IMG/VR virus record: IMGVR_UViG_3300020577_006811
Location: 18,195 to 82,194 of that record
Reading direction: 5' to 3' (one strand)
DNA length: 64,000 nucleotides
Source of the DNA: a virus
Taxonomy: Duplodnaviria; Caudoviricetes
The translations under genes and the position numbers were made by a program. The notes beneath the pieces are model-generated. The model saw only the letters and a program-made list of their open reading frames with translations. It was not told the DNA's origin and ran no database searches. Positions 1 to 64,000 of the stretch are shown in pieces. Numbering within the stretch: position 1 is the first letter of the stretch; each line of letters opens with the position of its first letter.

Positions 1-1
1 C

Positions 2-478
2 CGCTGGCCCGACGAAACCTACGAGATGTGGCGACTGCGCACACAGGAGAAGTGGGGTCTGTGCGAATGGATCGCGCATTCGTGCAGGCGCTTCAGCGTC
101 AACGAACTTCTGATTGAGGCTAAGGCGACCGGCATCACAGTCGCTCAAGAGCTTCGGCGGCTGAATGGCAACGATGGCTGGGGCATTCAACTAAAGACTC
201 CGCAGGGCGACAAGGTCGCACGTGCCTATGCGGTGCAAAGCACGCTAAGCTCCGGGCTCGTATATGCGCCAGACAAAGCCTGGGCCGATCTTGTGCTTGA
301 GGAAACCAGTTCGTTTCCCAAACACCGCTATAAAGATTTGACCGATTCTACCTCAATGGCGTGGCTTCACGTCCGCGAGATGGGCATGTTGACTAGACCT
401 GAAGAACGGTTGCTTGCCGAGCAAATGGCCGCACAATACCGGCCGCAAACCGCCCCACTTTACCCAGGATCGCGATGA
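2..478 (+). CDS. terL: Terminase large subunit, C-terminal nuclease domain (5'-partial; frame open to window start)
   Basis: LLIEAKATG, PQGDKVARA, FPKHRYKDLTDSTSMA match the RNase H-like terminase C-terminus; lies upstream of portal. Confidence 0.9.
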   Translation, partial: RWPDETYEMWRLRTQEKWGLCEWIAHSCRRFSVNELLIEAKATGITVAQELRRLNGNDGWGIQLKTPQGDKVARAYAVQSTLSSGLVYAPDKAWADLVLEETSSFPKHRYKDLTDSTSMAWLHVREMGMLTRPEERLLAEQMAAQYRPQTAPLYPGSR

Positions 479-720
479 TGGACCCAGCCACCGCCTTGAA
501 GCAGGAAGCCGTTTGGATGGCACGCGGGCAAGCCACCCAAGAGGCATCGCAGCGTGCGCAGGCTTACCGTCCACGGCTTGGCATGCACCAGTACACGTGC
601 CCAAAGTGCTGGATTCTTCGCGCTCAAATGAGCCCCATGCGCTCTGTGCCCGGCACCAGCGAATACGACGTGCTGGTGTGCAACACCTGCGACGGCGATG
701 TCGTGATCCCCTTTGACTGA
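475..720 (+). CDS. Small zinc-ribbon hypothetical protein
   Basis: Overlaps terL stop (ATGA); CPKC and CNTC pairs. Confidence 0.6.
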   Translation: MMDPATALKQEAVWMARGQATQEASQRAQAYRPRLGMHQYTCPKCWILRAQMSPMRSVPGTSEYDVLVCNTCDGDVVIPFD

Positions 721-729
721 AGGAATGCC

Positions 730-957
730 ATGTTCACCCAACTGAACCCACCCCTCCCCGTCTTCGTCGTGGGGCGGGGCAAAGGCTCTGCAATCGCAGT
801 CATTGACTACGGCCAAGAGCACAACCTGATTTGGGTCACGGCCATTGACGCCACGGGCGAAATCTGGTGTGCACCGAACCCAAGTGTGCGAATGCAATCC
901 AACTGGACCATGGGGCGACAGCTTACGCCTCAACCGAGCGAGCCGACCAAGGCGTAG
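730..957 (+). CDS. Hypothetical phage protein
   Basis: AAGGAA SD upstream; 75 aa; in operon order. Confidence 0.7.
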   Translation: MFTQLNPPLPVFVVGRGKGSAIAVIDYGQEHNLIWVTAIDATGEIWCAPNPSVRMQSNWTMGRQLTPQPSEPTKA

Positions 958-959
958 AC

Positions 960-1115
960 ATGCAAGCCGTTGTCACATCCCAGTCGGAAATGCGCGCCGC
1001 GGTCAAGGAAGCCGCGCAGAAGGGCCTGCGCTGGACGCAGATCAGCACGCAAGGCCTGCCGTCCGGCACGATGCGGCTCACGTTTTACCCAGAAGCGCAG
1101 AGCATCAACGGTTGA
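960..1115 (+). CDS. Hypothetical protein (51 aa)
   Basis: ATG 2 nt after previous stop; MQAVVTSQSEMRAAVKE... Confidence 0.55.
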   Translation: MQAVVTSQSEMRAAVKEAAQKGLRWTQISTQGLPSGTMRLTFYPEAQSING

Positions 1116-1151
1116 CGCAGCGACAACGCTGTGCCATGCAAGGCCATGGAC
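1112..1151 (+). promoter_or_regulatory. Putative sigma70-type promoter of tRNA sub-cluster 1
   Basis: TTGACG-N17-CATGCA; 19-mer GCCATGCAAGGCCATGGAC recurs at 1600-1618. Confidence 0.5.
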
Positions 1152-1236
1152 CGATTGGCACTCATATCCGGCCTCTCCACGCGCTCGCGATACTTACGCT
1201 GAGCCCCCGCGCGTTTGCGCAACACTTCTCTTAAAC

Positions 1237-1312
1237 GTCACGGTACCCCAACGGTAGAGGGCCCGGCCTCAAACCCCGGTCAGTGTCCGTTCGAATCGGA
1301 CCCGTGACACCA
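1237..1312 (+). tRNA. tRNA-Leu(CAA), short variable loop
   Basis: Acceptor GTCACGG/CCGTGAC, T-loop TTCGAAT, loop CT-CAA-AC, encoded CCA. Confidence 0.85.
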
Positions 1313-1316
1313 TCAC

Positions 1317-1393
1317 ACTCGTCTGGCGGAATTGGTATACGCGGTGGGCTTAAACCCCACGTCATGATCCCGGTTCGAACCCGGGGACGAGTA
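1317..1393 (+). tRNA. tRNA-Leu(TAA), no encoded CCA
   Basis: ACTCGTC/GACGAGT acceptor, GTGGG-CTTAAAC-CCCAC anticodon arm, TTCGAAC T-loop. Confidence 0.9.
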
Positions 1394-1394
1394 C

Positions 1395-1484
1395 GGGAAG
1401 GGTTCCCCTCAGCGGTCTGTAAAACCGCCGGCTTTGAAAGAGAGGGGTGGCTGCCTAGAGGATCGTAACCTCCCCAACCCACCA
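1395..1484 (+). tRNA. tRNA-Tyr(GTA)-like gene with non-canonical fold, possibly degenerate
   Basis: Perfect anticodon arm GCGGT-CTGTAAA-ACCGC, A73 plus CCA; no D-arm, two A-A acceptor mismatches, T-loop ATCGTAA. Confidence 0.55.
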
Positions 1485-1487
1485 TTT

Positions 1488-1562
1488 CGGCCTGTGGTGT
1501 AACGGTCAGCACCCTCGGCTCATAACCGAGTTGTGTGGGTTCAAGTCCCACCGGGCCAACCA
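1488..1562 (+). tRNA. tRNA-Met(CAT), fMet-like
   Basis: Cloverleaf with CAT anticodon, C1:A72 mismatch, encoded CCA. Confidence 0.9.
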
Positions 1563-1578
1563 TCTAAGTAGATTGCCC

Positions 1579-1618
1579 TTGCAATGTCTCGCGCACCATG
1601 CCATGCAGGGCCATGGAC
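1579..1618 (+). promoter_or_regulatory. Putative promoter of tRNA sub-cluster 2
   Basis: TTGCAA-N17-CATGCA, same 19-mer as 1133-1151 with one mismatch. Confidence 0.5.
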
Positions 1619-1719
1619 ACGACGATCACAACACGACGACCGAGACGGCCACGGCGACCCGCCAGGTAACGTCCGCATTCCGTGTTGTGCGCATCGCGCG
1701 CAAATCCTCCATCATTATA

Positions 1720-1794
1720 GCTGGTTTAGCTCAGCGACAGAGCAGCGGTTTTGTAAACCGAAGGCCGTGGGTTCAAATCCTACAACCAGCACCA
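1720..1794 (+). tRNA. tRNA-Thr(TGT)
   Basis: GCTGGTT/AACCAGC acceptor, GCTC/GAGC D-stem, TGT anticodon, ACCA. Confidence 0.93.
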
Positions 1795-1798
1795 AACC

Positions 1799-1874
1799 GC
1801 GCACGTGGCCCAATGGATAAGGCGTCGGTCTACGGAACCGAAGATTGCAGGTTCAAGTCCTGCCGTGCGCTCCA
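1799..1874 (+). tRNA. tRNA-Arg(ACG)
   Basis: GCGCACG/CGTGCGC acceptor, TCGGT-CTACGGA-ACCGA, CCA. Confidence 0.93.
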
Positions 1875-1879
1875 CCTTT

Positions 1880-1958
1880 CAGCGCGTAGGGAAGTCTGGT
1901 CGTTCCCGCCTGCCTTGGAAGCAGGAAACCGCTGGTTCAAATCCAGCCGCGCTGACCA
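1880..1958 (+). tRNA. tRNA-Pro(TGG)
   Basis: CAGCGCG/CGCGCTG acceptor, CCTGC-CTTGGAA-GCAGG, ACCA. Confidence 0.93.
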
Positions 1959-1962
1959 CTTT

Positions 1963-2038
1963 GCACGCCTAGCTCAGCGGATAGAGCGCTGGTTTCCGAA
2001 ACCAGAGGACGCAGGTTCGACCCCTGCGGCGTGCTCCA
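1963..2038 (+). tRNA. tRNA-Arg(CCG)
   Basis: GCACGCC/GGCGTGC acceptor, CTGGT-TTCCGAA-ACCAG, CCA. Confidence 0.93.
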
Positions 2039-2044
2039 CAGACT

Positions 2045-2127
2045 GCGCAAGTAGCCGGTTCCGGCTTCTACCCGGTTATCCGTAATTGGAGCTGAAAATG
2101 AGGGTTCGAATCCTTCCTTGCGCGCCA
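2045..2127 (+). tRNA. tRNA-Arg(TCT)-like gene lacking a canonical D-arm
   Basis: Perfect acceptor GCGCAAG/CTTGCGC, T-arm GAGGG-TTCGAAT-CCTTC, GCCA end; 9-nt 5' linker and 24-nt post-anticodon segment. Confidence 0.65.
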
Positions 2128-2136
2128 AACAAAAAC

Positions 2137-2159
2137 GGCGGGGCCTTTCGGCACCCGCC
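2137..2159. terminator. Hairpin between the convergent tRNA clusters, probable terminator
   Basis: GGCGGG...TTTC...CCCGCC stem with an A-run on the left (U-run for the minus strand). Confidence 0.55.
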
Positions 2160-2252
2160 TGAGTTGGGATAGAGCTGAGCCCTGATCTCAGCGCACCCAC
2201 TCTAACCGCAGCGGCGTTGCACGCCTACAAGATCGCGGCGGTTCTCCACAGA

Positions 2253-2326
2253 TGGCAGCCCCTCCCCGAGTTGAACGGGGCCTTACGCAGTCAAAGTGCG
2301 TCGTCATACCGATAGACCAAGGGGCC
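2253..2326 (-). tRNA. tRNA-Gln(TTG)
   Basis: Reverse complement GGCCCCT...ACGCA-CTTTGAC-TGCGT...AGGGGCT G CCA; G73. Confidence 0.92.
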
Positions 2327-2328
2327 GC

Positions 2329-2402
2329 TGGACGAGCGCCGGGGAATTGAACCCCGTACCACCGATTTGCAGTCGGCTGCGTCACCGTCCCGCCCGCGCT
2401 CG
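2329..2402 (-). tRNA. tRNA-Cys(GCA)
   Basis: Reverse complement CGAGCGC...GCCGA-CTGCAAA-TCGGT...GCGCTCG T CCA; U73 fits Cys. Confidence 0.92.
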
Positions 2403-2455
2403 TTGCGTGCGCTATCTACACTGATCATGGTTCTTGTTTCAACCGCCGACCAGCG

Positions 2456-2484
2456 TTGACCCTCCCGCCAAATTGTGCCAGCCA
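2456..2484 (+). promoter_or_regulatory. Putative promoter upstream of the portal operon
   Basis: TTGACC-N17-CAGCCA preceded by GTGC, like the two tRNA promoters. Confidence 0.4.
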
Positions 2485-2522
2485 TCTTGGAACCGCGTCG
2501 CGTTCAACCCAAGAGGATGCCT

Positions 2523-2756
2523 ATGACGGACGAGACCACGCCTGACGCCGATGCCATGATGCTTTCCCCCCGCGACATCGCCAACGCCTTGAGCGGCGGC
2601 CTTGCGGACCTCACCACCTACGTTCGCACCAATCCAGCCCCCGATCCGCGCGCCATCATGGCCGAGATGGAACGGCTGGCCCTGAACTTCGTGCGCCGCC
2701 TGCCCGTGCCGCAGGCCCAGGCCGGTGACGTCCCCTCCGAGGCTCGCCCCAACTGA
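2523..2756 (+). CDS. Hypothetical protein
   Basis: AGAGGA SD before ATG 2523; 77 aa. Confidence 0.65.
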   Translation: MTDETTPDADAMMLSPRDIANALSGGLADLTTYVRTNPAPDPRAIMAEMERLALNFVRRLPVPQAQAGDVPSEARPN

Positions 2757-2929
2757 TGTTTCGGGTGGTCCATCTCCGCCCATTTATGCGTCCAGGGGAA
2801 GTCGTCACCGCTGACGGCCGAACCTGGACGATTGAGCATGTCGGTTTTCTTGACGGTCTGCGGCGTATCTTTGTATCTCGTGTAGAGAACGGCCGCGTCA
2901 TTGTTCAGTCCTGGCTGATTGCGAACTGA
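2756..2929 (+). CDS. Hypothetical protein (57 aa, below the ORF-track cutoff)
   Basis: TGATG overlap with previous stop; MFRVVHLRPFMRPGEVV...WLIAN. Confidence 0.55.
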   Translation: MFRVVHLRPFMRPGEVVTADGRTWTIEHVGFLDGLRRIFVSRVENGRVIVQSWLIAN

Positions 2930-2970
2930 ACAAGGGCGCCCGTGGCGTCCGAGCCACGAAAGACCGGCCC

Positions 2971-5553
2971 ATGGCCAAAAAGCCCGCCAAGTCCCGCTCC
3001 AAGAAAAAGATCCAGGAAATCCCGGCGTTCGAAGTCGGGGGCGCCATCATGGAGCCGGAAGGCGAGGCCGCGGCGCCGACGATGGATGCAGCCTTTGGCC
3101 CCGCCATCACCATCGTTAACGACGACGACAGCGTGACCATTGAGTTTGACACGGGCGAGGAAGAACTTCCCGACCCCGAGTTTGAAGACAACCTTGCAGA
3201 GCATATCGATCGCACGACGCTCGGGCGCATTGCCAGCGACCTGCTGGAGCAGATCGAACAGGACGACCGCGACCGCTCCGAGTGGCTGACCCAGCGCGCC
3301 GACGGCCTAGAACTGCTGGGCACGAAGGTGGAAAAGCCAGGCGGCGGCGCTGTGGGCACGTCGTCTACGGCGGTGCCGGGGCAATCCACCGTGCGCGACG
3401 GCATTCTCAACGAGGCCGTGATCCGCTTCCAGGCCAACGCCTTTGCCGAGCTTTGTCCCTCTGAAGGCCCGGTCAAGGTCATGAACTATTCCAGCGAAAC
3501 GCTGGACGACGACAAACTGGCTGAAGACCTTGAGAAAGACCTGAACTTTTATCTGACCGGAGCCGGCGGCTCGGCCACAGCGACCGAGTATTACCCCGAC
3601 ACCCGCAACATGCTGTGGTGGGTCGGGTATGCCTCTGGCATGTTCAAGAAGATCTACAACTGCCCGCTGCGAGGGCGCCCCGTTTCCGAAAGCGTGGACG
3701 GCTCCGATCTGATTGTGCCGTCCACAGCCACCAACCTGCACAACGCCCGCCGCATCACGCATCAGATGACTATGAGTCCGGTCATCATGAAGCGGATGCA
3801 GGTGCTGGGCGAATACCGCAACGTCGCCTTGCAGCAACCGAGCCCGCACAACAACGCCCTGGTTAACAGTGAAGCCGACATCGTCGGCATGAACCCGAAC
3901 CAGACGCGGCCCGAGGACCAGGACTTTACCGTCTACGAGTGCTACTGCGACCTGGACATCCCAGGCTTTGAGCACACCGACAAGAAGGGCGAGCCCACGG
4001 GGCTGCCCGTGCCCTACATCGTGGTGATCGACAAGGACTCGCAAGAGATCCTGAGTATCAAGCGCAACTGGGATAAGCCGAAAGAGGGCGAAGAGGCCAA
4101 GCTTCCCAAGGCCAAGATTCCCTTCGTGCTGTTCCCGTATGTCACCGGGCTTGGCTTCTACGGCCAAGGCCTGCTGCACCAGCTCGGCAACTACACCACC
4201 GCGCTTACCGCGATGCTGCGCGAGTGCATCGACGCGGGCATGTTTGCCTCGTTCCCGGGCTTCCTGTTTGCCAAGCCCATGGGGCGCCAGCTTCAAAACG
4301 AGTTCCGCGTGCCACCGGGCGGCGGCGCACCGATCGATGTCTCTGCCACCGGCAACGACATCACCAAAGCCGTTATGCCGCTGCCGTACAAGGACGTGTC
4401 GGCGGCCATGGTCGCGCTCATGTCGCAGACGCGGGAGCAAGCGGCCCGCTACGGCGGCATGGCCGAATCACCGACTGGAGAAGGCGTCATCAACGCGCCC
4501 GTGGGCAGCGTGCTGGCGGCCATCGACCAGGCCACCCGCATTGAAGGCGGCGTCCACAAGGCCCTATATGCGGCGCAGCGCGAAGAGTTCGAACTGCTGT
4601 TTTCCTTGTTCAAGGACAACCCCGAACCGCTGTGGGCCGGCAACCCACGCCCGGCCATGGGCGCCGATCCCGCCACGCGCATGCGCCGCTGGGAGCAGGC
4701 CACCAAGCATTGCAGCCTGACGCCTGCGTCAGACCCGAACGTGCCCTCGCACATGCATCGCTTGGCCAAAGCCAGCACGTACCTGCAGACGGCTCTGGCC
4801 GTCCCCGGCGTGTTTGACATGCGCCGCGTGCTGACCCGTTGGGCCGCCATGGTGCGCATTGACGACATTGAACAGGACTTCCTGCCCGAGCAACCGCCAA
4901 TGCAGCCGCCGCCGCTCAATCCGCTGCAGGTCGAGAAGCTGCGCATTGACGACAAGAATGCCGATACCCGCCGTCTTGACGTGGTTCTCAAGCACCAAGG
5001 CGCGACCGCCAAACTGCAATCGGATCAGGAGATTGCAGCCGCCAAGATGGCCGAAGGACAGGCAACGGCTTTGGATCAGGGCCAGATTGACCCGCTTCAG
5101 GCGCGTGCGCTTGACCTCAAACAGCAGCAGTTGGACCAGAACGCGCAGAAGCTGGCCGTTGACGCGCACCAGAAGCATGCCGAACTGAACAGCAAGGAGT
5201 CTATTGAAGCGCTGAAACTGGTCAACGCTGCCTTCGTGCACCCGGAGTCGCAGGGAGTAGCAAGCCAGGAGATGGCAAAGCTTCAAGACATCATCGCGCC
5301 AGCTGCCGACAACAACCACCGCCCCGCCGCCGCGCCGTTCGGGTTGTCGTCCATGGCAGCCGGCGGCCCCGTGCGCGACGAAGAGACAGTCATTGAACCG
5401 GACGAGATCATCGTCATCCGGCCTTACGAAGCCCCCTCTGAAGACGACATCGCGCAGGCCGTTGTGGAAGACGCCGCCTACAGGGCGCAGTTGGATCAAA
5501 TCCTGCACGATTATCTTCTTGGGCGTCGGCAGGAACGCGCCTATACCAATTGA
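2971..5553 (+). CDS. Portal protein
   Basis: 860 aa, first large gene after terL; acidic N-terminus, Gln-rich coiled-coil C-terminus as in podovirus/P22-like portals. Confidence 0.85.
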   Translation: MAKKPAKSRSKKKIQEIPAFEVGGAIMEPEGEAAAPTMDAAFGPAITIVNDDDSVTIEFDTGEEELPDPEFEDNLAEHIDRTTLGRIASDLLEQIEQDDRDRSEWLTQRADGLELLGTKVEKPGGGAVGTSSTAVPGQSTVRDGILNEAVIRFQANAFAELCPSEGPVKVMNYSSETLDDDKLAEDLEKDLNFYLTGAGGSATATEYYPDTRNMLWWVGYASGMFKKIYNCPLRGRPVSESVDGSDLIVPSTATNLHNARRITHQMTMSPVIMKRMQVLGEYRNVALQQPSPHNNALVNSEADIVGMNPNQTRPEDQDFTVYECYCDLDIPGFEHTDKKGEPTGLPVPYIVVIDKDSQEILSIKRNWDKPKEGEEAKLPKAKIPFVLFPYVTGLGFYGQGLLHQLGNYTTALTAMLRECIDAGMFASFPGFLFAKPMGRQLQNEFRVPPGGGAPIDVSATGNDITKAVMPLPYKDVSAAMVALMSQTREQAARYGGMAESPTGEGVINAPVGSVLAAIDQATRIEGGVHKALYAAQREEFELLFSLFKDNPEPLWAGNPRPAMGADPATRMRRWEQATKHCSLTPASDPNVPSHMHRLAKASTYLQTALAVPGVFDMRRVLTRWAAMVRIDDIEQDFLPEQPPMQPPPLNPLQVEKLRIDDKNADTRRLDVVLKHQGATAKLQSDQEIAAAKMAEGQATALDQGQIDPLQARALDLKQQQLDQNAQKLAVDAHQKHAELNSKESIEALKLVNAAFVHPESQGVASQEMAKLQDIIAPAADNNHRPAAAPFGLSSMAAGGPVRDEETVIEPDEIIVIRPYEAPSEDDIAQAVVEDAAYRAQLDQILHDYLLGRRQERAYTN

Positions 5554-5613
5554 CGTGCTGACTGTGCCGCGTATCTCAACTCAAACCAGAGGGCGCCACG
5601 CGGCGCGGTTCCC

Positions 5614-6051
5614 ATGAAGCTTCCCATGCGGTCCAAGATGGGCCAATCCCCTAAGCTCCGTCGCATCGGGGCCATGGGGTCCATGAAGATGGCCAAGAAA
5701 GCCGAGAACGCGCCGCGCAAGTACGCGAGCGGCGGTATCGTTGAGGCGGGCCCCGCCGTGGAGGGCGATGCGCCGAAGGCCCGTCTGGATAAACCCGGCC
5801 GCAGCAAGGGCAAGAAGGACGCCGGCAAGAAAGGCACCACGGTCAACATCGTAATTGCATCCGGCAGCAAACCCGCCGCACCTGACGCTATGCCGATGCC
5901 GCCCCCCGGCGCCGGCCCCATGCCGCCTCCGGCCCCCCCGCCCGGCATGCCGATGCGCGCCAGCGGTGGTCGCGTGCACGACGACAAGGCCCAAGACGAG
6001 GCGCTGTTCAACAAGATGATCAAGGCGCACGACGCGAAGAAGAAGTCCTAA
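5614..6051 (+). CDS. Small basic virion-type protein, AxGGxV-motif family paralogue 1
   Basis: YASGGIV, VEGDAPKARLDKPGR, RASGGRV; Lys/Pro rich. Confidence 0.75.
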   Translation: MKLPMRSKMGQSPKLRRIGAMGSMKMAKKAENAPRKYASGGIVEAGPAVEGDAPKARLDKPGRSKGKKDAGKKGTTVNIVIASGSKPAAPDAMPMPPPGAGPMPPPAPPPGMPMRASGGRVHDDKAQDEALFNKMIKAHDAKKKS

Positions 6052-6075
6052 CCCCAACCTGACGGAGACTGCCCC

Positions 6076-6186
6076 ATGTCCAAAGCCCCAAAGCCGCAGA
6101 AGTCCATCATGAAGATCAAGGCCGGCGCCGGTTCAGCGGTTGGCCGACTGCAGAAAGCCGCTGCGCAGGCCAAGAAGGGAAAGTGA
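6076..6186 (+). CDS. Very small basic protein (36 aa)
   Basis: GGAGA SD; MSKAPKPQKSIMKIKAGAGSAVGRLQKAAAQAKKGK. Confidence 0.65.
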   Translation: MSKAPKPQKSIMKIKAGAGSAVGRLQKAAAQAKKGK

Positions 6187-6189
6187 CGC

Positions 6190-6474
6190 ATGACGGCTAA
6201 GACCGCTGCGACTGCCCCCGCCCCTGTACAAGAACCGCCGGCTCGGGAAGCCTACATCCCGAGCCATCCTGTCCTAGCGCCAGACCCAGTTGCCGTTCAC
6301 CCGAAGGATCGCGACTGCTGCGGCAACTGTCCCGGCTGGAAGCAGGCGCACCCAAAGGCCCCATTTGGGCAGTGCCTTCCGGCCATCCGCTGGCTCGGCG
6401 CCCCCATGTACACCCCCGATCTTGCCGGGTGCACGCTGGATGAGGCAACCAAGGCCAAGGGCGCAACGCGCTAA
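6190..6474 (+). CDS. Cys-rich hypothetical protein
   Basis: CCGNCPGW...C...C; in operon. Confidence 0.65.
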   Translation: MTAKTAATAPAPVQEPPAREAYIPSHPVLAPDPVAVHPKDRDCCGNCPGWKQAHPKAPFGQCLPAIRWLGAPMYTPDLAGCTLDEATKAKGATR

Positions 6475-6479
6475 CCGCC

Positions 6480-6704
6480 ATGGCCGCACTCACCCTTGAT
6501 ACCGCCGCCCTGCGCCTGTTGGCCAAGAAGGTTGACACCCTCATTGAGATCAACCGGCACAACCTCGGTACGGGCAACGCTCTCGTCCCCGGTGACGCAA
6601 ATGCCACAGCGCTCAACTATAGTAGCGCTGTCGGCTACATTCGTGCGCTGCACGATATTCTCGGCATGTGCGAAGACGTAGAGGATGAACTTCGCAAGAT
6701 GTGA
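6480..6704 (+). CDS. Hypothetical protein preceding the GroES-like gene
   Basis: 74 aa, helical, in operon. Confidence 0.7.
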   Translation: MAALTLDTAALRLLAKKVDTLIEINRHNLGTGNALVPGDANATALNYSSAVGYIRALHDILGMCEDVEDELRKM

Positions 6705-6756
6705 CGACTGATTTGGCTTGTATTGCGTACCGTCCGAAACCTGAGGGTCCGCAACC

Positions 6757-7209
6757 ATGAGCACGCTTCTCAAGTCCCCCATTCTCAGCCGCATGAAGAT
6801 TGATCTTCAAAAGCTGGCAGAGCGGGACGGGAAAACATCATTCAAGGACTTGGTCTTCAAGAACATTGGCAAGCTGGACGACTTCGTCGTGCTTGGCGAT
6901 GACGTCTTGGTGGCGACCTACGTCAAGATGGGCCGCACCGCTGGCGGCATCATTCTCACCGACAAATCGGTGGACGAGGACCGCTGGCAGGGCAAGGTGG
7001 GCCTCGTTCTGAAGCTTGGCGAAAGCGCCTTCAAGTACGAAGGGGCCTACGAATACAAGGGCACCGTTCCCAAGGTTGGCGACTACGTCGTGTTCCACAC
7101 CAGCGACACGCGAGAGGTTGGCATCAATGGCCATTCTTGCCGCACGGTGTCTTCCAGCTTGGTCCGCATGATCCTTCCAGATGAAGCCGCCGCCGATTCG
7201 ATCTACTGA
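6757..7209 (+). CDS. GroES/Cpn10-like co-chaperonin
   Basis: VLGDDVLV, RTAGGIIL, GLVLKLG, KVGDYVVF match the Cpn10 fold. Confidence 0.8.
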   Translation: MSTLLKSPILSRMKIDLQKLAERDGKTSFKDLVFKNIGKLDDFVVLGDDVLVATYVKMGRTAGGIILTDKSVDEDRWQGKVGLVLKLGESAFKYEGAYEYKGTVPKVGDYVVFHTSDTREVGINGHSCRTVSSSLVRMILPDEAAADSIY

Positions 7210-7254
7210 CCGGGCCTGCGCTTCCTCTGACCTTCAACAACCACGGACACCGTC

Positions 7255-8424
7255 ATGATTGACAACACGCAACCCATCCCCGTTGACGACGACTTCAGCG
7301 ACCTTCTCGTGGAGATCGCCCCCGACAGTATGGAGATGGGGCAGGATGCCGACGGCATGCCAAAGGCGATGCCGGCCGAAGCCAAGGCCGCTCCTGTGGC
7401 CAAGGAGATGGTGGAGAAAGCCCCCCCGGTTCCCAAGCCCAAGTTCAGCGATGCCGATTACGAAGCGACGCAGGAAGCCCTGCGGCAGGCGCGCGAAGAG
7501 GCGGAAGCCTTGGCCCGTGACCGCACGCAGGAGCGTGAGGCACGGCTGAAGGCCGAACGGGACGCGCACAAACTGCACTACGCGGCGGTCAACGCGCATG
7601 CGCAGAAGGTGCAGGCGGAACTGGACCATGTGACCGACTCCATCAACCACTGGGAGACGACAGCCGAAGTGGCGCGGCGCAATCTGGCCTTGTCGCTGGA
7701 AGCGCAGAACGCCGAAGAAATCTCGAAGTGGACCAGCGCTATTGCCAAGGCGGAAACGTCAATCTCATCCCTCAAGAACGCACTGCCGACGCTGGAACAC
7801 GAACAGCGGCTGGCGGCCCGGGATGTTGACATCGCGTCACGCACGCCGCAGCCGGAAGCCAAGAAAGAAGACCCAGCACCTCCTAAGCAGCAGACCCCCG
7901 ACGACTGGATTGCCACGCAGCGCAAGGCGGTGGGCAGCAAGTTTGCGGATTGGCTGGACAACAACCGCGAGTTCGTCACCAACCGCAAGATGCATGAGAA
8001 GTTTCTGGCGTTCGCCAACAACTTCCAGGTCGTGGAGGAAATGCCCCTCAACAGCGACCAGTTCATTGAGGCCCTGAACGCCAAGTTCTTGGGCAAGCAA
8101 CCCAAGCCGGAGGCCGAGGCCGTGAACGAAGAGCCCGAGACCCACGAGGACGCAGAGGAAGCCCCGGCCGCAACACCGGCCAAGCGCACGACGGTGGCGG
8201 CTCCCGTAACGCGCGGTCGCCCCGCCCAGCCGTCGTCGTCGGCCAACAAGATCACGCTGACCCGGGAGCAGTATGGCATCGCCCCGGATCTCTACCCCTC
8301 GTACAACGACCTCTCCCCGGAAACGCGTGCCAAGTTCCCGGCCTGGTCGGAGAACGCCGCGCGCTATCAGTACAGCCAGGATCTGAAGCGCGCACAGGCC
8401 GACGGCAAGTTCAGCCGCGGCTAA
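7255..8424 (+). CDS. Capsid scaffolding protein (probable)
   Basis: Long coiled coil, acidic/Pro-rich linkers, position between portal and capsid genes. Confidence 0.7.
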   Translation: MIDNTQPIPVDDDFSDLLVEIAPDSMEMGQDADGMPKAMPAEAKAAPVAKEMVEKAPPVPKPKFSDADYEATQEALRQAREEAEALARDRTQEREARLKAERDAHKLHYAAVNAHAQKVQAELDHVTDSINHWETTAEVARRNLALSLEAQNAEEISKWTSAIAKAETSISSLKNALPTLEHEQRLAARDVDIASRTPQPEAKKEDPAPPKQQTPDDWIATQRKAVGSKFADWLDNNREFVTNRKMHEKFLAFANNFQVVEEMPLNSDQFIEALNAKFLGKQPKPEAEAVNEEPETHEDAEEAPAATPAKRTTVAAPVTRGRPAQPSSSANKITLTREQYGIAPDLYPSYNDLSPETRAKFPAWSENAARYQYSQDLKRAQADGKFSRG

Positions 8425-8472
8425 CCCCCTTTTCTGTTGCGTCCCCTCAGCCTCTCCTAGGAGACACTGCCC

Positions 8473-9105
8473 ATGGCCACCCGCACCGCCCGTCCTGCCG
8501 CCGCTGAGCCCGCCCGACAGGCCCCCGCCGCCCCGCCGCCCGACCGCGAACCCGCGCGCGCCGAAGCCCGCGAGGCCGTCAACACGGGACCCATCATCCC
8601 AGGCCGCGCCGTTGCCTACAACCGTGCCGGCATGCCGATCCAGCGTGCAGGCGCCGAAACCGGCGTGGACGAGTTCTTCATCCCGCCGCACCTGCCCCCC
8701 GCCGGCTGGTCCTGGGAATGGAAGCGCGAGAGCAACCGCGGCGAAACCGACCCCTTCTACATGAGCAAGCTCATGCAGGTCGGCTGGGAGCCCGTCATGT
8801 ACGAAAGCTACCCCGGCGTCTTCGCGCCCGTCTACGACGACCAAGGCAAGGAAATGAAGGGCCCCGTTCGCCGCAAGGGCCTGATGCTTATGGAGCGCTC
8901 GGCCGTTCTGACCGAGGAAGCGTTTCTGGACGAAAAGCGCCGCGCGGACGAACGGGTCGGCACCGCCAAGCACCAGTACAGCCGTCTGGATACCGGCGGC
9001 ACGTCCACAGTCGAGATTGACGACGCGGCCCGCCGGATGTCCGGCATCCGGACTACGCGCGAGGTTGTCGATTATCCGCCCGGTCAACGTCAGCGGATTG
9101 AATGA
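8473..9105 (+). CDS. Conserved head-morphogenesis hypothetical protein
   Basis: AGGAGA SD; WSWEWKR, GWEPV, GLMLMER core. Confidence 0.75.
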   Translation: MATRTARPAAAEPARQAPAAPPPDREPARAEAREAVNTGPIIPGRAVAYNRAGMPIQRAGAETGVDEFFIPPHLPPAGWSWEWKRESNRGETDPFYMSKLMQVGWEPVMYESYPGVFAPVYDDQGKEMKGPVRRKGLMLMERSAVLTEEAFLDEKRRADERVGTAKHQYSRLDTGGTSTVEIDDAARRMSGIRTTREVVDYPPGQRQRIE

Positions 9106-9142
9106 CCTGAGTGACGCGTGTGCGAGACGCGAAACGCAGAAA

Positions 9143-9166
9143 GGCGCTCTTCGGGGCGCCTTTTTT
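9143..9166 (+). terminator. Rho-independent terminator
   Basis: GGCGCTC-TTCG-GGGCGCC followed by TTTTTT. Confidence 0.9.
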
Positions 9167-9229
9167 GTTTTCCACGCCACACATTTTGGCTTGCTTGCCG
9201 GAAATTCAAAAAATGCGTGGTTAATTTTA

Positions 9230-9258
9230 TTGACGCTTGACACCTGCGCATGGATAAC
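9230..9258 (+). promoter_or_regulatory. Putative sigma70 promoter for the capsid operon
   Basis: TTGACG-N17-GATAAC in an AT-rich stretch after the terminator. Confidence 0.5.
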
Positions 9259-9264
9259 CATCCG

Positions 9265-9517
9265 CACAGTGTTCATTGGCGTACCCGAAACCGAACCATC
9301 TCCAACAACAGAGATGGGAGGGCGACCAATGCCCCGGGAAAGTAATCTCCCACCGGCCACGCCGGTTGAGTAAGGTGAAAGCCTAAGCGGAGACCAGCAG
9401 CCCACGCCCCCGACGTAAGTTGGGAGTGCGTCCGTTCCTGAAACGGCGCTGGTCTCTTTCCCGTTGCGGATGACGCAGCGGCCAGAGAAGCGCCTAAACA
9501 AATAGGTGCTTCCTCTC
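9265..9517 (+). ncRNA. Candidate structured RNA / long 5' leader of the capsid genes
   Basis: Multiple perfect helices with GNRA loops (see findings); no coding frame on +. Confidence 0.5.
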
Positions 9518-10168
9518 ATGGCAAATCAGTTCGCACCCTATGGTCTCCTGCCGATTCAGTCGGCAGTCGGCGCCGCCTCGAATTTCGAGATGGTGCAGGC
9601 GCAAATCGCCTACAACGATACGACGCCGATCTACCGCGGCGACCCGGTCAAGCTCCTCAGCACCGGCTACGTGTCACAGTGGAGCGCCGGCACTGCCGTG
9701 TCGCAACTCTACGGCATCTTCTGGGGTGTGCATTACCTGAGTTCGTCTCAGGGCAAGCTTGTCCCCAATAACTTCTGGCCCGGCGCCGACGTTGCCTCCA
9801 CAGCCCAGAACACCATCGTCGCCGATATCATCCCCTGCACCGGCAGCGCCCCGCCGCTCTTCCGCGTCCAGTCGGATGCCACGGGCGTTGCTTTCGCCGA
9901 CATCGGCCAGAACATTGACGTGGCCCTCGGCACCGGCAGCGCGCTCAGCGGCAAGTCGGGCGCCTACCTCAACACCAGCACGCTCAACACCACGGCCACG
10001 CTCCCCTTCCGCCTCGTCCAGCTCTACGGCGGTCTCCCCGGCGCAGGCGGCTTCATGGGCGCCCAGCCCAACGACGCGGGCAACCCCTACGGCGGCTCTG
10101 CAACCGGCGCCTACAACTGGGTCATCGTCCGCGCCAACGTCACGGGCGCTGGTGCAACCGGCATCTAA
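9518..10168 (+). CDS. Capsid-associated (decoration/minor capsid-type) protein
   Basis: 216 aa, Gly/Thr-rich, directly upstream of the MCP. Confidence 0.7.
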   Translation: MANQFAPYGLLPIQSAVGAASNFEMVQAQIAYNDTTPIYRGDPVKLLSTGYVSQWSAGTAVSQLYGIFWGVHYLSSSQGKLVPNNFWPGADVASTAQNTIVADIIPCTGSAPPLFRVQSDATGVAFADIGQNIDVALGTGSALSGKSGAYLNTSTLNTTATLPFRLVQLYGGLPGAGGFMGAQPNDAGNPYGGSATGAYNWVIVRANVTGAGATGI

Positions 10169-10218
10169 GGCCGAACACGTCTCTCTCAACGGCCGCTGAG
10201 CCAAAAGGAAACTGACAC

Positions 10219-11130
10219 ATGGCAGCTAATAGCGCACAAATTCGCAACCTCCTCCTCCCGGGCCTGTACAAGGTCGCGGGTCAGTACGAGCGTTACCCCA
10301 AGGAGTGGTCGCAGATCTTTACGACCGTCAAGAGCACCCTGCAGACCGAATCTGCCGTGCAGACCCGCATTCTGGGCCTCGCGCAGATGAAGGTGGAAGG
10401 CGGCGCAACGGCCTTTGACAACAACATGGGCCAGCGCTGGGTGTGGAACGCCACCGCCTTCGAAGTGGCGCTCGGCTACGCAATCACCCTGCGCGCCATT
10501 GAAGACAACCAGTACACCAAGGATTTCAACATGATGAACCTGAAGCTGATCGACAGCTTCAGCCAGTTCAAGGAAATCCAGGGTGCCAACATTCTCAACA
10601 ACGGTCAGACCTACGATCCGACCGTTGGCGGTGACGGCGTGGCTCTGTTCTCCACGGCGCATCCCTACGACCTCGGCACATGGGCCAACACGTTCTCCAC
10701 GCAGTTGGACCTCAACGAGTCGTCCCTGCTGCAGGCCTACGTGAATATCGGCTCCACGTTCGTGGACGAAGCCGGTCTGCGCGTGAACGCCAAGGCCACC
10801 AAGCTCATCGTCCCCCCAGCCCTTGAGCCCGTTGCCCTGCGTCTGATGCGCTCGGAAATGCGCCCCGGCACCAGCAACAACGACCCCAACGTCATCCCGA
10901 TGATGGAGGCCGGCACCGACAAGATGATGGTCTACCATTACCTCACGTCCAACTACGCGTGGTTCGTGAAAACCGACAAGGACGGCCTGCACTACTTCGA
11001 CCGCATCGCATTTGATGCGGACTCCTGGATCGACAACGTCACGGACAATATCCTACATAAAGGGAGAGAGCGCTACACATTTTCCTACCGCGATCCCCGA
11101 GCCATTTGGGGAAGTTTCCCTACATCCTAA
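10219..11130 (+). CDS. Major capsid protein (Mu gpT-like HK97 fold)
   Basis: 303 aa; LLLPGL, GDGVALFSTAHP, LIVPPAL, WFVKTD, YRDPRAIWGS; strongly biased codons. Confidence 0.88.
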   Translation: MAANSAQIRNLLLPGLYKVAGQYERYPKEWSQIFTTVKSTLQTESAVQTRILGLAQMKVEGGATAFDNNMGQRWVWNATAFEVALGYAITLRAIEDNQYTKDFNMMNLKLIDSFSQFKEIQGANILNNGQTYDPTVGGDGVALFSTAHPYDLGTWANTFSTQLDLNESSLLQAYVNIGSTFVDEAGLRVNAKATKLIVPPALEPVALRLMRSEMRPGTSNNDPNVIPMMEAGTDKMMVYHYLTSNYAWFVKTDKDGLHYFDRIAFDADSWIDNVTDNILHKGRERYTFSYRDPRAIWGSFPTS

Positions 11131-11138
11131 CAAAAATG

Positions 11139-11167
11139 GGGCTGAGAGCATGTACCGCTCTCAGCCC
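11139..11167. other. Perfect 11-bp hairpin after the MCP stop
   Basis: GGGCTGAGAGC-ATGTACC-GCTCTCAGCCC; no U-tract on +. Confidence 0.7.
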
Positions 11168-11297
11168 AATCCTCTAATATCGCAAACTGACCTGCTCACG
11201 GTAAATTAACAATTAAAGTCGAAGGAGGCCTTGTCCTGATATGGGTGCGGCTATACACATATCTCTGTCGGTAGACCGCCCATCGAAAGGAACGCCC

Positions 11298-12425
11298 ATG
11301 TCCCGTCACGCTGAGAACGTTTTGTCCACGGTCACGCAAGATCGCCTCATGCATCTTCTCGCCTACGACCCTGACACTGGATCACTGTCATGGCGCAACC
11401 CCTTGTCCCCCGCCGTCCGAGCTGGAGACGTGGCCGGAACGGTGTCCGGTAAAAACAACAAATATCGGTATGTATCCATTGATGGCAGTGTGTTTCTTGC
11501 GCATCGGCTTGCGTGGCTTATGGTTTATGGTGCTTGGCCAGGGGCCGAAATTAGTGCGCGAGACGGCAACCTTCTCAATTTAAGAATTGGAAATCTCTAC
11601 ATCCGCTCCAAGGCGGAAGTTATTGCGGCGCGCAAGACCCGCTCTAAGTCCGGCATTAAAGGCGTCTATCAACAACCTGGGGGCAAGTGGTCGGCTCAAA
11701 TTCGGCGCGACTACCAATTTGTGCATTTGGGCACGTTTGCGACTAAAGAAGAGGCTGGCAAAGCGGTGGCCGCCGCAAATGATCAACCACTTGATAAGTG
11801 GCCGCGCAAAGAAACGAATGACCTAGCGCGGCGCTCAACACGCAACAGCCTCTTGCATGGACTTTGGAAGAGAACCTTGCGCGACAACACCGTTGCTCCT
11901 GAATGGAACGCCTTTTCGGCTTTTGCCGCCGATGTAGGAGAAATGGCGTATCCGCACTGCAGGCTTGTCCCGCTGGATGGAAATGCAGTTCTTGGGCCCG
12001 AAAACTTCAGTGTTGAAGCCCGGGCGAAATTCGATCGCAAGACACCAGAAGGACGCCGCGCGTACTATTTGCACAAAAACAAAGTGCGCAAGCCGCAGAT
12101 GCGCGAACACCATCTTCAGCGAAAATTCGATCTTTCGCTTGAGGAGTACGCCGCCATGTCAAAGGCTCAGGGCGATGTATGCGCCATCTGCAGGCAGCCA
12201 GAAACGGCAACGCGCCTTGGCACGAAATTGCCCCTTGCCGTGGATCACTGCCACGGCAGCGGCGAAATTCGCGAACTGCTGTGCCGTGATTGTAACCACG
12301 TGCTTGGCAAGTTCAAAGACGATCCCTCGCGCTTCCGCGCGGCAGCCGACTACCTTGATCGGCATCGCGCGAAAGTTGATAGCGTTCCCGCGTCTTCTCC
12401 CGTCCCCCTAGAAAAGGAGCGCTAG
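11298..12425 (+). mobile_element. Free-standing homing endonuclease: HNH + AP2-like + C-terminal endonuclease VII domain
   Basis: LAHRLAWLMVYG (HNH_3), SGIKGVY...KWSAQI...HLGTF (AP2), CAIC...LAVDHCHGSGEIRELLCRDCN (EndoVII); lower GC; AAAGGA SD. Confidence 0.88.
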
Positions 12426-12432
12426 TCGCACC

Positions 12433-13389
12433 ATGACAGAAGTCGTTTACTCTGGCCCGCTCGTCACGGCTCCATCGAACCCGCTGGGCTCGACGGGCAC
12501 GGGCTCGGCCAACCAGAACCCTCAGTCGGCGCCGAATTTTTGGCTGCACGGTGATGCGCTGATCGATCCGCGGACGCCGTTTACCTATAAGCCCGGTAGC
12601 GGCAGCGGCCCGTCTGGCAATTCGATGGCGTCGCGGCCGGTGTACGGCTGGTACGGCATGGGGTGCCAGGTGATCAACGCGGTTCCGTCCACGATTTCGG
12701 CGGTGAACATTGCGGCGACGCAGGCTGCGGCGGCGACGATCACGCTGGTGTCGTCGTCGGGTGCTGGCATCACGGTGGGCGTGTCGATCACGAATGCGGT
12801 GACGGGCGCGACGGTGACGGGTCTGCTGGCGATTGACACGGCGATGGCGGGTCAGTCGTACGGGCAGGATGCGAAGTACAACGTCTGGGACCCGACGAAG
12901 GCGATCTCGCGCAATGTGCGCATTACGTCGGCTGCGGATGACAGCGGCAAGACGTTTACGGTGGTGGGGTACGATCTCTACGGCTACCCGATGTCGGAAG
13001 TGATCACGGGCTCGAATGCGAGCGTGGCTTCGGGGGTGAAGGCCTTCAAGTACATTGCGTCCGTGACGCCGTCCACGACGCCGGCCGGCAACGTATCGGT
13101 GGGCACGGGCGACGTGATCGGTCTGCCGCTGCGGTCGGATTACTTTGGCGACCTGCGCATTGTTTACAACAACGCGGTGATCACGGCCTCGACGGGGTAT
13201 ACGGCGGCGGATACGACGTCTCCGGCGACGACCACCACGGGCGACGTGCGTGGCACGTATGCGCTGCAGACGGCTTCGAACAACTCGCGGCGTCTGCAGG
13301 TGATCTTGATGCCGCCGGCTGCGAACTGCGCGACCGTTACTGGTTTGCTGGGCGTGGCGCAGAACCTGTCGTCCACGAACGGCAGTTAA
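12433..13389 (+). CDS. Structural protein (Thr/Ser/Gly-rich)
   Basis: 318 aa beta-rich composition, after the capsid gene. Confidence 0.7.
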   Translation: MTEVVYSGPLVTAPSNPLGSTGTGSANQNPQSAPNFWLHGDALIDPRTPFTYKPGSGSGPSGNSMASRPVYGWYGMGCQVINAVPSTISAVNIAATQAAAATITLVSSSGAGITVGVSITNAVTGATVTGLLAIDTAMAGQSYGQDAKYNVWDPTKAISRNVRITSAADDSGKTFTVVGYDLYGYPMSEVITGSNASVASGVKAFKYIASVTPSTTPAGNVSVGTGDVIGLPLRSDYFGDLRIVYNNAVITASTGYTAADTTSPATTTTGDVRGTYALQTASNNSRRLQVILMPPAANCATVTGLLGVAQNLSSTNGS

Positions 13390-13396
13390 GATTTCG

Positions 13397-13420
13397 CGGG
13401 GCGGTCTTCGGGCCGCCCCG
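13397..13420 (+). terminator. Probable terminator
   Basis: CGGGGCGGTC-TTCG-GGCCGCCCCG hairpin; weak U-tract. Confidence 0.7.
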
Positions 13421-13521
13421 TCTGCTTTCAAATTGCTGTCTGAAAAATTTCCTGTTTGTCCGTTTATGCGCTAAGCAAAACGTGTGCTCGCGTCTTCCTT
13501 ACAATTTGGCAGGAGAAGATC

Positions 13522-14046
13522 ATGGATCTTTCCAAGATGCGCGCGCGCACGAAGATGCGCACAGTTGCGGGGCATTCTATTGCTCGGCAGAACCGGACAT
13601 CGAAGGCTTTCACGAAGGCGGAGGCCGAGGCGAAGAACGCGCCGTATGCGGGCGAGTCTGGGATTGACGTTGAGGGCAACAAGCCGAAGCCGCGGCTGGA
13701 TCGTCCGGCGCGGGCGTCGGGCGGTCGGGTGTGCCGCGCGGACGGCGGCGTGACGCTGTCTGAGGACAGCAAGAAGATGGCCGCGAAGTTGCGCGAAGAC
13801 GCTTCTGACGATCAGAAGAGAGCTATCTTTAACGGCGGTGTCGCCGCCATGCTGGGCGGTTTGACAAAAGGCTCCAAGGTCGGCAAGGCGCTATTTGGTG
13901 CTAACGCGCTGATGGCCGGCACCGGGGCGCTTTCGGCTACGGGGAAAAGACTGGAAGCCAGAGAGATTGAACGTGGCCGCGCGGAAGAAGGCAAGGAAGA
14001 CCGCAAGCGCGGCGGCCGTGTCGCTCGGGACAAGGATTGCGACTGA
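13522..14046 (+). CDS. AxGGxV-motif family paralogue 2 with one RADGG...GKEDRKRGGRV cassette
   Basis: AGGAGA SD; VEGNKPKPRLDRPAR, RADGGVTLSEDSKK, glycine-rich hydrophobic segment. Confidence 0.8.
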   Translation: MDLSKMRARTKMRTVAGHSIARQNRTSKAFTKAEAEAKNAPYAGESGIDVEGNKPKPRLDRPARASGGRVCRADGGVTLSEDSKKMAAKLREDASDDQKRAIFNGGVAAMLGGLTKGSKVGKALFGANALMAGTGALSATGKRLEAREIERGRAEEGKEDRKRGGRVARDKDCD

Positions 14047-14228
14047 TGACTGGCAAGAACTGGATCAAGGCCGCGGTCGGCAAAAATCCGGGCGGCTTGC
14101 ACAAGTCTCTTGGCATTCCGGCTGGCGAGAAAATCTCGGCAAAGAAATTGGCCAAGGCAGAGCATTCGTCCAATCCGAAGGTGCGCCGCCAAGCGAACCT
14201 GGCCAAGACGTTGAAAGGGCTGAAGTGA
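14046..14228 (+). CDS. Small basic phage protein (60 aa)
   Basis: TGATG overlap; NWIKAAV...PGGLHKSLGIP...ANLAKTLK. Confidence 0.75.
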   Translation: MTGKNWIKAAVGKNPGGLHKSLGIPAGEKISAKKLAKAEHSSNPKVRRQANLAKTLKGLK

Positions 14229-14229
14229 T

Positions 14230-15228
14230 ATGAGCCGCCCCATCACAGTCACCGTCGGCGGCCTGGCCGCTGCGTCTGCAACCAAGCTCGGGTTGAGCCA
14301 GAAGGCTGCGATTGCGGGCACGAACTATCTGGTGCTCAACGGCGCGTCGGGCTCGTTCGTGGCCAACAGCGTATGCGCCTCGCAGACGCCGGGCGGCGCG
14401 GGCGCGCTGGTGCTCAACGGCACGCTGGCCAGCAGCGTCCAGACGGGAACCGCAATTGCCTACCTGCCGTCACTCTCCCGTATCTACATTACAGGTGGCT
14501 CCAACGAGAGCGGCAAGACGTTCACCGTGCTCGGCTACGTGTTCACGGCTGCGGGCGGGCCCGTGGCGGTGACGGAGACCATCACTGGGCCCAATGCGTC
14601 TACGGTCTCCAGCATCTACCAATACCAGCAGATCATCAGCATCACGGCCTCGGCCGGAACTGCGGGCGCGATTACCGTTGGCCACTACGGGACGGCCACG
14701 CAGGATTACGCCCGGCAGGTGATCATCACGTCGGCGGGCGACGATTCATCGAACACGTTTACGATCTCAGGTACGGATTGGGCCAACAACCCGATCAGTG
14801 AGAACCTGGCGGGCGCCAACGCGGGCGTGGCTACGTCCGTCCTGAGCTACAAGACCGTGACCAGCATTGCCAGCAGCGCGGCGGTCGCCTCTACGTTGAC
14901 CATTGGCACGAACACTGTGGCGTCGTCGGACTGGGTGCGGTTCGATGACTATTCGGCTGCTGCGCAGGTGGCGATCCAGGCCAGCGTGTCCGGAACCGTG
15001 AACTACACGATCCAGCAGACCATGGATGATCCAAACGATCCATCGCGGAATATCTACAACAATCCGGCTGGCGTGGTGTGGGTCAATCACCCTGATGCGG
15101 CATTTGTTGCGGCATCGGCGACAGCGCAAGGCAACTATGCCTACACCCCTATCTTCGCACGCGTGGTGATCAACAGTGGCACGGGTACGGTGCGGGCAAC
15201 TTTTAGGCAAGTTGGGACCTGGTCCTGA
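14230..15228 (+). CDS. Structural protein, beta-rich
   Basis: 332 aa; internal ITITGxNESGK/VIITSAGDDS repeats shared with 12433-13389. Confidence 0.7.
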   Translation: MSRPITVTVGGLAAASATKLGLSQKAAIAGTNYLVLNGASGSFVANSVCASQTPGGAGALVLNGTLASSVQTGTAIAYLPSLSRIYITGGSNESGKTFTVLGYVFTAAGGPVAVTETITGPNASTVSSIYQYQQIISITASAGTAGAITVGHYGTATQDYARQVIITSAGDDSSNTFTISGTDWANNPISENLAGANAGVATSVLSYKTVTSIASSAAVASTLTIGTNTVASSDWVRFDDYSAAAQVAIQASVSGTVNYTIQQTMDDPNDPSRNIYNNPAGVVWVNHPDAAFVAASATAQGNYAYTPIFARVVINSGTGTVRATFRQVGTWS

Positions 15229-15413
15229 TGGGTGGTCTCATTGACAGCAGCACGGGGCTCGCGTTTGGCGAAGGCTTGCAGTTCCAGACGCCCATTGGCG
15301 GCGCTGGGCTGACGATCCAAGTCAATACGCCGCCGCCCACGGGCTCTGTCATGATCACGGAAGCTACGGACAGAATGATCACCGAAACCGGTGACGTCAT
15401 GATAACGGAATGA
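15228..15413 (+). CDS. Small protein with three MITE repeats, putative fibre docking peptide
   Basis: MITEATDRMITETGDVMITE C-terminus. Confidence 0.65.
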   Translation: MGGLIDSSTGLAFGEGLQFQTPIGGAGLTIQVNTPPPTGSVMITEATDRMITETGDVMITE

Positions 15414-15419
15414 TCGCCC

Positions 15420-17726
15420 ATGGCTGACGTCAAATGGTCTGCATTTCCATCCGGCACAACGATTGCTGGTGTGGATATCGTTGTGGGGTTGCAGGGTGGC
15501 GCCAACGTCCAGTGGACCTGGAGCCAAGGGCTTACGTACATCGCGAGCGGCACCGCGACGCTGACCAACAAGACATTTGACACGGCCGGAACGGGAAATT
15601 CGTTTTCGATTGCCGGGGTCGCGGTCACGGCCAACACGGGCACGGGCGCCGTGGCACGCGCGACCTCTCCGACTTTTGTCACGCCGGCTCTGGGAACGCC
15701 TTCGTCTGCCACGCTGACCAATGCGACGGGGCTTCCCATTGGGACCGGCGTTTCAGGACTCGGCACGGGGGTCGCGACCGCTCTTGCTGTCAACGTTGGC
15801 AGCGCGGGTGCGTTTGTCACGTTCAACGGGGCGCTAGGAACGCCAGCCTCTGGCGTTGCAACAAACCTGACCGGACTTCCCCTTACAACGGGCGTTACCG
15901 GCGTTCTCCCGGTTGCCAACGGCGGCACGAATGCAAGCTCTGCCAGCATCACGGCCTTCAACAACATCACGGGTTACACGGCAGCTGGCGCGACTGGCGC
16001 CACGTCAACCAACCTCGTATTCTCAACGTCGCCCACGCTGGTCACGCCTGTCCTTGGGGCCGCCACCGGCACATCGTTGTCTGTGACAGGCGCTCTGACC
16101 GCCTACAGTGGCACGGCTATTCCTGCCGGTGGCACGACGGGTTCAGGCATTAAGTTCTCATCCACGAGCAACTACGGTATTTTCTTTGGCTCTGGCGCCC
16201 CGACGCTGTCGGCGGCGCAGGGGTCTATCTATCTGCGCTCAGACGGTACGTCCTCGACCACCATCTATGCCAACACGGATGGATCTACGACGTGGGCGGC
16301 TGCTGGCGGTGGTGGAACTCCGGGCGGCTCCTCTGGTCAGGTCCAGTACAATAATGCTGGGGCGTTTGGTGGAGCGGCGGGCTTCACGTTCAACGGAACG
16401 GCGACACTGACGCTGGGAGTCGCTGCGACGTCAACCGGCTCGCTGGTGCTTTCCAACGCAACGTCTGGAGCAGCAACACTTACCTCTGACGCGGCGAACA
16501 CGCTCGCCCTGCGTAACTCGACAAACGCGCAGACGTTCAACGTCTACAACACCTACACCGACGCCTCGAACTACGAGCGCGCCTTCCTTGGGTGGTTCTC
16601 GAACGACTTCTATATCTCGACGCAGAAGTCTGGAACCGGCGGCGGCCGCGCCATCGTGTTTCAAACAAACAACACGTCGCGCTGGTTTATCGAGGCAACG
16701 AGTGGCAATTTCCTTGCTGTCTCTGACAACACGATTGACATCGGTTCGTCGGGCACGAACCGCCCGCGCACGGGCTACTTCGGCACGTCCGTTGTGGCGC
16801 CGGCTTTCATCGGCTCGACGTCGATGTCGGCGCCGTACATCACCTTGACGCAGGGCACGATCACGGCCGACGCGCCGCAGCTCAATGGTTCGGTGACGTG
16901 GAACAACTCCGGCGTCACGTTCACCGGCTGGAAGCTCAACGTCACGGATACAGCCTCTGCCTCTGCCTCCCTGCTGATGGACCTGCAGGTGGGGGGAACG
17001 AGTCAGTTTAAGGTGAATAAAGCGGGTGTTGGCACGTTGATTGGGGTGCTCACATCGGGTGGCATCGTAACGACAGGATCTTCCGCCGTCGCCGCAGGCG
17101 GGAATGTCTTTGTTGGCGCAAGCGACAACACCAAATCGATACTCTTCGGCACTGCCACCGACGTCATCCTCGCCCGCGACGCGGCGAACACGCTCGCCCT
17201 GCGTAACTCGACAAACGCGCAGACGTTCAACGTCTACAACACCTACACCGACGCCTCGAACTACGAGGTCGGCATTTTCTCGTGGTCGTCTAATGTTCTG
17301 ACCATCGGTGCGCGCAAAGCTGGGACGGGATTGCAACGCGGAATCAAAATTGAAGGCAACACAGCGGATACCTTAAATTATGGGGTCACAAATGCCGGTT
17401 CATGGACATTTGCCTACAATAGCGGGTTTTCGTTCGTCATCGACGGCAACAGCGGAATGTACACATGGGGAACAACGTCTTCTTTCCCCGCGCTCAAGCG
17501 CGATGGTGTAGGCATCCGCGCTCGTCTTGCAAATGACGGTGCTGATACTTGGTTCAAGGTGCTGCGCACTGTTGTTGCCAGCCTTCCTTCCGCCGCCACC
17601 GCAGGCGCTGGCGCCATGGCTATCGTTTCTGATGCTACCGCGCCCGTGAAGGGCACAGCAGTGACGGGCGGTGGCTCAGTGCAGACGCTGGTCATCTCCG
17701 ATGGTACCAACTGGCTTGCAGGCTAA
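15420..17726 (+). CDS. Tail fibre / receptor-binding protein 1
   Basis: 768 aa G/T/S/A-rich, GVLPVANGGT repeat, followed by a DUF4376 gene. Confidence 0.8.
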   Translation: MADVKWSAFPSGTTIAGVDIVVGLQGGANVQWTWSQGLTYIASGTATLTNKTFDTAGTGNSFSIAGVAVTANTGTGAVARATSPTFVTPALGTPSSATLTNATGLPIGTGVSGLGTGVATALAVNVGSAGAFVTFNGALGTPASGVATNLTGLPLTTGVTGVLPVANGGTNASSASITAFNNITGYTAAGATGATSTNLVFSTSPTLVTPVLGAATGTSLSVTGALTAYSGTAIPAGGTTGSGIKFSSTSNYGIFFGSGAPTLSAAQGSIYLRSDGTSSTTIYANTDGSTTWAAAGGGGTPGGSSGQVQYNNAGAFGGAAGFTFNGTATLTLGVAATSTGSLVLSNATSGAATLTSDAANTLALRNSTNAQTFNVYNTYTDASNYERAFLGWFSNDFYISTQKSGTGGGRAIVFQTNNTSRWFIEATSGNFLAVSDNTIDIGSSGTNRPRTGYFGTSVVAPAFIGSTSMSAPYITLTQGTITADAPQLNGSVTWNNSGVTFTGWKLNVTDTASASASLLMDLQVGGTSQFKVNKAGVGTLIGVLTSGGIVTTGSSAVAAGGNVFVGASDNTKSILFGTATDVILARDAANTLALRNSTNAQTFNVYNTYTDASNYEVGIFSWSSNVLTIGARKAGTGLQRGIKIEGNTADTLNYGVTNAGSWTFAYNSGFSFVIDGNSGMYTWGTTSSFPALKRDGVGIRARLANDGADTWFKVLRTVVASLPSAATAGAGAMAIVSDATAPVKGTAVTGGGSVQTLVISDGTNWLAG
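16488..17267 (+). repeat. Exact 90-bp direct repeat (16488-16577 and 17178-17267)
   Basis: Identical DNA encoding DAANTLALRNSTNAQTFNVYNTYTDASNYE. Confidence 0.95.
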
Positions 17727-17729
17727 CCC

Positions 17730-18395
17730 ATGAACTATGCTATCTCCCTTTCTGGTCAATCCTATACCCTGTCTACACCAGACGACGCTCAGATTGCAGC
17801 GATTGCTGCATGCAGGGCGCGCGTGAATGCTGCAATGCCTCAGACGGTCAAGGACGGCGATAACGACATCCCGAACCCGGAACTGTTGGCAGATTACAAT
17901 GCCTTCCTGCAGCGTGCTTTCGAAGCGTGGGCGACCACCAATCCGGGGTTCACTGCGGAGGAAGTGGAAGCTACAAAGGTTCGCGCCTTCGCCTCTTACG
18001 CAGGCCAGAACCCTCCTGAACAGATCGTTGAGGATGTCCCGCTCACGGGCGATGCCCTGAAGGCGGCCCTCAAAGCCTACGCCGCAAGCAAGCGCTACAC
18101 CGTCGAAACAGGCGGCATGACCGTCAACGGCATGGCCATTCCTACGGATCGCATCACGCAGAGCAAGCTCTCTGGTGCGGTGCTGGCCTTCCAAGCTGGC
18201 GCCCTTACCGGCTCCATTGATTGGAAGACCTCTTCGGGCTGGGTCTCTCTCGATCAAGCCTCCGTCACGGCTCTGGCCTCCGCCGTCGCCATGCACGTCC
18301 AAGCCGCCTTCTCCGTCGAAAAATCCGTCTCTGACGCCATTGATGCAGAGACCATCACAACCATTGATCAGATCAACGCAGCAGCGTGGGCTTAA
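17730..18395 (+). CDS. Tail fibre assembly protein, DUF4376-like
   Basis: LKAYAASKRYTVETGG...TDRITQSKL...IDWKT...HVQAAF. Confidence 0.8.
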   Translation: MNYAISLSGQSYTLSTPDDAQIAAIAACRARVNAAMPQTVKDGDNDIPNPELLADYNAFLQRAFEAWATTNPGFTAEEVEATKVRAFASYAGQNPPEQIVEDVPLTGDALKAALKAYAASKRYTVETGGMTVNGMAIPTDRITQSKLSGAVLAFQAGALTGSIDWKTSSGWVSLDQASVTALASAVAMHVQAAFSVEKSVSDAIDAETITTIDQINAAAWA

Positions 18396-18404
18396 GGACG
18401 CGGG

Positions 18405-19112
18405 ATGACCACGACGAGCACGTACACATTTTCGCAATCTGCCGCCTCCGGATTGACGCTGGTGGCGTTCAGCCGGATCGGGTTGCGCCGGACGGAACTG
18501 ACGGTGCAGCATCTGCAGGACGCGGCGGTTGAGGCGAATCTGCTGCAGGTCAGCATTGCTGGAAATCAGCCCAACCTGTGGTCGTCAGAGATCTACGACA
18601 TCACTCTCGTGGAGGGGCAGGTGGAATATGACCTGCCCGCGCGAATGATCGCAGTCCAAGATATCTACCTGACAACCACCCCAACTGGAGGCACGTCGCA
18701 GACGTCAACCGACCGCGTGCTCGGGGCACTCTCGCTGTTCGAATACGATTCCCAGGCCAACAAACTGCAGCAGGCCCCCCCGACGTCCTACGTCGTGTTC
18801 AAGACCTTGCAGCCGACCATCAAGTTCTGGCAGGTGCCCGACGGCAACGCCACCTACGTGGCGCACGTCCGCATGCTGACCCAGATCCAGGACGCCAGCC
18901 AGCGCAACGGAACGACGCTGGATCTGCCCTACATCTACCTTGATACCTACGTCGCGGGGCTTGCCTACCGTATGGCGCGCATCTACGCCCCCGACAAGGA
19001 AATGATGCGCAAGCAGGACTACATGGAAGCGCTGGCGATCTCGCAGAACACGGACACGCAGGACTCGGTTGGTCTCTACATCCAGCCGGATTTCAGCGTC
19101 TACAATAATTAA
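18405..19112 (+). CDS. Head-tail adaptor/connector-type protein
   Basis: AFSRIG...NQPNLW...YDLPA; LAYRMA...Y helix; structural context. Confidence 0.65.
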   Translation: MTTTSTYTFSQSAASGLTLVAFSRIGLRRTELTVQHLQDAAVEANLLQVSIAGNQPNLWSSEIYDITLVEGQVEYDLPARMIAVQDIYLTTTPTGGTSQTSTDRVLGALSLFEYDSQANKLQQAPPTSYVVFKTLQPTIKFWQVPDGNATYVAHVRMLTQIQDASQRNGTTLDLPYIYLDTYVAGLAYRMARIYAPDKEMMRKQDYMEALAISQNTDTQDSVGLYIQPDFSVYNN

Positions 19113-19134
19113 CTGACTTAATAAATGGTGACCT

Positions 19135-19860
19135 GTGACCTACCGCCCATACCCAAAGTATGCCAGCCGCGACCCACACGCGGGCCCATTGACGACGTGC
19201 TCGACCTGCGGGTTTTTGTGGAACGGCACCAGCATGGGCTTCCAGTACGATTTCCGCGGCGGCAGCACGCCTATCAACACCCAGCTATTACGTTGCCCGA
19301 GGTGTTTTGACTCGATTTCATACCAACAAAAGCTTCTGATCATCCCGCCCGATCCGCCGACGTTCTACAACGTGCGCCCGGAAAATTACACCGTGGATGA
19401 AACCAATTGGCTGACCACGACTGACGGCCAAGAGATCATCACGACCGAGAGCAACGAGCCGATCATCACCAACTTCCCGAATCCGGGAGACGCTGGCAAT
19501 GCGTCGGTCTTGACGTGTCGGATCTCTGCGCCAGGCGGCAGCGTTGCGGTGGCGTACCTTGATCTGTTCCTTGGCGCGCCCTCGCAAGGGGGCGTATCGG
19601 TGCTGCAAAGCATCACTGGCTCAGCAACGCGGACAAACATCGCGAGCGCGTTGACGACGTCGAGCGGCGTGGCTACCAATCCTGATTACATCGTCCTCAC
19701 ATCAGCGTCGGCCGCGCAGACCAACGTGACATACGTTGGCATCTATGACGCCGCAACGCACGGCACGCTGCTGATGGAAGGCGCCGTAGGTGCGTCCCCG
19801 TCCATCGGCCTCGGCAATCCGGTTCAGTTTAATCAGCTGGGGCTTTCCATCACTCTCTAG
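19135..19860 (+). CDS. Structural hypothetical protein with N-terminal CxxC pairs (GTG start)
   Basis: CSTC, CPRC, PPDP, LTTTDGQEIITTE. Confidence 0.65.
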   Translation: MTYRPYPKYASRDPHAGPLTTCSTCGFLWNGTSMGFQYDFRGGSTPINTQLLRCPRCFDSISYQQKLLIIPPDPPTFYNVRPENYTVDETNWLTTTDGQEIITTESNEPIITNFPNPGDAGNASVLTCRISAPGGSVAVAYLDLFLGAPSQGGVSVLQSITGSATRTNIASALTTSSGVATNPDYIVLTSASAAQTNVTYVGIYDAATHGTLLMEGAVGASPSIGLGNPVQFNQLGLSITL

Positions 19861-19871
19861 GAAGCCACCCT

Positions 19872-20123
19872 ATGACGGATCACGAGAAGCAAATTAAGAA
19901 GCTCAACGACATGCTGCAGGCTGCGATCAACCAACGCAACGCCTCGCAGAACGAGTGCGTGCAATTGGGGGCTCATTTGCAGGAAGCCGCCCGTGAGATT
20001 GAGCGGCTGGCCGCCGAAGTGAGCGCGCTCACAGAAAAGTTGGCCAGTGACGCCGCTGATGATAAACCAGATTTGAGCACGCCCAAGGCGAATGGGCATG
20101 CAGAGGAGATGTCCGCCGCGTAA
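19872..20123 (+). CDS. Small coiled-coil protein
   Basis: 83 aa heptad pattern; AGGAAG SD. Confidence 0.65.
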   Translation: MTDHEKQIKKLNDMLQAAINQRNASQNECVQLGAHLQEAAREIERLAAEVSALTEKLASDAADDKPDLSTPKANGHAEEMSAA

Positions 20124-20153
20124 AGACAAATTGCCTTCGCGCGTGGAGACGTC

Positions 20154-23100
20154 ATGGCTAACATCAATGTTGGCAATCTGCCTGTTGCTATCAGTGTCAC
20201 AGGGGACGACTATATTCCCTTGGACCAGGGCGGCGTCACGAAGCGCGCGAAGGCCTCTCTTATCGCAGGTACAGCCACGGGGTTTGTGCCAACTACCCGC
20301 CGGATAGATGCGGGTGTCGGACTGAGCGGCGGTGGTACGCTCGCTACCGACGTGACGATCAATTTCGACCCCAGCGTTCTGTTCGCTGCCACCACGCAGG
20401 CCGCCGCTGACCAGTACGTTATCCAGCAGGCCGCGACGAGCCTTCCTAAGACTATTACGTTCGCCAATTCGATGAAGGCCATCGGCACGCTGACAGCGTC
20501 TCCGGCATTGGATTTGACGGCCGACAAATTTGTTGTTCTGCGGGCGGCTGATGGCCTGACGTATTCGGCGACCGCGTCTCAGATCTCGCTGGCGGCGGGC
20601 AACGTGCCAGCAGGCGGCACCACAGGTCAGGTGCTCGCCAAGAATTCGAGCACGAACTACGACACGGCGTGGATCAACAACTCCATCACGCTGGATGCGC
20701 TCTCCATCGCTGCCAACCCGACAGGCGGCGCCACGACCTCAACGTCGGTTACTCTCGGCGCGACGCTTGCGTTTTCTGGCAGCAGTTTGCGAACGGCGGC
20801 CGCGACAGGCGATGTCACATGGTCGGCCAACAGCTTCGCGACCACGATTGCAGCCAACGCCGTCACCAACGCCAAATTCAGGCAGAGCGTGGCCGTGTCT
20901 GTGGTCGGCAACGCCACCAATGCGACGGCCGACGTCGCAGACATCGCTGGCACCGCCAACCAGATACTGCGGGTCGATGGGGCAGGTACAGGGCTGGCAT
21001 TCGGGTCGATTGACCTTGCGCAGACGGCGACAGTCGGCACCTCCATCCTGCCCGTCCCGAATGGAGGCACGGGCGTCGCAACCACCACGGCCTACGCGCT
21101 TCTGGCAGGCGGCACGACCTCCACGGGCTCGTTACAGAGCCTCGCGGGTGTCGGCACAAGCGGCCAAGTGCTGGTCTCCAATGGGGCGGGCAATCTGCCA
21201 ACGTGGCAGACGGCGACGGCCGCCATCGGGCAGGCCCTGACCAGGGTTGACGATACCAATGTGACCCTGACGTTGGGAGGATCCCCCACGACGGCGCTAC
21301 TGTCCGCCACCTCTCTGACCCTTGGCTGGACAGGCCAACTTGCGCTCACGCGTGGTGGCACGGCGGCGTCCCTGACCGCTTCGGACGGCGGCATTGTGTA
21401 TTCGACGGCCACCGCGATGGCCATCCTATCCGGCACGGCGACGGCGGGGCAGATCATCCGCTCTGGATCTAGCACCGCGCCCTCGTGGTCAACCAGCACC
21501 TACCCTGCGACCAGCGCCGCAGGCACTATCCTCGCCTCCGGGACAGACAACACCATTACCGCCACCGCGACCCCAACGCTTGGCGTCGCAGGCACGACGC
21601 TTGGCACGCTAGCCTTTGCGGGCAACACGTCTGGCGTCGTGACGATCACCCCGCAGGCCGCGGCCGGCACGCCGACCCTCACATTCCCCAATGCGTCAGG
21701 CACGTTTGCAGTCAGCGCGACGGCCCCGATCACGCTCAACACCACCACGGGCGCCATTGGCATCACCTCGGCGGCGCTCACCAAGGTCGATGACACCAAC
21801 GTCACGCTGACCCTCGGCGGCACGCCCGGCTCGGCGCTGCTCGCGGCTACGTCTCTGACCTTGGGATGGACGGGTCAGCTGGCCCTCACCCGAGGCGGCA
21901 CGGCAGCGTCCCTCACCGCCTCGAATGGCGGCATTGTGTATTCGACGGCCACCGCGATGGCCATTTTGTCAGGAACAGCAACGGCCAATCAGATCCTGAT
22001 GTCGGGGTCGTCGGCTGCACCCGCGTGGTCGACGGCCACTTATCCCGCCACGACCACCATCAATCAGCTGCTTTATTCGTCGTCGGCTAACACCATCGCG
22101 GGGCTGGCGACCGCCAATGGCGGCATCCTCAACGCCAACAGCAGCGGCGTGCCGTCTATCACGACAAGCCCGACGCTCGGCGTTCAACAAACGACCCGCG
22201 GGCAATTGATCTTGGCCAATACGGCGGCGGGCGCCTTCCCAGCGACACTTCAGTCGTCCAATTTGGCGACTGCGGCGACGACGCTGACGCTGCCGCCGGA
22301 TGCGGGCACCAGCGGCTACGTGCTGTCCACGGACGGCGCTGGCGTTCTGACGTGGGTTGCCGTCGGCGGCACGGGCACCGTCACCAGCCTGACGCCGGGA
22401 AGCGGCCTCACATCGACCATCACGGGAGCGCCCCCCGGAAGCGCCATCACAACAACCGGGACGCTGTCCAGCACGCAGGTCGTCAACGCGCAGACCGGCA
22501 CCACGTACACGGTACTCGACAGCGACCGCGCCGGTCTGGTGACCTTCAGCAACGCTTCGTCGATCGCCGTGACGCTGCCGCAGGCTGGGGCCGCCAGTGC
22601 CTTCCAGGCTGGCTGGTTTGTGACATTCCGCAATATCGGCGCTGGCGTCGTCACCATCACGCCGACAACCTCGACAATTGGTGGCAACGCCACTCTGGTT
22701 TTGACCAAGGGCCAATCCGCCTGCGTCACGTCAGATGGCACAAATTATCAAGTTAGCGCACGAACGCCTCTTGTGACGCAGGCGCAGTGCCGATTGGATT
22801 ATGTCAGCACCACGCAGATCCAACTCAATCGCTACAACGGCCAGTACCTGTTCATCAACGGCCAGAATGAGGTCATCCCGGCGACAGGCCCGACATTGGC
22901 CAATACGGGTCTGACGGCGGCGACGCTCTACTACATCTACGCCTACATGAGTTCGGGCACGATGACGTTGGAAGCGAGCGCGACGGCGCCTACCAGCGAC
23001 GCCACATTTGGCATCAAGATCAAGACTGGCGACGCGACACGTTCGCTCGTCGGCATGGTCTACATGGACGCCGGCACGCCTGGGACTTTTGCGGATAGCG

Positions 23101-23531
23101 CGACTGCGCGGTGGGTGATTTCATACTACAATCGGGTCAGTGCGGCTCTGACCGTCAACTCTGGCGGTCTTCTCACTGTCAGCAGCAGCCCGTGGGTTGA
23201 AATCAGTTCAACCTTACGCACGGCGTTCCTCCACTGGGCGGATGAAACCATTTCGTGCGCAACGACGGTTATGATCTACCACGCTTCCGCCAACGTCGCA
23301 GTTTACGCGCGCATTGGTTTTGGTGTTGCAGTCGGCACCTACGCAACCGGAAATGCTTGTGCCTTTTTTGGCGTGTCTGCCGCTTCGAATTACTACAGCG
23401 ACGTATCAACGGGAGGATATTATGCCCCGCAAGCGGGCCTCAACACCGCAACACTGCAGGGCGGTAGAGACAGCGGCACAGGAAACTATGCTAGCGGCTA
23501 CACAGGTTACACGCTCATGATCGTGAAATGA
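20154..23531 (+). CDS. Tail fibre protein 2
   Basis: 1125 aa, T/A/G/S-rich, VDDTNVTLTLGG repeats, followed by an assembly-type gene. Confidence 0.82.
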   Translation: MANINVGNLPVAISVTGDDYIPLDQGGVTKRAKASLIAGTATGFVPTTRRIDAGVGLSGGGTLATDVTINFDPSVLFAATTQAAADQYVIQQAATSLPKTITFANSMKAIGTLTASPALDLTADKFVVLRAADGLTYSATASQISLAAGNVPAGGTTGQVLAKNSSTNYDTAWINNSITLDALSIAANPTGGATTSTSVTLGATLAFSGSSLRTAAATGDVTWSANSFATTIAANAVTNAKFRQSVAVSVVGNATNATADVADIAGTANQILRVDGAGTGLAFGSIDLAQTATVGTSILPVPNGGTGVATTTAYALLAGGTTSTGSLQSLAGVGTSGQVLVSNGAGNLPTWQTATAAIGQALTRVDDTNVTLTLGGSPTTALLSATSLTLGWTGQLALTRGGTAASLTASDGGIVYSTATAMAILSGTATAGQIIRSGSSTAPSWSTSTYPATSAAGTILASGTDNTITATATPTLGVAGTTLGTLAFAGNTSGVVTITPQAAAGTPTLTFPNASGTFAVSATAPITLNTTTGAIGITSAALTKVDDTNVTLTLGGTPGSALLAATSLTLGWTGQLALTRGGTAASLTASNGGIVYSTATAMAILSGTATANQILMSGSSAAPAWSTATYPATTTINQLLYSSSANTIAGLATANGGILNANSSGVPSITTSPTLGVQQTTRGQLILANTAAGAFPATLQSSNLATAATTLTLPPDAGTSGYVLSTDGAGVLTWVAVGGTGTVTSLTPGSGLTSTITGAPPGSAITTTGTLSSTQVVNAQTGTTYTVLDSDRAGLVTFSNASSIAVTLPQAGAASAFQAGWFVTFRNIGAGVVTITPTTSTIGGNATLVLTKGQSACVTSDGTNYQVSARTPLVTQAQCRLDYVSTTQIQLNRYNGQYLFINGQNEVIPATGPTLANTGLTAATLYYIYAYMSSGTMTLEASATAPTSDATFGIKIKTGDATRSLVGMVYMDAGTPGTFADSATARWVISYYNRVSAALTVNSGGLLTVSSSPWVEISSTLRTAFLHWADETISCATTVMIYHASANVAVYARIGFGVAVGTYATGNACAFFGVSAASNYYSDVSTGGYYAPQAGLNTATLQGGRDSGTGNYASGYTGYTLMIVK
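21234..21995 (+). repeat. Imperfect ~222-bp tandem module (21234-21455 and 21774-21995)
   Basis: 74-aa unit ALT(R/K)VDDTNVTLTLGG...GTATA(G/N)QI duplicated at 540-bp offset. Confidence 0.9.
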
Positions 23532-24010
23532 CCATGCCCCCGGTTTCTCATCTTATCCCAGCGCAAGTGACAGAAGCGGTGGGCGCGGTGGCGCCCATCA
23601 CAGGCATGGCCTTTGGCGATCTCGACGACAAGAGCACATGGGCATGCAGTTTTAAGGACGAGGCGACGGACGCACAGAGGCTGGCGGCACAAGCCGTGAT
23701 CGACGCCTACGTGCCAAAAGCCCCCGTGCCGGACGTAATCAGCGACCGCCAATTCTTCCAGCAACTCGCTGTGCTCGGCATCATCACCACGGATGAGGCG
23801 CTGGCGGCGGTCGGCCCCGGCGACATCCCGGCGGCGCTCGATGCGCTCATTGCGCAACTGCCGCCCGACAAGCAGTTTGCAGCCCGCATGCTGCTCTCAG
23901 GGGCAACGCAGTTCGACCGCAAGCATCCGCTGGTTGCTGTCTTCGCCTCGGCATTCGAATGGAATGCCGACCAAATCGATGCCTTCTGGACTGCGGCTTC
24001 GGCGCTTTAA
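23528..24010 (+). CDS. Tail fibre assembly-type protein
   Basis: PDVISDRQFFQQLA...ATQFDRKHPLV...IDAFWTAA; overlaps fibre stop. Confidence 0.75.
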   Translation: MTMPPVSHLIPAQVTEAVGAVAPITGMAFGDLDDKSTWACSFKDEATDAQRLAAQAVIDAYVPKAPVPDVISDRQFFQQLAVLGIITTDEALAAVGPGDIPAALDALIAQLPPDKQFAARMLLSGATQFDRKHPLVAVFASAFEWNADQIDAFWTAASAL

Positions 24011-24067
24011 TTTGTGCTCAGATGAAGCGTTTGCGTCTCGTGCTCGTCCCAATCGAGATCCAGATCC

Positions 24068-24829
24068 ATGCCAATCATCTTTTCCAGCGACTTTCTGTCT
24101 GGCGAACCGCGCCCTCTCGCGCTCTACAACCAAAACCCCGTTTACGTCGAGATGGCGCCGCGCGCCGTCAATAATGTGCAGACGGCGGCCTCCGCTGGCG
24201 GCCCCGGGGTAGCGTGGTGGCCCGATGGGAACCACACGACGCCCGGGCTCGCAGGCTGGCTGAACCTTGTGTCTGTCTGGTATGCGACCAGTATGGTCGA
24301 CCCGCTGGGCCGCGTGGGCAACATCCCGGCCGCAGACCTGCGCGACGCCGTCGTTCGGTTGCGCTGCCGCGCCGTCGCGGGCCCTGGCTATCAATACGGG
24401 TTCTACTTGCCGCGATCGACGCGCCTTGGCTGGTGGATCCAAACCTACGATCCCGCCGCCTGCAATGGCCTTGGAGGCTACGCGAACTGGTTTCAGACCC
24501 GCAACCTGATTTGCGAACAGATGGGTGTGAACAGGCCGTATGTTCGCAACGGCAACGACGCTGTCATCATGGCCTCGAAGGGGTGGGTCGACTGCGTGAT
24601 CCCGCTCTCGACGGACCCGGGCGATTGGATGGCGATGGGGTGCAATCCCGGCAAGGCGACAACGTACGGCAACTCAAGCATCGGCTACGCACTGAAGACG
24701 TGGTCGCACGACATGGGTATCATTGCAGTGACAGGTGAGCATGGGGCAAGTTACCCAGCCTACACTTACCCGCTTGGCTTTGGTGGCGGTGAGTTTCACA
24801 TCGACAGCATCTCGATAGAGACGCCATAA
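24068..24829 (+). CDS. Hypothetical protein (Trp/Gly/Tyr-rich, 253 aa)
   Basis: Normal phage codon usage; no family recognised. Confidence 0.6.
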   Translation: MPIIFSSDFLSGEPRPLALYNQNPVYVEMAPRAVNNVQTAASAGGPGVAWWPDGNHTTPGLAGWLNLVSVWYATSMVDPLGRVGNIPAADLRDAVVRLRCRAVAGPGYQYGFYLPRSTRLGWWIQTYDPAACNGLGGYANWFQTRNLICEQMGVNRPYVRNGNDAVIMASKGWVDCVIPLSTDPGDWMAMGCNPGKATTYGNSSIGYALKTWSHDMGIIAVTGEHGASYPAYTYPLGFGGGEFHIDSISIETP

Positions 24830-24870
24830 CCAACAACACGCGCAATTCATCAGCCGAAAGGCCATGCAGC

Positions 24871-25599
24871 ATGAACTACACCGACATCACGACCGAGTGG
24901 TCGAACATCACCATGATCCCGCTGACTGACGCGGACTTCGTTGCAAATTTGCCTTCCACAATTGCGTATGCGGAGGGCCGCATCACCCGCGATCTTGATT
25001 TGATGGCGGCAAATGTCCGCGACGACACCGGCAGCACCGTAGCTGGATCAAGAAACTTCAATCTGCCGACGACTTACGGCACGTTTCTTATCGTGACCGG
25101 GATCAATATCATTACGCCTGCCTCTGTCGCGCCGGACAGCGGCACGCGCAACGCACTCACCTACGTATCGCGTGACGTTCTCGATTACACCTACGGCAGC
25201 AGCACCAGCAGCGGGGTGCCTACGCAATTTGCGTACATTACGCAGGATACGCAGTCTGGAGGCCAATCCCAGATCATCTTTGGCCCTTGGCCCGACGCCA
25301 CGTACCGCGTCGAGGTTATCGGAAAAATTCAACCGGAGGCGCTGTCGGCGAGCAACCCCAACACGTGGCTTAGCGACAATCTGCCAGAACTCTATTTGGC
25401 CGCGGGCATGGTTTGGCTGTCGGGCTACATGCGCAACTACGGCGCCGCCGCGGACGACCCCAACATGCCTGGAAGCTGGGAAGCACGCTACAAAGAGCTT
25501 CTGGCGTCTGCTTCGGTTTACCAAGCCAGGGCACGATTTGGGGGTGCCTCGTGGACACCACATCAAGTTGAGCCGACTGCTGTCCCGCAGCGTGGGTGA
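24871..25599 (+). CDS. Head-tail adaptor protein
   Basis: IAYAEGRITRDL, GVPTQFA, GPWPDATY, TWLSDNLPELYL. Confidence 0.75.
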   Translation: MNYTDITTEWSNITMIPLTDADFVANLPSTIAYAEGRITRDLDLMAANVRDDTGSTVAGSRNFNLPTTYGTFLIVTGINIITPASVAPDSGTRNALTYVSRDVLDYTYGSSTSSGVPTQFAYITQDTQSGGQSQIIFGPWPDATYRVEVIGKIQPEALSASNPNTWLSDNLPELYLAAGMVWLSGYMRNYGAAADDPNMPGSWEARYKELLASASVYQARARFGGASWTPHQVEPTAVPQRG

Positions 25600-25679
25600 T
25601 TTGTGTTGATGCCCGCCGCGCGAATAGTTATCCACTGAGGGTGTGTACCGCGTACCTTTAAGCTAGAGGAGCGCGTGTC

Positions 25680-26498
25680 ATTCCATTTACGACCAATCGT
25701 CTCTACAGCGTCCAGGCGACCGGCACCAACGCCGGCACGTGGGGCGCGGGCACGAGCGACTCGCTCAACGAAGGCGTTATGCAGATCATGGATGCCAACA
25801 TGGGTGGCATCACGGCTCTGTCCTTAACGAACGTGAATGTGTCCTTGACACAAACGCAGGCCAACAATGGCATGCTGCGTCTGACGGGGGCATTGACCGG
25901 CAGCGTCATCATCAGCCCAACTGCGGGCGTCACGATGAGCGGCTTTTATTACTTTGAAAACTTGACCACAAACTCTTCATTCAGTGTCACGTTCAGCAAC
26001 GCCGGCGGCGCGGTGATCTTGCCACAAGGTCGGCGAGGCACGATGTGGGTCGATACCACCTACGGACCACGGGTCATTTCCAGCGTCGGCTCCGCACAAA
26101 CAGACATTATTCCCGCAGGCTCCGTCGTCACGTTTTACAACAGCGCTGCGCCGACGGGATACACGGTCGTCGCGCTCAGCGATTACGGACTTCAGGTGGT
26201 GCAAAGTGGCGGCGGCTCAACATTTGGGTCCGTCGCGTATTCGACGCTTTTTGCGACGACGTCAGTCGGCTCAACGACGCTGACGGAAGCGCAAATCCCA
26301 AGCCACTCGCATGCCCTGCAAGGTTTCAGCGTCCCGACTTACGATGGCTTTTACAGTGTCAGTGGCGGCAGTCTGCAGGTGGCTGCCAGCATTGGCTTCA
26401 TTTCTACGACCAGCAACACGGGCGGCGGATCGGGGCACACCCACGCGCTCGACATGCGCGTGCGGACGGCAAAAGTCATTCTAGCGACCCGCAATTAA
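25680..26498 (+). CDS. Short fibre/tail-associated protein; likely start is ATT at 25680
   Basis: AGAGGAG SD 8 nt upstream of in-frame ATT; C-terminal collar-like GSTTLTEAQIPSHSH...GHTH. Confidence 0.7.
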   Translation: MPFTTNRLYSVQATGTNAGTWGAGTSDSLNEGVMQIMDANMGGITALSLTNVNVSLTQTQANNGMLRLTGALTGSVIISPTAGVTMSGFYYFENLTTNSSFSVTFSNAGGAVILPQGRRGTMWVDTTYGPRVISSVGSAQTDIIPAGSVVTFYNSAAPTGYTVVALSDYGLQVVQSGGGSTFGSVAYSTLFATTSVGSTTLTEAQIPSHSHALQGFSVPTYDGFYSVSGGSLQVAASIGFISTTSNTGGGSGHTHALDMRVRTAKVILATRN

Positions 26499-26502
26499 AA
26501 AC

Positions 26503-26880
26503 ATGCTCCCAGACAAAACCACAAAATGTCATCGGACTGGGTTTCAGGAGACGTGCTTCAAGTGCGTCACCGAGCACAATTGCCGTCTTTGGAAACGCGT
26601 CACGCTAGAGCACCACCCAGAGACGGGAGCCCCGGGCGTCGATCATTACGATTGCGTCGATAGTCTGCAGGATCTTTACCTAAAAGACATGTTGCGGCGT
26701 CAGGTGCAGACGACGGCGACGATCGATAGCCTGCGCCGCGAGGTTCAGAACGCCAACGACGCCGGAATGGCCAACGCACTGATGGGTATCAACCAGCAAA
26801 TTCGGGCTCTCAGCAATCAGGCTGCGGCACCTGCGCTGCCGCCTGCCGCCGACGACGACGTTAAGATGCTGGAGAATTGA
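26503..26880 (+). CDS. Cys-rich tail-region hypothetical protein
   Basis: CHRTG..C..C...C..W...HPETG...DC pattern. Confidence 0.75.
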   Translation: MLPDKTTKCHRTGFQETCFKCVTEHNCRLWKRVTLEHHPETGAPGVDHYDCVDSLQDLYLKDMLRRQVQTTATIDSLRREVQNANDAGMANALMGINQQIRALSNQAAAPALPPAADDDVKMLEN

Positions 26881-26881
26881 G

Positions 26882-29173
26882 ATGGCGTGGAGCACCATCG
26901 TAATCAAACCCGGCGTCAACACCGAGGTCACGAGCACGCTCAACCAAGCTGGCATCTCGTCGTCGGCATTGATCCGGTTTAAAAACGCGCTGGCGCAGAA
27001 ACTTGGTGGCTGGGAGAAGCTCTACGCGTTCGCGGTCGGCGGCATCCCTCGGGCGCTGCAAGCGTGGCAGGATTTTAACGAGATAGACCGCCTTGCGGTC
27101 GGCACGACAACGACCCTTGGCGTCATCGCGGACGGTGAGTTCACGCAAATCACCCCCCAGATTTACCAAACAGACGGCGGCCCCAACCTTTCCACAACCT
27201 CTGGGTCATCGCTTGTTGCCATTACAGACATCAACGTCACGAACCCAACCACAGACGACACGGTCGAATTCAAGACGCCGGTTTCTATCGGCGGTCTCAT
27301 TCTTTCGGGTGCGTATCCCATTGATCTGGTCACAAGCACCAACGCCTTCCGCATTGACGCCAGCGCTAACGGGGTCGCCACAAGCACGCAGGCAAACGCC
27401 GCCATCACAGGCATTACGAATGCAAACCCCGCGGTTGTCACGACAAGCGCCGCGCATGGCTTCACCTCAAATCAGCTGATCTACATTTACAATGTCGGCG
27501 GCATGACGGAGGTCAACGGGCGCCTGTTTGCCATCACCGTGGTGACACCAACGACCTTCTCGTTGCAGGGCACGAATTCGTCTGCCTACACCACCTACAC
27601 ATCGGGGGGCGTCGCGAGCCCGGCCTCAGTGCCAAGGTTTGCGACGTCGTCTGGCAGCAACGTGGTGACGGTGACTTTTCAAGCGCATGGGCTGTCGGTG
27701 GGCGGGAAAATCAATTTCCCAATCGAAACGACAGTGGGCGGCGTCACCATTTTAGGCACGTACGCGGCCACCACCATCGTCAGCACCAATGCCTTCACCA
27801 TCGCTGTTGATCAATTGGCGACGGCATCAGCGACAGCCATGATGAACGACGGCGACGTCGAGCTGCTCTACTATATTTCTCTTGGTCCGCAGCCAACATC
27901 AGTTGGTTACAGCATCGGAACCTACGGGTCTGGAGGCTACAGTACGGGCTCCGTCGGGTCTGCGCAGACTGGGACGCCCATCACGGCAACAGACTGGACC
28001 CTCGATAACTGGGGTGCGACGCTGCTGGCCTGCCCAGCAGGCGGCGGCATCTACGAATGGACGCCGGACACCGGCTTTCAAAATGCGAAGCTTCTCTCTG
28101 CGGCGCCTCTTAACAATGGTGGGATCTTGATTGCGCAGCCCGCGCAAATTCTGATCGCGTGGGGCGCAAGCTCTCCGCAGGAGATTGGCGTTGACGCCGA
28201 CCCACTTACTTATACGTGGTCAGATCAGCTCGACTACGCCTACTGGACACCAGGGGCCGTCAACCCCGCCACAAACCTCCTCTCTCAGGCTGGATCGAAC
28301 CGCATTCCGACTGGTTCTAAGATTGTCGCAGGGCTCACCGTATCGCAGCAGGTCTTGCTGTGGACCGACTTGGATTTGTGGGCGATCAACTACATCGGGC
28401 AGCCCGAGACAGGGCTTATTTTTGGACAGAATAAGATCGGCGGCGCCTGCGGCACGGTTAGCGCCCACGCTGTGGGGCAGCTCGGCAGTACGGTTGCGTG
28501 GATGGGGCGCTCAAATTTTTTCCAATTGAGCGGCAACGGCGTCGTGCCGATCCCCTGTTCTGTGTGGGACGTCGTCTTCCAAGACCTCGACACCAACAAC
28601 CTCGACAAGATCCGCTGCTGTCCCAACACGCCGTTCAACGAAATGATGTGGGAGTTCCCCAGCGCCTCTGGGGGCACCGGCGAAAACGACACTTACGTCA
28701 AATGGAACATTGTTGAGAACACCTGGGATTTTGGCCCACTGGCGCGCTCAGCGTGGGTTGATCAGTCGGTGCTCGGCATGCCCATAGGGGCGACCCCCAG
28801 CGGCATCATTTATCAACACGAAGTGGGGGAGAACGCTGACGGGCAGCCCCTCATGTGGAGCTTCACGACAGGCTACTTCCAGCTTGGTGAGGGCGAAGAC
28901 TTTCAGGTTGTGGACTTGATTGTGCCAGATTTTAAGTATGGCACGTATGAGGGAAGCCAGGGCGCTATTGTGCAGATGATGGTGTACGCCACAAATTTCC
29001 CCGGCGAGACGCCGCGCGAGTTCGGGCCCTACCAATTCAACTCAAGCTCAACCCAGCAGAATGTGCGCATCCGCGCGCGGCAGATGTCGTTCAAATTTTT
29101 TGGCGAAGACCTGAACAGCTTCGTACGCCTTGGCCGCGTCCGCATTCGCGTTGCACCCGACGGCAGGAGGTAA
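26882..29173 (+). CDS. Tail nozzle / DNA stabilisation protein (P22 gp10-like) with an FCCH-like insert
   Basis: KPGVN, DNWGATLLAC, WSDQLD, GSKIV, LLWTD beta-propeller motifs; ITNANPAVVTTSAAHGF insert. Confidence 0.8.
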   Translation: MAWSTIVIKPGVNTEVTSTLNQAGISSSALIRFKNALAQKLGGWEKLYAFAVGGIPRALQAWQDFNEIDRLAVGTTTTLGVIADGEFTQITPQIYQTDGGPNLSTTSGSSLVAITDINVTNPTTDDTVEFKTPVSIGGLILSGAYPIDLVTSTNAFRIDASANGVATSTQANAAITGITNANPAVVTTSAAHGFTSNQLIYIYNVGGMTEVNGRLFAITVVTPTTFSLQGTNSSAYTTYTSGGVASPASVPRFATSSGSNVVTVTFQAHGLSVGGKINFPIETTVGGVTILGTYAATTIVSTNAFTIAVDQLATASATAMMNDGDVELLYYISLGPQPTSVGYSIGTYGSGGYSTGSVGSAQTGTPITATDWTLDNWGATLLACPAGGGIYEWTPDTGFQNAKLLSAAPLNNGGILIAQPAQILIAWGASSPQEIGVDADPLTYTWSDQLDYAYWTPGAVNPATNLLSQAGSNRIPTGSKIVAGLTVSQQVLLWTDLDLWAINYIGQPETGLIFGQNKIGGACGTVSAHAVGQLGSTVAWMGRSNFFQLSGNGVVPIPCSVWDVVFQDLDTNNLDKIRCCPNTPFNEMMWEFPSASGGTGENDTYVKWNIVENTWDFGPLARSAWVDQSVLGMPIGATPSGIIYQHEVGENADGQPLMWSFTTGYFQLGEGEDFQVVDLIVPDFKYGTYEGSQGAIVQMMVYATNFPGETPREFGPYQFNSSSTQQNVRIRARQMSFKFFGEDLNSFVRLGRVRIRVAPDGRR

Positions 29174-29177
29174 GGCC

Positions 29178-29522
29178 ATGGAAAATTTTCCGCGCGTGGA
29201 TACCAATGTCATTGCCAACCAGTTGGCGCTCAGCAATCAGCTGATGTCGAAGCTGGTGGGGATTTTCTCCAACCTGTTTCCGCGCTCCACGGGCACGTTC
29301 ACCTTGTCTGCAGCTTCCAGCAAGGTCGTGACGGACGTCAACGTGGCAACGACCAGCATCATCACGTTGATGCCGACGAACGCGGCAGCAGCAACTTTGA
29401 TGGGGTCAAACAAAGCGCTCTACGTCACAACGGCTGCTGGTTCCTTTACGGTCACAACGGCCTCTGGCGCCGCTGCCGCAGGCACTGAGGCGTTTTCCTA
29501 CGCGGTCAATACGCCGGTCTGA
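29178..29522 (+). CDS. Small tail-associated protein
   Basis: AGGAGG upstream; 114 aa. Confidence 0.7.
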   Translation: MENFPRVDTNVIANQLALSNQLMSKLVGIFSNLFPRSTGTFTLSAASSKVVTDVNVATTSIITLMPTNAAAATLMGSNKALYVTTAAGSFTVTTASGAAAAGTEAFSYAVNTPV

Positions 29523-29613
29523 ACGCGCATATTTTTTTCAAGACACTCTGCCGTGACCTGTGTATTTCTTGGGTTGCCTGTGCTGCGTCCAAAATTCAAA
29601 CCCGAGACGCCGC

Positions 29614-32600
29614 ATGGCTCACCCGCTTGCCACCGCTCTTGCCCGCGCCGAACAGCAGACCGAGACGTCGCTGACCGACAAGGCACGCGAGGAGGGCAGT
29701 TACCGCAAAGGCAAACTGACCTGGAATGACATCCCTATCGCGATTGAGAACCCGAAAGGGTCCATTCGCACGGGCGTCGGCCGCGATGGCAAGCGCTGGT
29801 TCTGCGAGATGCCTGCCGCCTATGGCGAGGTGCGCAGGAGCGAAGGCCAGGACGGCGACCCGGTGGACGTCTACGTGGGGCCCGCGCACGGTAGCAAGCG
29901 CGTCTGGGTTATTGACCAGGTGGATGCCGATACGGGACGCAGTGACGAACACAAGTGTTTGCTTGCTTTCCCGAACAAGGACGCGGCGCTGAAGGCCTAC
30001 GAGGCGTCGTTTTCCGACGGGAAAGCTAAACAGCGCATTGGCGCTGTGACGGAACTCTCGGTCGCGGAGTTCCGCGATTTCCTGAAAAACGGGGACACCA
30101 CTAAGCCCATGTCTCAGCAGAAAAAGTCCGACAAGGCATTGGAAGTCGCGCAGCGCTACACCAAGGGCTACGCCTACGGTGGCCGTGTGGGATACGCCGA
30201 AGGCGGCCCGGCTGGCGAGATCGCATCAGAGATGACCCGCGATCTGCGCCGGGACCGGCAGCGGCGGGCGCTCGCAGGGCGCGAACTGACGCCCGATGAG
30301 GAGGCTGCCTACGCCGACTACGTGGCGCGGTTGCCCGAGCGGCGCGAAATGAAGGCCCGCGAACTGGACGGCTTTACGTCGGGTATCGGCGACCTGCTGA
30401 CGCCGGGCGAAACGCTGCCGATGATGGACGCGCGGACGCGTCGCCAGATTGCGGCTCGGTCGCTTGCTGGGCGAGATCTGACCTACGACCAGATGCGCGA
30501 GTTGGCAGATCAGGAGGCGGTCAACGAGGAGCGCAGCGCGCGACTGGGCGTGCCCTTGGGCATTGCTGCAACGGAACTGACGGGCGTGCCATCCATCATG
30601 CGCGGCGGCAGCAACGTCGTGCGCGGCATTGAAGAGCGCGATCCGGCCCGCATTGCGGGTGGTGCTTTGGAAGGCGTCATCGGGGCGGCTCCGCTGGGAA
30701 TGGTGGCTCGGCCCGTGGCCGCAGCCTTGAAGCCGCTGACTGGATCGGTGCCGCGGTTTACGGCGACCAGCATGGGCGCGTCTGGCTTGACGTCCTACGC
30801 GGACGACGCCAAGGCGGCCGAACGCAACGTGGCGACGCGCATTGCGAGCGACCCGGAAGTGAAGGCCATTATTGACAAGCGGACAGCGGCGCTGGCTGAG
30901 ATCCAGCGGGTGCAGGAAGACCTGATTGCGAAGAACCCCGCCATCCAAGCTTTGGAGGCAAAGCGGGCGCAGCAGCAGCTCCTGCGCAAGGCGACAAACG
31001 ATAAGTATGCCAAGGCGGGCCCCGAGACGCAGAAGCAGGCGCTGGCGCCGTTTGACGAAGAGATCAAACGCATCAATGGCCAGATCCAGGAAATCAGCGA
31101 CGGCGCGTTAAAGCCTTATAAGGACGAAGTGACCCGGCTGACGGCGGCTCTTGGCACTGCCGAAGATCGCGCGCGCGCGGCCTACATGGATGAAGCTACG
31201 TTCCGCGAAAAGTACCCCGGCGTGCCGATGGCGCTGATGGCTGGCGGTCTAGGTGTGGCTGGCGCGCTCCCGTTGATGAAGGCGGGGCTGGGCCGGGTCA
31301 CGGACAGTTGGAAGCGCAAGTCTATTGAGGACGCGACGACCAAGACGGAGAACGCGTTCGCGGGCGGTCTGTCAGATGCGGAGACGGCCATCGCGCAGCA
31401 GCGGTTGCAGCGGCATTTGGATCGCTGGGACGCTGACCATGGGAAGATTGCAGGTGGCTGGAATTTTCTCGCCAATACCGGCAAAGGGGCGCTGTTGGGC
31501 GCCGAGGCGTCGCAGTTGCCGGAGCAATTGGATTACCTGACCAACGCGCCGGGGCACCCCGCACGCGAGGCGGCCGTCAAGCAATTGCAAAACCCAGAGT
31601 ATTGGAAGGAGCGTTGGGGCCCGGCGCTACTTGGCGCTGGCAGCGCCATCATGGGGCACACGGCGGCGCACATGATCCCGCAGAACCGGGAGTTTCTGGT
31701 GCCGGCGCGAGAAGTGGCGTCACGCGGGGCCGAGCCGTCGCGGGTGGACGCGCTGTTGGCGAAGTTGCACGGGCGGAGCAAGCCCGAGGGCCCGACCGAG
31801 GACGCCATCAAGCAGGTGCAGCGGTATCGGTCTGCTGTTGGGCCTTCCGGTGCGCGTGAAGACGCCAAGATGCTCGAAGGGCTGCTTGATACGCCTCCGG
31901 GCTCAGGCGCTCCTTTGCCACGGCCCACTTCTCCTGAATTGACAGCGTTGCCCAGTCCGTCGGTAATCCCGCCGTCTGCACAGGCTCCAAGTCCGTCGCG
32001 GTCGCCCGAAGCGCTTTCCAATCTGGAGTCTGCGGCATCCAAGGCCTCTGATGTGATCAAGCAGTCCAAGCGTAGCGCGGATATGCGGCCTTGGGAAGGC
32101 GCTCCACCCAAGGGGGTTAAACTGCCCAAGGGAACTCTGTGGGACGCGAACATGGGGCGGACTCGGCGCGAGGACGGCACGTTGGGGCCGGCTCCTCGGT
32201 ACAGTGCGCCTCGAAAAAAGGATAACCCGCAAAGCTTACCCAAGTCTGAACAGGGGGAAGGCAAGGCGTCGGGCGGGATTGTCGGGCGAGTTTTCGACGT
32301 CGTGCGCCGGTATGCTGGTGGCGGCCGAGTGGTCCCGCATGGGTTGATGGCGGGGGACACCCCAGGTCGTTCCGACAAATTGCCGGTGCAAGTCCCAAAT
32401 GGCGCCTATGTACTGCCCGCAGACTTTGTCTCAGGCCTTGGCGAGGGCAATACCATGGCCGGCTCAAAGCGGTTCAAGGAAATGTCGCCGCCCCCTGCTC
32501 CTGGGTTTGCGCGAGGCGGCCACGTTGAAATCATGATCAGCGACGGCGAAGAGGTGGTGCACCCCGACGTCGTCGCGGCATGGGGTGGCGGCGATTTAGA

Positions 32601-32691
32601 TAGAGGGCACAAGGTTCTTGACCAAATGGTGAGGCAAGGTAGATCAGAGACGATCCGTAAATTAGCGTCCCTTCCACCGCCCGCGAAATAG
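29614..32691 (+). CDS. Large putative ejection protein with N-terminal InPase (polyvalent-protein pyrophosphatase-like) domain
   Basis: YRKGK...IENPKGSIRTG...YG...GQDGDPVDVYVGP...DEHKCLLAF; five AxGGx motifs; C-terminal GRSDKLPV...SDGE domain. Confidence 0.8.
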   Translation: MAHPLATALARAEQQTETSLTDKAREEGSYRKGKLTWNDIPIAIENPKGSIRTGVGRDGKRWFCEMPAAYGEVRRSEGQDGDPVDVYVGPAHGSKRVWVIDQVDADTGRSDEHKCLLAFPNKDAALKAYEASFSDGKAKQRIGAVTELSVAEFRDFLKNGDTTKPMSQQKKSDKALEVAQRYTKGYAYGGRVGYAEGGPAGEIASEMTRDLRRDRQRRALAGRELTPDEEAAYADYVARLPERREMKARELDGFTSGIGDLLTPGETLPMMDARTRRQIAARSLAGRDLTYDQMRELADQEAVNEERSARLGVPLGIAATELTGVPSIMRGGSNVVRGIEERDPARIAGGALEGVIGAAPLGMVARPVAAALKPLTGSVPRFTATSMGASGLTSYADDAKAAERNVATRIASDPEVKAIIDKRTAALAEIQRVQEDLIAKNPAIQALEAKRAQQQLLRKATNDKYAKAGPETQKQALAPFDEEIKRINGQIQEISDGALKPYKDEVTRLTAALGTAEDRARAAYMDEATFREKYPGVPMALMAGGLGVAGALPLMKAGLGRVTDSWKRKSIEDATTKTENAFAGGLSDAETAIAQQRLQRHLDRWDADHGKIAGGWNFLANTGKGALLGAEASQLPEQLDYLTNAPGHPAREAAVKQLQNPEYWKERWGPALLGAGSAIMGHTAAHMIPQNREFLVPAREVASRGAEPSRVDALLAKLHGRSKPEGPTEDAIKQVQRYRSAVGPSGAREDAKMLEGLLDTPPGSGAPLPRPTSPELTALPSPSVIPPSAQAPSPSRSPEALSNLESAASKASDVIKQSKRSADMRPWEGAPPKGVKLPKGTLWDANMGRTRREDGTLGPAPRYSAPRKKDNPQSLPKSEQGEGKASGGIVGRVFDVVRRYAGGGRVVPHGLMAGDTPGRSDKLPVQVPNGAYVLPADFVSGLGEGNTMAGSKRFKEMSPPPAPGFARGGHVEIMISDGEEVVHPDVVAAWGGGDLDRGHKVLDQMVRQGRSETIRKLASLPPPAK

Positions 32692-32699
32692 GACGCCAC

Positions 32700-33215
32700 A
32701 TGCTTGCCTACACCGACTTGAAGGTGCGCCCTGCCGACCCTCGCGATGAAGAGGATCTGGTGGATATGTGCCGCCTGCTGCACCAGGAGAGTGGCATCCG
32801 GGATGGGCAGAACGCGCCCTTTCCGTTCGATGAATGCAAGGTGCGCGCGATGGTGCAGCAGGTGACCACGCCGCAGCGCAACGATCCTGCGGCCGGCCAT
32901 TCGTTCTGCGGCATCATTGGACCCTACGGCGACATTCAGGCCTCCATCTATCTGACCCGCTCCGAGCCTTGGTATTCGTCGCAGCCGTTCCTGCAGGAGG
33001 TCTGGAACTTCGTGCATCCAGACCACCGCAAGGGTCCCCACGCCAAGGCGTTGATCGCTTTCTCCAAGGTGATGGCGCAGTGCTGGGAGCAGACCTTGGT
33101 GGCTGGCGTGATGTCCACGCAGCGGGTGGAGGCCAAAAAACGCTTCTACGCCCGTGAGTACCAGGTTGAGCCGTTCGGCGCCTTCTTCGTCTACAACCAT
33201 CCGCAGGGGGCCTGA
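32700..33215 (+). CDS. GNAT-fold acetyltransferase-like protein
   Basis: VRPADPRD start, FVHPDHRKG...ALI motif A. Confidence 0.75.
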   Translation: MLAYTDLKVRPADPRDEEDLVDMCRLLHQESGIRDGQNAPFPFDECKVRAMVQQVTTPQRNDPAAGHSFCGIIGPYGDIQASIYLTRSEPWYSSQPFLQEVWNFVHPDHRKGPHAKALIAFSKVMAQCWEQTLVAGVMSTQRVEAKKRFYAREYQVEPFGAFFVYNHPQGA

Positions 33216-33220
33216 CCGCC

Positions 33221-35047
33221 ATGGGCTTCATTTCCGATCTGTTCGCGCCAAAGACCTCGCAGCAGGCACAACAGCAGGGCACGTCCACCACCAGCAACAA
33301 TGCCTGGGGTGCGGTCCAGCCGTACATGAACCAGTACCTGCAACAGTTCTCGGCCGGGAACATTGCGGGCGCGCAGACTCCGGTCACGCCGTATCAATAC
33401 GCAGCTGCCGACAGTCAGATGGGCACGGCGGCCAATCTGACGCCTGCGTATGCCGCGGCTGGCGATGTGGCGTCTGGCGGTATCAACCCCGCAAAGATCA
33501 GCGGGTACATGTCGCCCTACATCTCCAATGTGGTGGACGCGACGCGGGCTCAATTTGCGAACAACAATGCGCGTACGTTGGCAGGCCAGCAGGCCTCCAC
33601 CGCAAAAGCGGGCGCTCTGACAGGGACGCAGCGCGCGGTCGGCCGTGCCATCTCCGAAGGACAATTGGCGGCGGCTCAAGACCCAGTCATTGCCAGCCTT
33701 TACAACCAAGGCTACGGGCAGGCGGCCAATCTCGCGCAGGCAGATACGAACGCTCGGCTGGCAGGCGCTAGCACATTAGGGAGTCTTACAGGCGCACAGA
33801 CAAGCGCCAATTCGGCCTTGGCCGCCATGGGTAACCAAATCTGGAACAATCAGTACCAGAACACGCTGACGCCTTTCAATCTGACCACGCAAGGTGCCGC
33901 TGGGTTGACCCCACTCACCAACGCCGCTGGCACCGCTACAAGTTCTAGCGGGTCGTCAACGGGGACGACCACACAAGCCCCAGGCGCCATCCAAAGTCTG
34001 ATGGGGCTCGCGGGGCTTGGATTGTCCGGTTACGACTACGGGGTTGGCAAGGGCTGGTTTGCGGACGGTGGTCGCGTGGGCTACGCAGAGGGTGGCTCCG
34101 TGATCAAGCCCTTTGAGGGCGCCAGCGAGCCGTTCCACGCCAAGATGGAAAAGGCTTTCCACACAATCCAGCGGCTCAAGGAATACGCCAAGGGCGGTCC
34201 CGTGTCGTCGCGCTATGCCGATGGGGGCGCCATCGGGCCTTGGGAAACCACAGTTGAGCGCGCCCCCGCGGAGCCAACGCCAGAGGCACAGTTCGGCAAG
34301 CGGCTTGAATCCATCGGCACGGCCATGACGCCTTATCGTGCGTCTGGTGACGATGTCGGCGGCGTCGGCAGCCTGACGCGGTTCATGGAGGGCGTGCGCA
34401 GCGCCAATATCCCGCGCTATGCGGGCGGCGGCTTTATTGATCCAAAAGACAACGATCCGGCCATTACGCCGTATGGGGCCGAGCCAAGCGCACCCCCGTC
34501 CTACCTCGGGCGCGGCACGCAGCCTCCTTCTTCCTCAGTCCAGCCGAGAGAACCGATGAGCACGGTGCGGCCGATGTCACCGGAAGCTCAGTTCGCGTCG
34601 GTTTTGCTGTCCGGAAGCCCGATTGCTGGCAGCGGACAGGCGATGCGCGATCTGCAACAGCAGCGCATTCAGGAAGAAGAAAACAAGCGCAACAATGCCC
34701 TGGCGCAAGCGCGGTACGCGCTGGAGGCGGCGCGCAACCCGCATCTGATTGAGCAATTGAAGGCGCACAGCATCGGTGGCCAGAAGGAACTGAAGTCGTA
34801 CGAATACACGATGCAGAAGGATCTGGAAGCCATCAAGAGCCTGCGCGAAATCGAGAAGGGCATTGATGATGCGGTCATGTATGGCGTCATCACCCCGGAT
34901 GAAGCCAACATGCGGCGACAGGCGGCGCGTGACCAGTACCAGCAGAACCGCGGCCTGATCCAGGGCGTCAAGACGCCACCGAAGGCCATGCCGACATCGC
35001 CTCCGGGCGCGGTGCGGGAGTGGGTGCCGGGCAAAGGCTTGCAGTAA
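33221..35047 (+). CDS. DNA ejection (pilot) protein
   Basis: Gln/Ala/Gly-rich, YMSPYISNVV, GALTGTQRAV; five AxGGx motifs. Confidence 0.75.
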   Translation: MGFISDLFAPKTSQQAQQQGTSTTSNNAWGAVQPYMNQYLQQFSAGNIAGAQTPVTPYQYAAADSQMGTAANLTPAYAAAGDVASGGINPAKISGYMSPYISNVVDATRAQFANNNARTLAGQQASTAKAGALTGTQRAVGRAISEGQLAAAQDPVIASLYNQGYGQAANLAQADTNARLAGASTLGSLTGAQTSANSALAAMGNQIWNNQYQNTLTPFNLTTQGAAGLTPLTNAAGTATSSSGSSTGTTTQAPGAIQSLMGLAGLGLSGYDYGVGKGWFADGGRVGYAEGGSVIKPFEGASEPFHAKMEKAFHTIQRLKEYAKGGPVSSRYADGGAIGPWETTVERAPAEPTPEAQFGKRLESIGTAMTPYRASGDDVGGVGSLTRFMEGVRSANIPRYAGGGFIDPKDNDPAITPYGAEPSAPPSYLGRGTQPPSSSVQPREPMSTVRPMSPEAQFASVLLSGSPIAGSGQAMRDLQQQRIQEEENKRNNALAQARYALEAARNPHLIEQLKAHSIGGQKELKSYEYTMQKDLEAIKSLREIEKGIDDAVMYGVITPDEANMRRQAARDQYQQNRGLIQGVKTPPKAMPTSPPGAVREWVPGKGLQ

Positions 35048-35059
35048 GGAGACGACGCT

Positions 35060-36151
35060 ATGGGCATTACGGTTCGCGATCCGGACGGCGGCACGCACAC
35101 GTTCCCGGACGGCACGCCCGACAGCGTGATCAATGCGGAGATGGAGCGTCGCTGGTCGTCTCGCGGACAACCGCAGGCGCCCCAGCCAAAGCCGCTGACC
35201 ACGCCGGACAAGCTCCCGCCCGGCGCTAATCCGGGAACGATCTCGGCCAAGCCCGGATCTGTTCTGGAGGCCGACATGGTGCCGTTGTCGGCCGATGCAC
35301 AGCGCGGCCTGCGCATGATTGCCGGTGGGGGCGCCACGAACAACCGTGCCATGGAGCAGGCGGGTCGGCTGCTGGTCGATAAAGACCCGACGTACCAGGC
35401 GCGCACGGCACAGGTGAAAGCCATCGGCGACGCTGCGGGCAAGCGACAGGCCGCACGACTGGCCGGCGAGAACATCTTTGGCAGTTTCGCCAAGCTTCTG
35501 CACACCTTCAACGAGGCGGACGACGACGCCCTGGAGGGCGCAATCGGTCCATACGCAGCCAGCCCCTATATGGGGAAAATGCCCTTAGTCGGAGGCATGA
35601 CGCCACCACAGGCGGCGGCAGCTTACGGTGATCATTGGGCAAATCCGTTGAGTTGGATGTCAGGCGCAAAGGACGCCGATAAATCCTGGAACCTGCAGAA
35701 CCTGTTCTCGCATGACGTCCATGGCATCACGAATGCACTGGTGTCGGCGGCGGGCAGCGGCGTGAAGATGTCTGACGCGCGGCAGGAAATGTTTGATTCC
35801 GCCATGCGCGACTTCATGAAGTCTACCAACCGCAAGGATGCGCGCAAGATCCTCGACCACGCCATGGGCATCATCGCCAATGACTTCCACATCACGCCGC
35901 AAGAATCCAAAATGCTTCTGGAAAACAATCTGAAGCGGATAAAGGCCGAAGCCCGCGAAAAACAGGAGGCCCTGACCCTGCGCGCGGCAGAAGTGCCTCC
36001 GGATGCCGTCCAATTGCTGTTGCAGAACGCGAAGAACAAGAAATATCGGACCGACTTCAACAAGACGTTCAACGACGGCGAGGAAGGGCTTGCGGAAATC
36101 TTGATCAAGAGCGCGGACGCCCGTACCAAGAAAAAGCAACCTCAGGAATAA
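35060..36151 (+). CDS. DNA ejection protein
   Basis: ITVRDPDGGTHTFPDGTPD N-terminus; AGGAG SD; context. Confidence 0.7.
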   Translation: MGITVRDPDGGTHTFPDGTPDSVINAEMERRWSSRGQPQAPQPKPLTTPDKLPPGANPGTISAKPGSVLEADMVPLSADAQRGLRMIAGGGATNNRAMEQAGRLLVDKDPTYQARTAQVKAIGDAAGKRQAARLAGENIFGSFAKLLHTFNEADDDALEGAIGPYAASPYMGKMPLVGGMTPPQAAAAYGDHWANPLSWMSGAKDADKSWNLQNLFSHDVHGITNALVSAAGSGVKMSDARQEMFDSAMRDFMKSTNRKDARKILDHAMGIIANDFHITPQESKMLLENNLKRIKAEAREKQEALTLRAAEVPPDAVQLLLQNAKNKKYRTDFNKTFNDGEEGLAEILIKSADARTKKKQPQE

Positions 36152-36160
36152 AGGCGCCCC

Positions 36161-38539
36161 ATGGCGGACGATAACAATCCCTTCGCGCGCTTCGTGGCCA
36201 AGAAGCCCGAAGAGGACAACCCGTTCGCCCAGTTCGCGCGGCCTAAGCCGGAGACGCCTGCTGAGGCCGACACCGGGAATGTCGGCGCGTATGCGCGCGC
36301 GTTACCTACGGACGGGGCGGCATCCAGCCACGCCGATGGCAAGGACAACCGGTCGTGGACGCAGTGGGCGCGCGACAGCGTCATGGGGCGCCATGACCCC
36401 GTGTACCACGGCATCCCCACGTTTGACGAGGCCATGCAGGAGGAGAACAAAGGCAACTTCTTTGCCTCTCCGGAGATCCGGCGCATCCGCACAGGTGCCA
36501 TGACGGCGGGTGACGACGCGATCTACGGCGACATCATGAAAGCGGCCATCGGCGACCGGTTCATTCGGAAGGAGACCGACGCCAATGGCTACGATGTCAT
36601 CGTCTACCACGGTAAAGACGGCACCGAAAAGAAGGCGTACGTGAACCGGCCGGGTCTTGACGCCGAGGATGTCAGCCGTGGGTTGGCAAGCGCTATTCCT
36701 TACGGGCTGGCTGGACTGGCTGCCGCGTATACTGGGGGCACCGCGCCCTTGATCGCACGTGGCGTCGTGCAGGGCCTCAGCCAAGCCGGAACCAGCATCG
36801 GCATGGACATGCTGTCTAAGCCTCTTGGTTCGGAGCAGGGGGTGGACAAAACCCGTGCTGGGATCATGGGCGCCATGGGGGTCGCGGGCGAACTTGCAGC
36901 CCCCGCCGTCGCTGCGGCTTGGCGCAATCTGGTAACGGTGCCGGGGCTGTTTGATGCGGCCGTTGGACGTTTGACTCCGAAAGGGTATCAGGTCGCGATT
37001 GATATCGGACTTGACCCTAACACCTTCACCAAAGATATGGCGAAAGCCTTCGCCAAGGAATACGCCATCACGGGCGATGCGGCGGCAGCTGGGCGGCAGG
37101 TGGCTGCGTCCGACCTTGGGATTGTTTCTACCGTGGGACAGCGGTCCAAAAATCCGCTGGAACTGCTGGAAGAGATGTCCATGCGCAAGGGCCTAAAGGG
37201 TACCGCCGCACAGGAGGAGATGAAGCGATTTGACGACTTGCAGGCGCAGCAATTAACGCGCGCCGCTATGGGCGATGCAGAGAACGCGGGCGCCGGCAAT
37301 CTGCCGAACAGCAAAGGCATTGCAGCAGCACTCAACCCGTCGCGTGATCTGAAAGACGTCGTCCCCGCCGAACTCGGCACAGACATCAAGGAAGGCGTGA
37401 AGGCCGCTCAGCGGGCTGCGCGCGACGCCGAAAACCAGGCATGGCAGGGACTGCACAACGTTACCGCGCACCCCGACGCCATGAAGTTGCTGCCGCAAGC
37501 CATTGGCACTGAGTTGGGCGACCGCGCCGTGGATCAGACCGTGACGCCTGCGGCTTACAACATGGCGAAGATGCTGCAAGGCTACATGAGTGGCGACGCC
37601 ATGAAGCAGCCGTTTGAGGTGTTGGGCCAGACAGCGGCGACGCCAACGGTTGACGGTATGCGGCGGCGCTTGCTGGCCGGCATGGGCGGCGCGGCGACGC
37701 CTGAGGATCGCGCAGTGGCAGGAAAGATCTACGACGGGTTCAACAATTGGATCAAGGAAGCGGCGGACGCTCAGTTGCTGGCTGGGCACCCGGACGCCGC
37801 CGTGGCCTTGCGCAGCGCGCGCGAGATCAGCCGCGAGGTCAAGGATCTGTTCCAGCCCCGGGACCGATCCGGCACCACGGCCGCAGGCCGGATTATTGAC
37901 CGCGTTCTGTCCAAAGAAGATACCCCCGAAGGCGTCGTGCGCGCGCTGGTGGGCACGCCAAGTTCCGATCTGAAGACTGGAACGGTTGACGCGCTGAGCC
38001 GGATGAAGAAGGCCTTGGACACCTACGGTGGGCCGGAGGGCGTCAACACATGGAACGACATCCGCAGCGCTTACTATATGCGTATGGTGACGGAGCCGAC
38101 TGGGAAGTTATTGTCACCGCAGAAGATGCTGACGTCCATTGAGAAGGCCTTCGGCAAGCAGAAATCGGCGCTGGATGTTCTGTTCACGAAAGACGAACTC
38201 GGCCAGATGAAGAAGCTTCAGAAGTCGCTGGAGCAGATCACGTACAAGGACCCGAACCCGTCAGGCTCCGGTTACGCCATCGCTCAGTTCGTCAAGGACG
38301 CGATGGGCAAGTTGCTCTCTGTTGTCGAAATGGTTCCTGGCGGTGGCTACGCTACCGCTCCGTTGCGGGTCGCTGGCCACATCACGAGTACAGCGCGCAA
38401 GGAAATGGCTGGCGCCAAGGCAGCCGCAGCAGCCACCAGTCAAGTGGCGCCGCGCACGCCGCCGCCTGCACTCGGGCCGCAGGCGTCGCTTCTAGCGCAG
38501 CAGTATTTGCGGATGCGCGAGCCCGAGCGCCGCGACTAA
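36161..38539 (+). CDS. Large DNA ejection protein
   Basis: NPFARF/NPFAQF N-terminus, Ala/Gly-rich hydrophobic segments, long helical C-terminus. Confidence 0.75.
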   Translation: MADDNNPFARFVAKKPEEDNPFAQFARPKPETPAEADTGNVGAYARALPTDGAASSHADGKDNRSWTQWARDSVMGRHDPVYHGIPTFDEAMQEENKGNFFASPEIRRIRTGAMTAGDDAIYGDIMKAAIGDRFIRKETDANGYDVIVYHGKDGTEKKAYVNRPGLDAEDVSRGLASAIPYGLAGLAAAYTGGTAPLIARGVVQGLSQAGTSIGMDMLSKPLGSEQGVDKTRAGIMGAMGVAGELAAPAVAAAWRNLVTVPGLFDAAVGRLTPKGYQVAIDIGLDPNTFTKDMAKAFAKEYAITGDAAAAGRQVAASDLGIVSTVGQRSKNPLELLEEMSMRKGLKGTAAQEEMKRFDDLQAQQLTRAAMGDAENAGAGNLPNSKGIAAALNPSRDLKDVVPAELGTDIKEGVKAAQRAARDAENQAWQGLHNVTAHPDAMKLLPQAIGTELGDRAVDQTVTPAAYNMAKMLQGYMSGDAMKQPFEVLGQTAATPTVDGMRRRLLAGMGGAATPEDRAVAGKIYDGFNNWIKEAADAQLLAGHPDAAVALRSAREISREVKDLFQPRDRSGTTAAGRIIDRVLSKEDTPEGVVRALVGTPSSDLKTGTVDALSRMKKALDTYGGPEGVNTWNDIRSAYYMRMVTEPTGKLLSPQKMLTSIEKAFGKQKSALDVLFTKDELGQMKKLQKSLEQITYKDPNPSGSGYAIAQFVKDAMGKLLSVVEMVPGGGYATAPLRVAGHITSTARKEMAGAKAAAAATSQVAPRTPPPALGPQASLLAQQYLRMREPERRD

Positions 38540-38868
38540 CGCAGTCCCAGCCACAATAGCACCGCGGCGCCTCCCACCACCATAAATGGGACGGCGCCGT
38601 CTTTTATTTCGTCGGGCGGCAGGCGCTGCCAGGCGGTGCGCACGCTGTTGTAGGTCGCCCAGATGAAGAACGGCGGCAGGGCGACGTTGAAGCAGAACGC
38701 GGTCCATGCGGCGGAGTGGTCGGGGAGCGCGGCGCCAAGGTAGCCCCAGGCCACGGCCTGCAGCAGACCGTAGCAGCAGGCGTGCACGATGAGGAGCCGG
38801 CCGGGCCGGTTGCGGGCGTCGGCAAGGTAGTCTCTAGCTTGAGCTAAGGCGGTTCCCAGCGTCCCCAT
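38536..38868 (-). CDS. Small membrane protein (~3 TM), convergent with the ejection genes
   Basis: Hydrophobic segments; stops overlap at 38536-38539. Confidence 0.6.
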   Translation of the reverse strand: MGTLGTALAQARDYLADARNRPGRLLIVHACCYGLLQAVAWGYLGAALPDHSAAWTAFCFNVALPPFFIWATYNSVRTAWQRLPPDEIKDGAVPFMVVGGAAVLLWLGLR

Positions 38869-39112
38869 CAGGGGTGGCTAGGCTGATTTGCGTGGTCCGG
38901 ACAGGGCAGCGAACGGCTTATCCACGGCCGTTGGCCTCTCAAAGAAGCCAAAATCGCGCAAGATGCCCACTTTGGGTCGGGGGCGTCTATTGATCCTTAG
39001 GTGAGCGGTTGCCGGCACAATCCTTGCCGTGCGGGCTTTGGTCCAAGGCGTGGCTAGTCTATGAGCGCTGTCCTATGTTCCGTTTGCCTAAAGATTGGTC
39101 CAAGGCCGCATC

Positions 39113-39580
39113 TCAGGCAGCTTGCTCAACGAGATCGGTTGCTGGGCCAACACTTGGCCTTTGCCGGCGCCCGATATGGCGCCAACGAGCCGCCTTTGCT
39201 GCCTTCAGAGATATGCCCATTTCGCGCGCAATCCCTTCGTCATTCCCGTGCTTTGCGTCGGCCGCCTTAAGCTTGGCGATGCGCTCGGCGTCCCAGGTGC
39301 GCCAGCCGCGCTTGCTGAACCTTGGCAGCGGGGCTTTCTGGTCTGTGGCCTCAAACGCTCGGGCCATCGCTTTCGCGACAGCCACACGGTGAAGCGGCGA
39401 AAGGGCCGCATAATTTTCAGCGTATTTCGGGCTGGCCAGGAAATCCCGGAACGTCTTCATGTTCCCAAACTTCGCGATGTGCGCGAATTTCTTGAGCAGG
39501 AAGCTGTTTGCCTTATAGGGCGAGATGTAGCGAATGCTCATGGTCTCCGGCGATAATTTTTTATTTGGTGCTGGCATCAT
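39113..39580 (-). CDS. Hypothetical protein with C-terminal HTH-like segment
   Basis: GAGGAG SD; NDEGIAREMGISLKAAKAARWR. Confidence 0.6.
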   Translation of the reverse strand: MMPAPNKKLSPETMSIRYISPYKANSFLLKKFAHIAKFGNMKTFRDFLASPKYAENYAALSPLHRVAVAKAMARAFEATDQKAPLPRFSKRGWRTWDAERIAKLKAADAKHGNDEGIAREMGISLKAAKAARWRHIGRRQRPSVGPATDLVEQAA

Positions 39581-39681
39581 GGTCGGCTTACTCCTCACGC
39601 TACATCCGTTCGCTGCGTTCCCCAAAATTAAAATCCCACGCTGAAGGCGCCGTCAAGGCGACAGTAGCAGGAGCGCATTGC

Positions 39682-40794
39682 ATGCCGATCATCATGAAGC
39701 CTGACGTGCTGGACTTATCTTCTTGGAACAACGTTGAGGACTGGTTCGCCGTCAAGAATTCCGGCATCAAGGGGATCATTCACAAGGCGTCAGAGGGTGT
39801 CGGCTTCGTGGACCGCACCTACGCCAAGCGCAAAGCCGACGTTGAGCGCGCGGGGATGCTCTGGGGCTCGTACCATTTCCTGAACCGGGCACCCGCCGAC
39901 CAGCAAGCGAAGCACTACATCAAGGCGTCGCTGTGGACGCCGGGCGCCAACATGCTGCTATGTTGCGACTGGGAGCCGTACGGCGCCAACACCGCGTCAC
40001 TGGCTCAAGCCAAGGAATTCCTGCGCATCGTCTACGAGGAGACGGGGCAGCGCCCGGTGCTCTATTCCGGCAACCTCGTCAAGGAACAAGGCCGCGGAGA
40101 TCCGTTCCTGTGCCAGCACCGACTTTGGCTGGCGCAATACACACAAGGGCGCCCGCAACTCCCTAGGGGGTGGTCGCAGTATTGGATGTGGCAGTACGCG
40201 GGGGACGGTATCTTTGGCACGGGCACCATCCCAGGCATTTCCACTAAGGGCATTGACTGCAACACGTTTGGCGGCGTTGACCTCGCTGCCGAATGGGCTG
40301 GACGCTTGCAAGACCGGCGCAACGCGCCGACGCCAGAGCCGAGCGAAAGCCCGTACATTGAGCCCGTAGATCCTGCGGAAATGGCGTCTGGCGCACCTGC
40401 GGCTGGTGGCGCCGGGCCAACAACTGAGCCCGTTTCGCTGACCTCACGCATCGTGACCGCAAGCACGACGGCCGCAGCCATCAATGAGCTTAGCGATCAG
40501 GGATCAAGACTTGGCAATCTGTTTCGTACCGTCAAGCAGCGCTTTTGGAAGGCGGTAGCCACCACGGGGGCTGTGGGCGGTGCCGCTGGCGGCGTGGTCA
40601 AGACCGATCAGGGCAACGCCGCCACCATTGCGGACTGGGCGCAGGCGCACCCTATCGCTTTTGGCTGCATCATCGGCGGCGGCATCGGTCTACTGGTCGG
40701 CGGTATCCTGCTCTACTTCGTGGTCAAACGCGGCGAACGCTGGTTGGCAACGGCCTACAACGCCGGCCGCTACGAGCCGCGCAAGGAGGCTTGA
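39682..40794 (+). CDS. Endolysin, GH25 muramidase with C-terminal hydrophobic segments
   Basis: DLSSWN, HKASEG, GSYHF, CDWE, LWLAQY, WQY, IDCNTF; AGGAG SD. Confidence 0.92.
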   Translation: MPIIMKPDVLDLSSWNNVEDWFAVKNSGIKGIIHKASEGVGFVDRTYAKRKADVERAGMLWGSYHFLNRAPADQQAKHYIKASLWTPGANMLLCCDWEPYGANTASLAQAKEFLRIVYEETGQRPVLYSGNLVKEQGRGDPFLCQHRLWLAQYTQGRPQLPRGWSQYWMWQYAGDGIFGTGTIPGISTKGIDCNTFGGVDLAAEWAGRLQDRRNAPTPEPSESPYIEPVDPAEMASGAPAAGGAGPTTEPVSLTSRIVTASTTAAAINELSDQGSRLGNLFRTVKQRFWKAVATTGAVGGAAGGVVKTDQGNAATIADWAQAHPIAFGCIIGGGIGLLVGGILLYFVVKRGERWLATAYNAGRYEPRKEA

Positions 40795-40797
40795 GCC

Positions 40798-41109
40798 ATG
40801 ATCCCGATTGGTTTCGACGTCGCCATGGTGCTGCGATTTATTGCCGGGCTCGGCATTGCGGCAGCCGTCTGGTGGGTTGCTGACGCCATTGGCGACGCGC
40901 GTGAAGCGAAAATCTACGCTCGCATTGATCGTGCGATCGAAAGCACAAACGCAGAAATTGACAAGCGCCTGACGCTTGATGAAAGAGTAGCGGCAGTCGC
41001 TGAAGCGGCCCGCGCGAAAGCGCTGTCCGATGCGTTGCGTCTCCCCTCGGTTGCTGTTGCGTGCCCCGCCAACAAAGCTCAGGCCGAAGCCCTGAGCGCA
41101 ATCAAGTAG
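40798..41109 (+). CDS. Inner-membrane spanin (Rz-like)
   Basis: N-terminal TM followed by coiled coil, after the endolysin. Confidence 0.7.
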   Translation: MIPIGFDVAMVLRFIAGLGIAAAVWWVADAIGDAREAKIYARIDRAIESTNAEIDKRLTLDERVAAVAEAARAKALSDALRLPSVAVACPANKAQAEALSAIK

Positions 41110-41116
41110 GCGCCTT

Positions 41117-41374
41117 ATGCGGAAATTCGCTCCCCTTGTCTGCCTCGCTCTCGGCGCTTGCGGCACCGCGCAGGCCGTGCCGACTGTGCCAGGCAAGATC
41201 ACGCCGCCGTCGCGCGAACTGATGAAGCCGCCGGCCGACCTGCCGAAGCTGACCGAAGGCGACAGCATTTACGATCATGCGGCCATGTGCCGGGCCGAGT
41301 ACGGGCGCGTTTCCAGCCAAGTCACAGGGCTCCAATCGTGGTCCACCATCGTCACTCGCCGGAAAGGAAACTGA
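41117..41374 (+). CDS. Outer-membrane spanin lipoprotein (Rz1-like)
   Basis: Lipobox LGAC, Pro-rich mature part. Confidence 0.8.
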   Translation: MRKFAPLVCLALGACGTAQAVPTVPGKITPPSRELMKPPADLPKLTEGDSIYDHAAMCRAEYGRVSSQVTGLQSWSTIVTRRKGN

Positions 41375-41377
41375 CCC

Positions 41378-42076
41378 ATGGCCGCGAAGTCTAAACTGAT
41401 GCTGATGAGCAAGATCAAGGCGAAGAAGAAGCCTGAGCACAAGGCGGCCGTTGAAGGCGACGCGCCTCGCCAGAGACTGGACCGTCCGGGCCGGATGCGG
41501 ATGCGTCGCGCGGATGGCGGGGTGACGATCAGCGAGGATAGCAAAAAGGAAGTCGAGCGTCTGCGTGATCATGGAGACAAGAACGCCATGATTGCAGCCG
41601 GCAAAGGCGCCACTGCGGGTTTTTTGATTAACAGACTTGGCCAAGCTATGGGTGGTTCAAAGCCCGCGTCCCGGGCTGTCGGGACAGCCGCTGGATTGTT
41701 AGGGATGGGCGCGGACGAACGTACAAAAAAAGCGGCCGACGCATTTCGCGAATCCAACCGCATTGAACGCGGCGAGGCCGAGCCCGGCAAGGAAGACCGT
41801 GCCGCCGGAGGTCGCGTCAAGCGCGCAGATGGGGGCATCGTTGAAGATTACATCAAGCCCGGACTTCCGACTGCGGTGCCCGCTGCTATCCAATCGCTTG
41901 CCCGTCGTTACCTGCCATCGCGCCGCGACCCGGAGATGGAGGCGAAACTTAAAGACGCGGCCTCTAACGCGGCGACGGGAGCAGGTGGCGCCCTTATGAA
42001 AGCGGGTCTCCGGCCGTCTGGCAAGGCGGTTGACGGCAAGGAAGATCGCAAGCGCGGTGGGAGGGTTTGCAAATGA
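41378..42076 (+). CDS. AxGGxV-motif family paralogue 3 with two cassettes
   Basis: VEGDAPRQRLDRPGR; RADGG...GKEDRAAGGRVK then RADGG...GKEDRKRGGRV. Confidence 0.8.
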   Translation: MAAKSKLMLMSKIKAKKKPEHKAAVEGDAPRQRLDRPGRMRMRRADGGVTISEDSKKEVERLRDHGDKNAMIAAGKGATAGFLINRLGQAMGGSKPASRAVGTAAGLLGMGADERTKKAADAFRESNRIERGEAEPGKEDRAAGGRVKRADGGIVEDYIKPGLPTAVPAAIQSLARRYLPSRRDPEMEAKLKDAASNAATGAGGALMKAGLRPSGKAVDGKEDRKRGGRVCK

Positions 42077-42231
42077 AACACCACGCCCGCCGCCGTTGGG
42101 ACGAAAGCAAGCACGTGATGATCGGGTCGGCTATCACCATTGCCGTCATCTTCGGTCTCGTATTTGGCGTCGGCTACGGTGTGCGGCCGCCAGACCCGGT
42201 TCTGGTGGCACCGCAAGCGTTGGGGAAATGA
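42073..42231 (+). CDS. Small single-TM protein (52 aa)
   Basis: ATGA overlap; IGSAITIAVIFGLVFGVGYG. Confidence 0.6.
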   Translation: MKHHARRRWDESKHVMIGSAITIAVIFGLVFGVGYGVRPPDPVLVAPQALGK

Positions 42232-42233
42232 CC

Positions 42234-42407
42234 ATGTCCGACGTCGTCTCTATCGCCAATTATAGCCGCCCATCGGCCACACCCCGTGATGCAGCGCAGA
42301 ACGGCGTGATTAAAAATTTCACGCAGGCGTTGAATATCTGTACGATATGCTCGTCTTCATCGCATCGTGCGTCGAAGTGCCCCCAACGCGTGAAGGACAT
42401 GGATTAA
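42234..42407 (+). CDS. Small protein with CCHC zinc knuckle
   Basis: CTICSSSSHRASKC = CX2CX4HX4C. Confidence 0.6.
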   Translation: MSDVVSIANYSRPSATPRDAAQNGVIKNFTQALNICTICSSSSHRASKCPQRVKDMD

Positions 42408-42431
42408 CGCGAGCTTCAAAAATGGCAGACG

Positions 42432-42842
42432 ATGTACGAACCGAACTGGCCCGGGCGGCACGAAAATTCTCCTACGTTGGGGCTGGCCCGGCTGGAAGGG
42501 AAATTAGATTCGCAGACGCAAATCCTGCTGCACCTGGTCCGTTTGAACGAGACAGCTATTACGGCCTCGCGGACCTCTACGCCAGCCGGCAACCGGACAT
42601 CTGGCCCACGCCGCTCACGGCCGCTCCCGCCCAGGCCACTCACGCCGCCGCAGGGCCATACGGACGAGAGCCTGCTTATGACCGTGCTTCGCCATTTCGC
42701 ACCGAAGGCATTGATGTGGGCGGCTGGCCGCCTGTTCAGCCTAGCGCTGCAGTTCCTGCTGCCGACGCTGGTTCTGGCCTGGGCGCTGACACAGAAGGGA
42801 CTTGGTACGGTCTGGCAACTGCTGCTGGGAGCGCTGTCATGA
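42432..42842 (+). CDS. Membrane protein, holin/antiholin candidate
   Basis: Soluble N-terminus, hydrophobic C-terminal helices; near lysis genes. Confidence 0.5.
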   Translation: MYEPNWPGRHENSPTLGLARLEGKLDSQTQILLHLVRLNETAITASRTSTPAGNRTSGPRRSRPLPPRPLTPPQGHTDESLLMTVLRHFAPKALMWAAGRLFSLALQFLLPTLVLAWALTQKGLGTVWQLLLGALS

Positions 42843-42937
42843 TCGCGGCAGGATGGCGGCTGATCAAGAAGCACAAAGTGGCCGCGACCCTGTGGTGCCT
42901 TGCGCTTATTGCGCTGATGCTGCCGCATCCGTACTGA
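42839..42937 (+). CDS. Tiny TM peptide (32 aa)
   Basis: ATGA overlap; basic N-terminus then hydrophobic stretch. Confidence 0.45.
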   Translation: MIAAGWRLIKKHKVAATLWCLALIALMLPHPY

Positions 42938-43150
42938 GTGCGCTCAACAGTTCAACAAGAAATGGCGGCGCGTGTTCCCACGGCCGCCATCTTTATTTCC
43001 AGTGCGTCATTCAACGACGCCCGCATGACGCTCTCGGCGCTGATCGCCGACCCGCCGCAACACGCGTAGATGAAATGCCCCCTGCGCTCCGCGTGCTGCG
43101 ATTATGTCACGACGTTTGGATCAACGCCGAAGAACGAGCCGGGGTAGACG

Positions 43151-43456
43151 TCAAATCAGTGCGGGCTCCTCTTCGTCCTGCCGCGCGAGGTAGTCGCCCA
43201 TCGGGGTGTCGTCCAACATGCCCAAACCATGAAGGTAGGTACTTAAAACTGCCTCTTCTTCCTCCCGCTCTGTCTTGGACTTCTTCCGAAGTGCAATCAC
43301 CTTCCTGAGAATCTTTGCGTCAAAGCCAAGATTTTTACCTTCGGCGTACTTGTCGCGGATGTCGGCGGCGATGGCCTTGTGCTCCTCGGAAAGACGCTCA
43401 ATCTGTTCAACGAGCTGCCGCAATTGTTTTTGCGCTGAAACCTGCAATGTCGTCAT
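43151..43456 (-). CDS. gapR: GapR-like (DUF2312) DNA-binding protein
   Basis: [15 protein letters not shown]...[25 protein letters not shown]...EEEAVL.TY..LGM. Confidence 0.9.
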
Positions 43457-43522
43457 GTTCGCTCTCCTGTCGCTTCCGCCGACACGTCCGATGCAACGTG
43501 TCGGCGTTTTGCCAGATTGCCG

Positions 43523-44203
43523 TCAGAACTTGAAGTTGATGGCACCCTTGATGGTGTCCACGCGCACGTCACTGGTGTTGGTGTACTGGAAGCCAATCGG
43601 CGCGTCGGTGATGCTGGTCTGCAGCGCGTCCTTGCTGCCGAAATCCATGCGGGTCCAGTCCACGCGCAGGCTCCAGCCGTTGCCAAGCGCCTGTTCAAGG
43701 CCTGCGCCGTAGACAAAGCCGGACATGGCACTGGAGCGGGTGGTCTCGTACCCAGGCTTGGTGGTGGTCTGGCCAGCGGTGGCGCCCCAGTAGGCGTAGC
43801 CGCCCTTGCCATAGATCATGGTGCGATCCAGGGCGATGCCAAGGCGGCCGACGGCCATGCCGTACCAGCCGCCCGTGAGATCCAGGTCTTGATGGTAGAT
43901 GGGGTTAGACGACGGCACGAGACCGGTGCCGGTCAGCTTCATGTAGCCGCCTTCAATCTCCGCGCCCAGCACCAGCATGCCGAACTGCTGATTGACGCCA
44001 AGCTGTGCGCCGCCCGTAAACCCTTTGGGGCTGTAGTCGAAGGGGCCTGGGGGCACGCCGCCGTTGGTGTCCGTGGTGGACACGTCTCCCATGCCGTAGC
44101 CGGCGTTGAGGCCCCAGTAGAAGCCCGACCAGTTGTAGGTCTGGGCCGATGCGGTGGTGGCTGATGCAAGCAGCAGGGCTGCGACAAGTGCAAAACGCTT
44201 CAT
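43523..44203 (-). CDS. Outer-membrane beta-barrel, Omp25/RopB-like (copy 1)
   Basis: Signal peptide; YNWSGFYWGLNAGYG, GGAQLG, GRLG, YGAGLE, C-terminal NFKF. Confidence 0.9.
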   Translation of the reverse strand: MKRFALVAALLLASATTASAQTYNWSGFYWGLNAGYGMGDVSTTDTNGGVPPGPFDYSPKGFTGGAQLGVNQQFGMLVLGAEIEGGYMKLTGTGLVPSSNPIYHQDLDLTGGWYGMAVGRLGIALDRTMIYGKGGYAYWGATAGQTTTKPGYETTRSSAMSGFVYGAGLEQALGNGWSLRVDWTRMDFGSKDALQTSITDAPIGFQYTNTSDVRVDTIKGAINFKF

Positions 44204-44247
44204 GCTCTCTCTCCGTGTGTTGCTTTCCAATTTCCAATTTTTCAAGC

Positions 44248-44922
44248 TTAGTCCTTTTTCAGCAAGCGACGCCAGATCCTTGGTTTCCGTGGCGCGTCAG
44301 GGTCGCGCGGTTCGGTCAGGCGCACGTCATAACCGCGATTTTCCAGTTGCCGAATGGCGGCCTCGGTGGCCGGGTCGCCCGTGTCGGCGACCTCTTGCTT
44401 GGAGCGGCATGGGATGGCGTCAATGCTGCACTGGTGGAGTTCACGACCACCGAAGTCAGCCATCTTTTCTGAGGCGCGATTGCCCGTTGCGGAACGCCAG
44501 CACTCAAAGATTGCGGCCTCGCCGTTGGCGACATCCATGTATCGGCCACCGATGCGAGCGCGCACGATCTCGGCCCATGCCGCCTGCGCCTGCTCTTTAG
44601 CCTTGTCCTTGTCAAAGGCTTCAATGCCGATGGCGCTGATCTTGCCCGTGTGGCAGCGCGGGCCTTGCGCGGTGTCCTCGCGACGCACATAGCCGTACAC
44701 CTGCGGCGTATAGTATGGGCGAGGCGCGTGATAGTGCGGCTCTACGCGACGGTAGGGGCCCCAATCGTACTCGCAGGAGCGGGCGCCAGTGAACGTGTTG
44801 GTGTAACAGCGCTTGCCGATGGCGCGACGGACCCAGCGGCCGTCCTCAGAATAATCGAAAGCCGGCTGCGCGCTAGCCGGCGCCGCGGCGATCAGTGCCG
44901 CCAGAAGAATGAACTTTCGCAT
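44248..44922 (-). CDS. Secreted/periplasmic Cys-containing protein
   Basis: Signal peptide MRKFILLAALIAAAPASAQ; several Cys. Confidence 0.7.
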   Translation of the reverse strand: MRKFILLAALIAAAPASAQPAFDYSEDGRWVRRAIGKRCYTNTFTGARSCEYDWGPYRRVEPHYHAPRPYYTPQVYGYVRREDTAQGPRCHTGKISAIGIEAFDKDKAKEQAQAAWAEIVRARIGGRYMDVANGEAAIFECWRSATGNRASEKMADFGGRELHQCSIDAIPCRSKQEVADTGDPATEAAIRQLENRGYDVRLTEPRDPDAPRKPRIWRRLLKKD

Positions 44923-45073
44923 TGTGCCCCTCTTTCGCCTCCACAGCGGCCAGCATGCGGGCCGCCTCGTACTTCCCCAAGTAGCGCCCGCCCTGGTCTA
45001 CCAAATGTGCAGCGGCCTCGTCACCGACCCGCACCGGCTTTTTCTGAACCGGGTCCAGAACCCATTTAGCCAT
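44873..45073 (-). CDS. Hypothetical protein
   Basis: 66 aa, in the leftward operon. Confidence 0.45.
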   Translation of the reverse strand: MAKWVLDPVQKKPVRVGDEAAAHLVDQGGRYLGKYEAARMLAAVEAKEGHNAKVHSSGGTDRRGAG

Positions 45074-45085
45074 TACACGCTCCCG

Positions 45086-45751
45086 TCAACGATTATTGCG
45101 TATCCTACGCTGTTGCGCGAGGGCCTTCAGCGTGTTTTCCAAGGTTACCTTGTCGTCGTTGGAGCGCAAGTTTCCTTTTTGCCCGAGCGCGCGTTGCCGG
45201 GATAAGAATTGCGCGGCGGCCTGCAAGGTGCGAAACATTCCGCCGTAGCCGGCCCAGCGCTGGGCCTCCACGGATCGGCCTGGCAGCATCAGGGCGCCGC
45301 TGTCTTCCAGACGCATGGGCGTACCGTCGGCGCGCTGACAGACTTGCAGCACGAACCACTCTATGTCGCGCATGAAGTCGGCGTGCCATTCGGCGCGCAT
45401 TTTTTCCAGAAGCACCTTGGCGTCGCGAATCTCGTCTTGAAGGTCGTCGCGCTTGCGGCCCTTGGGGGCGGCGTCAAAGGTCTGCGTGACCTTCGGGGTC
45501 GCTTCGGCCAGAAGAAACAGCCGCACCAGTTCGCGGGCGGCTTCTTCCAGTTCGGCGGGGATTTGGTTGCGGTAGCGATCCAGCGGCGCGGCGGTCTTGC
45601 GCGCGGCGACGGGGGCTACTGCTTTGCGTTTTGAAGTGGCTGCGGAAATCTGCGCCTGCAGCGCGTGGCGTCGGTCGGGCGCCAAAAGGTCTTCAAGGTC
45701 GATCTGGTCGGGGTGAGAAGATACCGCTTTGTTGGGATCGCGGGCAGCCAC
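45086..45751 (-). CDS. Hypothetical protein, possible transcriptional regulator
   Basis: 221 aa helical; no confident family. Confidence 0.6.
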   Translation of the reverse strand: MAARDPNKAVSSHPDQIDLEDLLAPDRRHALQAQISAATSKRKAVAPVAARKTAAPLDRYRNQIPAELEEAARELVRLFLLAEATPKVTQTFDAAPKGRKRDDLQDEIRDAKVLLEKMRAEWHADFMRDIEWFVLQVCQRADGTPMRLEDSGALMLPGRSVEAQRWAGYGGMFRTLQAAAQFLSRQRALGQKGNLRSNDDKVTLENTLKALAQQRRIRNNR

Positions 45752-45835
45752 AGCATCAACCTCTTGGGTGTTTGCGGCGCCCCCAGGAGCGAGTTGGGGG
45801 CGCCGCGGCTCTCGGAAGGGGCAAGCTGCCGAGAG

Positions 45836-46534
45836 CTATTTGAGAGGAGCGCCGGAGGCCGGGATGGTCGGACCACCGAACGACAGGCTGGCGCGCAGCG
45901 TGACTTCCAGCGCTTCAGGCTTCATCACCAGCCCCGTGGTATTGATATCCGCAGCGTCAAACTTGGTGATGGCGGCCTGAGCGCCAATCTTCAGGTTGTT
46001 GGCAAGGGCGTAATCGGCGCCTGCGCCATAGACAATGCCCTTGAGCGTCGGCATGGACGTTGTTGCCAAACCCGACAAGCTGGTTTCCTGCTGTTTGTAG
46101 CCCAGCAGCACGTAAGGCGAGACCTTACCAGCGGCAAGACCGAGGCGACCACCGATAGACCACGCATCGCCAAGACGTGCCGTCGCGGAACCGCCCGGCG
46201 TAGAGAGCTTGGCGTCAACCTTGCTCCAATCGTAGGCGGCCCAGGCGCCGATGAACCAGGGGCTGCCGGGGAAGAAGACGTCTACGCCCCCATGGACGCC
46301 CCCCAGAAGGCCTTTGGAACCGATGCCGTCAAGTGCGAGGCCTGGGATGATGGTCGGGGCAGAGAGTTCGGTGGTGGCGATGCTGTATCCAGCGTGGAGT
46401 CCGGCGTAGGTGCTGACCGTCTGCGCGCGCGCCTTGGTGGTGGTGGCCGCAAGCGCCAGCGAAACCAGGGCGGCAAGGACAAGGGTACCAAGAACGGCAA
46501 AAGGCGATTTCGAGTCTTGCTTCTGGGTCGTCAT
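45836..46534 (-). CDS. Outer-membrane beta-barrel, Omp25/RopB-like (copy 2)
   Basis: Signal peptide; YAGLHAGY, GGRLG, PYVLLGY, YGAGADY; GGAG SD. Confidence 0.85.
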   Translation of the reverse strand: MTTQKQDSKSPFAVLGTLVLAALVSLALAATTTKARAQTVSTYAGLHAGYSIATTELSAPTIIPGLALDGIGSKGLLGGVHGGVDVFFPGSPWFIGAWAAYDWSKVDAKLSTPGGSATARLGDAWSIGGRLGLAAGKVSPYVLLGYKQQETSLSGLATTSMPTLKGIVYGAGADYALANNLKIGAQAAITKFDAADINTTGLVMKPEALEVTLRASLSFGGPTIPASGAPLK

Positions 46535-46704
46535 AGGTGGGTGTGCTCCGCGTTGAGTTGGGAAGTGCCCAAGGTTCGACGCGGGCAACACAAGGTTGTA
46601 TGCGGCAATAGCCGACGCACCCATAGCACGAAATTTAAGCACGGCCATAGCGTGGCGTTTCAATCCACAACCGCAAAATTGCGCCTCGTGTGGCCTGCGC
46701 GCAT

Positions 46705-47352
46705 CTATTGCGCGATGCGCTTGTTGCGTGCGGCTTTTTGATCTTGCGCTCTGATCAAGTCGCGAACGACATCGGAACGGCTAGGAAATCCGTCAGCATC
46801 TTTGCGCAGTTGATCCAGCACCGCAAGATCATGTGGTGTGAGGCGGATGTTGATTTGCTTCTCTGCTACGCATCTGTTTTCTTGAGTCAATCGTTCCGTG
46901 CGTCGTTGAGCGGCAAGCTGCTGTCTGCCTTCCTGCTCAAGCCTGTAGGCTTCCATTGCCACCCGAGATCTCTGGCTAAGAGGGACGCTTTCAATATTCT
47001 TGCGCCTGATATCTGCATTAGAACACGATGACTTAACGCCTTTAGCTAAGGCGTCTCTCATGTTGTCGCTGTGAGTCCCGATCCAAAGATGGTTTGGATT
47101 GACACAAGACGTCACGTCGCAAGAATGACAAACGAACAAACCTTCCGGAATTTCTCTATTATTTGCAAGAACCCAAGACAACCTGTGCGCAACAAAAGAC
47201 ACACCTCGTGTAGAAAACGAACCGTACGAACGCGCGTTACCAAATAGCCAACAGCTGTCTGGCTCGGCGACATTTACGTTACTCCAAAATTCGAGGACTT
47301 CGCTTTCTGTAAGAAGTCCGTGTATTCTTCGGGTTGAGCGACCAAGCGTCAT
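46705..47352 (-). mobile_element. HNH endonuclease fused to a C-terminal ribbon-helix-helix domain
   Basis: FWSNV...CW...AHRLSW...VCHSCD...CVNPNHL..GTHSDNM; INIRLT...SRSDVVRDLI; AT-rich. Confidence 0.8.
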
Positions 47353-47403
47353 CCACGTAAATCCTGTATTCCCACAGCCAAGCAGCGCTCAGGCAAAGCC
47401 CTA

Positions 47404-47607
47404 TCAATCAATCTTCTTGGCCTCAATGCCGGCCGCAAGGATCTCGCGGATTACCGCAGAGCGGTCGGGCGCGTCGGCGCGCGCACCACGGTAGGCGTCA
47501 ATTCTTTTGATGATTCCCGGCGGCACACGCACGTGAATCAGCACGAACTTGTCTTCGTCAAGCTTTGGCGGACGCCCCATGGACGACTTTCTCTTCGTGG
47601 CTCGCAT
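47404..47607 (-). CDS. Ribbon-helix-helix (Arc/CopG-like) regulator
   Basis: GRPP...IHVRVP...IDAYR...DRSAVIREIL. Confidence 0.8.
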   Translation of the reverse strand: MRATKRKSSMGRPPKLDEDKFVLIHVRVPPGIIKRIDAYRGARADAPDRSAVIREILAAGIEAKKID

Positions 47608-47664
47608 GGTTTTTTATACCAGTGGCGCCCCAATGCACGCAAGGGCACAAAAATGATTTAATAG

Positions 47665-47673
47665 TTATCCACA
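47665..47673 (+). promoter_or_regulatory. Perfect DnaA box
   Basis: TTATCCACA in a divergent intergenic region. Confidence 0.65.
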
Positions 47674-47699
47674 CCCATCGGGGCAGTTGCAAAGGTCCG

Positions 47700-47741
47700 T
47701 TGACTTTTCCGAACACACAAAGTAGTTAAGAAACCGTTAAC
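47700..47741 (+). promoter_or_regulatory. Sigma70-type promoter overlapped by a CtrA box
   Basis: TTGACT-N17-TAGTTA; TTAA-GAAACCG-TTAAC at 47726-47741. Confidence 0.65.
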
Positions 47742-47759
47742 GCAGCGACGGAGAGGCCA

Positions 47760-48017
47760 ATGTCTAACGTAACCCAGATCCGCGGCAACAAGGCAGTCGA
47801 GATTATCCGGGCCATGGTGCGGGACTGGCAGAATTCTGGGCTGACGGCCCAGGATATGCTGGACGAGGCATGCGAGCGGGCGTTGCGGGAAGGCATCGTT
47901 ACCCAGGCCGACTTGAAGGCGTGGGCTGACGAGGAAGCAGACAAGGCACGAGAGCAGCGGCGGCAGGAGCGGTGGAGCGAAACCTACCCATTCCAGCCGA
48001 TCCCCCCTTGGAGGTGA
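47760..48017 (+). CDS. Hypothetical protein
   Basis: GGAGAGG SD; 85 aa. Confidence 0.7.
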   Translation: MSNVTQIRGNKAVEIIRAMVRDWQNSGLTAQDMLDEACERALREGIVTQADLKAWADEEADKAREQRRQERWSETYPFQPIPPWR

Positions 48018-48147
48018 ACATGCACGCGTGGTCTCGCGGCGATACCGCCGAAGCGTTTGCGGCCCGCATTCGCGGGTTCTGAGTTCTGTCAGTAGCGTTG
48101 GTTGCGTTGAGTGGTGCTTGCGTACAAACGGAAGGGGCAAGCTTCCA

Positions 48148-48300
48148 ATGACGACCATCTATTTCATCGCAATCGCAATCCTTATCGGCGTTGGCGTGCT
48201 GTGCGCCATGGCCTTCATTGTGATGGTGATCGAGGCCATCTCGGAGTGGCGCGACGAACGCCGCGAGAAGCAGCAAATAATAGCCTCAATCAGCGCATAA
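48148..48300 (+). CDS. Small single-TM protein
   Basis: IYFIAIAILIGVGVLCAMAFIVMVI then charged tail. Confidence 0.6.
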   Translation: MTTIYFIAIAILIGVGVLCAMAFIVMVIEAISEWRDERREKQQIIASISA

Positions 48301-48313
48301 GGAGGGAGCCACC

Positions 48314-48472
48314 ATGTCAGTAGCGGGAGTTACCCTTATGCAAGTCCGAGTGAGTCAGAACGGCCTTGAAGTGCGTGATGCGCTGAGCGGCCAGTGGCGG
48401 GCGCCGAGTGTTTTCGAGTTTGACGGCGCCCTTGGCGACGCCGTGCGCGAGCAGCGCAGGCGCGCGGGCTGA
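48314..48472 (+). CDS. Hypothetical protein (52 aa)
   Basis: GGAGGG SD; MSVAGVTLMQVRV... Confidence 0.55.
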   Translation: MSVAGVTLMQVRVSQNGLEVRDALSGQWRAPSVFEFDGALGDAVREQRRRAG

Positions 48473-48497
48473 GCGGGCCCGTTGAATTGCCGGCTGT

Positions 48498-48758
48498 GTG
48501 CTCATGCGCCAGCCGGCCCCACCCTTCGTATTGCGTCCCCGTGTTGCGTCAGAGGAGTTTTGCGTCGTGGTTCCAAAGCGTCTTGATTGGAATGCCGTTC
48601 GGCTGCGTTTAGGCCAGTTTCCGCATCTGCCGTTCCGGATTGTCAATTTCCGCGGCAAGCAGATGCTGGGAAAGGGCACGGCCATCGTGGCGACGACGCC
48701 CTATGCGGCGCTCGCCTGTATCGATGCGTACCAGTTGGAGTTGCGTTCGGTGGCGTAA
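48498..48758 (+). CDS. Hypothetical protein
   Basis: 86 aa, in operon. Confidence 0.5.
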   Translation: MLMRQPAPPFVLRPRVASEEFCVVVPKRLDWNAVRLRLGQFPHLPFRIVNFRGKQMLGKGTAIVATTPYAALACIDAYQLELRSVA

Positions 48759-48825
48759 CGAGTCGGTAACCAGTTGCGTGGTAGCGTAAGGCGTCACGCT
48801 CGCAAAGGTCTCGCGTTCGAGTGGC

Positions 48826-48864
48826 GGCCGGTGAAGGGGACAAGACCTTCACCGGCCCTCTTTT
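48826..48864 (+). terminator. Probable terminator
   Basis: GGCCGGTGAAGG-N8-CCTTCACCGGCC followed by CTCTTTT. Confidence 0.75.
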
Positions 48865-48900
48865 GTGTCCAACCCATCCGATCAAAGAAAGGAAGTCCAC

Positions 48901-50043
48901 ATGACTTGGCTTAGCACAAGACGTTCACTCGGGGCAATCGTTCTCGGGGGCGCCCTCTTCGTTGGCGCCATCTGCATTCTGTTCTGGCGGTTCATTGCCG
49001 CCTGGAGTTTGCAAGGGTTCAGTCAGTTCCAGCTCTACACCCTCATGTCGCTGGGGATCGCGTACGCGTCGGGACACTTCATGGTCAGTTCGGCCAAAAA
49101 GACCGTTGCCGGCGTCTTGTTCCCTATTGGCTTTGCGTGTCTCTTCGCCGTGGCCACCTGGGTCTGCGTCAGCCTGTCGGGCGCCAGCACCTCGGAGAGC
49201 TTCGCGATGAACGAAAGTTCCGCGCTGGCTGAAAACGCCAAGATCGAACGCCACAAGGCTAAGATCGCGGAAGCCAACGCCGAGCGCGCCCGAGCCAAAG
49301 AGGCTCTGGACGCTGCGGAGACCACTGCGGCGCTGCGGGATGCCGAAGCGGCTACGGAATGCGCCTCGGGCGTCAAACTTCGGTGCGAGGGGCGCCGCTC
49401 AACGGCGGCGGCGGCCAAGGCCGAAGTGGAACGCAAGCAGATCCAGTCACGCCAGGCCGACAACGACTACTGGGTGTTGCTGGCCGAACTGGATCGGTTC
49501 TCCATGCCGAAGGTCGCCAACGTTCAGTTGCGTCAGGTGGCGAAGGCAATTGCGTTTGCCGGCTATGACGAGAACCGCGTTCTGGAAGGGCTGTTGCTGT
49601 ACCTGCCGTATGCGTTTGCGCTTCTCACCGAGGCCGGCAGCATCCTGTCGTTTGCGTATGGGTTCGGGGCGCGAACCAACGTCATAGTTGTGACGCCGGC
49701 CAACCTTGCTGGCGTTGTGAAGGAAATGGGTCAAGCCGCCCAAGCCGCAGCAACAGATCTTGCGCGTTCCGTTGCTTTCTTGCCGTCGGCTGCGTCCATG
49801 GAAAGCAAGCCATCCCAGCCGCGGAAACTGGAAATCGTCCGGAAAGCCAGAACCTCGGACGAACAGCACGTGCTGGACGCCTTGGACAAGGCCGGGCGCC
49901 CACTAAGCTGCGAGGAACTGGCCGAAGCGATGTCGGTGTCACCGTCGGAAAGCACCAAGCGCCGGCAGGTGTGTGAAGCCAGCGGGGTCGTCAAGACCCA
50001 GCGCGTCGGCAAGTACCTGATGGTGTCGCCAGCCGTCGCCTAA
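48901..50043 (+). CDS. Membrane protein: TM bundle + coiled coil + TM + C-terminal winged HTH
   Basis: AAGGAAG SD; VLDAL...PLSCEELAEAMSVS.SE..KR wHTH. Confidence 0.75.
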   Translation: MTWLSTRRSLGAIVLGGALFVGAICILFWRFIAAWSLQGFSQFQLYTLMSLGIAYASGHFMVSSAKKTVAGVLFPIGFACLFAVATWVCVSLSGASTSESFAMNESSALAENAKIERHKAKIAEANAERARAKEALDAAETTAALRDAEAATECASGVKLRCEGRRSTAAAAKAEVERKQIQSRQADNDYWVLLAELDRFSMPKVANVQLRQVAKAIAFAGYDENRVLEGLLLYLPYAFALLTEAGSILSFAYGFGARTNVIVVTPANLAGVVKEMGQAAQAAATDLARSVAFLPSAASMESKPSQPRKLEIVRKARTSDEQHVLDALDKAGRPLSCEELAEAMSVSPSESTKRRQVCEASGVVKTQRVGKYLMVSPAVA

Positions 50044-50052
50044 ATTGGCGGG

Positions 50053-50346
50053 TTATGCGTCGGGCCCTCGCGGGGAACTGCGGGGGCCTTTTGCTTTCCA
50101 TTTGAAGCAGGCTGCGTCACCCGGCTTGATCTCCGGCCTTGGCATCTGGGCCCAACGCTTGCGCATCAGGCCGCAGCGGGTGGTGGTGCGCGTCAGGTGC
50201 AAGGTGACGAAGTGCGCGCACGTCTTGCAGACTTGGTCGGCAGGGCCGCTGCCGGGATTCCAGGCGTGCCCTGAGGGTTTGGGTTTCGGCTTGGGAACGG
50301 GCGGCACCTGCCCAAACAAGTCCCTCACGGCTGGTTGCTCAGCCAT
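50053..50346 (-). CDS. Cys-rich hypothetical protein
   Basis: CKTCAH...RCGL...AACFKW. Confidence 0.65.
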   Translation of the reverse strand: MAEQPAVRDLFGQVPPVPKPKPKPSGHAWNPGSGPADQVCKTCAHFVTLHLTRTTTRCGLMRKRWAQMPRPEIKPGDAACFKWKAKGPRSSPRGPDA

Positions 50347-50467
50347 ATCAGCATGATCGCTGCTCCCGTGGCCACGCCGACCGTGAACACGATCATGTTG
50401 GCCAGTAGGAAGCCGAAGCGGCGCACAATCAGTGTCATTTTTTTATCGTCATGACCATCCTCGGAGG

Positions 50468-51127
50468 CTACGCCTTGTTATCAGATTTGTAGAGGCCTTT
50501 TCCGCACGTTGGCGCAAGAACGGGCACTGTCATAGCATTGTCCACGCTCCAACCAGCCAGGATACGGGCATTTATTCGCTGCCATGGATGGCCCGTTATT
50601 TCGGCCCATTCCGCTAATGTTTTAATTGTTCCGTTCCACTCAACTAATCTGTTGTTACCACGATTCCTTGATTGCTCTTTCTTCGTTGCCCACCGACAAT
50701 TGTCAGGACTATACGGCCCGTCGTTATCTATGCGATCTAGAGAATGTTGAGGTGTTGGCCTAGGCCCCATGTCGCTTAAAAAAGCAAAGAAATCGTTCCA
50801 CCTCTCGCACACTGTTATGCCGCGTTCTCCATACCTTTTGAGACGTGGGTTCGCACACCGTCCTTTCATTGCATTCCACGCAACGTATTCGGGAGATGGG
50901 TTCTTAGATGCTCCGTGTTTGATTTTTGAGCATCCACAACTCTTCACCAGAAGATTGTCCCCATACGCAATATCACGCAAGCATCTAAAGACCTTGATTA
51001 CACCGCAATCGCAACGGCATTTGATTGACTCTGCCAGCCCCCTTGTTTTTTCAAGGGTGACCAGTCTCCCAAACCGAGTCCCTACTGGCAAATCTCTATG
51101 TTTTCCCTTGATTTTCTTGACGCTCAT
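50468..51127 (-). mobile_element. HNH-type homing endonuclease
   Basis: RFGRLV, CRCDCG, KSCGC, YGERGITVCERW, SLDRIDNDGPYSPDNCRWAT; AT-rich. Confidence 0.88.
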
Positions 51128-51128
51128 G

Positions 51129-51374
51129 TTAGTTCGCCGTCTTGGATCCAAATGTTGCGTGACATTCCATAGAAGCGCTTAACGCCTCCCACTCCCGAAT
51201 CGCCGCCTGGATGTCGTTCAGTTTCTTAAGACAAATCTCCACTGTTATTTCTTCATCATCGTCGTCGTACGTGCAATTTTCTGGCGCACACAACCTCATC
51301 ATGGTTTGTGTCCAGCCGTCTCTAAGAATGTAAAGATCAAATATCCCTATCACCAATTCTCTCTGGTGGGTCAT
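51129..51374 (-). CDS. Hypothetical protein in the AT-rich insert
   Basis: 81 aa, acidic. Confidence 0.4.
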   Translation of the reverse strand: MTHQRELVIGIFDLYILRDGWTQTMMRLCAPENCTYDDDDEEITVEICLKKLNDIQAAIREWEALSASMECHATFGSKTAN

Positions 51375-51820
51375 GCGGCATCATCCATATGTTCTTTGAG
51401 AACCCAAACACGTTGCGGCCTGCCACGTGATCCAGTGGGGCGCCACTCGCCGGTCTGCACCCATCCCGTCACAAACACGGCTCCCATGATGCGGCGCTCC
51501 GCGATTTGCAAGCGCTTGTGCATGACGGGGTCGTCGCGTTCAAGGGCCGTGATCACGTCGGCGGAAGTGATACCACCAGAACGCTCCCGCGCAATCTTGT
51601 GAGCAACCTCCCGAAGCTTTTTAACTAGTTCTTTGTTTTTCTCTTCCAACAGAGGCAGCACTTCCTCACGGAACACGTCAGTTGTTTGCGTCACGGTTTC
51701 TTTCTCCGGTTCTACGATCTTTTCAACGATGATGACCTTGCGTGGCTTCGGCATGAACACCGCGAGGAAGGTGCCGGCGGCCAGAGCCGCCAGCGCCCAC
51801 CAATACTCAGGCGGCGGCAT
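51371..51820 (-). CDS. Hypothetical protein with N-terminal TM
   Basis: WWALAALAAGTFLAVF. Confidence 0.65.
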   Translation of the reverse strand: MPPPEYWWALAALAAGTFLAVFMPKPRKVIIVEKIVEPEKETVTQTTDVFREEVLPLLEEKNKELVKKLREVAHKIARERSGGITSADVITALERDDPVMHKRLQIAERRIMGAVFVTGWVQTGEWRPTGSRGRPQRVWVLKEHMDDAA

Positions 51821-52266
51821 CAGGTTTCCAACCCCACCATGCGCATCAGCCGCAGGTTGGCGGCCTCTGTGCGCGCCCAGATGCGGCGGCGCGACCAGGC
51901 CATCCAGATCCCCCAGCGGTGCTCCGGCTGCGGGTTGCGAATGGCGCGCTGAAACGCCTTCTCAGGCATGTGATGCTTCGCGACGTTACACGGAGCGCAG
52001 GCCGCCGAAACATTTTCCGAGCTGGTCATGCCGCCGTTTTTCTTCGCCACCCGATGATCCGCTGTCGCTTGCCGCAATGTGATGGGCTCGGCGCAGTACT
52101 TACATCGTCGGCTCTGCGCGCGCCAAGCGTCGGCGCGGTGGATCTTGAGCCAGAAGCGCTCCTGCCGGAGCGGTGCGGAAAGACCTTCGGGGTGTTGTGC
52201 TGCGATCACCTTGTTGCGGCGCGTGCCCATGGGAAGCCTGATGGCTTGGGGTTGAGGAGAACGCAC
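51820..52266 (-). CDS. HNH endonuclease (NinG-like position)
   Basis: CKYC...TADHRVAKKNGG...ACAPCNVAK. Confidence 0.8.
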   Translation of the reverse strand: MRSPQPQAIRLPMGTRRNKVIAAQHPEGLSAPLRQERFWLKIHRADAWRAQSRRCKYCAEPITLRQATADHRVAKKNGGMTSSENVSAACAPCNVAKHHMPEKAFQRAIRNPQPEHRWGIWMAWSRRRIWARTEAANLRLMRMVGLET

Positions 52267-52268
52267 TA

Positions 52269-52484
52269 CTATCGGAGGCGTAACAATCCCTCAGTTGGCA
52301 TGAGCGTGTCCAGATCCGCGTGCAAAGCCTGCACAGAAACTGCGGGCCTGTGGAAAGTAAAATCGGCGTAGCAGGCTGCGGTGCAGAAGTGCGCATGCAT
52401 TCCATGGGCATCGTTCACGACGACGCGGCGCTCGCCAAGCTTGGTGCTGCACTGACGGCAGTGGGTCGGTTGACGTTTGCTCAC
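52269..52484 (-). CDS. Small zinc-finger protein (GTG start)
   Basis: CRQC...FCTAAC; GTGA overlap with upstream gene. Confidence 0.5.
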   Translation of the reverse strand: MSKRQPTHCRQCSTKLGERRVVVNDAHGMHAHFCTAACYADFTFHRPAVSVQALHADLDTLMPTEGLLRLR

Positions 52485-52717
52485 GCCGCCCTCCGAACGC
52501 CGATGGCCGCCAGTTCCTTGTCCGACAGCGTGGCGGTGGCGTTCTGAAAGCTCTGCTCCAGAAAATGATACCGCCGTCGCGCCTGATGCAACGCGCTCTT
52601 GCAAGCGCGCTGTTCCGTCCACGTGCCAGACCCCGCGACCGTCTCCAGGTCCTCAATAGCCGCCGCCAGAGTAGCCCGCTCCTGCGCCAATTCCAGAATA
52701 TGATCCCTCATCCCCAT
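52481..52717 (-). CDS. Hypothetical coiled-coil protein
   Basis: 78 aa; follows the helicase-loader-like gene. Confidence 0.6.
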   Translation of the reverse strand: MGMRDHILELAQERATLAAAIEDLETVAGSGTWTEQRACKSALHQARRRYHFLEQSFQNATATLSDKELAAIGVRRAA

Positions 52718-52721
52718 ACAG

Positions 52722-53288
52722 TCAGTCCTTCTTCTGCCGCACGATGAGATCCCGCAGTTCGCGCGAGACCGCAAACTCACGGGCGATGGAGCTTTCCCGC
52801 AAGCGCTGTTCCCAAGCAGGCTTCGTGCTCGCATTCCAATCAATCTTCGCGTTCGTGGACTTCATGGCTTCCGCGGCACGTTCCTTGTCGCGTTGCTTCC
52901 AGCCTTCCAGCAAATCCTTGACCATGGTGTCTACCGCAGCCTTGGCGTCCTTAGTTGGTTTGGCGGGAGGCGCCAACCGCTGTTGATTTGCCGGTGCGCT
53001 GAGGGCTGCGCGATTATCCCGCTCCTCCGCGACAGCGCGCACCACTTCGCGGCATTCACCGATGGTCGGCCAGAATGGCTTGGTGTTGCGATCGATGATC
53101 CGGCTTACGGCGGCGTCCAACAGGTCCGGATCAACGGCCGACAACGAGCGCGCGTATTCGGCGTTGAACAGATCTACATTTCCAGCAGGGGGAGGGCCGT
53201 ACAACTGGGAAAATCGATAGAGAAGTTTTCTGACGTGCGTTGGGATAGCCGGCCGCCCCGGACCATTAGCTTCGTACTCGTTAGTCAT
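52722..53288 (-). CDS. Helicase loader/inhibitor-like replication protein (G39P-like)
   Basis: Y...L...D..LL..AV..II.....FWPTIGECR; follows the initiator. Confidence 0.65.
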   Translation of the reverse strand: MTNEYEANGPGRPAIPTHVRKLLYRFSQLYGPPPAGNVDLFNAEYARSLSAVDPDLLDAAVSRIIDRNTKPFWPTIGECREVVRAVAEERDNRAALSAPANQQRLAPPAKPTKDAKAAVDTMVKDLLEGWKQRDKERAAEAMKSTNAKIDWNASTKPAWEQRLRESSIAREFAVSRELRDLIVRQKKD

Positions 53289-54223
53289 GACCAGTTCCTC
53301 AAAAGACTATCTTGGTATTCGCGGGTTTCATCGTTGCGTCGTTCGCGTGCAGTCTTGTATTGCGCTGTGTTCGCTGGCAGTTTGTTGTTGCTTCGTTGCG
53401 CATGATCTCCACACTTCATGGCAAATACTTTCCATGGGTTTGTGTAATTCTTCCTGCTATTCTTTGCTATCCGCATGTCAAGGAACGCCATGCGAACAAC
53501 TTCTTCTCCAAAGTCGGCCAATACTTCTTTCAAGTTCTTTGAAGCTGTTTCGTAGTCGGGGGCAAACGGTGAAATCCACTCTGCAAGGGTTTTTATCGCC
53601 TCTGCATGGTCCAAACCTAAGCTAGCCCGCTCGCGCGGTCTAACCTCTACGCTAGCAGGTAGACTCTTCCTTCTTTCTTCTTCTGTATCTGTATCTGACT
53701 CTAAAGACGCGCGCGCGTACGGCGCCTGCGGCGGCAGCCGGTCATTGATTTCAATGACGTTTTTTTTCACTAACTCTTGTTCAACTCCAGTTGAACGCGG
53801 TTTATTAGGCCGTTCATCGGCAGTTAGTTCGGAGTTAGTCAGACGTTCCGCGCGCATTTCCTTCGACTTCCGCCGCTCCGCAAGTTCTTCATCGGCGCGT
53901 TGGTTGCTCAGGCAACCGTCTGCCGTAACGTAAAGCTTGCCGGCGTTCAGAAGCGCGGCGCGAACGCGGTTCCATGTGCGGGTAGACACGTGCAGTTCGT
54001 GCGCAATGGAGTCGCTCTTGTCGGGGAGTGGCCGCCCAAGAATGAAGATCATGTCCACAATGTCGCTGTAGGCGCCGCGTTCTTCCAAGGTTAGAGCGCG
54101 CGTCCCATCATGGAAATCCCGAGGGTACCTCTTGTACCAAGCATCTTCTTGTTGAGTATTTCTCTGCCGTTGCTTTCCGGGCTTGCTTTGCGCAGCAGGT
54201 TGCTGTACCGACTTTGCGTTCAC
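53285..54223 (-). CDS. Replication initiator, DUF1376/YdaU family (likely GTG start 54223)
   Basis: WYKRYPRDF..GT..LTLEERGAY..I.D; LSNQRADEEL; GGAG SD. Confidence 0.85.
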   Translation of the reverse strand: MNAKSVQQPAAQSKPGKQRQRNTQQEDAWYKRYPRDFHDGTRALTLEERGAYSDIVDMIFILGRPLPDKSDSIAHELHVSTRTWNRVRAALLNAGKLYVTADGCLSNQRADEELAERRKSKEMRAERLTNSELTADERPNKPRSTGVEQELVKKNVIEINDRLPPQAPYARASLESDTDTEEERRKSLPASVEVRPRERASLGLDHAEAIKTLAEWISPFAPDYETASKNLKEVLADFGEEVVRMAFLDMRIAKNSRKNYTNPWKVFAMKCGDHAQRSNNKLPANTAQYKTARERRNDETREYQDSLLRNWS

Positions 54224-54414
54224 GGTGCTTCTCCGTTGGTCAAACGCTTGGCACTGACGCAAACTTCTAGGCCCTCGGGAGTGACAGCTCCGCGAGGGCC
54301 TTAGTTTTAGGACGGGTTTCTTGCTGTCGGCAACTGAGGCTTTTGCTTTCCGCCGCAGAAACTCACGCATTCCACAAGGTAGGATGCGGTGGGTGGCGCC
54401 AATGCCACATAGAG

Positions 54415-54687
54415 TCAGAGCGGCCGGAACGTCTTGCTCGCGTCATCGAACACGAACGCCTGGATCTTGTAGGGCACGGGCTTGACGACCTCCAGCGCCC
54501 GCGCGCGGTTGCGCAGTCGCCGGATGTGCCCCTGCGCCTCCAATGCCTTCAGCAACTTATGCGCATGGCTCTTGCTGCGAAGGCCGAGGGCGGCAATGAT
54601 GTCGGTGAAACTGGGGGCAACGCCGCCGCTGTCGTCCAGATACTCCTGAATGAACAGCAGACACCGCCTCTGGCGTTCCGTCAGCAT
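54415..54687 (-). CDS. Stand-alone LexA N-terminal DNA-binding domain
   Basis: LTERQ...FIQEY....GVAPSF.DI...LGLRSKSHAH..L.ALE..GHIRR..NRARALEV; no S24 domain. Confidence 0.85.
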   Translation of the reverse strand: MLTERQRRCLLFIQEYLDDSGGVAPSFTDIIAALGLRSKSHAHKLLKALEAQGHIRRLRNRARALEVVKPVPYKIQAFVFDDASKTFRPL

Positions 54688-54688
54688 T

Positions 54689-54847
54689 CTACCCCCGCTT
54701 GAACAGCGCCTCGGCCTCTATTCTGGCGCCACGGGGCTTGGCGTCAAGGCGCTTGCTGCGGATCATCTGCCGGACGGGACGGTAACGCACGGCTTTCGTG
54801 CGGTTGCAGAAGTAGCGCTGCGTAACCACGGGGCCTTTTCTGGTCAT
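54689..54847 (-). CDS. Small basic hypothetical protein
   Basis: ATGA overlap; 52 aa. Confidence 0.5.
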   Translation of the reverse strand: MTRKGPVVTQRYFCNRTKAVRYRPVRQMIRSKRLDAKPRGARIEAEALFKRG

Positions 54848-55131
54848 GCGCGGGCTCCCGTGCGCGCCTCGCTGCAGGCTTTGGCCCAGGCTGCACGCGT
54901 TTCGGGGGTCGCCTGAGCCCATCGTGCACGCTGGGCCACACTCATGCGACGGATAGCGCGCATAGCCTTCTCTGGCGTTAATGGTGCCTTCACGCCCGCG
55001 CGGTTGCAGGCGCCAGCCACCTGGTTGCGGTTGAGGCGCAGTTCGCTCGCGGCCTCCCCGAACGTAAACCCAGCCTGGACCAACAGGATGGCTTGCACGA
55101 GGTCGTCGCGCATAGGGCGCTTGTTAGCCAT
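54844..55131 (-). CDS. HTH protein, weakly GcrA-N-terminus-like
   Basis: GFTFGEAASELRLNRNQVAGACNR. Confidence 0.55.
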   Translation of the reverse strand: MANKRPMRDDLVQAILLVQAGFTFGEAASELRLNRNQVAGACNRAGVKAPLTPEKAMRAIRRMSVAQRARWAQATPETRAAWAKACSEARTGARA

Positions 55132-56575
55132 TGGCCGCCTCCCCCTTGAACAGCGGGTAGACGTTCTGCGGCTGTGGCGCGGTCGCTTCCGGCTCCGAAG
55201 GTGGTAGCGTCGTGTCCGGGATGATGCCGCGCTTCATCAGCACGCCCGACAGCACCGGGATAGACACCTTCTTGATGGTCCACACCGCACCGCGGCTGCC
55301 GTCGTCGCGGGTCGCGTTCGGGTCCTTCTTGACGAACCGCGGCCCAGTCTGCTCCAGCCGGTTCTTGACGATGCGCATCGCAGCGTGCGGCGTGCGGTTA
55401 TCTTGGATCACGTATACGCTGTACAGGCTGTCGATCTGGTCGGGTGTAAAATCCCCGGTGTAATTGTTGGCCACCAGCCACGCGAGGAAACGGTAACCTA
55501 ATACCTCATCTTTGTCGGCCGGGCGCTTGTCGCAAGGTTTGTCCGGCATGCCGATGGCCAACAGCAGTTCCTTGGCTTCGTCCGAAACTGGAGGCGCGAT
55601 CAGTCCGGACACGGGGCGCGCGGGCGCTGGCGTGGTCGCAGAAGCGGGCTGAGGAGGTTCCTGCTCAATCATCAGGCGCGGCGGGTCCGCAGTCAGAGCG
55701 GTGGCCGGAGCCTCGGAAGTAACCAACGCGGTTGCGGCCTTGGCCTTAGTCGCCGCCATTTTTTGCGCGGCGCGCATAGGGGTCATGCTGAGATAGAAGC
55801 CAACCGAGGCGATCATTAAGATTGCGGACGCGAAAACGGCCGAGATAGCGCCCGAGACGGTCGTGACATCAACGCCAAGTGCCTTCGCGTAAAGATTGGC
55901 CTGCGCGTCGGCGCCCTCCGCGATCACCGTCACATGGTTGGCGACGGCGGCATCGCTCTTGGCGGTCAGCGCGGCAATCTTATCCTCAAGGCCTTTGTAC
56001 TCAATAGCGTCACCAAGCTTTGCGCGCAGTTCTGTCAGCTTCGCGCAGAAAACCTTCGCGGGCGACGTCCACTGGTTGGCGCACTGGCTAGTCTGGGCGT
56101 AAAGGATGTTGCCTTCCTGACCCTTGACCTGCGCCGATAGATTGTCAACGGACTCCTTGGGCTTGGAGCGCCATTCAAGATCTTTGCGCGCCCGCTCAAG
56201 ATCCTTGCGCGTGTCTTGGAAGGACGTTGCTGCGCCCATCTTGTTCGACATCGCGCTAAGGCGAGAGCCTGCGATATGCCCAACCGCTGCGTTCGCGGAG
56301 ACGCCGATCAGAAAAAGCCAAACCAAGAGAAGGAAGGCAGCCGAGCCAATCGCCTTGGCTTTCCATGCTGACATGAACAGAAAAGGCATGATGGCAAGGA
56401 ATACTTCAAAGGCGACGCCAATAACGGCGAAAACTACACCGTCGATGTGGGACTGTCCCAATCTATAGCCGAAGGCTCCGTTGAAGAACCCACTGGCCGC
56501 CAGCATCACGGTTGAACAAAAAAAGCCGATCCCCATGATCGTTTTCTGACCGGCGTCTGATTTGATGTCGTGCAC
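55124..56575 (-). CDS. Membrane protein: 3-4 TM + coiled coil + TM + C-terminal domain
   Basis: Hydrophobic N-terminus, heptads, second TM near aa 245-265. Confidence 0.75.
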   Translation of the reverse strand: MHDIKSDAGQKTIMGIGFFCSTVMLAASGFFNGAFGYRLGQSHIDGVVFAVIGVAFEVFLAIMPFLFMSAWKAKAIGSAAFLLLVWLFLIGVSANAAVGHIAGSRLSAMSNKMGAATSFQDTRKDLERARKDLEWRSKPKESVDNLSAQVKGQEGNILYAQTSQCANQWTSPAKVFCAKLTELRAKLGDAIEYKGLEDKIAALTAKSDAAVANHVTVIAEGADAQANLYAKALGVDVTTVSGAISAVFASAILMIASVGFYLSMTPMRAAQKMAATKAKAATALVTSEAPATALTADPPRLMIEQEPPQPASATTPAPARPVSGLIAPPVSDEAKELLLAIGMPDKPCDKRPADKDEVLGYRFLAWLVANNYTGDFTPDQIDSLYSVYVIQDNRTPHAAMRIVKNRLEQTGPRFVKKDPNATRDDGSRGAVWTIKKVSIPVLSGVLMKRGIIPDTTLPPSEPEATAPQPQNVYPLFKGEAANG

Positions 56576-56618
56576 TGTGTCTTCCCTTCCTGATCAGGTA
56601 TCCGCGCGCTATCGGCGG

Positions 56619-56876
56619 TCAGTCGTCCAGCAGCGGGTCGTGATAATGATGCGGGCGCCCGTCGCTACGGAAGCTGCGGTGGGTGGCGTCGATGGCGGCG
56701 TGCACGGGGCGCGCTTTGCGGTCGGCCTCGATCTGGGCGATCATGGCCCGCAGACCGGCTTCAATGGCGGCTACTGACGGGACGTTGACGGCCGGTTTGG
56801 AGGCACTGGCGTACAAAAAGCCGGGGAACATAGCAAACATAGCGGCGTCAACGAGATCATCTGCAACGGAAGCCAT
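56619..56876 (-). CDS. Hypothetical protein
   Basis: AGGAGA SD; 85 aa. Confidence 0.6.
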   Translation of the reverse strand: MASVADDLVDAAMFAMFPGFLYASASKPAVNVPSVAAIEAGLRAMIAQIEADRKARPVHAAIDATHRSFRSDGRPHHYHDPLLDD

Positions 56877-57026
56877 GGGTTTCTCCTGTGTGCTCAGCGG
56901 TACGGCAGGGACCGCGCAGCGGGCGAGCACAACGGAGGAGAAGGCCGGTGCATCAGCGGAAACGCGCGCGGCCCCAGCGGTACGGCCGGGGACTTGGTTA
57001 CGCGGGACGCTTACGCAAAAGAACGG

Positions 57027-57299
57027 TCAGACGTTCGCAAATTCTGCCCGCGCCGGGCTGCGGCTAGGGCGCGGCTTATTCTTCTTTTCGTAATCTTCGA
57101 TGAAATTGAGCAGTTTGTCCAACGTGTCAGGGCGCGGCTGCCAGTTTGGCTTGTCCAGATTGCGCAGGAAATTCTTGCTCATCTGCACGGCTTTGGCAAG
57201 CTGGGTGCGGCTCATGTCTGTGGTGGCCAAGAATTTACGAATTCTGGCAACGCCCTGTGCAACGGTGTCTTTCATCGTGGTGTTCATATCGGGATGCAT
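57027..57299 (-). CDS. Cro-like HTH regulator
   Basis: SRTQLAKAVQMSKNFLRNL...WQPRPDTLDKL; beside the divergent intergenic region. Confidence 0.8.
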   Translation of the reverse strand: MHPDMNTTMKDTVAQGVARIRKFLATTDMSRTQLAKAVQMSKNFLRNLDKPNWQPRPDTLDKLLNFIEDYEKKNKPRPSRSPARAEFANV

Positions 57300-57537
57300 C
57301 GCACACCAGCGTGTCCGGCGTCAAGGCGGCGCGGTTTTCGAAAATTTTTCTCTTAGGCTTTTTCGCGCGTTGTGCACAAATCCACACGGTAACGCCTGCG
57401 CAGGGGTTGACCCGCGAACACTCTAGTGGGATTAATATCCGCACCGCTGGGGCTTGTGCAGACCAACCCGCAACCCTCCAGTCCGGCCCGGTCGCGCAGG
57501 TGCCCAGCGGCGTAGTGTCAAGTAAGAGGCGTGCAGC
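57300..57537. promoter_or_regulatory. Divergent early control region
   Basis: Transcription diverges here; TTGACC-N17-GATTAA and A/T tracts. Confidence 0.5.
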
Positions 57538-57858
57538 ATGGACGTTGAGAAGATAGCCGACGCGCTAACGGCGCTCATTAATTCTTCCCCTTATTCTCCA
57601 CGCAAAGACGAGATTGTGGACGTCCTCAAGGCGGCGATGGTGCCGGCCGCGGACGGTCCAAAGATCCTTGTGTCCGGGTGCGCGTTGGGCGCCAACATTG
57701 TGGTTGTAGAAGACAGTCGTATTCAGGTCAACGGCTGGCACGTCGGGGTCCGGCAGGGGCACACCGCAGACGCGGACGAAGTGGTGCTGTCTATCTTAGA
57801 CTTCTTGCGCGAGGCAATCCTGAGCAAGCGGGCGAAGCCAGCGGGTATTTTGCATTGA
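57538..57858 (+). CDS. Hypothetical protein
   Basis: INSSPYSPRKDEI; GAGG SD. Confidence 0.65.
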   Translation: MDVEKIADALTALINSSPYSPRKDEIVDVLKAAMVPAADGPKILVSGCALGANIVVVEDSRIQVNGWHVGVRQGHTADADEVVLSILDFLREAILSKRAKPAGILH

Positions 57859-57865
57859 GGGGTGA

Positions 57866-58141
57866 ATGATGGCGGGCGAGTTGGAACGCGAGATCGTGCA
57901 ACGTCTGCGGCAGGACTACACCGTGCCGGAGATCGTTGACGAACTGGAGTGTCACGAGTCAACAGTGCGGCGCGTCATGTGGCAAGAGAAGCGCAAAGCG
58001 CTTCCCATCGCGGCGCGACAAAGCAGCAAAGCCGACCGCGACGTTGCGTTTATCCGCCGCGGTATTGAGCGCCGACGGCGCGAGATCCAAATGCTGGAAC
58101 AGAACCTGCTGCATATTACGTCCGGCAACGCAACGAAGTAG
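57866..58141 (+). CDS. HTH protein
   Basis: YTVPEIVDELECHESTVRRV. Confidence 0.7.
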   Translation: MMAGELEREIVQRLRQDYTVPEIVDELECHESTVRRVMWQEKRKALPIAARQSSKADRDVAFIRRGIERRRREIQMLEQNLLHITSGNATK

Positions 58142-58249
58142 GGATCACTGGGCGCTGGCTGCGCGGGGGCAGCTCAATGAGGTGCGCCGAGTGCCAGGGC
58201 GGTGGGGTTGCGGGCCTCACCGCCCGCTTTATTTACGAAAGGACGAAGA

Positions 58250-59182
58250 ATGTCTGAGATTCATGCAGATTTCCCAGTCGCTGGGTACTACAAGATGCGA
58301 GCCTTCAAGGGTGGCCCCTATCAGCCCGTTGTAATTTGGGAACACGAAGGGAAGCTTGTTGCACGCGTCGGGGCGGAGATGCGCGAGCCGACAGACATCT
58401 GGACGTACTGTGCCAAAAATAAGGTCAGCAAGGACGACGCAAAGTTTGCGTTTGATCATGGCCGTTGGCCGAACGAAGCGCCGCCGCCTGCGTTGGGCGA
58501 CAACCAGCCGCCGTCGGACGACCCGTTCGAAGCGTTGACGCGCGAGATTGATGCCGAAGAGGCTCGGGTCAATGCCTGGGTGGCAGAACCACACGAAGGG
58601 GCTGCCAAGGCCGAGCTTGCTTCGAACTGGCTGGCGGCTTTACGCAAGCTGGAGTCGCGCACGGTTGACGCGTTTGACGCCGAAAAGGCGCCCGTCCTTG
58701 CGGAAAGCAAGCGGATAGACAGCAAGTGGCGCGATCTGAAGGCCCGTGCGCTGGCCATCAAGAAACTGATGGACGATTGCTATCAAGGGATCGGCCGCCG
58801 AGAAAAGGCGCGGCTACAGGAGATTGCCGACCGCAAGGCCAAGGCGGAGGCCGAAGAGCGAAAAAAGCAGTGGGAACTGGATCAGATCCGGCGAATGGAG
58901 TTGGCGGCCGAGCACAACATTCCCATAGTGCCCGAGCCTGAACCAGAGATCGTCCCTGTGGTGGCGCCTGTGAAAGTGGCGTTCGGGGGCGCCGCAGGCG
59001 GCCCCAAGATCGCGGTGCGCAAGATCCCGCCGCAGCCCGTCATTGAGGATTGGATGAAGTGCGCAGCATTCTACGCGAGCCACCAGAAGTTGCGAGATGT
59101 GCTGACCAAACTGGTGGCACACGACGTGCGCGATGGCCGGTTGGACTTGCCAGGTGTGAAGATCATCCCAGGAGAGAAATGA
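58250..59182 (+). CDS. Recombination-associated coiled-coil protein (Gp157/Gam-like position)
   Basis: AAAGGA SD; ends LPGVKII; directly upstream of RecT. Confidence 0.65.
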   Translation: MSEIHADFPVAGYYKMRAFKGGPYQPVVIWEHEGKLVARVGAEMREPTDIWTYCAKNKVSKDDAKFAFDHGRWPNEAPPPALGDNQPPSDDPFEALTREIDAEEARVNAWVAEPHEGAAKAELASNWLAALRKLESRTVDAFDAEKAPVLAESKRIDSKWRDLKARALAIKKLMDDCYQGIGRREKARLQEIADRKAKAEAEERKKQWELDQIRRMELAAEHNIPIVPEPEPEIVPVVAPVKVAFGGAAGGPKIAVRKIPPQPVIEDWMKCAAFYASHQKLRDVLTKLVAHDVRDGRLDLPGVKIIPGEK

Positions 59183-60096
59183 TGCTGAGCGATAAGACAG
59201 CGGTTACGGGACGCGCGGTGTCAAAGCTTCAAGCCGGGGCTCCTATTGCCGCAATTGTTCCTCAGACAATTGAGGAAGTCTTTCGGCTTGCGGAACTCGT
59301 GTATCAGTCGGGCCTAGCCCCTTATCAGTTGAAGAGTCCGCAGGCCGTGACAGTGGTTTTCCTCAAAGGCCTTGAGATCGGCCTTCCGCCAATGGCGGCT
59401 TTGGAGTCAATCGGTGTTATTAATGGCCGCGCCTGTCTGTACGGCGATGGCATTCCGGCTCTGCTATGGTCACACGGTTTTAAGATCAGAGAGACGTACA
59501 AGAACGCAGACAAGCTTGACGCTTGCATTGCACGTTGTGAAATCACGCGCCCGGATGGCGAGATGTATGAGTTTGAGTATTCCGCGCAGGACGCCAAAGA
59601 CAATGGTCTGTGGGATACGCGGGAGAAGATTGACGGCAAGCCCAATAAGTCACCTTGGTTTGTATACAAAAAACGCATGATTAGAATGCGTTGCCGCGGA
59701 TGGCTGGCGCGTGACTGTGCGGCGGATGTGTTGAAAGGCATTCCGATCTACGAGGAGCAAGCCGACATTGAACTTGGCCGCCAAGAGTATCGGGAAGTGA
59801 ACGCGCCGTTGCCCGTCCCCGACATCCCTGATGAGCCCGCGGCCGACATTAATCAGGACCAACTCCCCCTGGAAATGAACCAGGACGCGCCCGAGCCGTT
59901 GCCGAACCCCAAGGCCTACCTTGCGCATCTTGAAGAAGAAATGTCGGTGGCGACCACGGCGGATGTTTTGTCGGAGATATGGGAGTCACACACGCAAGCG
60001 TCGGATGGGCGCCTGAGCCGGGAGCATCAAGAGGCTGCTGAGGCGCTTCATGAGAAGCATGAGAAGCGGCTTTCGAAAAACAAGAAGGGCGCCTAA
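59179..60096 (+). CDS. recT: RecT-family ssDNA annealing recombinase
   Basis: GLEIGLPPMAAL..I.VINGR..LYGD; AK..GLW; W..Y.KRM..MR.R.W..RD..ADVLKG. Confidence 0.85.
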   Translation: MMLSDKTAVTGRAVSKLQAGAPIAAIVPQTIEEVFRLAELVYQSGLAPYQLKSPQAVTVVFLKGLEIGLPPMAALESIGVINGRACLYGDGIPALLWSHGFKIRETYKNADKLDACIARCEITRPDGEMYEFEYSAQDAKDNGLWDTREKIDGKPNKSPWFVYKKRMIRMRCRGWLARDCAADVLKGIPIYEEQADIELGRQEYREVNAPLPVPDIPDEPAADINQDQLPLEMNQDAPEPLPNPKAYLAHLEEEMSVATTADVLSEIWESHTQASDGRLSREHQEAAEALHEKHEKRLSKNKKGA

Positions 60097-60155
60097 TGGC
60101 GCCCTGTCTGTGCTCTTTGACATTGTAACGCTTCCCCTCCCTTCAGGGATGGGCC

Positions 60156-60449
60156 TCAACTGTTGGCTTCTGCGCGCTTCATGCGGCGCATCATTTTGTC
60201 CGTCTCTTCCTCGTCCATTTCCTCGCCCTTGCGGGCAGCGGCCATGAAGCCGGAGAAGGTGATTACGAAGTTCACGTCGGGGCGATGGGCGCCCGTCTGG
60301 ATCTCTTCGGCATAACCCTTTGCGACCAGTGCGCGGCCGACCTTCACGCCGTCGCCGTCGCCCGCAGCGTAGAAGTTGCGATAGCCTACGCGCTTGTTCG
60401 TAAGGCCGAGAGCGTGGCGGATGAAGTGACGTTCTTCTGTGGTCAGCAT
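60156..60449 (-). CDS. Cassette-array hypothetical protein (wHTH-like)
   Basis: ATG directly after junction motif; 97 aa. Confidence 0.75.
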   Translation of the reverse strand: MLTTEERHFIRHALGLTNKRVGYRNFYAAGDGDGVKVGRALVAKGYAEEIQTGAHRPDVNFVITFSGFMAAARKGEEMDEEETDKMMRRMKRAEANS

Positions 60450-60463
60450 CGGTCGGGCCTTCC

Positions 60464-60682
60464 TTATCGGTTCAGAGCTTGGTCGATTTCGTATTGAAAA
60501 GATCGACCTTCTGCGGTCGTTTCCCAGGTCGATACGGCATCCGCTCGGCGGAGCAGTTCGCGAAGCTTCTCGATCTCGTCGGCCGCCTTGTGCGCAACCC
60601 GACACTGGCACTTGGCGTGTTCCGGCGTAAACGGCTCGCGGTCGCATCCAATATCGCGTAGGCGTTCAACGATGTCGTCCAT
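60464..60682 (-). CDS. Cassette-array hypothetical protein
   Basis: Motif-flanked; 72 aa. Confidence 0.75.
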   Translation of the reverse strand: MDDIVERLRDIGCDREPFTPEHAKCQCRVAHKAADEIEKLRELLRRADAVSTWETTAEGRSFQYEIDQALNR

Positions 60683-60691
60683 GGCGGGCCT

Positions 60692-60910
60692 CTACTGTTG
60701 ATCCTGAGATAGTGCGGCGTCACCTGCTGGAGTAGCCACGTACTTGTCTCCAATGCGATGCACAAGTCCACGCGCCTCAAGCTGATCCAGATTGCGCCAC
60801 CATGCGCTGCGCGGGCGGCGCCGGTAGGCGGGCGGGAAGTCGCCTTTGCCGATGCCATCAACCTGCTCGCTGGCGAACTTCAGAACTAAGCGCTGGTGCT
60901 CGGTCAGCAT
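60692..60910 (-). CDS. Cassette-array wHTH-like protein
   Basis: LDQLEARGLV...YVATPAG; motif-flanked. Confidence 0.75.
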   Translation of the reverse strand: MLTEHQRLVLKFASEQVDGIGKGDFPPAYRRRPRSAWWRNLDQLEARGLVHRIGDKYVATPAGDAALSQDQQ

Positions 60911-60921
60911 GCGGGCTTCAC

Positions 60922-61101
60922 TTATCGGTTGCGGCCAGAGGCCATCTGTACTCGGATGCGGCTCATCAATGCGTCGCTCAAAGGCCCACCGTTCTTCGCC
61001 ACGTCGTACACGTCTCGAAGTAGCTCACGAAGCCCTTCGATAACGATATCCTGTGATGCCAGCTTGTCTTTGTCGGTAGCTATTAAATCTTTCAGTGCCA
61101 T
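60922..61101 (-). CDS. Cassette-array small helical protein
   Basis: Motif-flanked; 59 aa. Confidence 0.7.
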   Translation of the reverse strand: MALKDLIATDKDKLASQDIVIEGLRELLRDVYDVAKNGGPLSDALMSRIRVQMASGRNR

Positions 61102-61109
61102 GGCGGGCC

Positions 61110-61316
61110 TCAACTGTTGGTTACGGGTGCGAAGTGCGCCAGCACAATTTCAAGCGCCTGCCGAGACACGCCGACCTCGCAGCCGTCCATGTCCAATTGG
61201 CGCTGGCATGCGCGCAGATTTTCGACCGCCTCGTGCAAGTCGTGTTCTGCGACCTGGGCAAAGTAGTCGTCCTGTTCGCGCTGCTGTTCCAAGTAGGCTT
61301 CGTGTTCGCGGCTCAT
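61110..61316 (-). CDS. Cassette-array small acidic helical protein
   Basis: Motif-flanked; MSREHEAYLEQQ... Confidence 0.7.
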   Translation of the reverse strand: MSREHEAYLEQQREQDDYFAQVAEHDLHEAVENLRACQRQLDMDGCEVGVSRQALEIVLAHFAPVTNS

Positions 61317-61329
61317 CGGCGGGGCTTTC

Positions 61330-61548
61330 TTATCGGTTGTCGTCAACGTCGACTTGGCCCACGCAATGAGGGCAATCGACCACCTCGGGGCAGAGGCCGC
61401 AATCGCAGCGGTCCTCGCACGAAAACTGAAGCACGCGGCCATGGTCGCAGTCGCACTGGTCGCGCAGCTCCATCGCCTGCTCTTCCTCTGCCGTCATGTA
61501 GTACGGATCAGGGTTCGGGTATCCACCGGGCAGGAAGTGTGTCGGCAT
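61330..61548 (-). CDS. Cassette-array Cys-rich acidic protein
   Basis: CDC, C.D.CDCG.C...DCPHC; motif-flanked. Confidence 0.7.
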   Translation of the reverse strand: MPTHFLPGGYPNPDPYYMTAEEEQAMELRDQCDCDHGRVLQFSCEDRCDCGLCPEVVDCPHCVGQVDVDDNR

Positions 61549-61564
61549 CGGTCGGGCCTTTCCT

Positions 61565-61789
61565 TTAGCCCTTACGCAATGGCTTCTGCGGTGCCGTGTA
61601 GGCGGCCACCATCTTGTCAAAGACGGCCTTCGGGATCTCAATGCGCTGAATGCGCTCCTCGCCGACCGGCTGCTCAGACAGCCACACATGATGGCCGTCG
61701 CAGAACAGGCCAAAATCACCAAAATGCCAGTTGTCGCGCTCTAGTGCGATCACGTCTTTCTCGGACTTCGCGGCGTGCATAGACTTCAT
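61565..61789 (-). CDS. Cassette-array hypothetical protein
   Basis: Motif-flanked; 74 aa. Confidence 0.75.
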   Translation of the reverse strand: MKSMHAAKSEKDVIALERDNWHFGDFGLFCDGHHVWLSEQPVGEERIQRIEIPKAVFDKMVAAYTAPQKPLRKG

Positions 61790-61804
61790 GGCTTCGGGGC
61801 TTTC

Positions 61805-62119
61805 TTATCGTTTCTTCGAACGCAAAAGCACGTCGATCTCGCACGCTATCCGAAGGGCTTCCGGGTGGAGCGTCGGCGCAGCGTCCGAAAGCCCCGTCAT
61901 GTAGTCGAGCGACACCCCGAATGCACGGGCAAGCCGCACCGCCGTGTCGACTGTCGGGTTGCGAGCGCGCCCGCTTTCCAGCTCCCAGATGTGAGACTTG
62001 GACAGGCCGGCTCGGTCGGCAACGGCCTGCAAACTCAGATCATGTTTCTCGCGCAGATCGGCGCACCGCTTCGCGATGGACGCAGCAACGTCTTCCGCTG
62101 TGGCGCTGCCGATGGTCAC
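61805..62119 (-). CDS. XRE-family HTH protein (GTG start)
   Basis: LSLQAVADRAGLSKSHIWELESG...NPTVDT..RLA.AFGVSLDY; GTGA overlap with the Acb2-like gene. Confidence 0.85.
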   Translation of the reverse strand: MTIGSATAEDVAASIAKRCADLREKHDLSLQAVADRAGLSKSHIWELESGRARNPTVDTAVRLARAFGVSLDYMTGLSDAAPTLHPEALRIACEIDVLLRSKKR

Positions 62120-62406
62120 GGCGTGTCGTCCGGGAGCTTGATGCGCGCCGGCTGGAAGATTGCGCGGATGGCCCACATGGCGCCTTGCTGAATGTTGGTT
62201 TTCGCCAACGCCAGAGCACGGCCATCGAACTGCGCGCGCCGATCCGCTTCTGGTTTTGAGGCATCGTCCGGCCTGCGAATGCCTGCGATCTTGTCGAGCC
62301 AGCGCAAGTACCGCTCTTCCAGTTCCTTGCCCTCGTTTGCAAGGTCAACATTCGATTGCGACTGCGCAGAGTATCCGGCAACTGGCATGGGCGAGTGTGT
62401 GGTCAT
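62116..62406 (-). CDS. acb2: Acb2-like anti-CBASS cyclic-nucleotide sponge
   Basis: GY..S....DL.N..KEL...R.LA.AKT.IQ.G.M..IRAI.QP matches the Acb2/T4 Vs.4 pattern. Confidence 0.75.
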   Translation of the reverse strand: MTTHSPMPVAGYSAQSQSNVDLANEGKELEERYLRWLDKIAGIRRPDDASKPEADRRAQFDGRALALAKTNIQQGAMWAIRAIFQPARIKLPDDTP

Positions 62407-62416
62407 CGGTCGGGGC

Positions 62417-62713
62417 TCACTTTTCGTTCTTGCGGATGGCGCGAACCGTGCGCTCCGCTACGTTGTCAGAACCGCATTGACCATAGACGATCTGGCAGCA
62501 TCGCTCGCGCTCTGCCTCGACAGCTTCCGCGATCATCTCAGCCATCATGTTCACGTATGCGGGGGCATGGTCCGCAGAGCTGATGCGCAGAAGGAAATCG
62601 TTGGCGCGCTGCTTCGGCGTCCAGCCGCGGCGCTGCTCCTTTGCCATGTCCAGCAACTCCCCGTATGCGTCTGACATCTCTGTGCCGTTGGCGTCTGCGA
62701 AGTAGCGGCTCAT
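62417..62713 (-). CDS. Cassette-array hypothetical protein
   Basis: Motif-flanked; 98 aa. Confidence 0.7.
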   Translation of the reverse strand: MSRYFADANGTEMSDAYGELLDMAKEQRRGWTPKQRANDFLLRISSADHAPAYVNMMAEMIAEAVEAERERCCQIVYGQCGSDNVAERTVRAIRKNEK

Positions 62714-62744
62714 GGCTTCGGGGGCTTTCCTATCGATCACATGA

Positions 62745-63080
62745 TCACATGAAGGCGGGGGAGTTGCCGTCAAATTCTGGCTCGCAGGCGACGGGAGCAC
62801 GCGGCACAGAGCTGATGCCGGTCGAACCGTCATACTCGCGAATGAAGAAAACGCGGCTTGCGGTCCACGCGTACATTGGGAAGCAGTCTGCGCCCCCGTA
62901 TCCGTTGTCATATTCCGCATCAAGCTTCGCTAGGCCGTCTTGGCGGGACAGAATTATGTTCTCGTCAGCGAAAGCCTTGTCGCCATAGGTCCTATCGTCG
63001 TGCTTGCCGACGACGATAGCTTCAATCGGCTCTCCGAACTTCTGCTCCACCGCGATCAGCCACTCTTTGATGTTCGCCAT
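62745..63080 (-). CDS. Cassette-array hypothetical protein
   Basis: Motif at start; YDNGYGGADC...YAWT..RVFF..EYDG. Confidence 0.75.
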   Translation of the reverse strand: MANIKEWLIAVEQKFGEPIEAIVVGKHDDRTYGDKAFADENIILSRQDGLAKLDAEYDNGYGGADCFPMYAWTASRVFFIREYDGSTGISSVPRAPVACEPEFDGNSPAFM

Positions 63081-63096
63081 CGGTCGGGCCTTTCCT

Positions 63097-63465
63097 TTAG
63101 GGGTCGATCTGGTACGTCTCGGAGCCGTCTTTGTGGGACTGATGGCCCCAATGACTGGACGGTCGGTGCTGCTCTTTCGTGGCCGTCACCTTGCCGCCAG
63201 CAGCACGAAGGATCGCGTTGCGCTCGTTTATCAAACGCGTGAACATGTCCTCGTTGAGGGCGACGGCTTTGCGCACGGCTTCGTCAAATTTGATCCGCTG
63301 CTCCATACCGTCGAGCGCCGCACTGATCTGGTCCAGCCGTTTGACGTTGCAGGGGTGGCACCAGTTGCCCCACGCCGATTTCGCGCACTTCTCTCCGCAG
63401 CCGTAGCACTTCACGGTTTTGCGCCCGTGGTAGCTGGGATGCTGCGGGTCTTGATAGGCGATCAT
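63097..63465 (-). CDS. Cassette-array zinc-finger + coiled-coil protein
   Basis: CYGC...WCHPC; motif-flanked. Confidence 0.75.
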   Translation of the reverse strand: MIAYQDPQHPSYHGRKTVKCYGCGEKCAKSAWGNWCHPCNVKRLDQISAALDGMEQRIKFDEAVRKAVALNEDMFTRLINERNAILRAAGGKVTATKEQHRPSSHWGHQSHKDGSETYQIDP

Positions 63466-63486
63466 CGGTCGGGCCTTTCCTGTCGG

Positions 63487-63690
63487 TTAATGCGCGTGCC
63501 TGAGCCTGCGCTGCCAAATGTCCTCGACCGCATCCCTGCGGCGGTCGTGAGCGATCTCACGCCCATCAAGCGTAATGACGTTCCACTTGCGTGCAGAGAC
63601 GCGCTCCAAACTGGCCACCAACGACCCTTGGAAATAGTAGTGCCAGACGTTGCAGGAGCCGTCTGGCGCTGGTGATGGTTCGATTTCCAT
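63487..63690 (-). CDS. Cassette-array hypothetical protein
   Basis: Motif-flanked; 67 aa. Confidence 0.7.
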   Translation of the reverse strand: MEIEPSPAPDGSCNVWHYYFQGSLVASLERVSARKWNVITLDGREIAHDRRRDAVEDIWQRRLRHAH

Positions 63691-63711
63691 ACTCGGGCCT
63701 TCCTTGTCGTT

Positions 63712-63873
63712 TTACGTAGGTACCTTTGGGCGCTCAACTTCCGTGCCGTCCGCGAGGATGACGATGCGTCGGCAGTTCGGGCAGCCGTCGATCTGATTTT
63801 GCACGGCCTCGTCACCCTCAAATGGACACGTAGGCGGACCCTGACAGACAATCACTTCGGCCTCGTCGTCCAT
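63712..63873 (-). CDS. Small Cys-containing protein at the head of the array
   Basis: GGAGAGG SD; CQGPPTC...CPNC; 3' end abuts the junction motif. Confidence 0.65.
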   Translation of the reverse strand: MDDEAEVIVCQGPPTCPFEGDEAVQNQIDGCPNCRRIVILADGTEVERPKVPT

Positions 63874-64000
63874 TGCGTCAGCCTCTCCGTGACGTGTGCA
63901 ATGCAAGGCGGCCCTCGACGCCAGGAACAAGACCCTCGTTCAGCATCGCTGCTGCCTTGCCTTCGTCTCGGTTCATGACGGCAAGCAGCACGAGAGTGAC

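Follow-up and report, generated by a model that had tools for sequence, protein, structure and literature searches.

A 96-aa open reading frame (ORF) of the phage DNA studied here encodes a protein that clearly belongs to the Acb2 family of anti-CBASS sponges, and its gene is fused by a 4-nt overlap to the gene of an XRE-family regulator. The whole stretch that was analysed, hereafter the window, covers the final 64 kb of an IMG/VR virus record of 82 kb with a CheckV completeness of 82%, and it stops where the contig stops. The phage has an alphaproteobacterial host range, and the closest homologues of the Acb2-like protein were found in Hyphomicrobiaceae MAGs. Taking the evidence below together, we think it probable that the 96-aa protein is an Acb2-family CBASS sponge encoded in a long array of small genes, and that the XRE protein is a conserved regulator of the phage lineage whose gene was joined to acb2 by cassette shuffling. 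The coordinates of the features discussed are collected in Table 1.

Table 1. Features of the acb2-XRE locus and of loci compared with it. Positions are those of the window unless a contig or locus is named.
Feature	Position	Strand	Size or basis
acb2-like gene, predicted cyclic-oligonucleotide sponge	62116..62406	-	96 aa; PF24729 59 bits
XRE-family HTH regulator gene, GTG start	61805..62119	-	104 aa; HTH_3 53.5 bits, HTH_31 47.7 bits
GTGA overlap of XRE start and acb2 stop (translational coupling)	62116..62119	-	read from sequence
Junction motif TGAGCCCCGACCG between upstream 98-aa gene and acb2 ATG	62407..62419	-	sequence
Junction motif TAAGAAAGCCCCGAAGCC between XRE stop and next ATG	61790..61807	-	sequence
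Co-directional array, 14 complete small genes and one cut by the contig end	60156..64000	-	ORF list, sequence
Intrinsic-terminator-like hairpin closing the array, 8 pairs (7 G-C) and T-run	60086..60105	-	sequence
phrog_1761-family members	L019:3301-3504, L043:1630-1836, L010:2804-3004, L026:3271-3504		
Early promoters with TTGAC-N2-3-GTCAA	L042:2250-2360, L043:1120-1220, L022:3216-3300, L026:2250-2355		
HAD_PNKP-type phosphatase gene	L024:2980-3501		173 aa
ORF downstream of an Acb2 homologue	L028:1737-1922		61 aa
Second HTH_3 gene, outside the window	G000:C1:10173-10424 (= L048:1411-1662)	-	83 aa

Family membership and fold of the 96-aa protein

The Pfam profile PF24729 (Acb2_Tad1_hairpin) matched the 96-aa protein at 59 bits (E 5.4e-16) over profile positions 1-58 of 58, and a six-frame genome search with the same profile gave 58.7 bits for the acb2-like gene. 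Because the curated gathering cut-off of PF24729 is 27 bits and the full profile was covered, this match is far beyond chance. When all PDB sequences were searched by phmmer, the sole matches were PaMx33 Acb2 (p26, 8h2j/8ixz; E 1.4e-6, residues 8-87) and T4 Vs.4 (E 2.4e-3). The sequence-only reading from which this work started had called the ORF Acb2-like on the basis of a residue pattern that it ascribed to Acb2/Vs.4 ligand pockets; the identification was borne out by these matches, and the pattern is real, being essentially the phmmer midline between the 96-aa protein and PaMx33 Acb2.

The AF2 model of the protein (pLDDT 88.9) is a two-helix hairpin with helices at residues 17-41 and 62-84. 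A Foldseek search of this model against the PDB placed Acb2 (8h2x/8h2j) and Vs.4 (7uq2) at ranks 1-9, all with a probability of 1.0, TM scores of 0.56-0.60, and E values from 4e-3, which is weak as expected for a 96-aa hairpin, to 1e-2; the E value at rank 10 was 1.9. The comparison with Acb2 by HMM and by Foldseek, which had been proposed as a check, was thus positive by both methods. In addition, Y11, K26, R67, and T74 of PaMx33 Acb2 align to Y12, K27, R63, and T70 of the 96-aa protein, and in an alignment of 52 homologues (56-76% identity) Y12 and K27 were invariant while R63 and T70 were at least 90% conserved. The PF24729 match, the PDB sequence matches, the pocket residues, the AF2 hairpin, and the Foldseek ranking together make membership in the Acb2 family secure.

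The Acb2 proteins of PaMx33 (p26; 8H2J, 8H2X, 8IXZ) and JBD67 are in the same Pfam family, have the same hairpin, and are approximately 31-34% identical to the 96-aa protein over the whole length, with all four residues Y11, K26, R67, and T74 kept in the latter. The 96-aa protein differs from them in its alphaproteobacterial host range, in a longer and variable inter-helix loop (residues 42-61), in a conserved N-terminal M-T-D/T-H-x-P-x-P-V of its subfamily, and in the fusion of its gene to an XRE gene. T4 Vs.4 (7UQ2) has the same fold and the C-terminal helix motif A-K-T ... M-W-A-x-R-A-x-F-Q-P, but its identity is only approximately 23% and, unlike T4 Vs.4, the 96-aa protein has both the Arg and the Thr. 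Although Tad1 (7UAV, 8SMD) has in common the hairpin domain that defines PF24729, Foldseek reached it only at E ~4.4 and TM 0.31, and the extra Tad1 domain is missing from the 96-aa protein.

Small-gene array and its junctions

The acb2-like gene is at least the seventh and the XRE gene at least the eighth of at least 15 small genes arranged head to tail, and the promoter of this array lies beyond the contig end. Near acb2 (62400-62500), neither a minus-strand promoter-like site nor an inverted repeat was found. The ORFs of the window beside acb2 and XRE gave no match to a known anti-defence family in Pfam, PHROGs, or the ESM Atlas. From this layout, acb2 would be a single cistron in the transcript of a long array of small genes, early or accessory, with its end at the terminator near 60086, and translation of XRE would be coupled to that of acb2 via the GTGA overlap. 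The terminator-like hairpin is G+C-rich and lies between the array end and convergent plus-strand genes ending at 60096; termination there may be bidirectional.

Variants of TAA-(A)GGAAAGGCCCGACCG-ATG were present at 12 of the 14 array junctions (60156-63930, minus strand), and the motif reaches from the stop codon across the Shine-Dalgarno site to the start codon. At the upstream junction of acb2, where 10 nt of the motif separate the upstream stop codon from the acb2 ATG, a genome-wide motif scan recovered GCCCCGACCGATG. The two junctions without the motif are that of acb2 with XRE, at which the GTG start of XRE (62119-62117) and the TGA stop of acb2 (62118-62116) share the GTGA, and the first junction (63878-63930), which reads TGA-CGCA-ATG. 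The overlap had already been noted in the earlier reading and is read directly in the sequence; the further statement that this is the sole internal junction without the motif was right as to its absence there but overlooked the first junction, which lacks it as well. That acb2 and XRE make up one cassette agrees with what we found, since the two genes are physically fused and flanked by the junction motif on either side.

The same junction motif was also observed 3' of XRE homologues on unrelated contigs (L042-L046 and L022). Its recurrence on unrelated contigs suggests, from sequence comparison, that throughout the lineage it serves as a cassette boundary or as a site of recombination.

The XRE gene and its changing upstream neighbours

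The XRE gene, another element of the earlier reading, is real, with an HTH_3 match of 53.5 bits. We collected 78 homologues, many at 83-92% identity and 103-106 aa long, and the GTG start is backed by dozens of these 103-106-aa homologues with the same start (M/V-T-I-G-S). Its PDB relatives were generic XRE regulators only (DdrO, ImmR, 434 repressor, and SinR), and no solved Aca resembling it was found in the PDB search.

The same XRE protein (P0121), which differs only at the start residue, is encoded on 21 other contigs. There the gene upstream encodes a 79-aa protein, a 67-68-aa phrog_1761 protein, or a 101-aa protein, and is joined to the XRE gene by a 4-nt overlap or with a single base between stop and start. 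The same 4-nt NTGA overlap ties XRE homologues to other upstream genes. Among more divergent homologues, those of 88-79% identity sit behind a 66-67-aa phrog_1761 protein, one of 80% identity behind a 77-aa member of the phrog_1761 family, one of 72% identity behind a HAD_PNKP phosphatase gene, and one of 59% identity behind a 133-aa protein; in L022, no gene was called upstream of XRE. Genes downstream of XRE are also variable, and the junction motif is present there. Because an identical XRE is found behind differing upstream genes, the regulator is best described as conserved and its upstream slot as swappable, and we take as a lead that the array is mosaic and that XRE is one conserved cassette of it, with the start codon of XRE fused to an exchangeable upstream gene. 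Acb2 is the only known anti-defence protein among the products of the upstream-slot genes.

Viewed from the Acb2 side, an XRE/HTH_3 gene was found downstream of Acb2 homologues (39-72% identical) at none of 13 loci, and the acb2-XRE pair never recurred when 13 Acb2-homologue loci and more than 20 XRE loci were inspected by tblastn and Pfam neighbour labels. A profile search with the Acb2 alignment yielded three loci in genome contigs and six in viral contigs, which is too few for enrichment statistics. The 5' end of XRE would be a slot for recombination, occupied by different small genes from phage to phage, and, if so, acb2 and XRE would have been linked by cassette shuffling and would not be obligatory partners. 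The constant 4-nt overlap of XRE with the gene before it could reflect a functional need rather than mere shuffling. An integrase gene lies near XRE in several relatives, and none was found in the 82%-complete contig.

In L028, an ORF of 61 aa that contains an HTH-like segment and a CxxC pair lies downstream of an Acb2 homologue (58% identity), and its start is the GTG within a GTGA that overlaps the stop codon of that homologue.

These data bear on the proposal of the earlier reading that XRE acts in an Aca-like way, which would make it a dedicated partner of acb2. A classic Aca gene closes a short operon, and the promoter beside its acr gene carries inverted-repeat operators. If acb2 and XRE were an operon of the Acr-Aca type, XRE would bind operators at the promoter that drives acb2, would shut it after an early burst, and would mark a counter-defence slot upstream of itself. 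The placement of XRE is as for Aca proteins: the gene of this small HTH protein immediately follows a bona fide anti-defence gene, shares an operon and a transcript with it, and is translationally coupled to it by the GTGA. An identical XRE behind variable small upstream genes also fits the concept of finding Acrs through Aca, in which one HTH gene stands behind variable small genes (PMC7648647). Further points in its favour are that one alternative partner in the slot is a HAD_PNKP-type phosphatase and that early promoters of XRE-bearing arrays in relatives have TTGAC-N2-3-GTCAA palindromes overlapping the -35 box. However, XRE is absent at 13 of 13 Acb2-homologue loci, so that, viewed from Acb2, the association is not a conserved one, and there is no promoter or operator beside acb2, the pair being internal to a long polycistronic array at a depth of at least seven genes. 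The genes downstream of XRE vary as much as those upstream, which makes the whole array mosaic, and no proven anti-defence gene occurs among the other partners. The palindromes could equally belong to divergently encoded RHH-like or resolvase-like proteins, which are equally good candidates for binding them. Lastly, the PDB search brought up no solved Aca, sequence similarity to known Aca proteins was not detected, and the PDB matches are generic. The dedicated partnership is therefore not supported, and we regard an Acr-Aca-type operon at this locus as rather unlikely.

The palindromes of the relatives are adjoined by a divergent gene that encodes either a 55-56-aa RHH-like protein (R-L-K-K-M-x-S-L-A-L-D-P) or a 180-190-aa resolvase-like protein. 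No such palindrome was found in the 82-kb contig. Given the lack of a local promoter or operator and the internal position in the array, a general early-operon regulator role for XRE is more likely than a dedicated Aca-type role. Most likely, XRE would bind DNA and so repress or modulate the array's early promoter, although any regulatory target is one that we infer. A second HTH_3 gene of the phage (Table 1) adjoins a divergent intergenic region of approximately 500 nt, and its product is a candidate for the main early switch regulator.

A broader form of the same idea is that XRE marks a dedicated swap-in counter-defence slot in alphaproteobacterial phages, such that any gene coupled to its start would be an anti-defence gene with its dosage tuned by XRE. 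We consider this unlikely. If it were true, the slot genes would be those of Acb2, the 66-77-aa phrog_1761 proteins, HAD_PNKP, and the 79-, 101-, and 133-aa proteins; XRE would be an Aca-type anchor for non-CRISPR counter-defence, and phrog_1761, with its 5190 representatives, would be a new anti-defence family. The HAD_PNKP-type phosphatase gene of L024 has a one-base overlap with the start of the 72%-identical XRE homologue, and an integrase gene lies approximately 0.5 kb downstream of this pair. T4 polynucleotide kinase-phosphatase repairs tRNA cut by anticodon nuclease, and the L024 HAD_PNKP may be an RNA-repair counter-defence gene in the same slot.

Among the genes fused to the start of XRE, those of the phrog_1761/5120 group of helical proteins of 66-77 aa were the most common. 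The phrog_1761 family has 5190 representatives at 50% identity and the conserved motif F-A-Y-x-H-L-P ... L-L-E-A-K-D-x-x-V-R-A; some of its proteins have two copies in tandem, and its AF2 model had a pLDDT of 96. The motif looks Acb2-like by eye, and the only hint of kinship with Acb2/Tad1 was that PF24729 is found in 18% of the members of the ESM-Atlas neighbour cluster. The identification of phrog_1761 as a minimal Acb2/Tad1 hairpin was unsupported by Pfam (no match for the query, and one of 55 family members at E 0.04), by hhalign against the Acb2 alignment (probability 0.2%), by reciprocal hmmsearch between phrog_1761 and Acb2 (at most 3 bits), and by Foldseek and wide VIA-align searches with the phrog_1761 model, which returned no Acb2/Tad1 and, at a best Z of 7.2, unrelated helical proteins. 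A PF24729 search of the L010 record also gave no match at E values up to 10. Remote kinship of phrog_1761 with Acb2/Tad1, as between tiny helical hairpins, is conceivable.

Predicted ligands and significance of the Acb2-like protein

Structures and mutants have assigned Y11 and K26 of Acb2 to the cyclic-dinucleotide pocket and R67 and T74 to the cA3 pocket (PMC10312549). All four of these mutagenesis-tested residues are matched in the 96-aa protein by Y12, K27, R63, and T70, in agreement with the retained ligand-pocket positions of the sequence-only reading. JBD67 Acb2 keeps all four residues and binds cGAMP and cA3, while T4 Acb2, which has no equivalent of the Arg, does not bind cA3; one of R67/T74 alone gave no cA3 binding in T4 Acb2, for which helix geometry also mattered (PMC10312549). 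By homology with PaMx33 and JBD67 Acb2, the 96-aa protein would be a homohexamer, with three dinucleotide pockets and two trinucleotide pockets, that traps CBASS cyclic dinucleotides, for example 3',3'-cGAMP, between Tyr12 and Lys27 of paired protomers, and cyclic trinucleotides (cA3 and cAAG) would be held by Arg63 and Thr70 of three protomers. The CBASS effector of the host would then stay unactivated. Both hexamer formation and ligand binding of the 96-aa protein are properties that we infer.

The 96-aa protein might instead be an Acb2-fold sponge for a signal other than those of CBASS, such as 3'cADPR from type I Thoeris. Inhibition of Thoeris is reported for ten Acb2 homologues, and Acb2_43 binds 3'cADPR and does not inhibit CBASS; this activity involves an additional N-terminal strand that has a His (PMC12393519). 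Consistent with such a role, the N-terminal M-T-D/T-H-x-P-x-P-V is conserved among the 52 homologues, with H4 above 90% and V9 invariant. Yet the stacking Tyr and the Lys in the cGAMP pocket have both been kept, as have the Arg and Thr in the cA3 pocket; all four are invariant or nearly so, and this retention argues against a Thoeris role. Moreover, the AF2 model is without terminal beta strands of three or more residues, and among solved structures the CBASS-blocking PaMx33 protein is the nearest relative. A non-CBASS signal thus appears quite improbable, and a CBASS sponge remains the reading that we prefer. A HigBA-like two-gene module, with XRE as the antitoxin or partner and acb2 as a mere replacement of the toxin, accounts for a small upstream gene followed by XRE with a 4-nt overlap but is very improbable, since the upstream partners are unrelated to each other and to known toxins, no toxicity of Acb2 is seen in published work (PMC10312549), and the XRE of L022 is without a called upstream gene.

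The Acb2 assignment adds a member to a large known family, of which 9141 homologues have been counted in phage scaffolds (PMC12393519), and widens the range of these well-studied anti-CBASS sponges to include phages of alphaproteobacteria of the Hyphomicrobiales type. Because the four ligand residues are intact, the hosts are predicted to use cGAMP- or cA3-type CBASS signalling. An Aca-like role of XRE and an anti-defence role of its neighbours by association are both unproven. The variable slot before the conserved XRE is a modest lead: a gene conserved up to identity, with a changing upstream neighbour, may serve as a bait slot for new counter-defence proteins.
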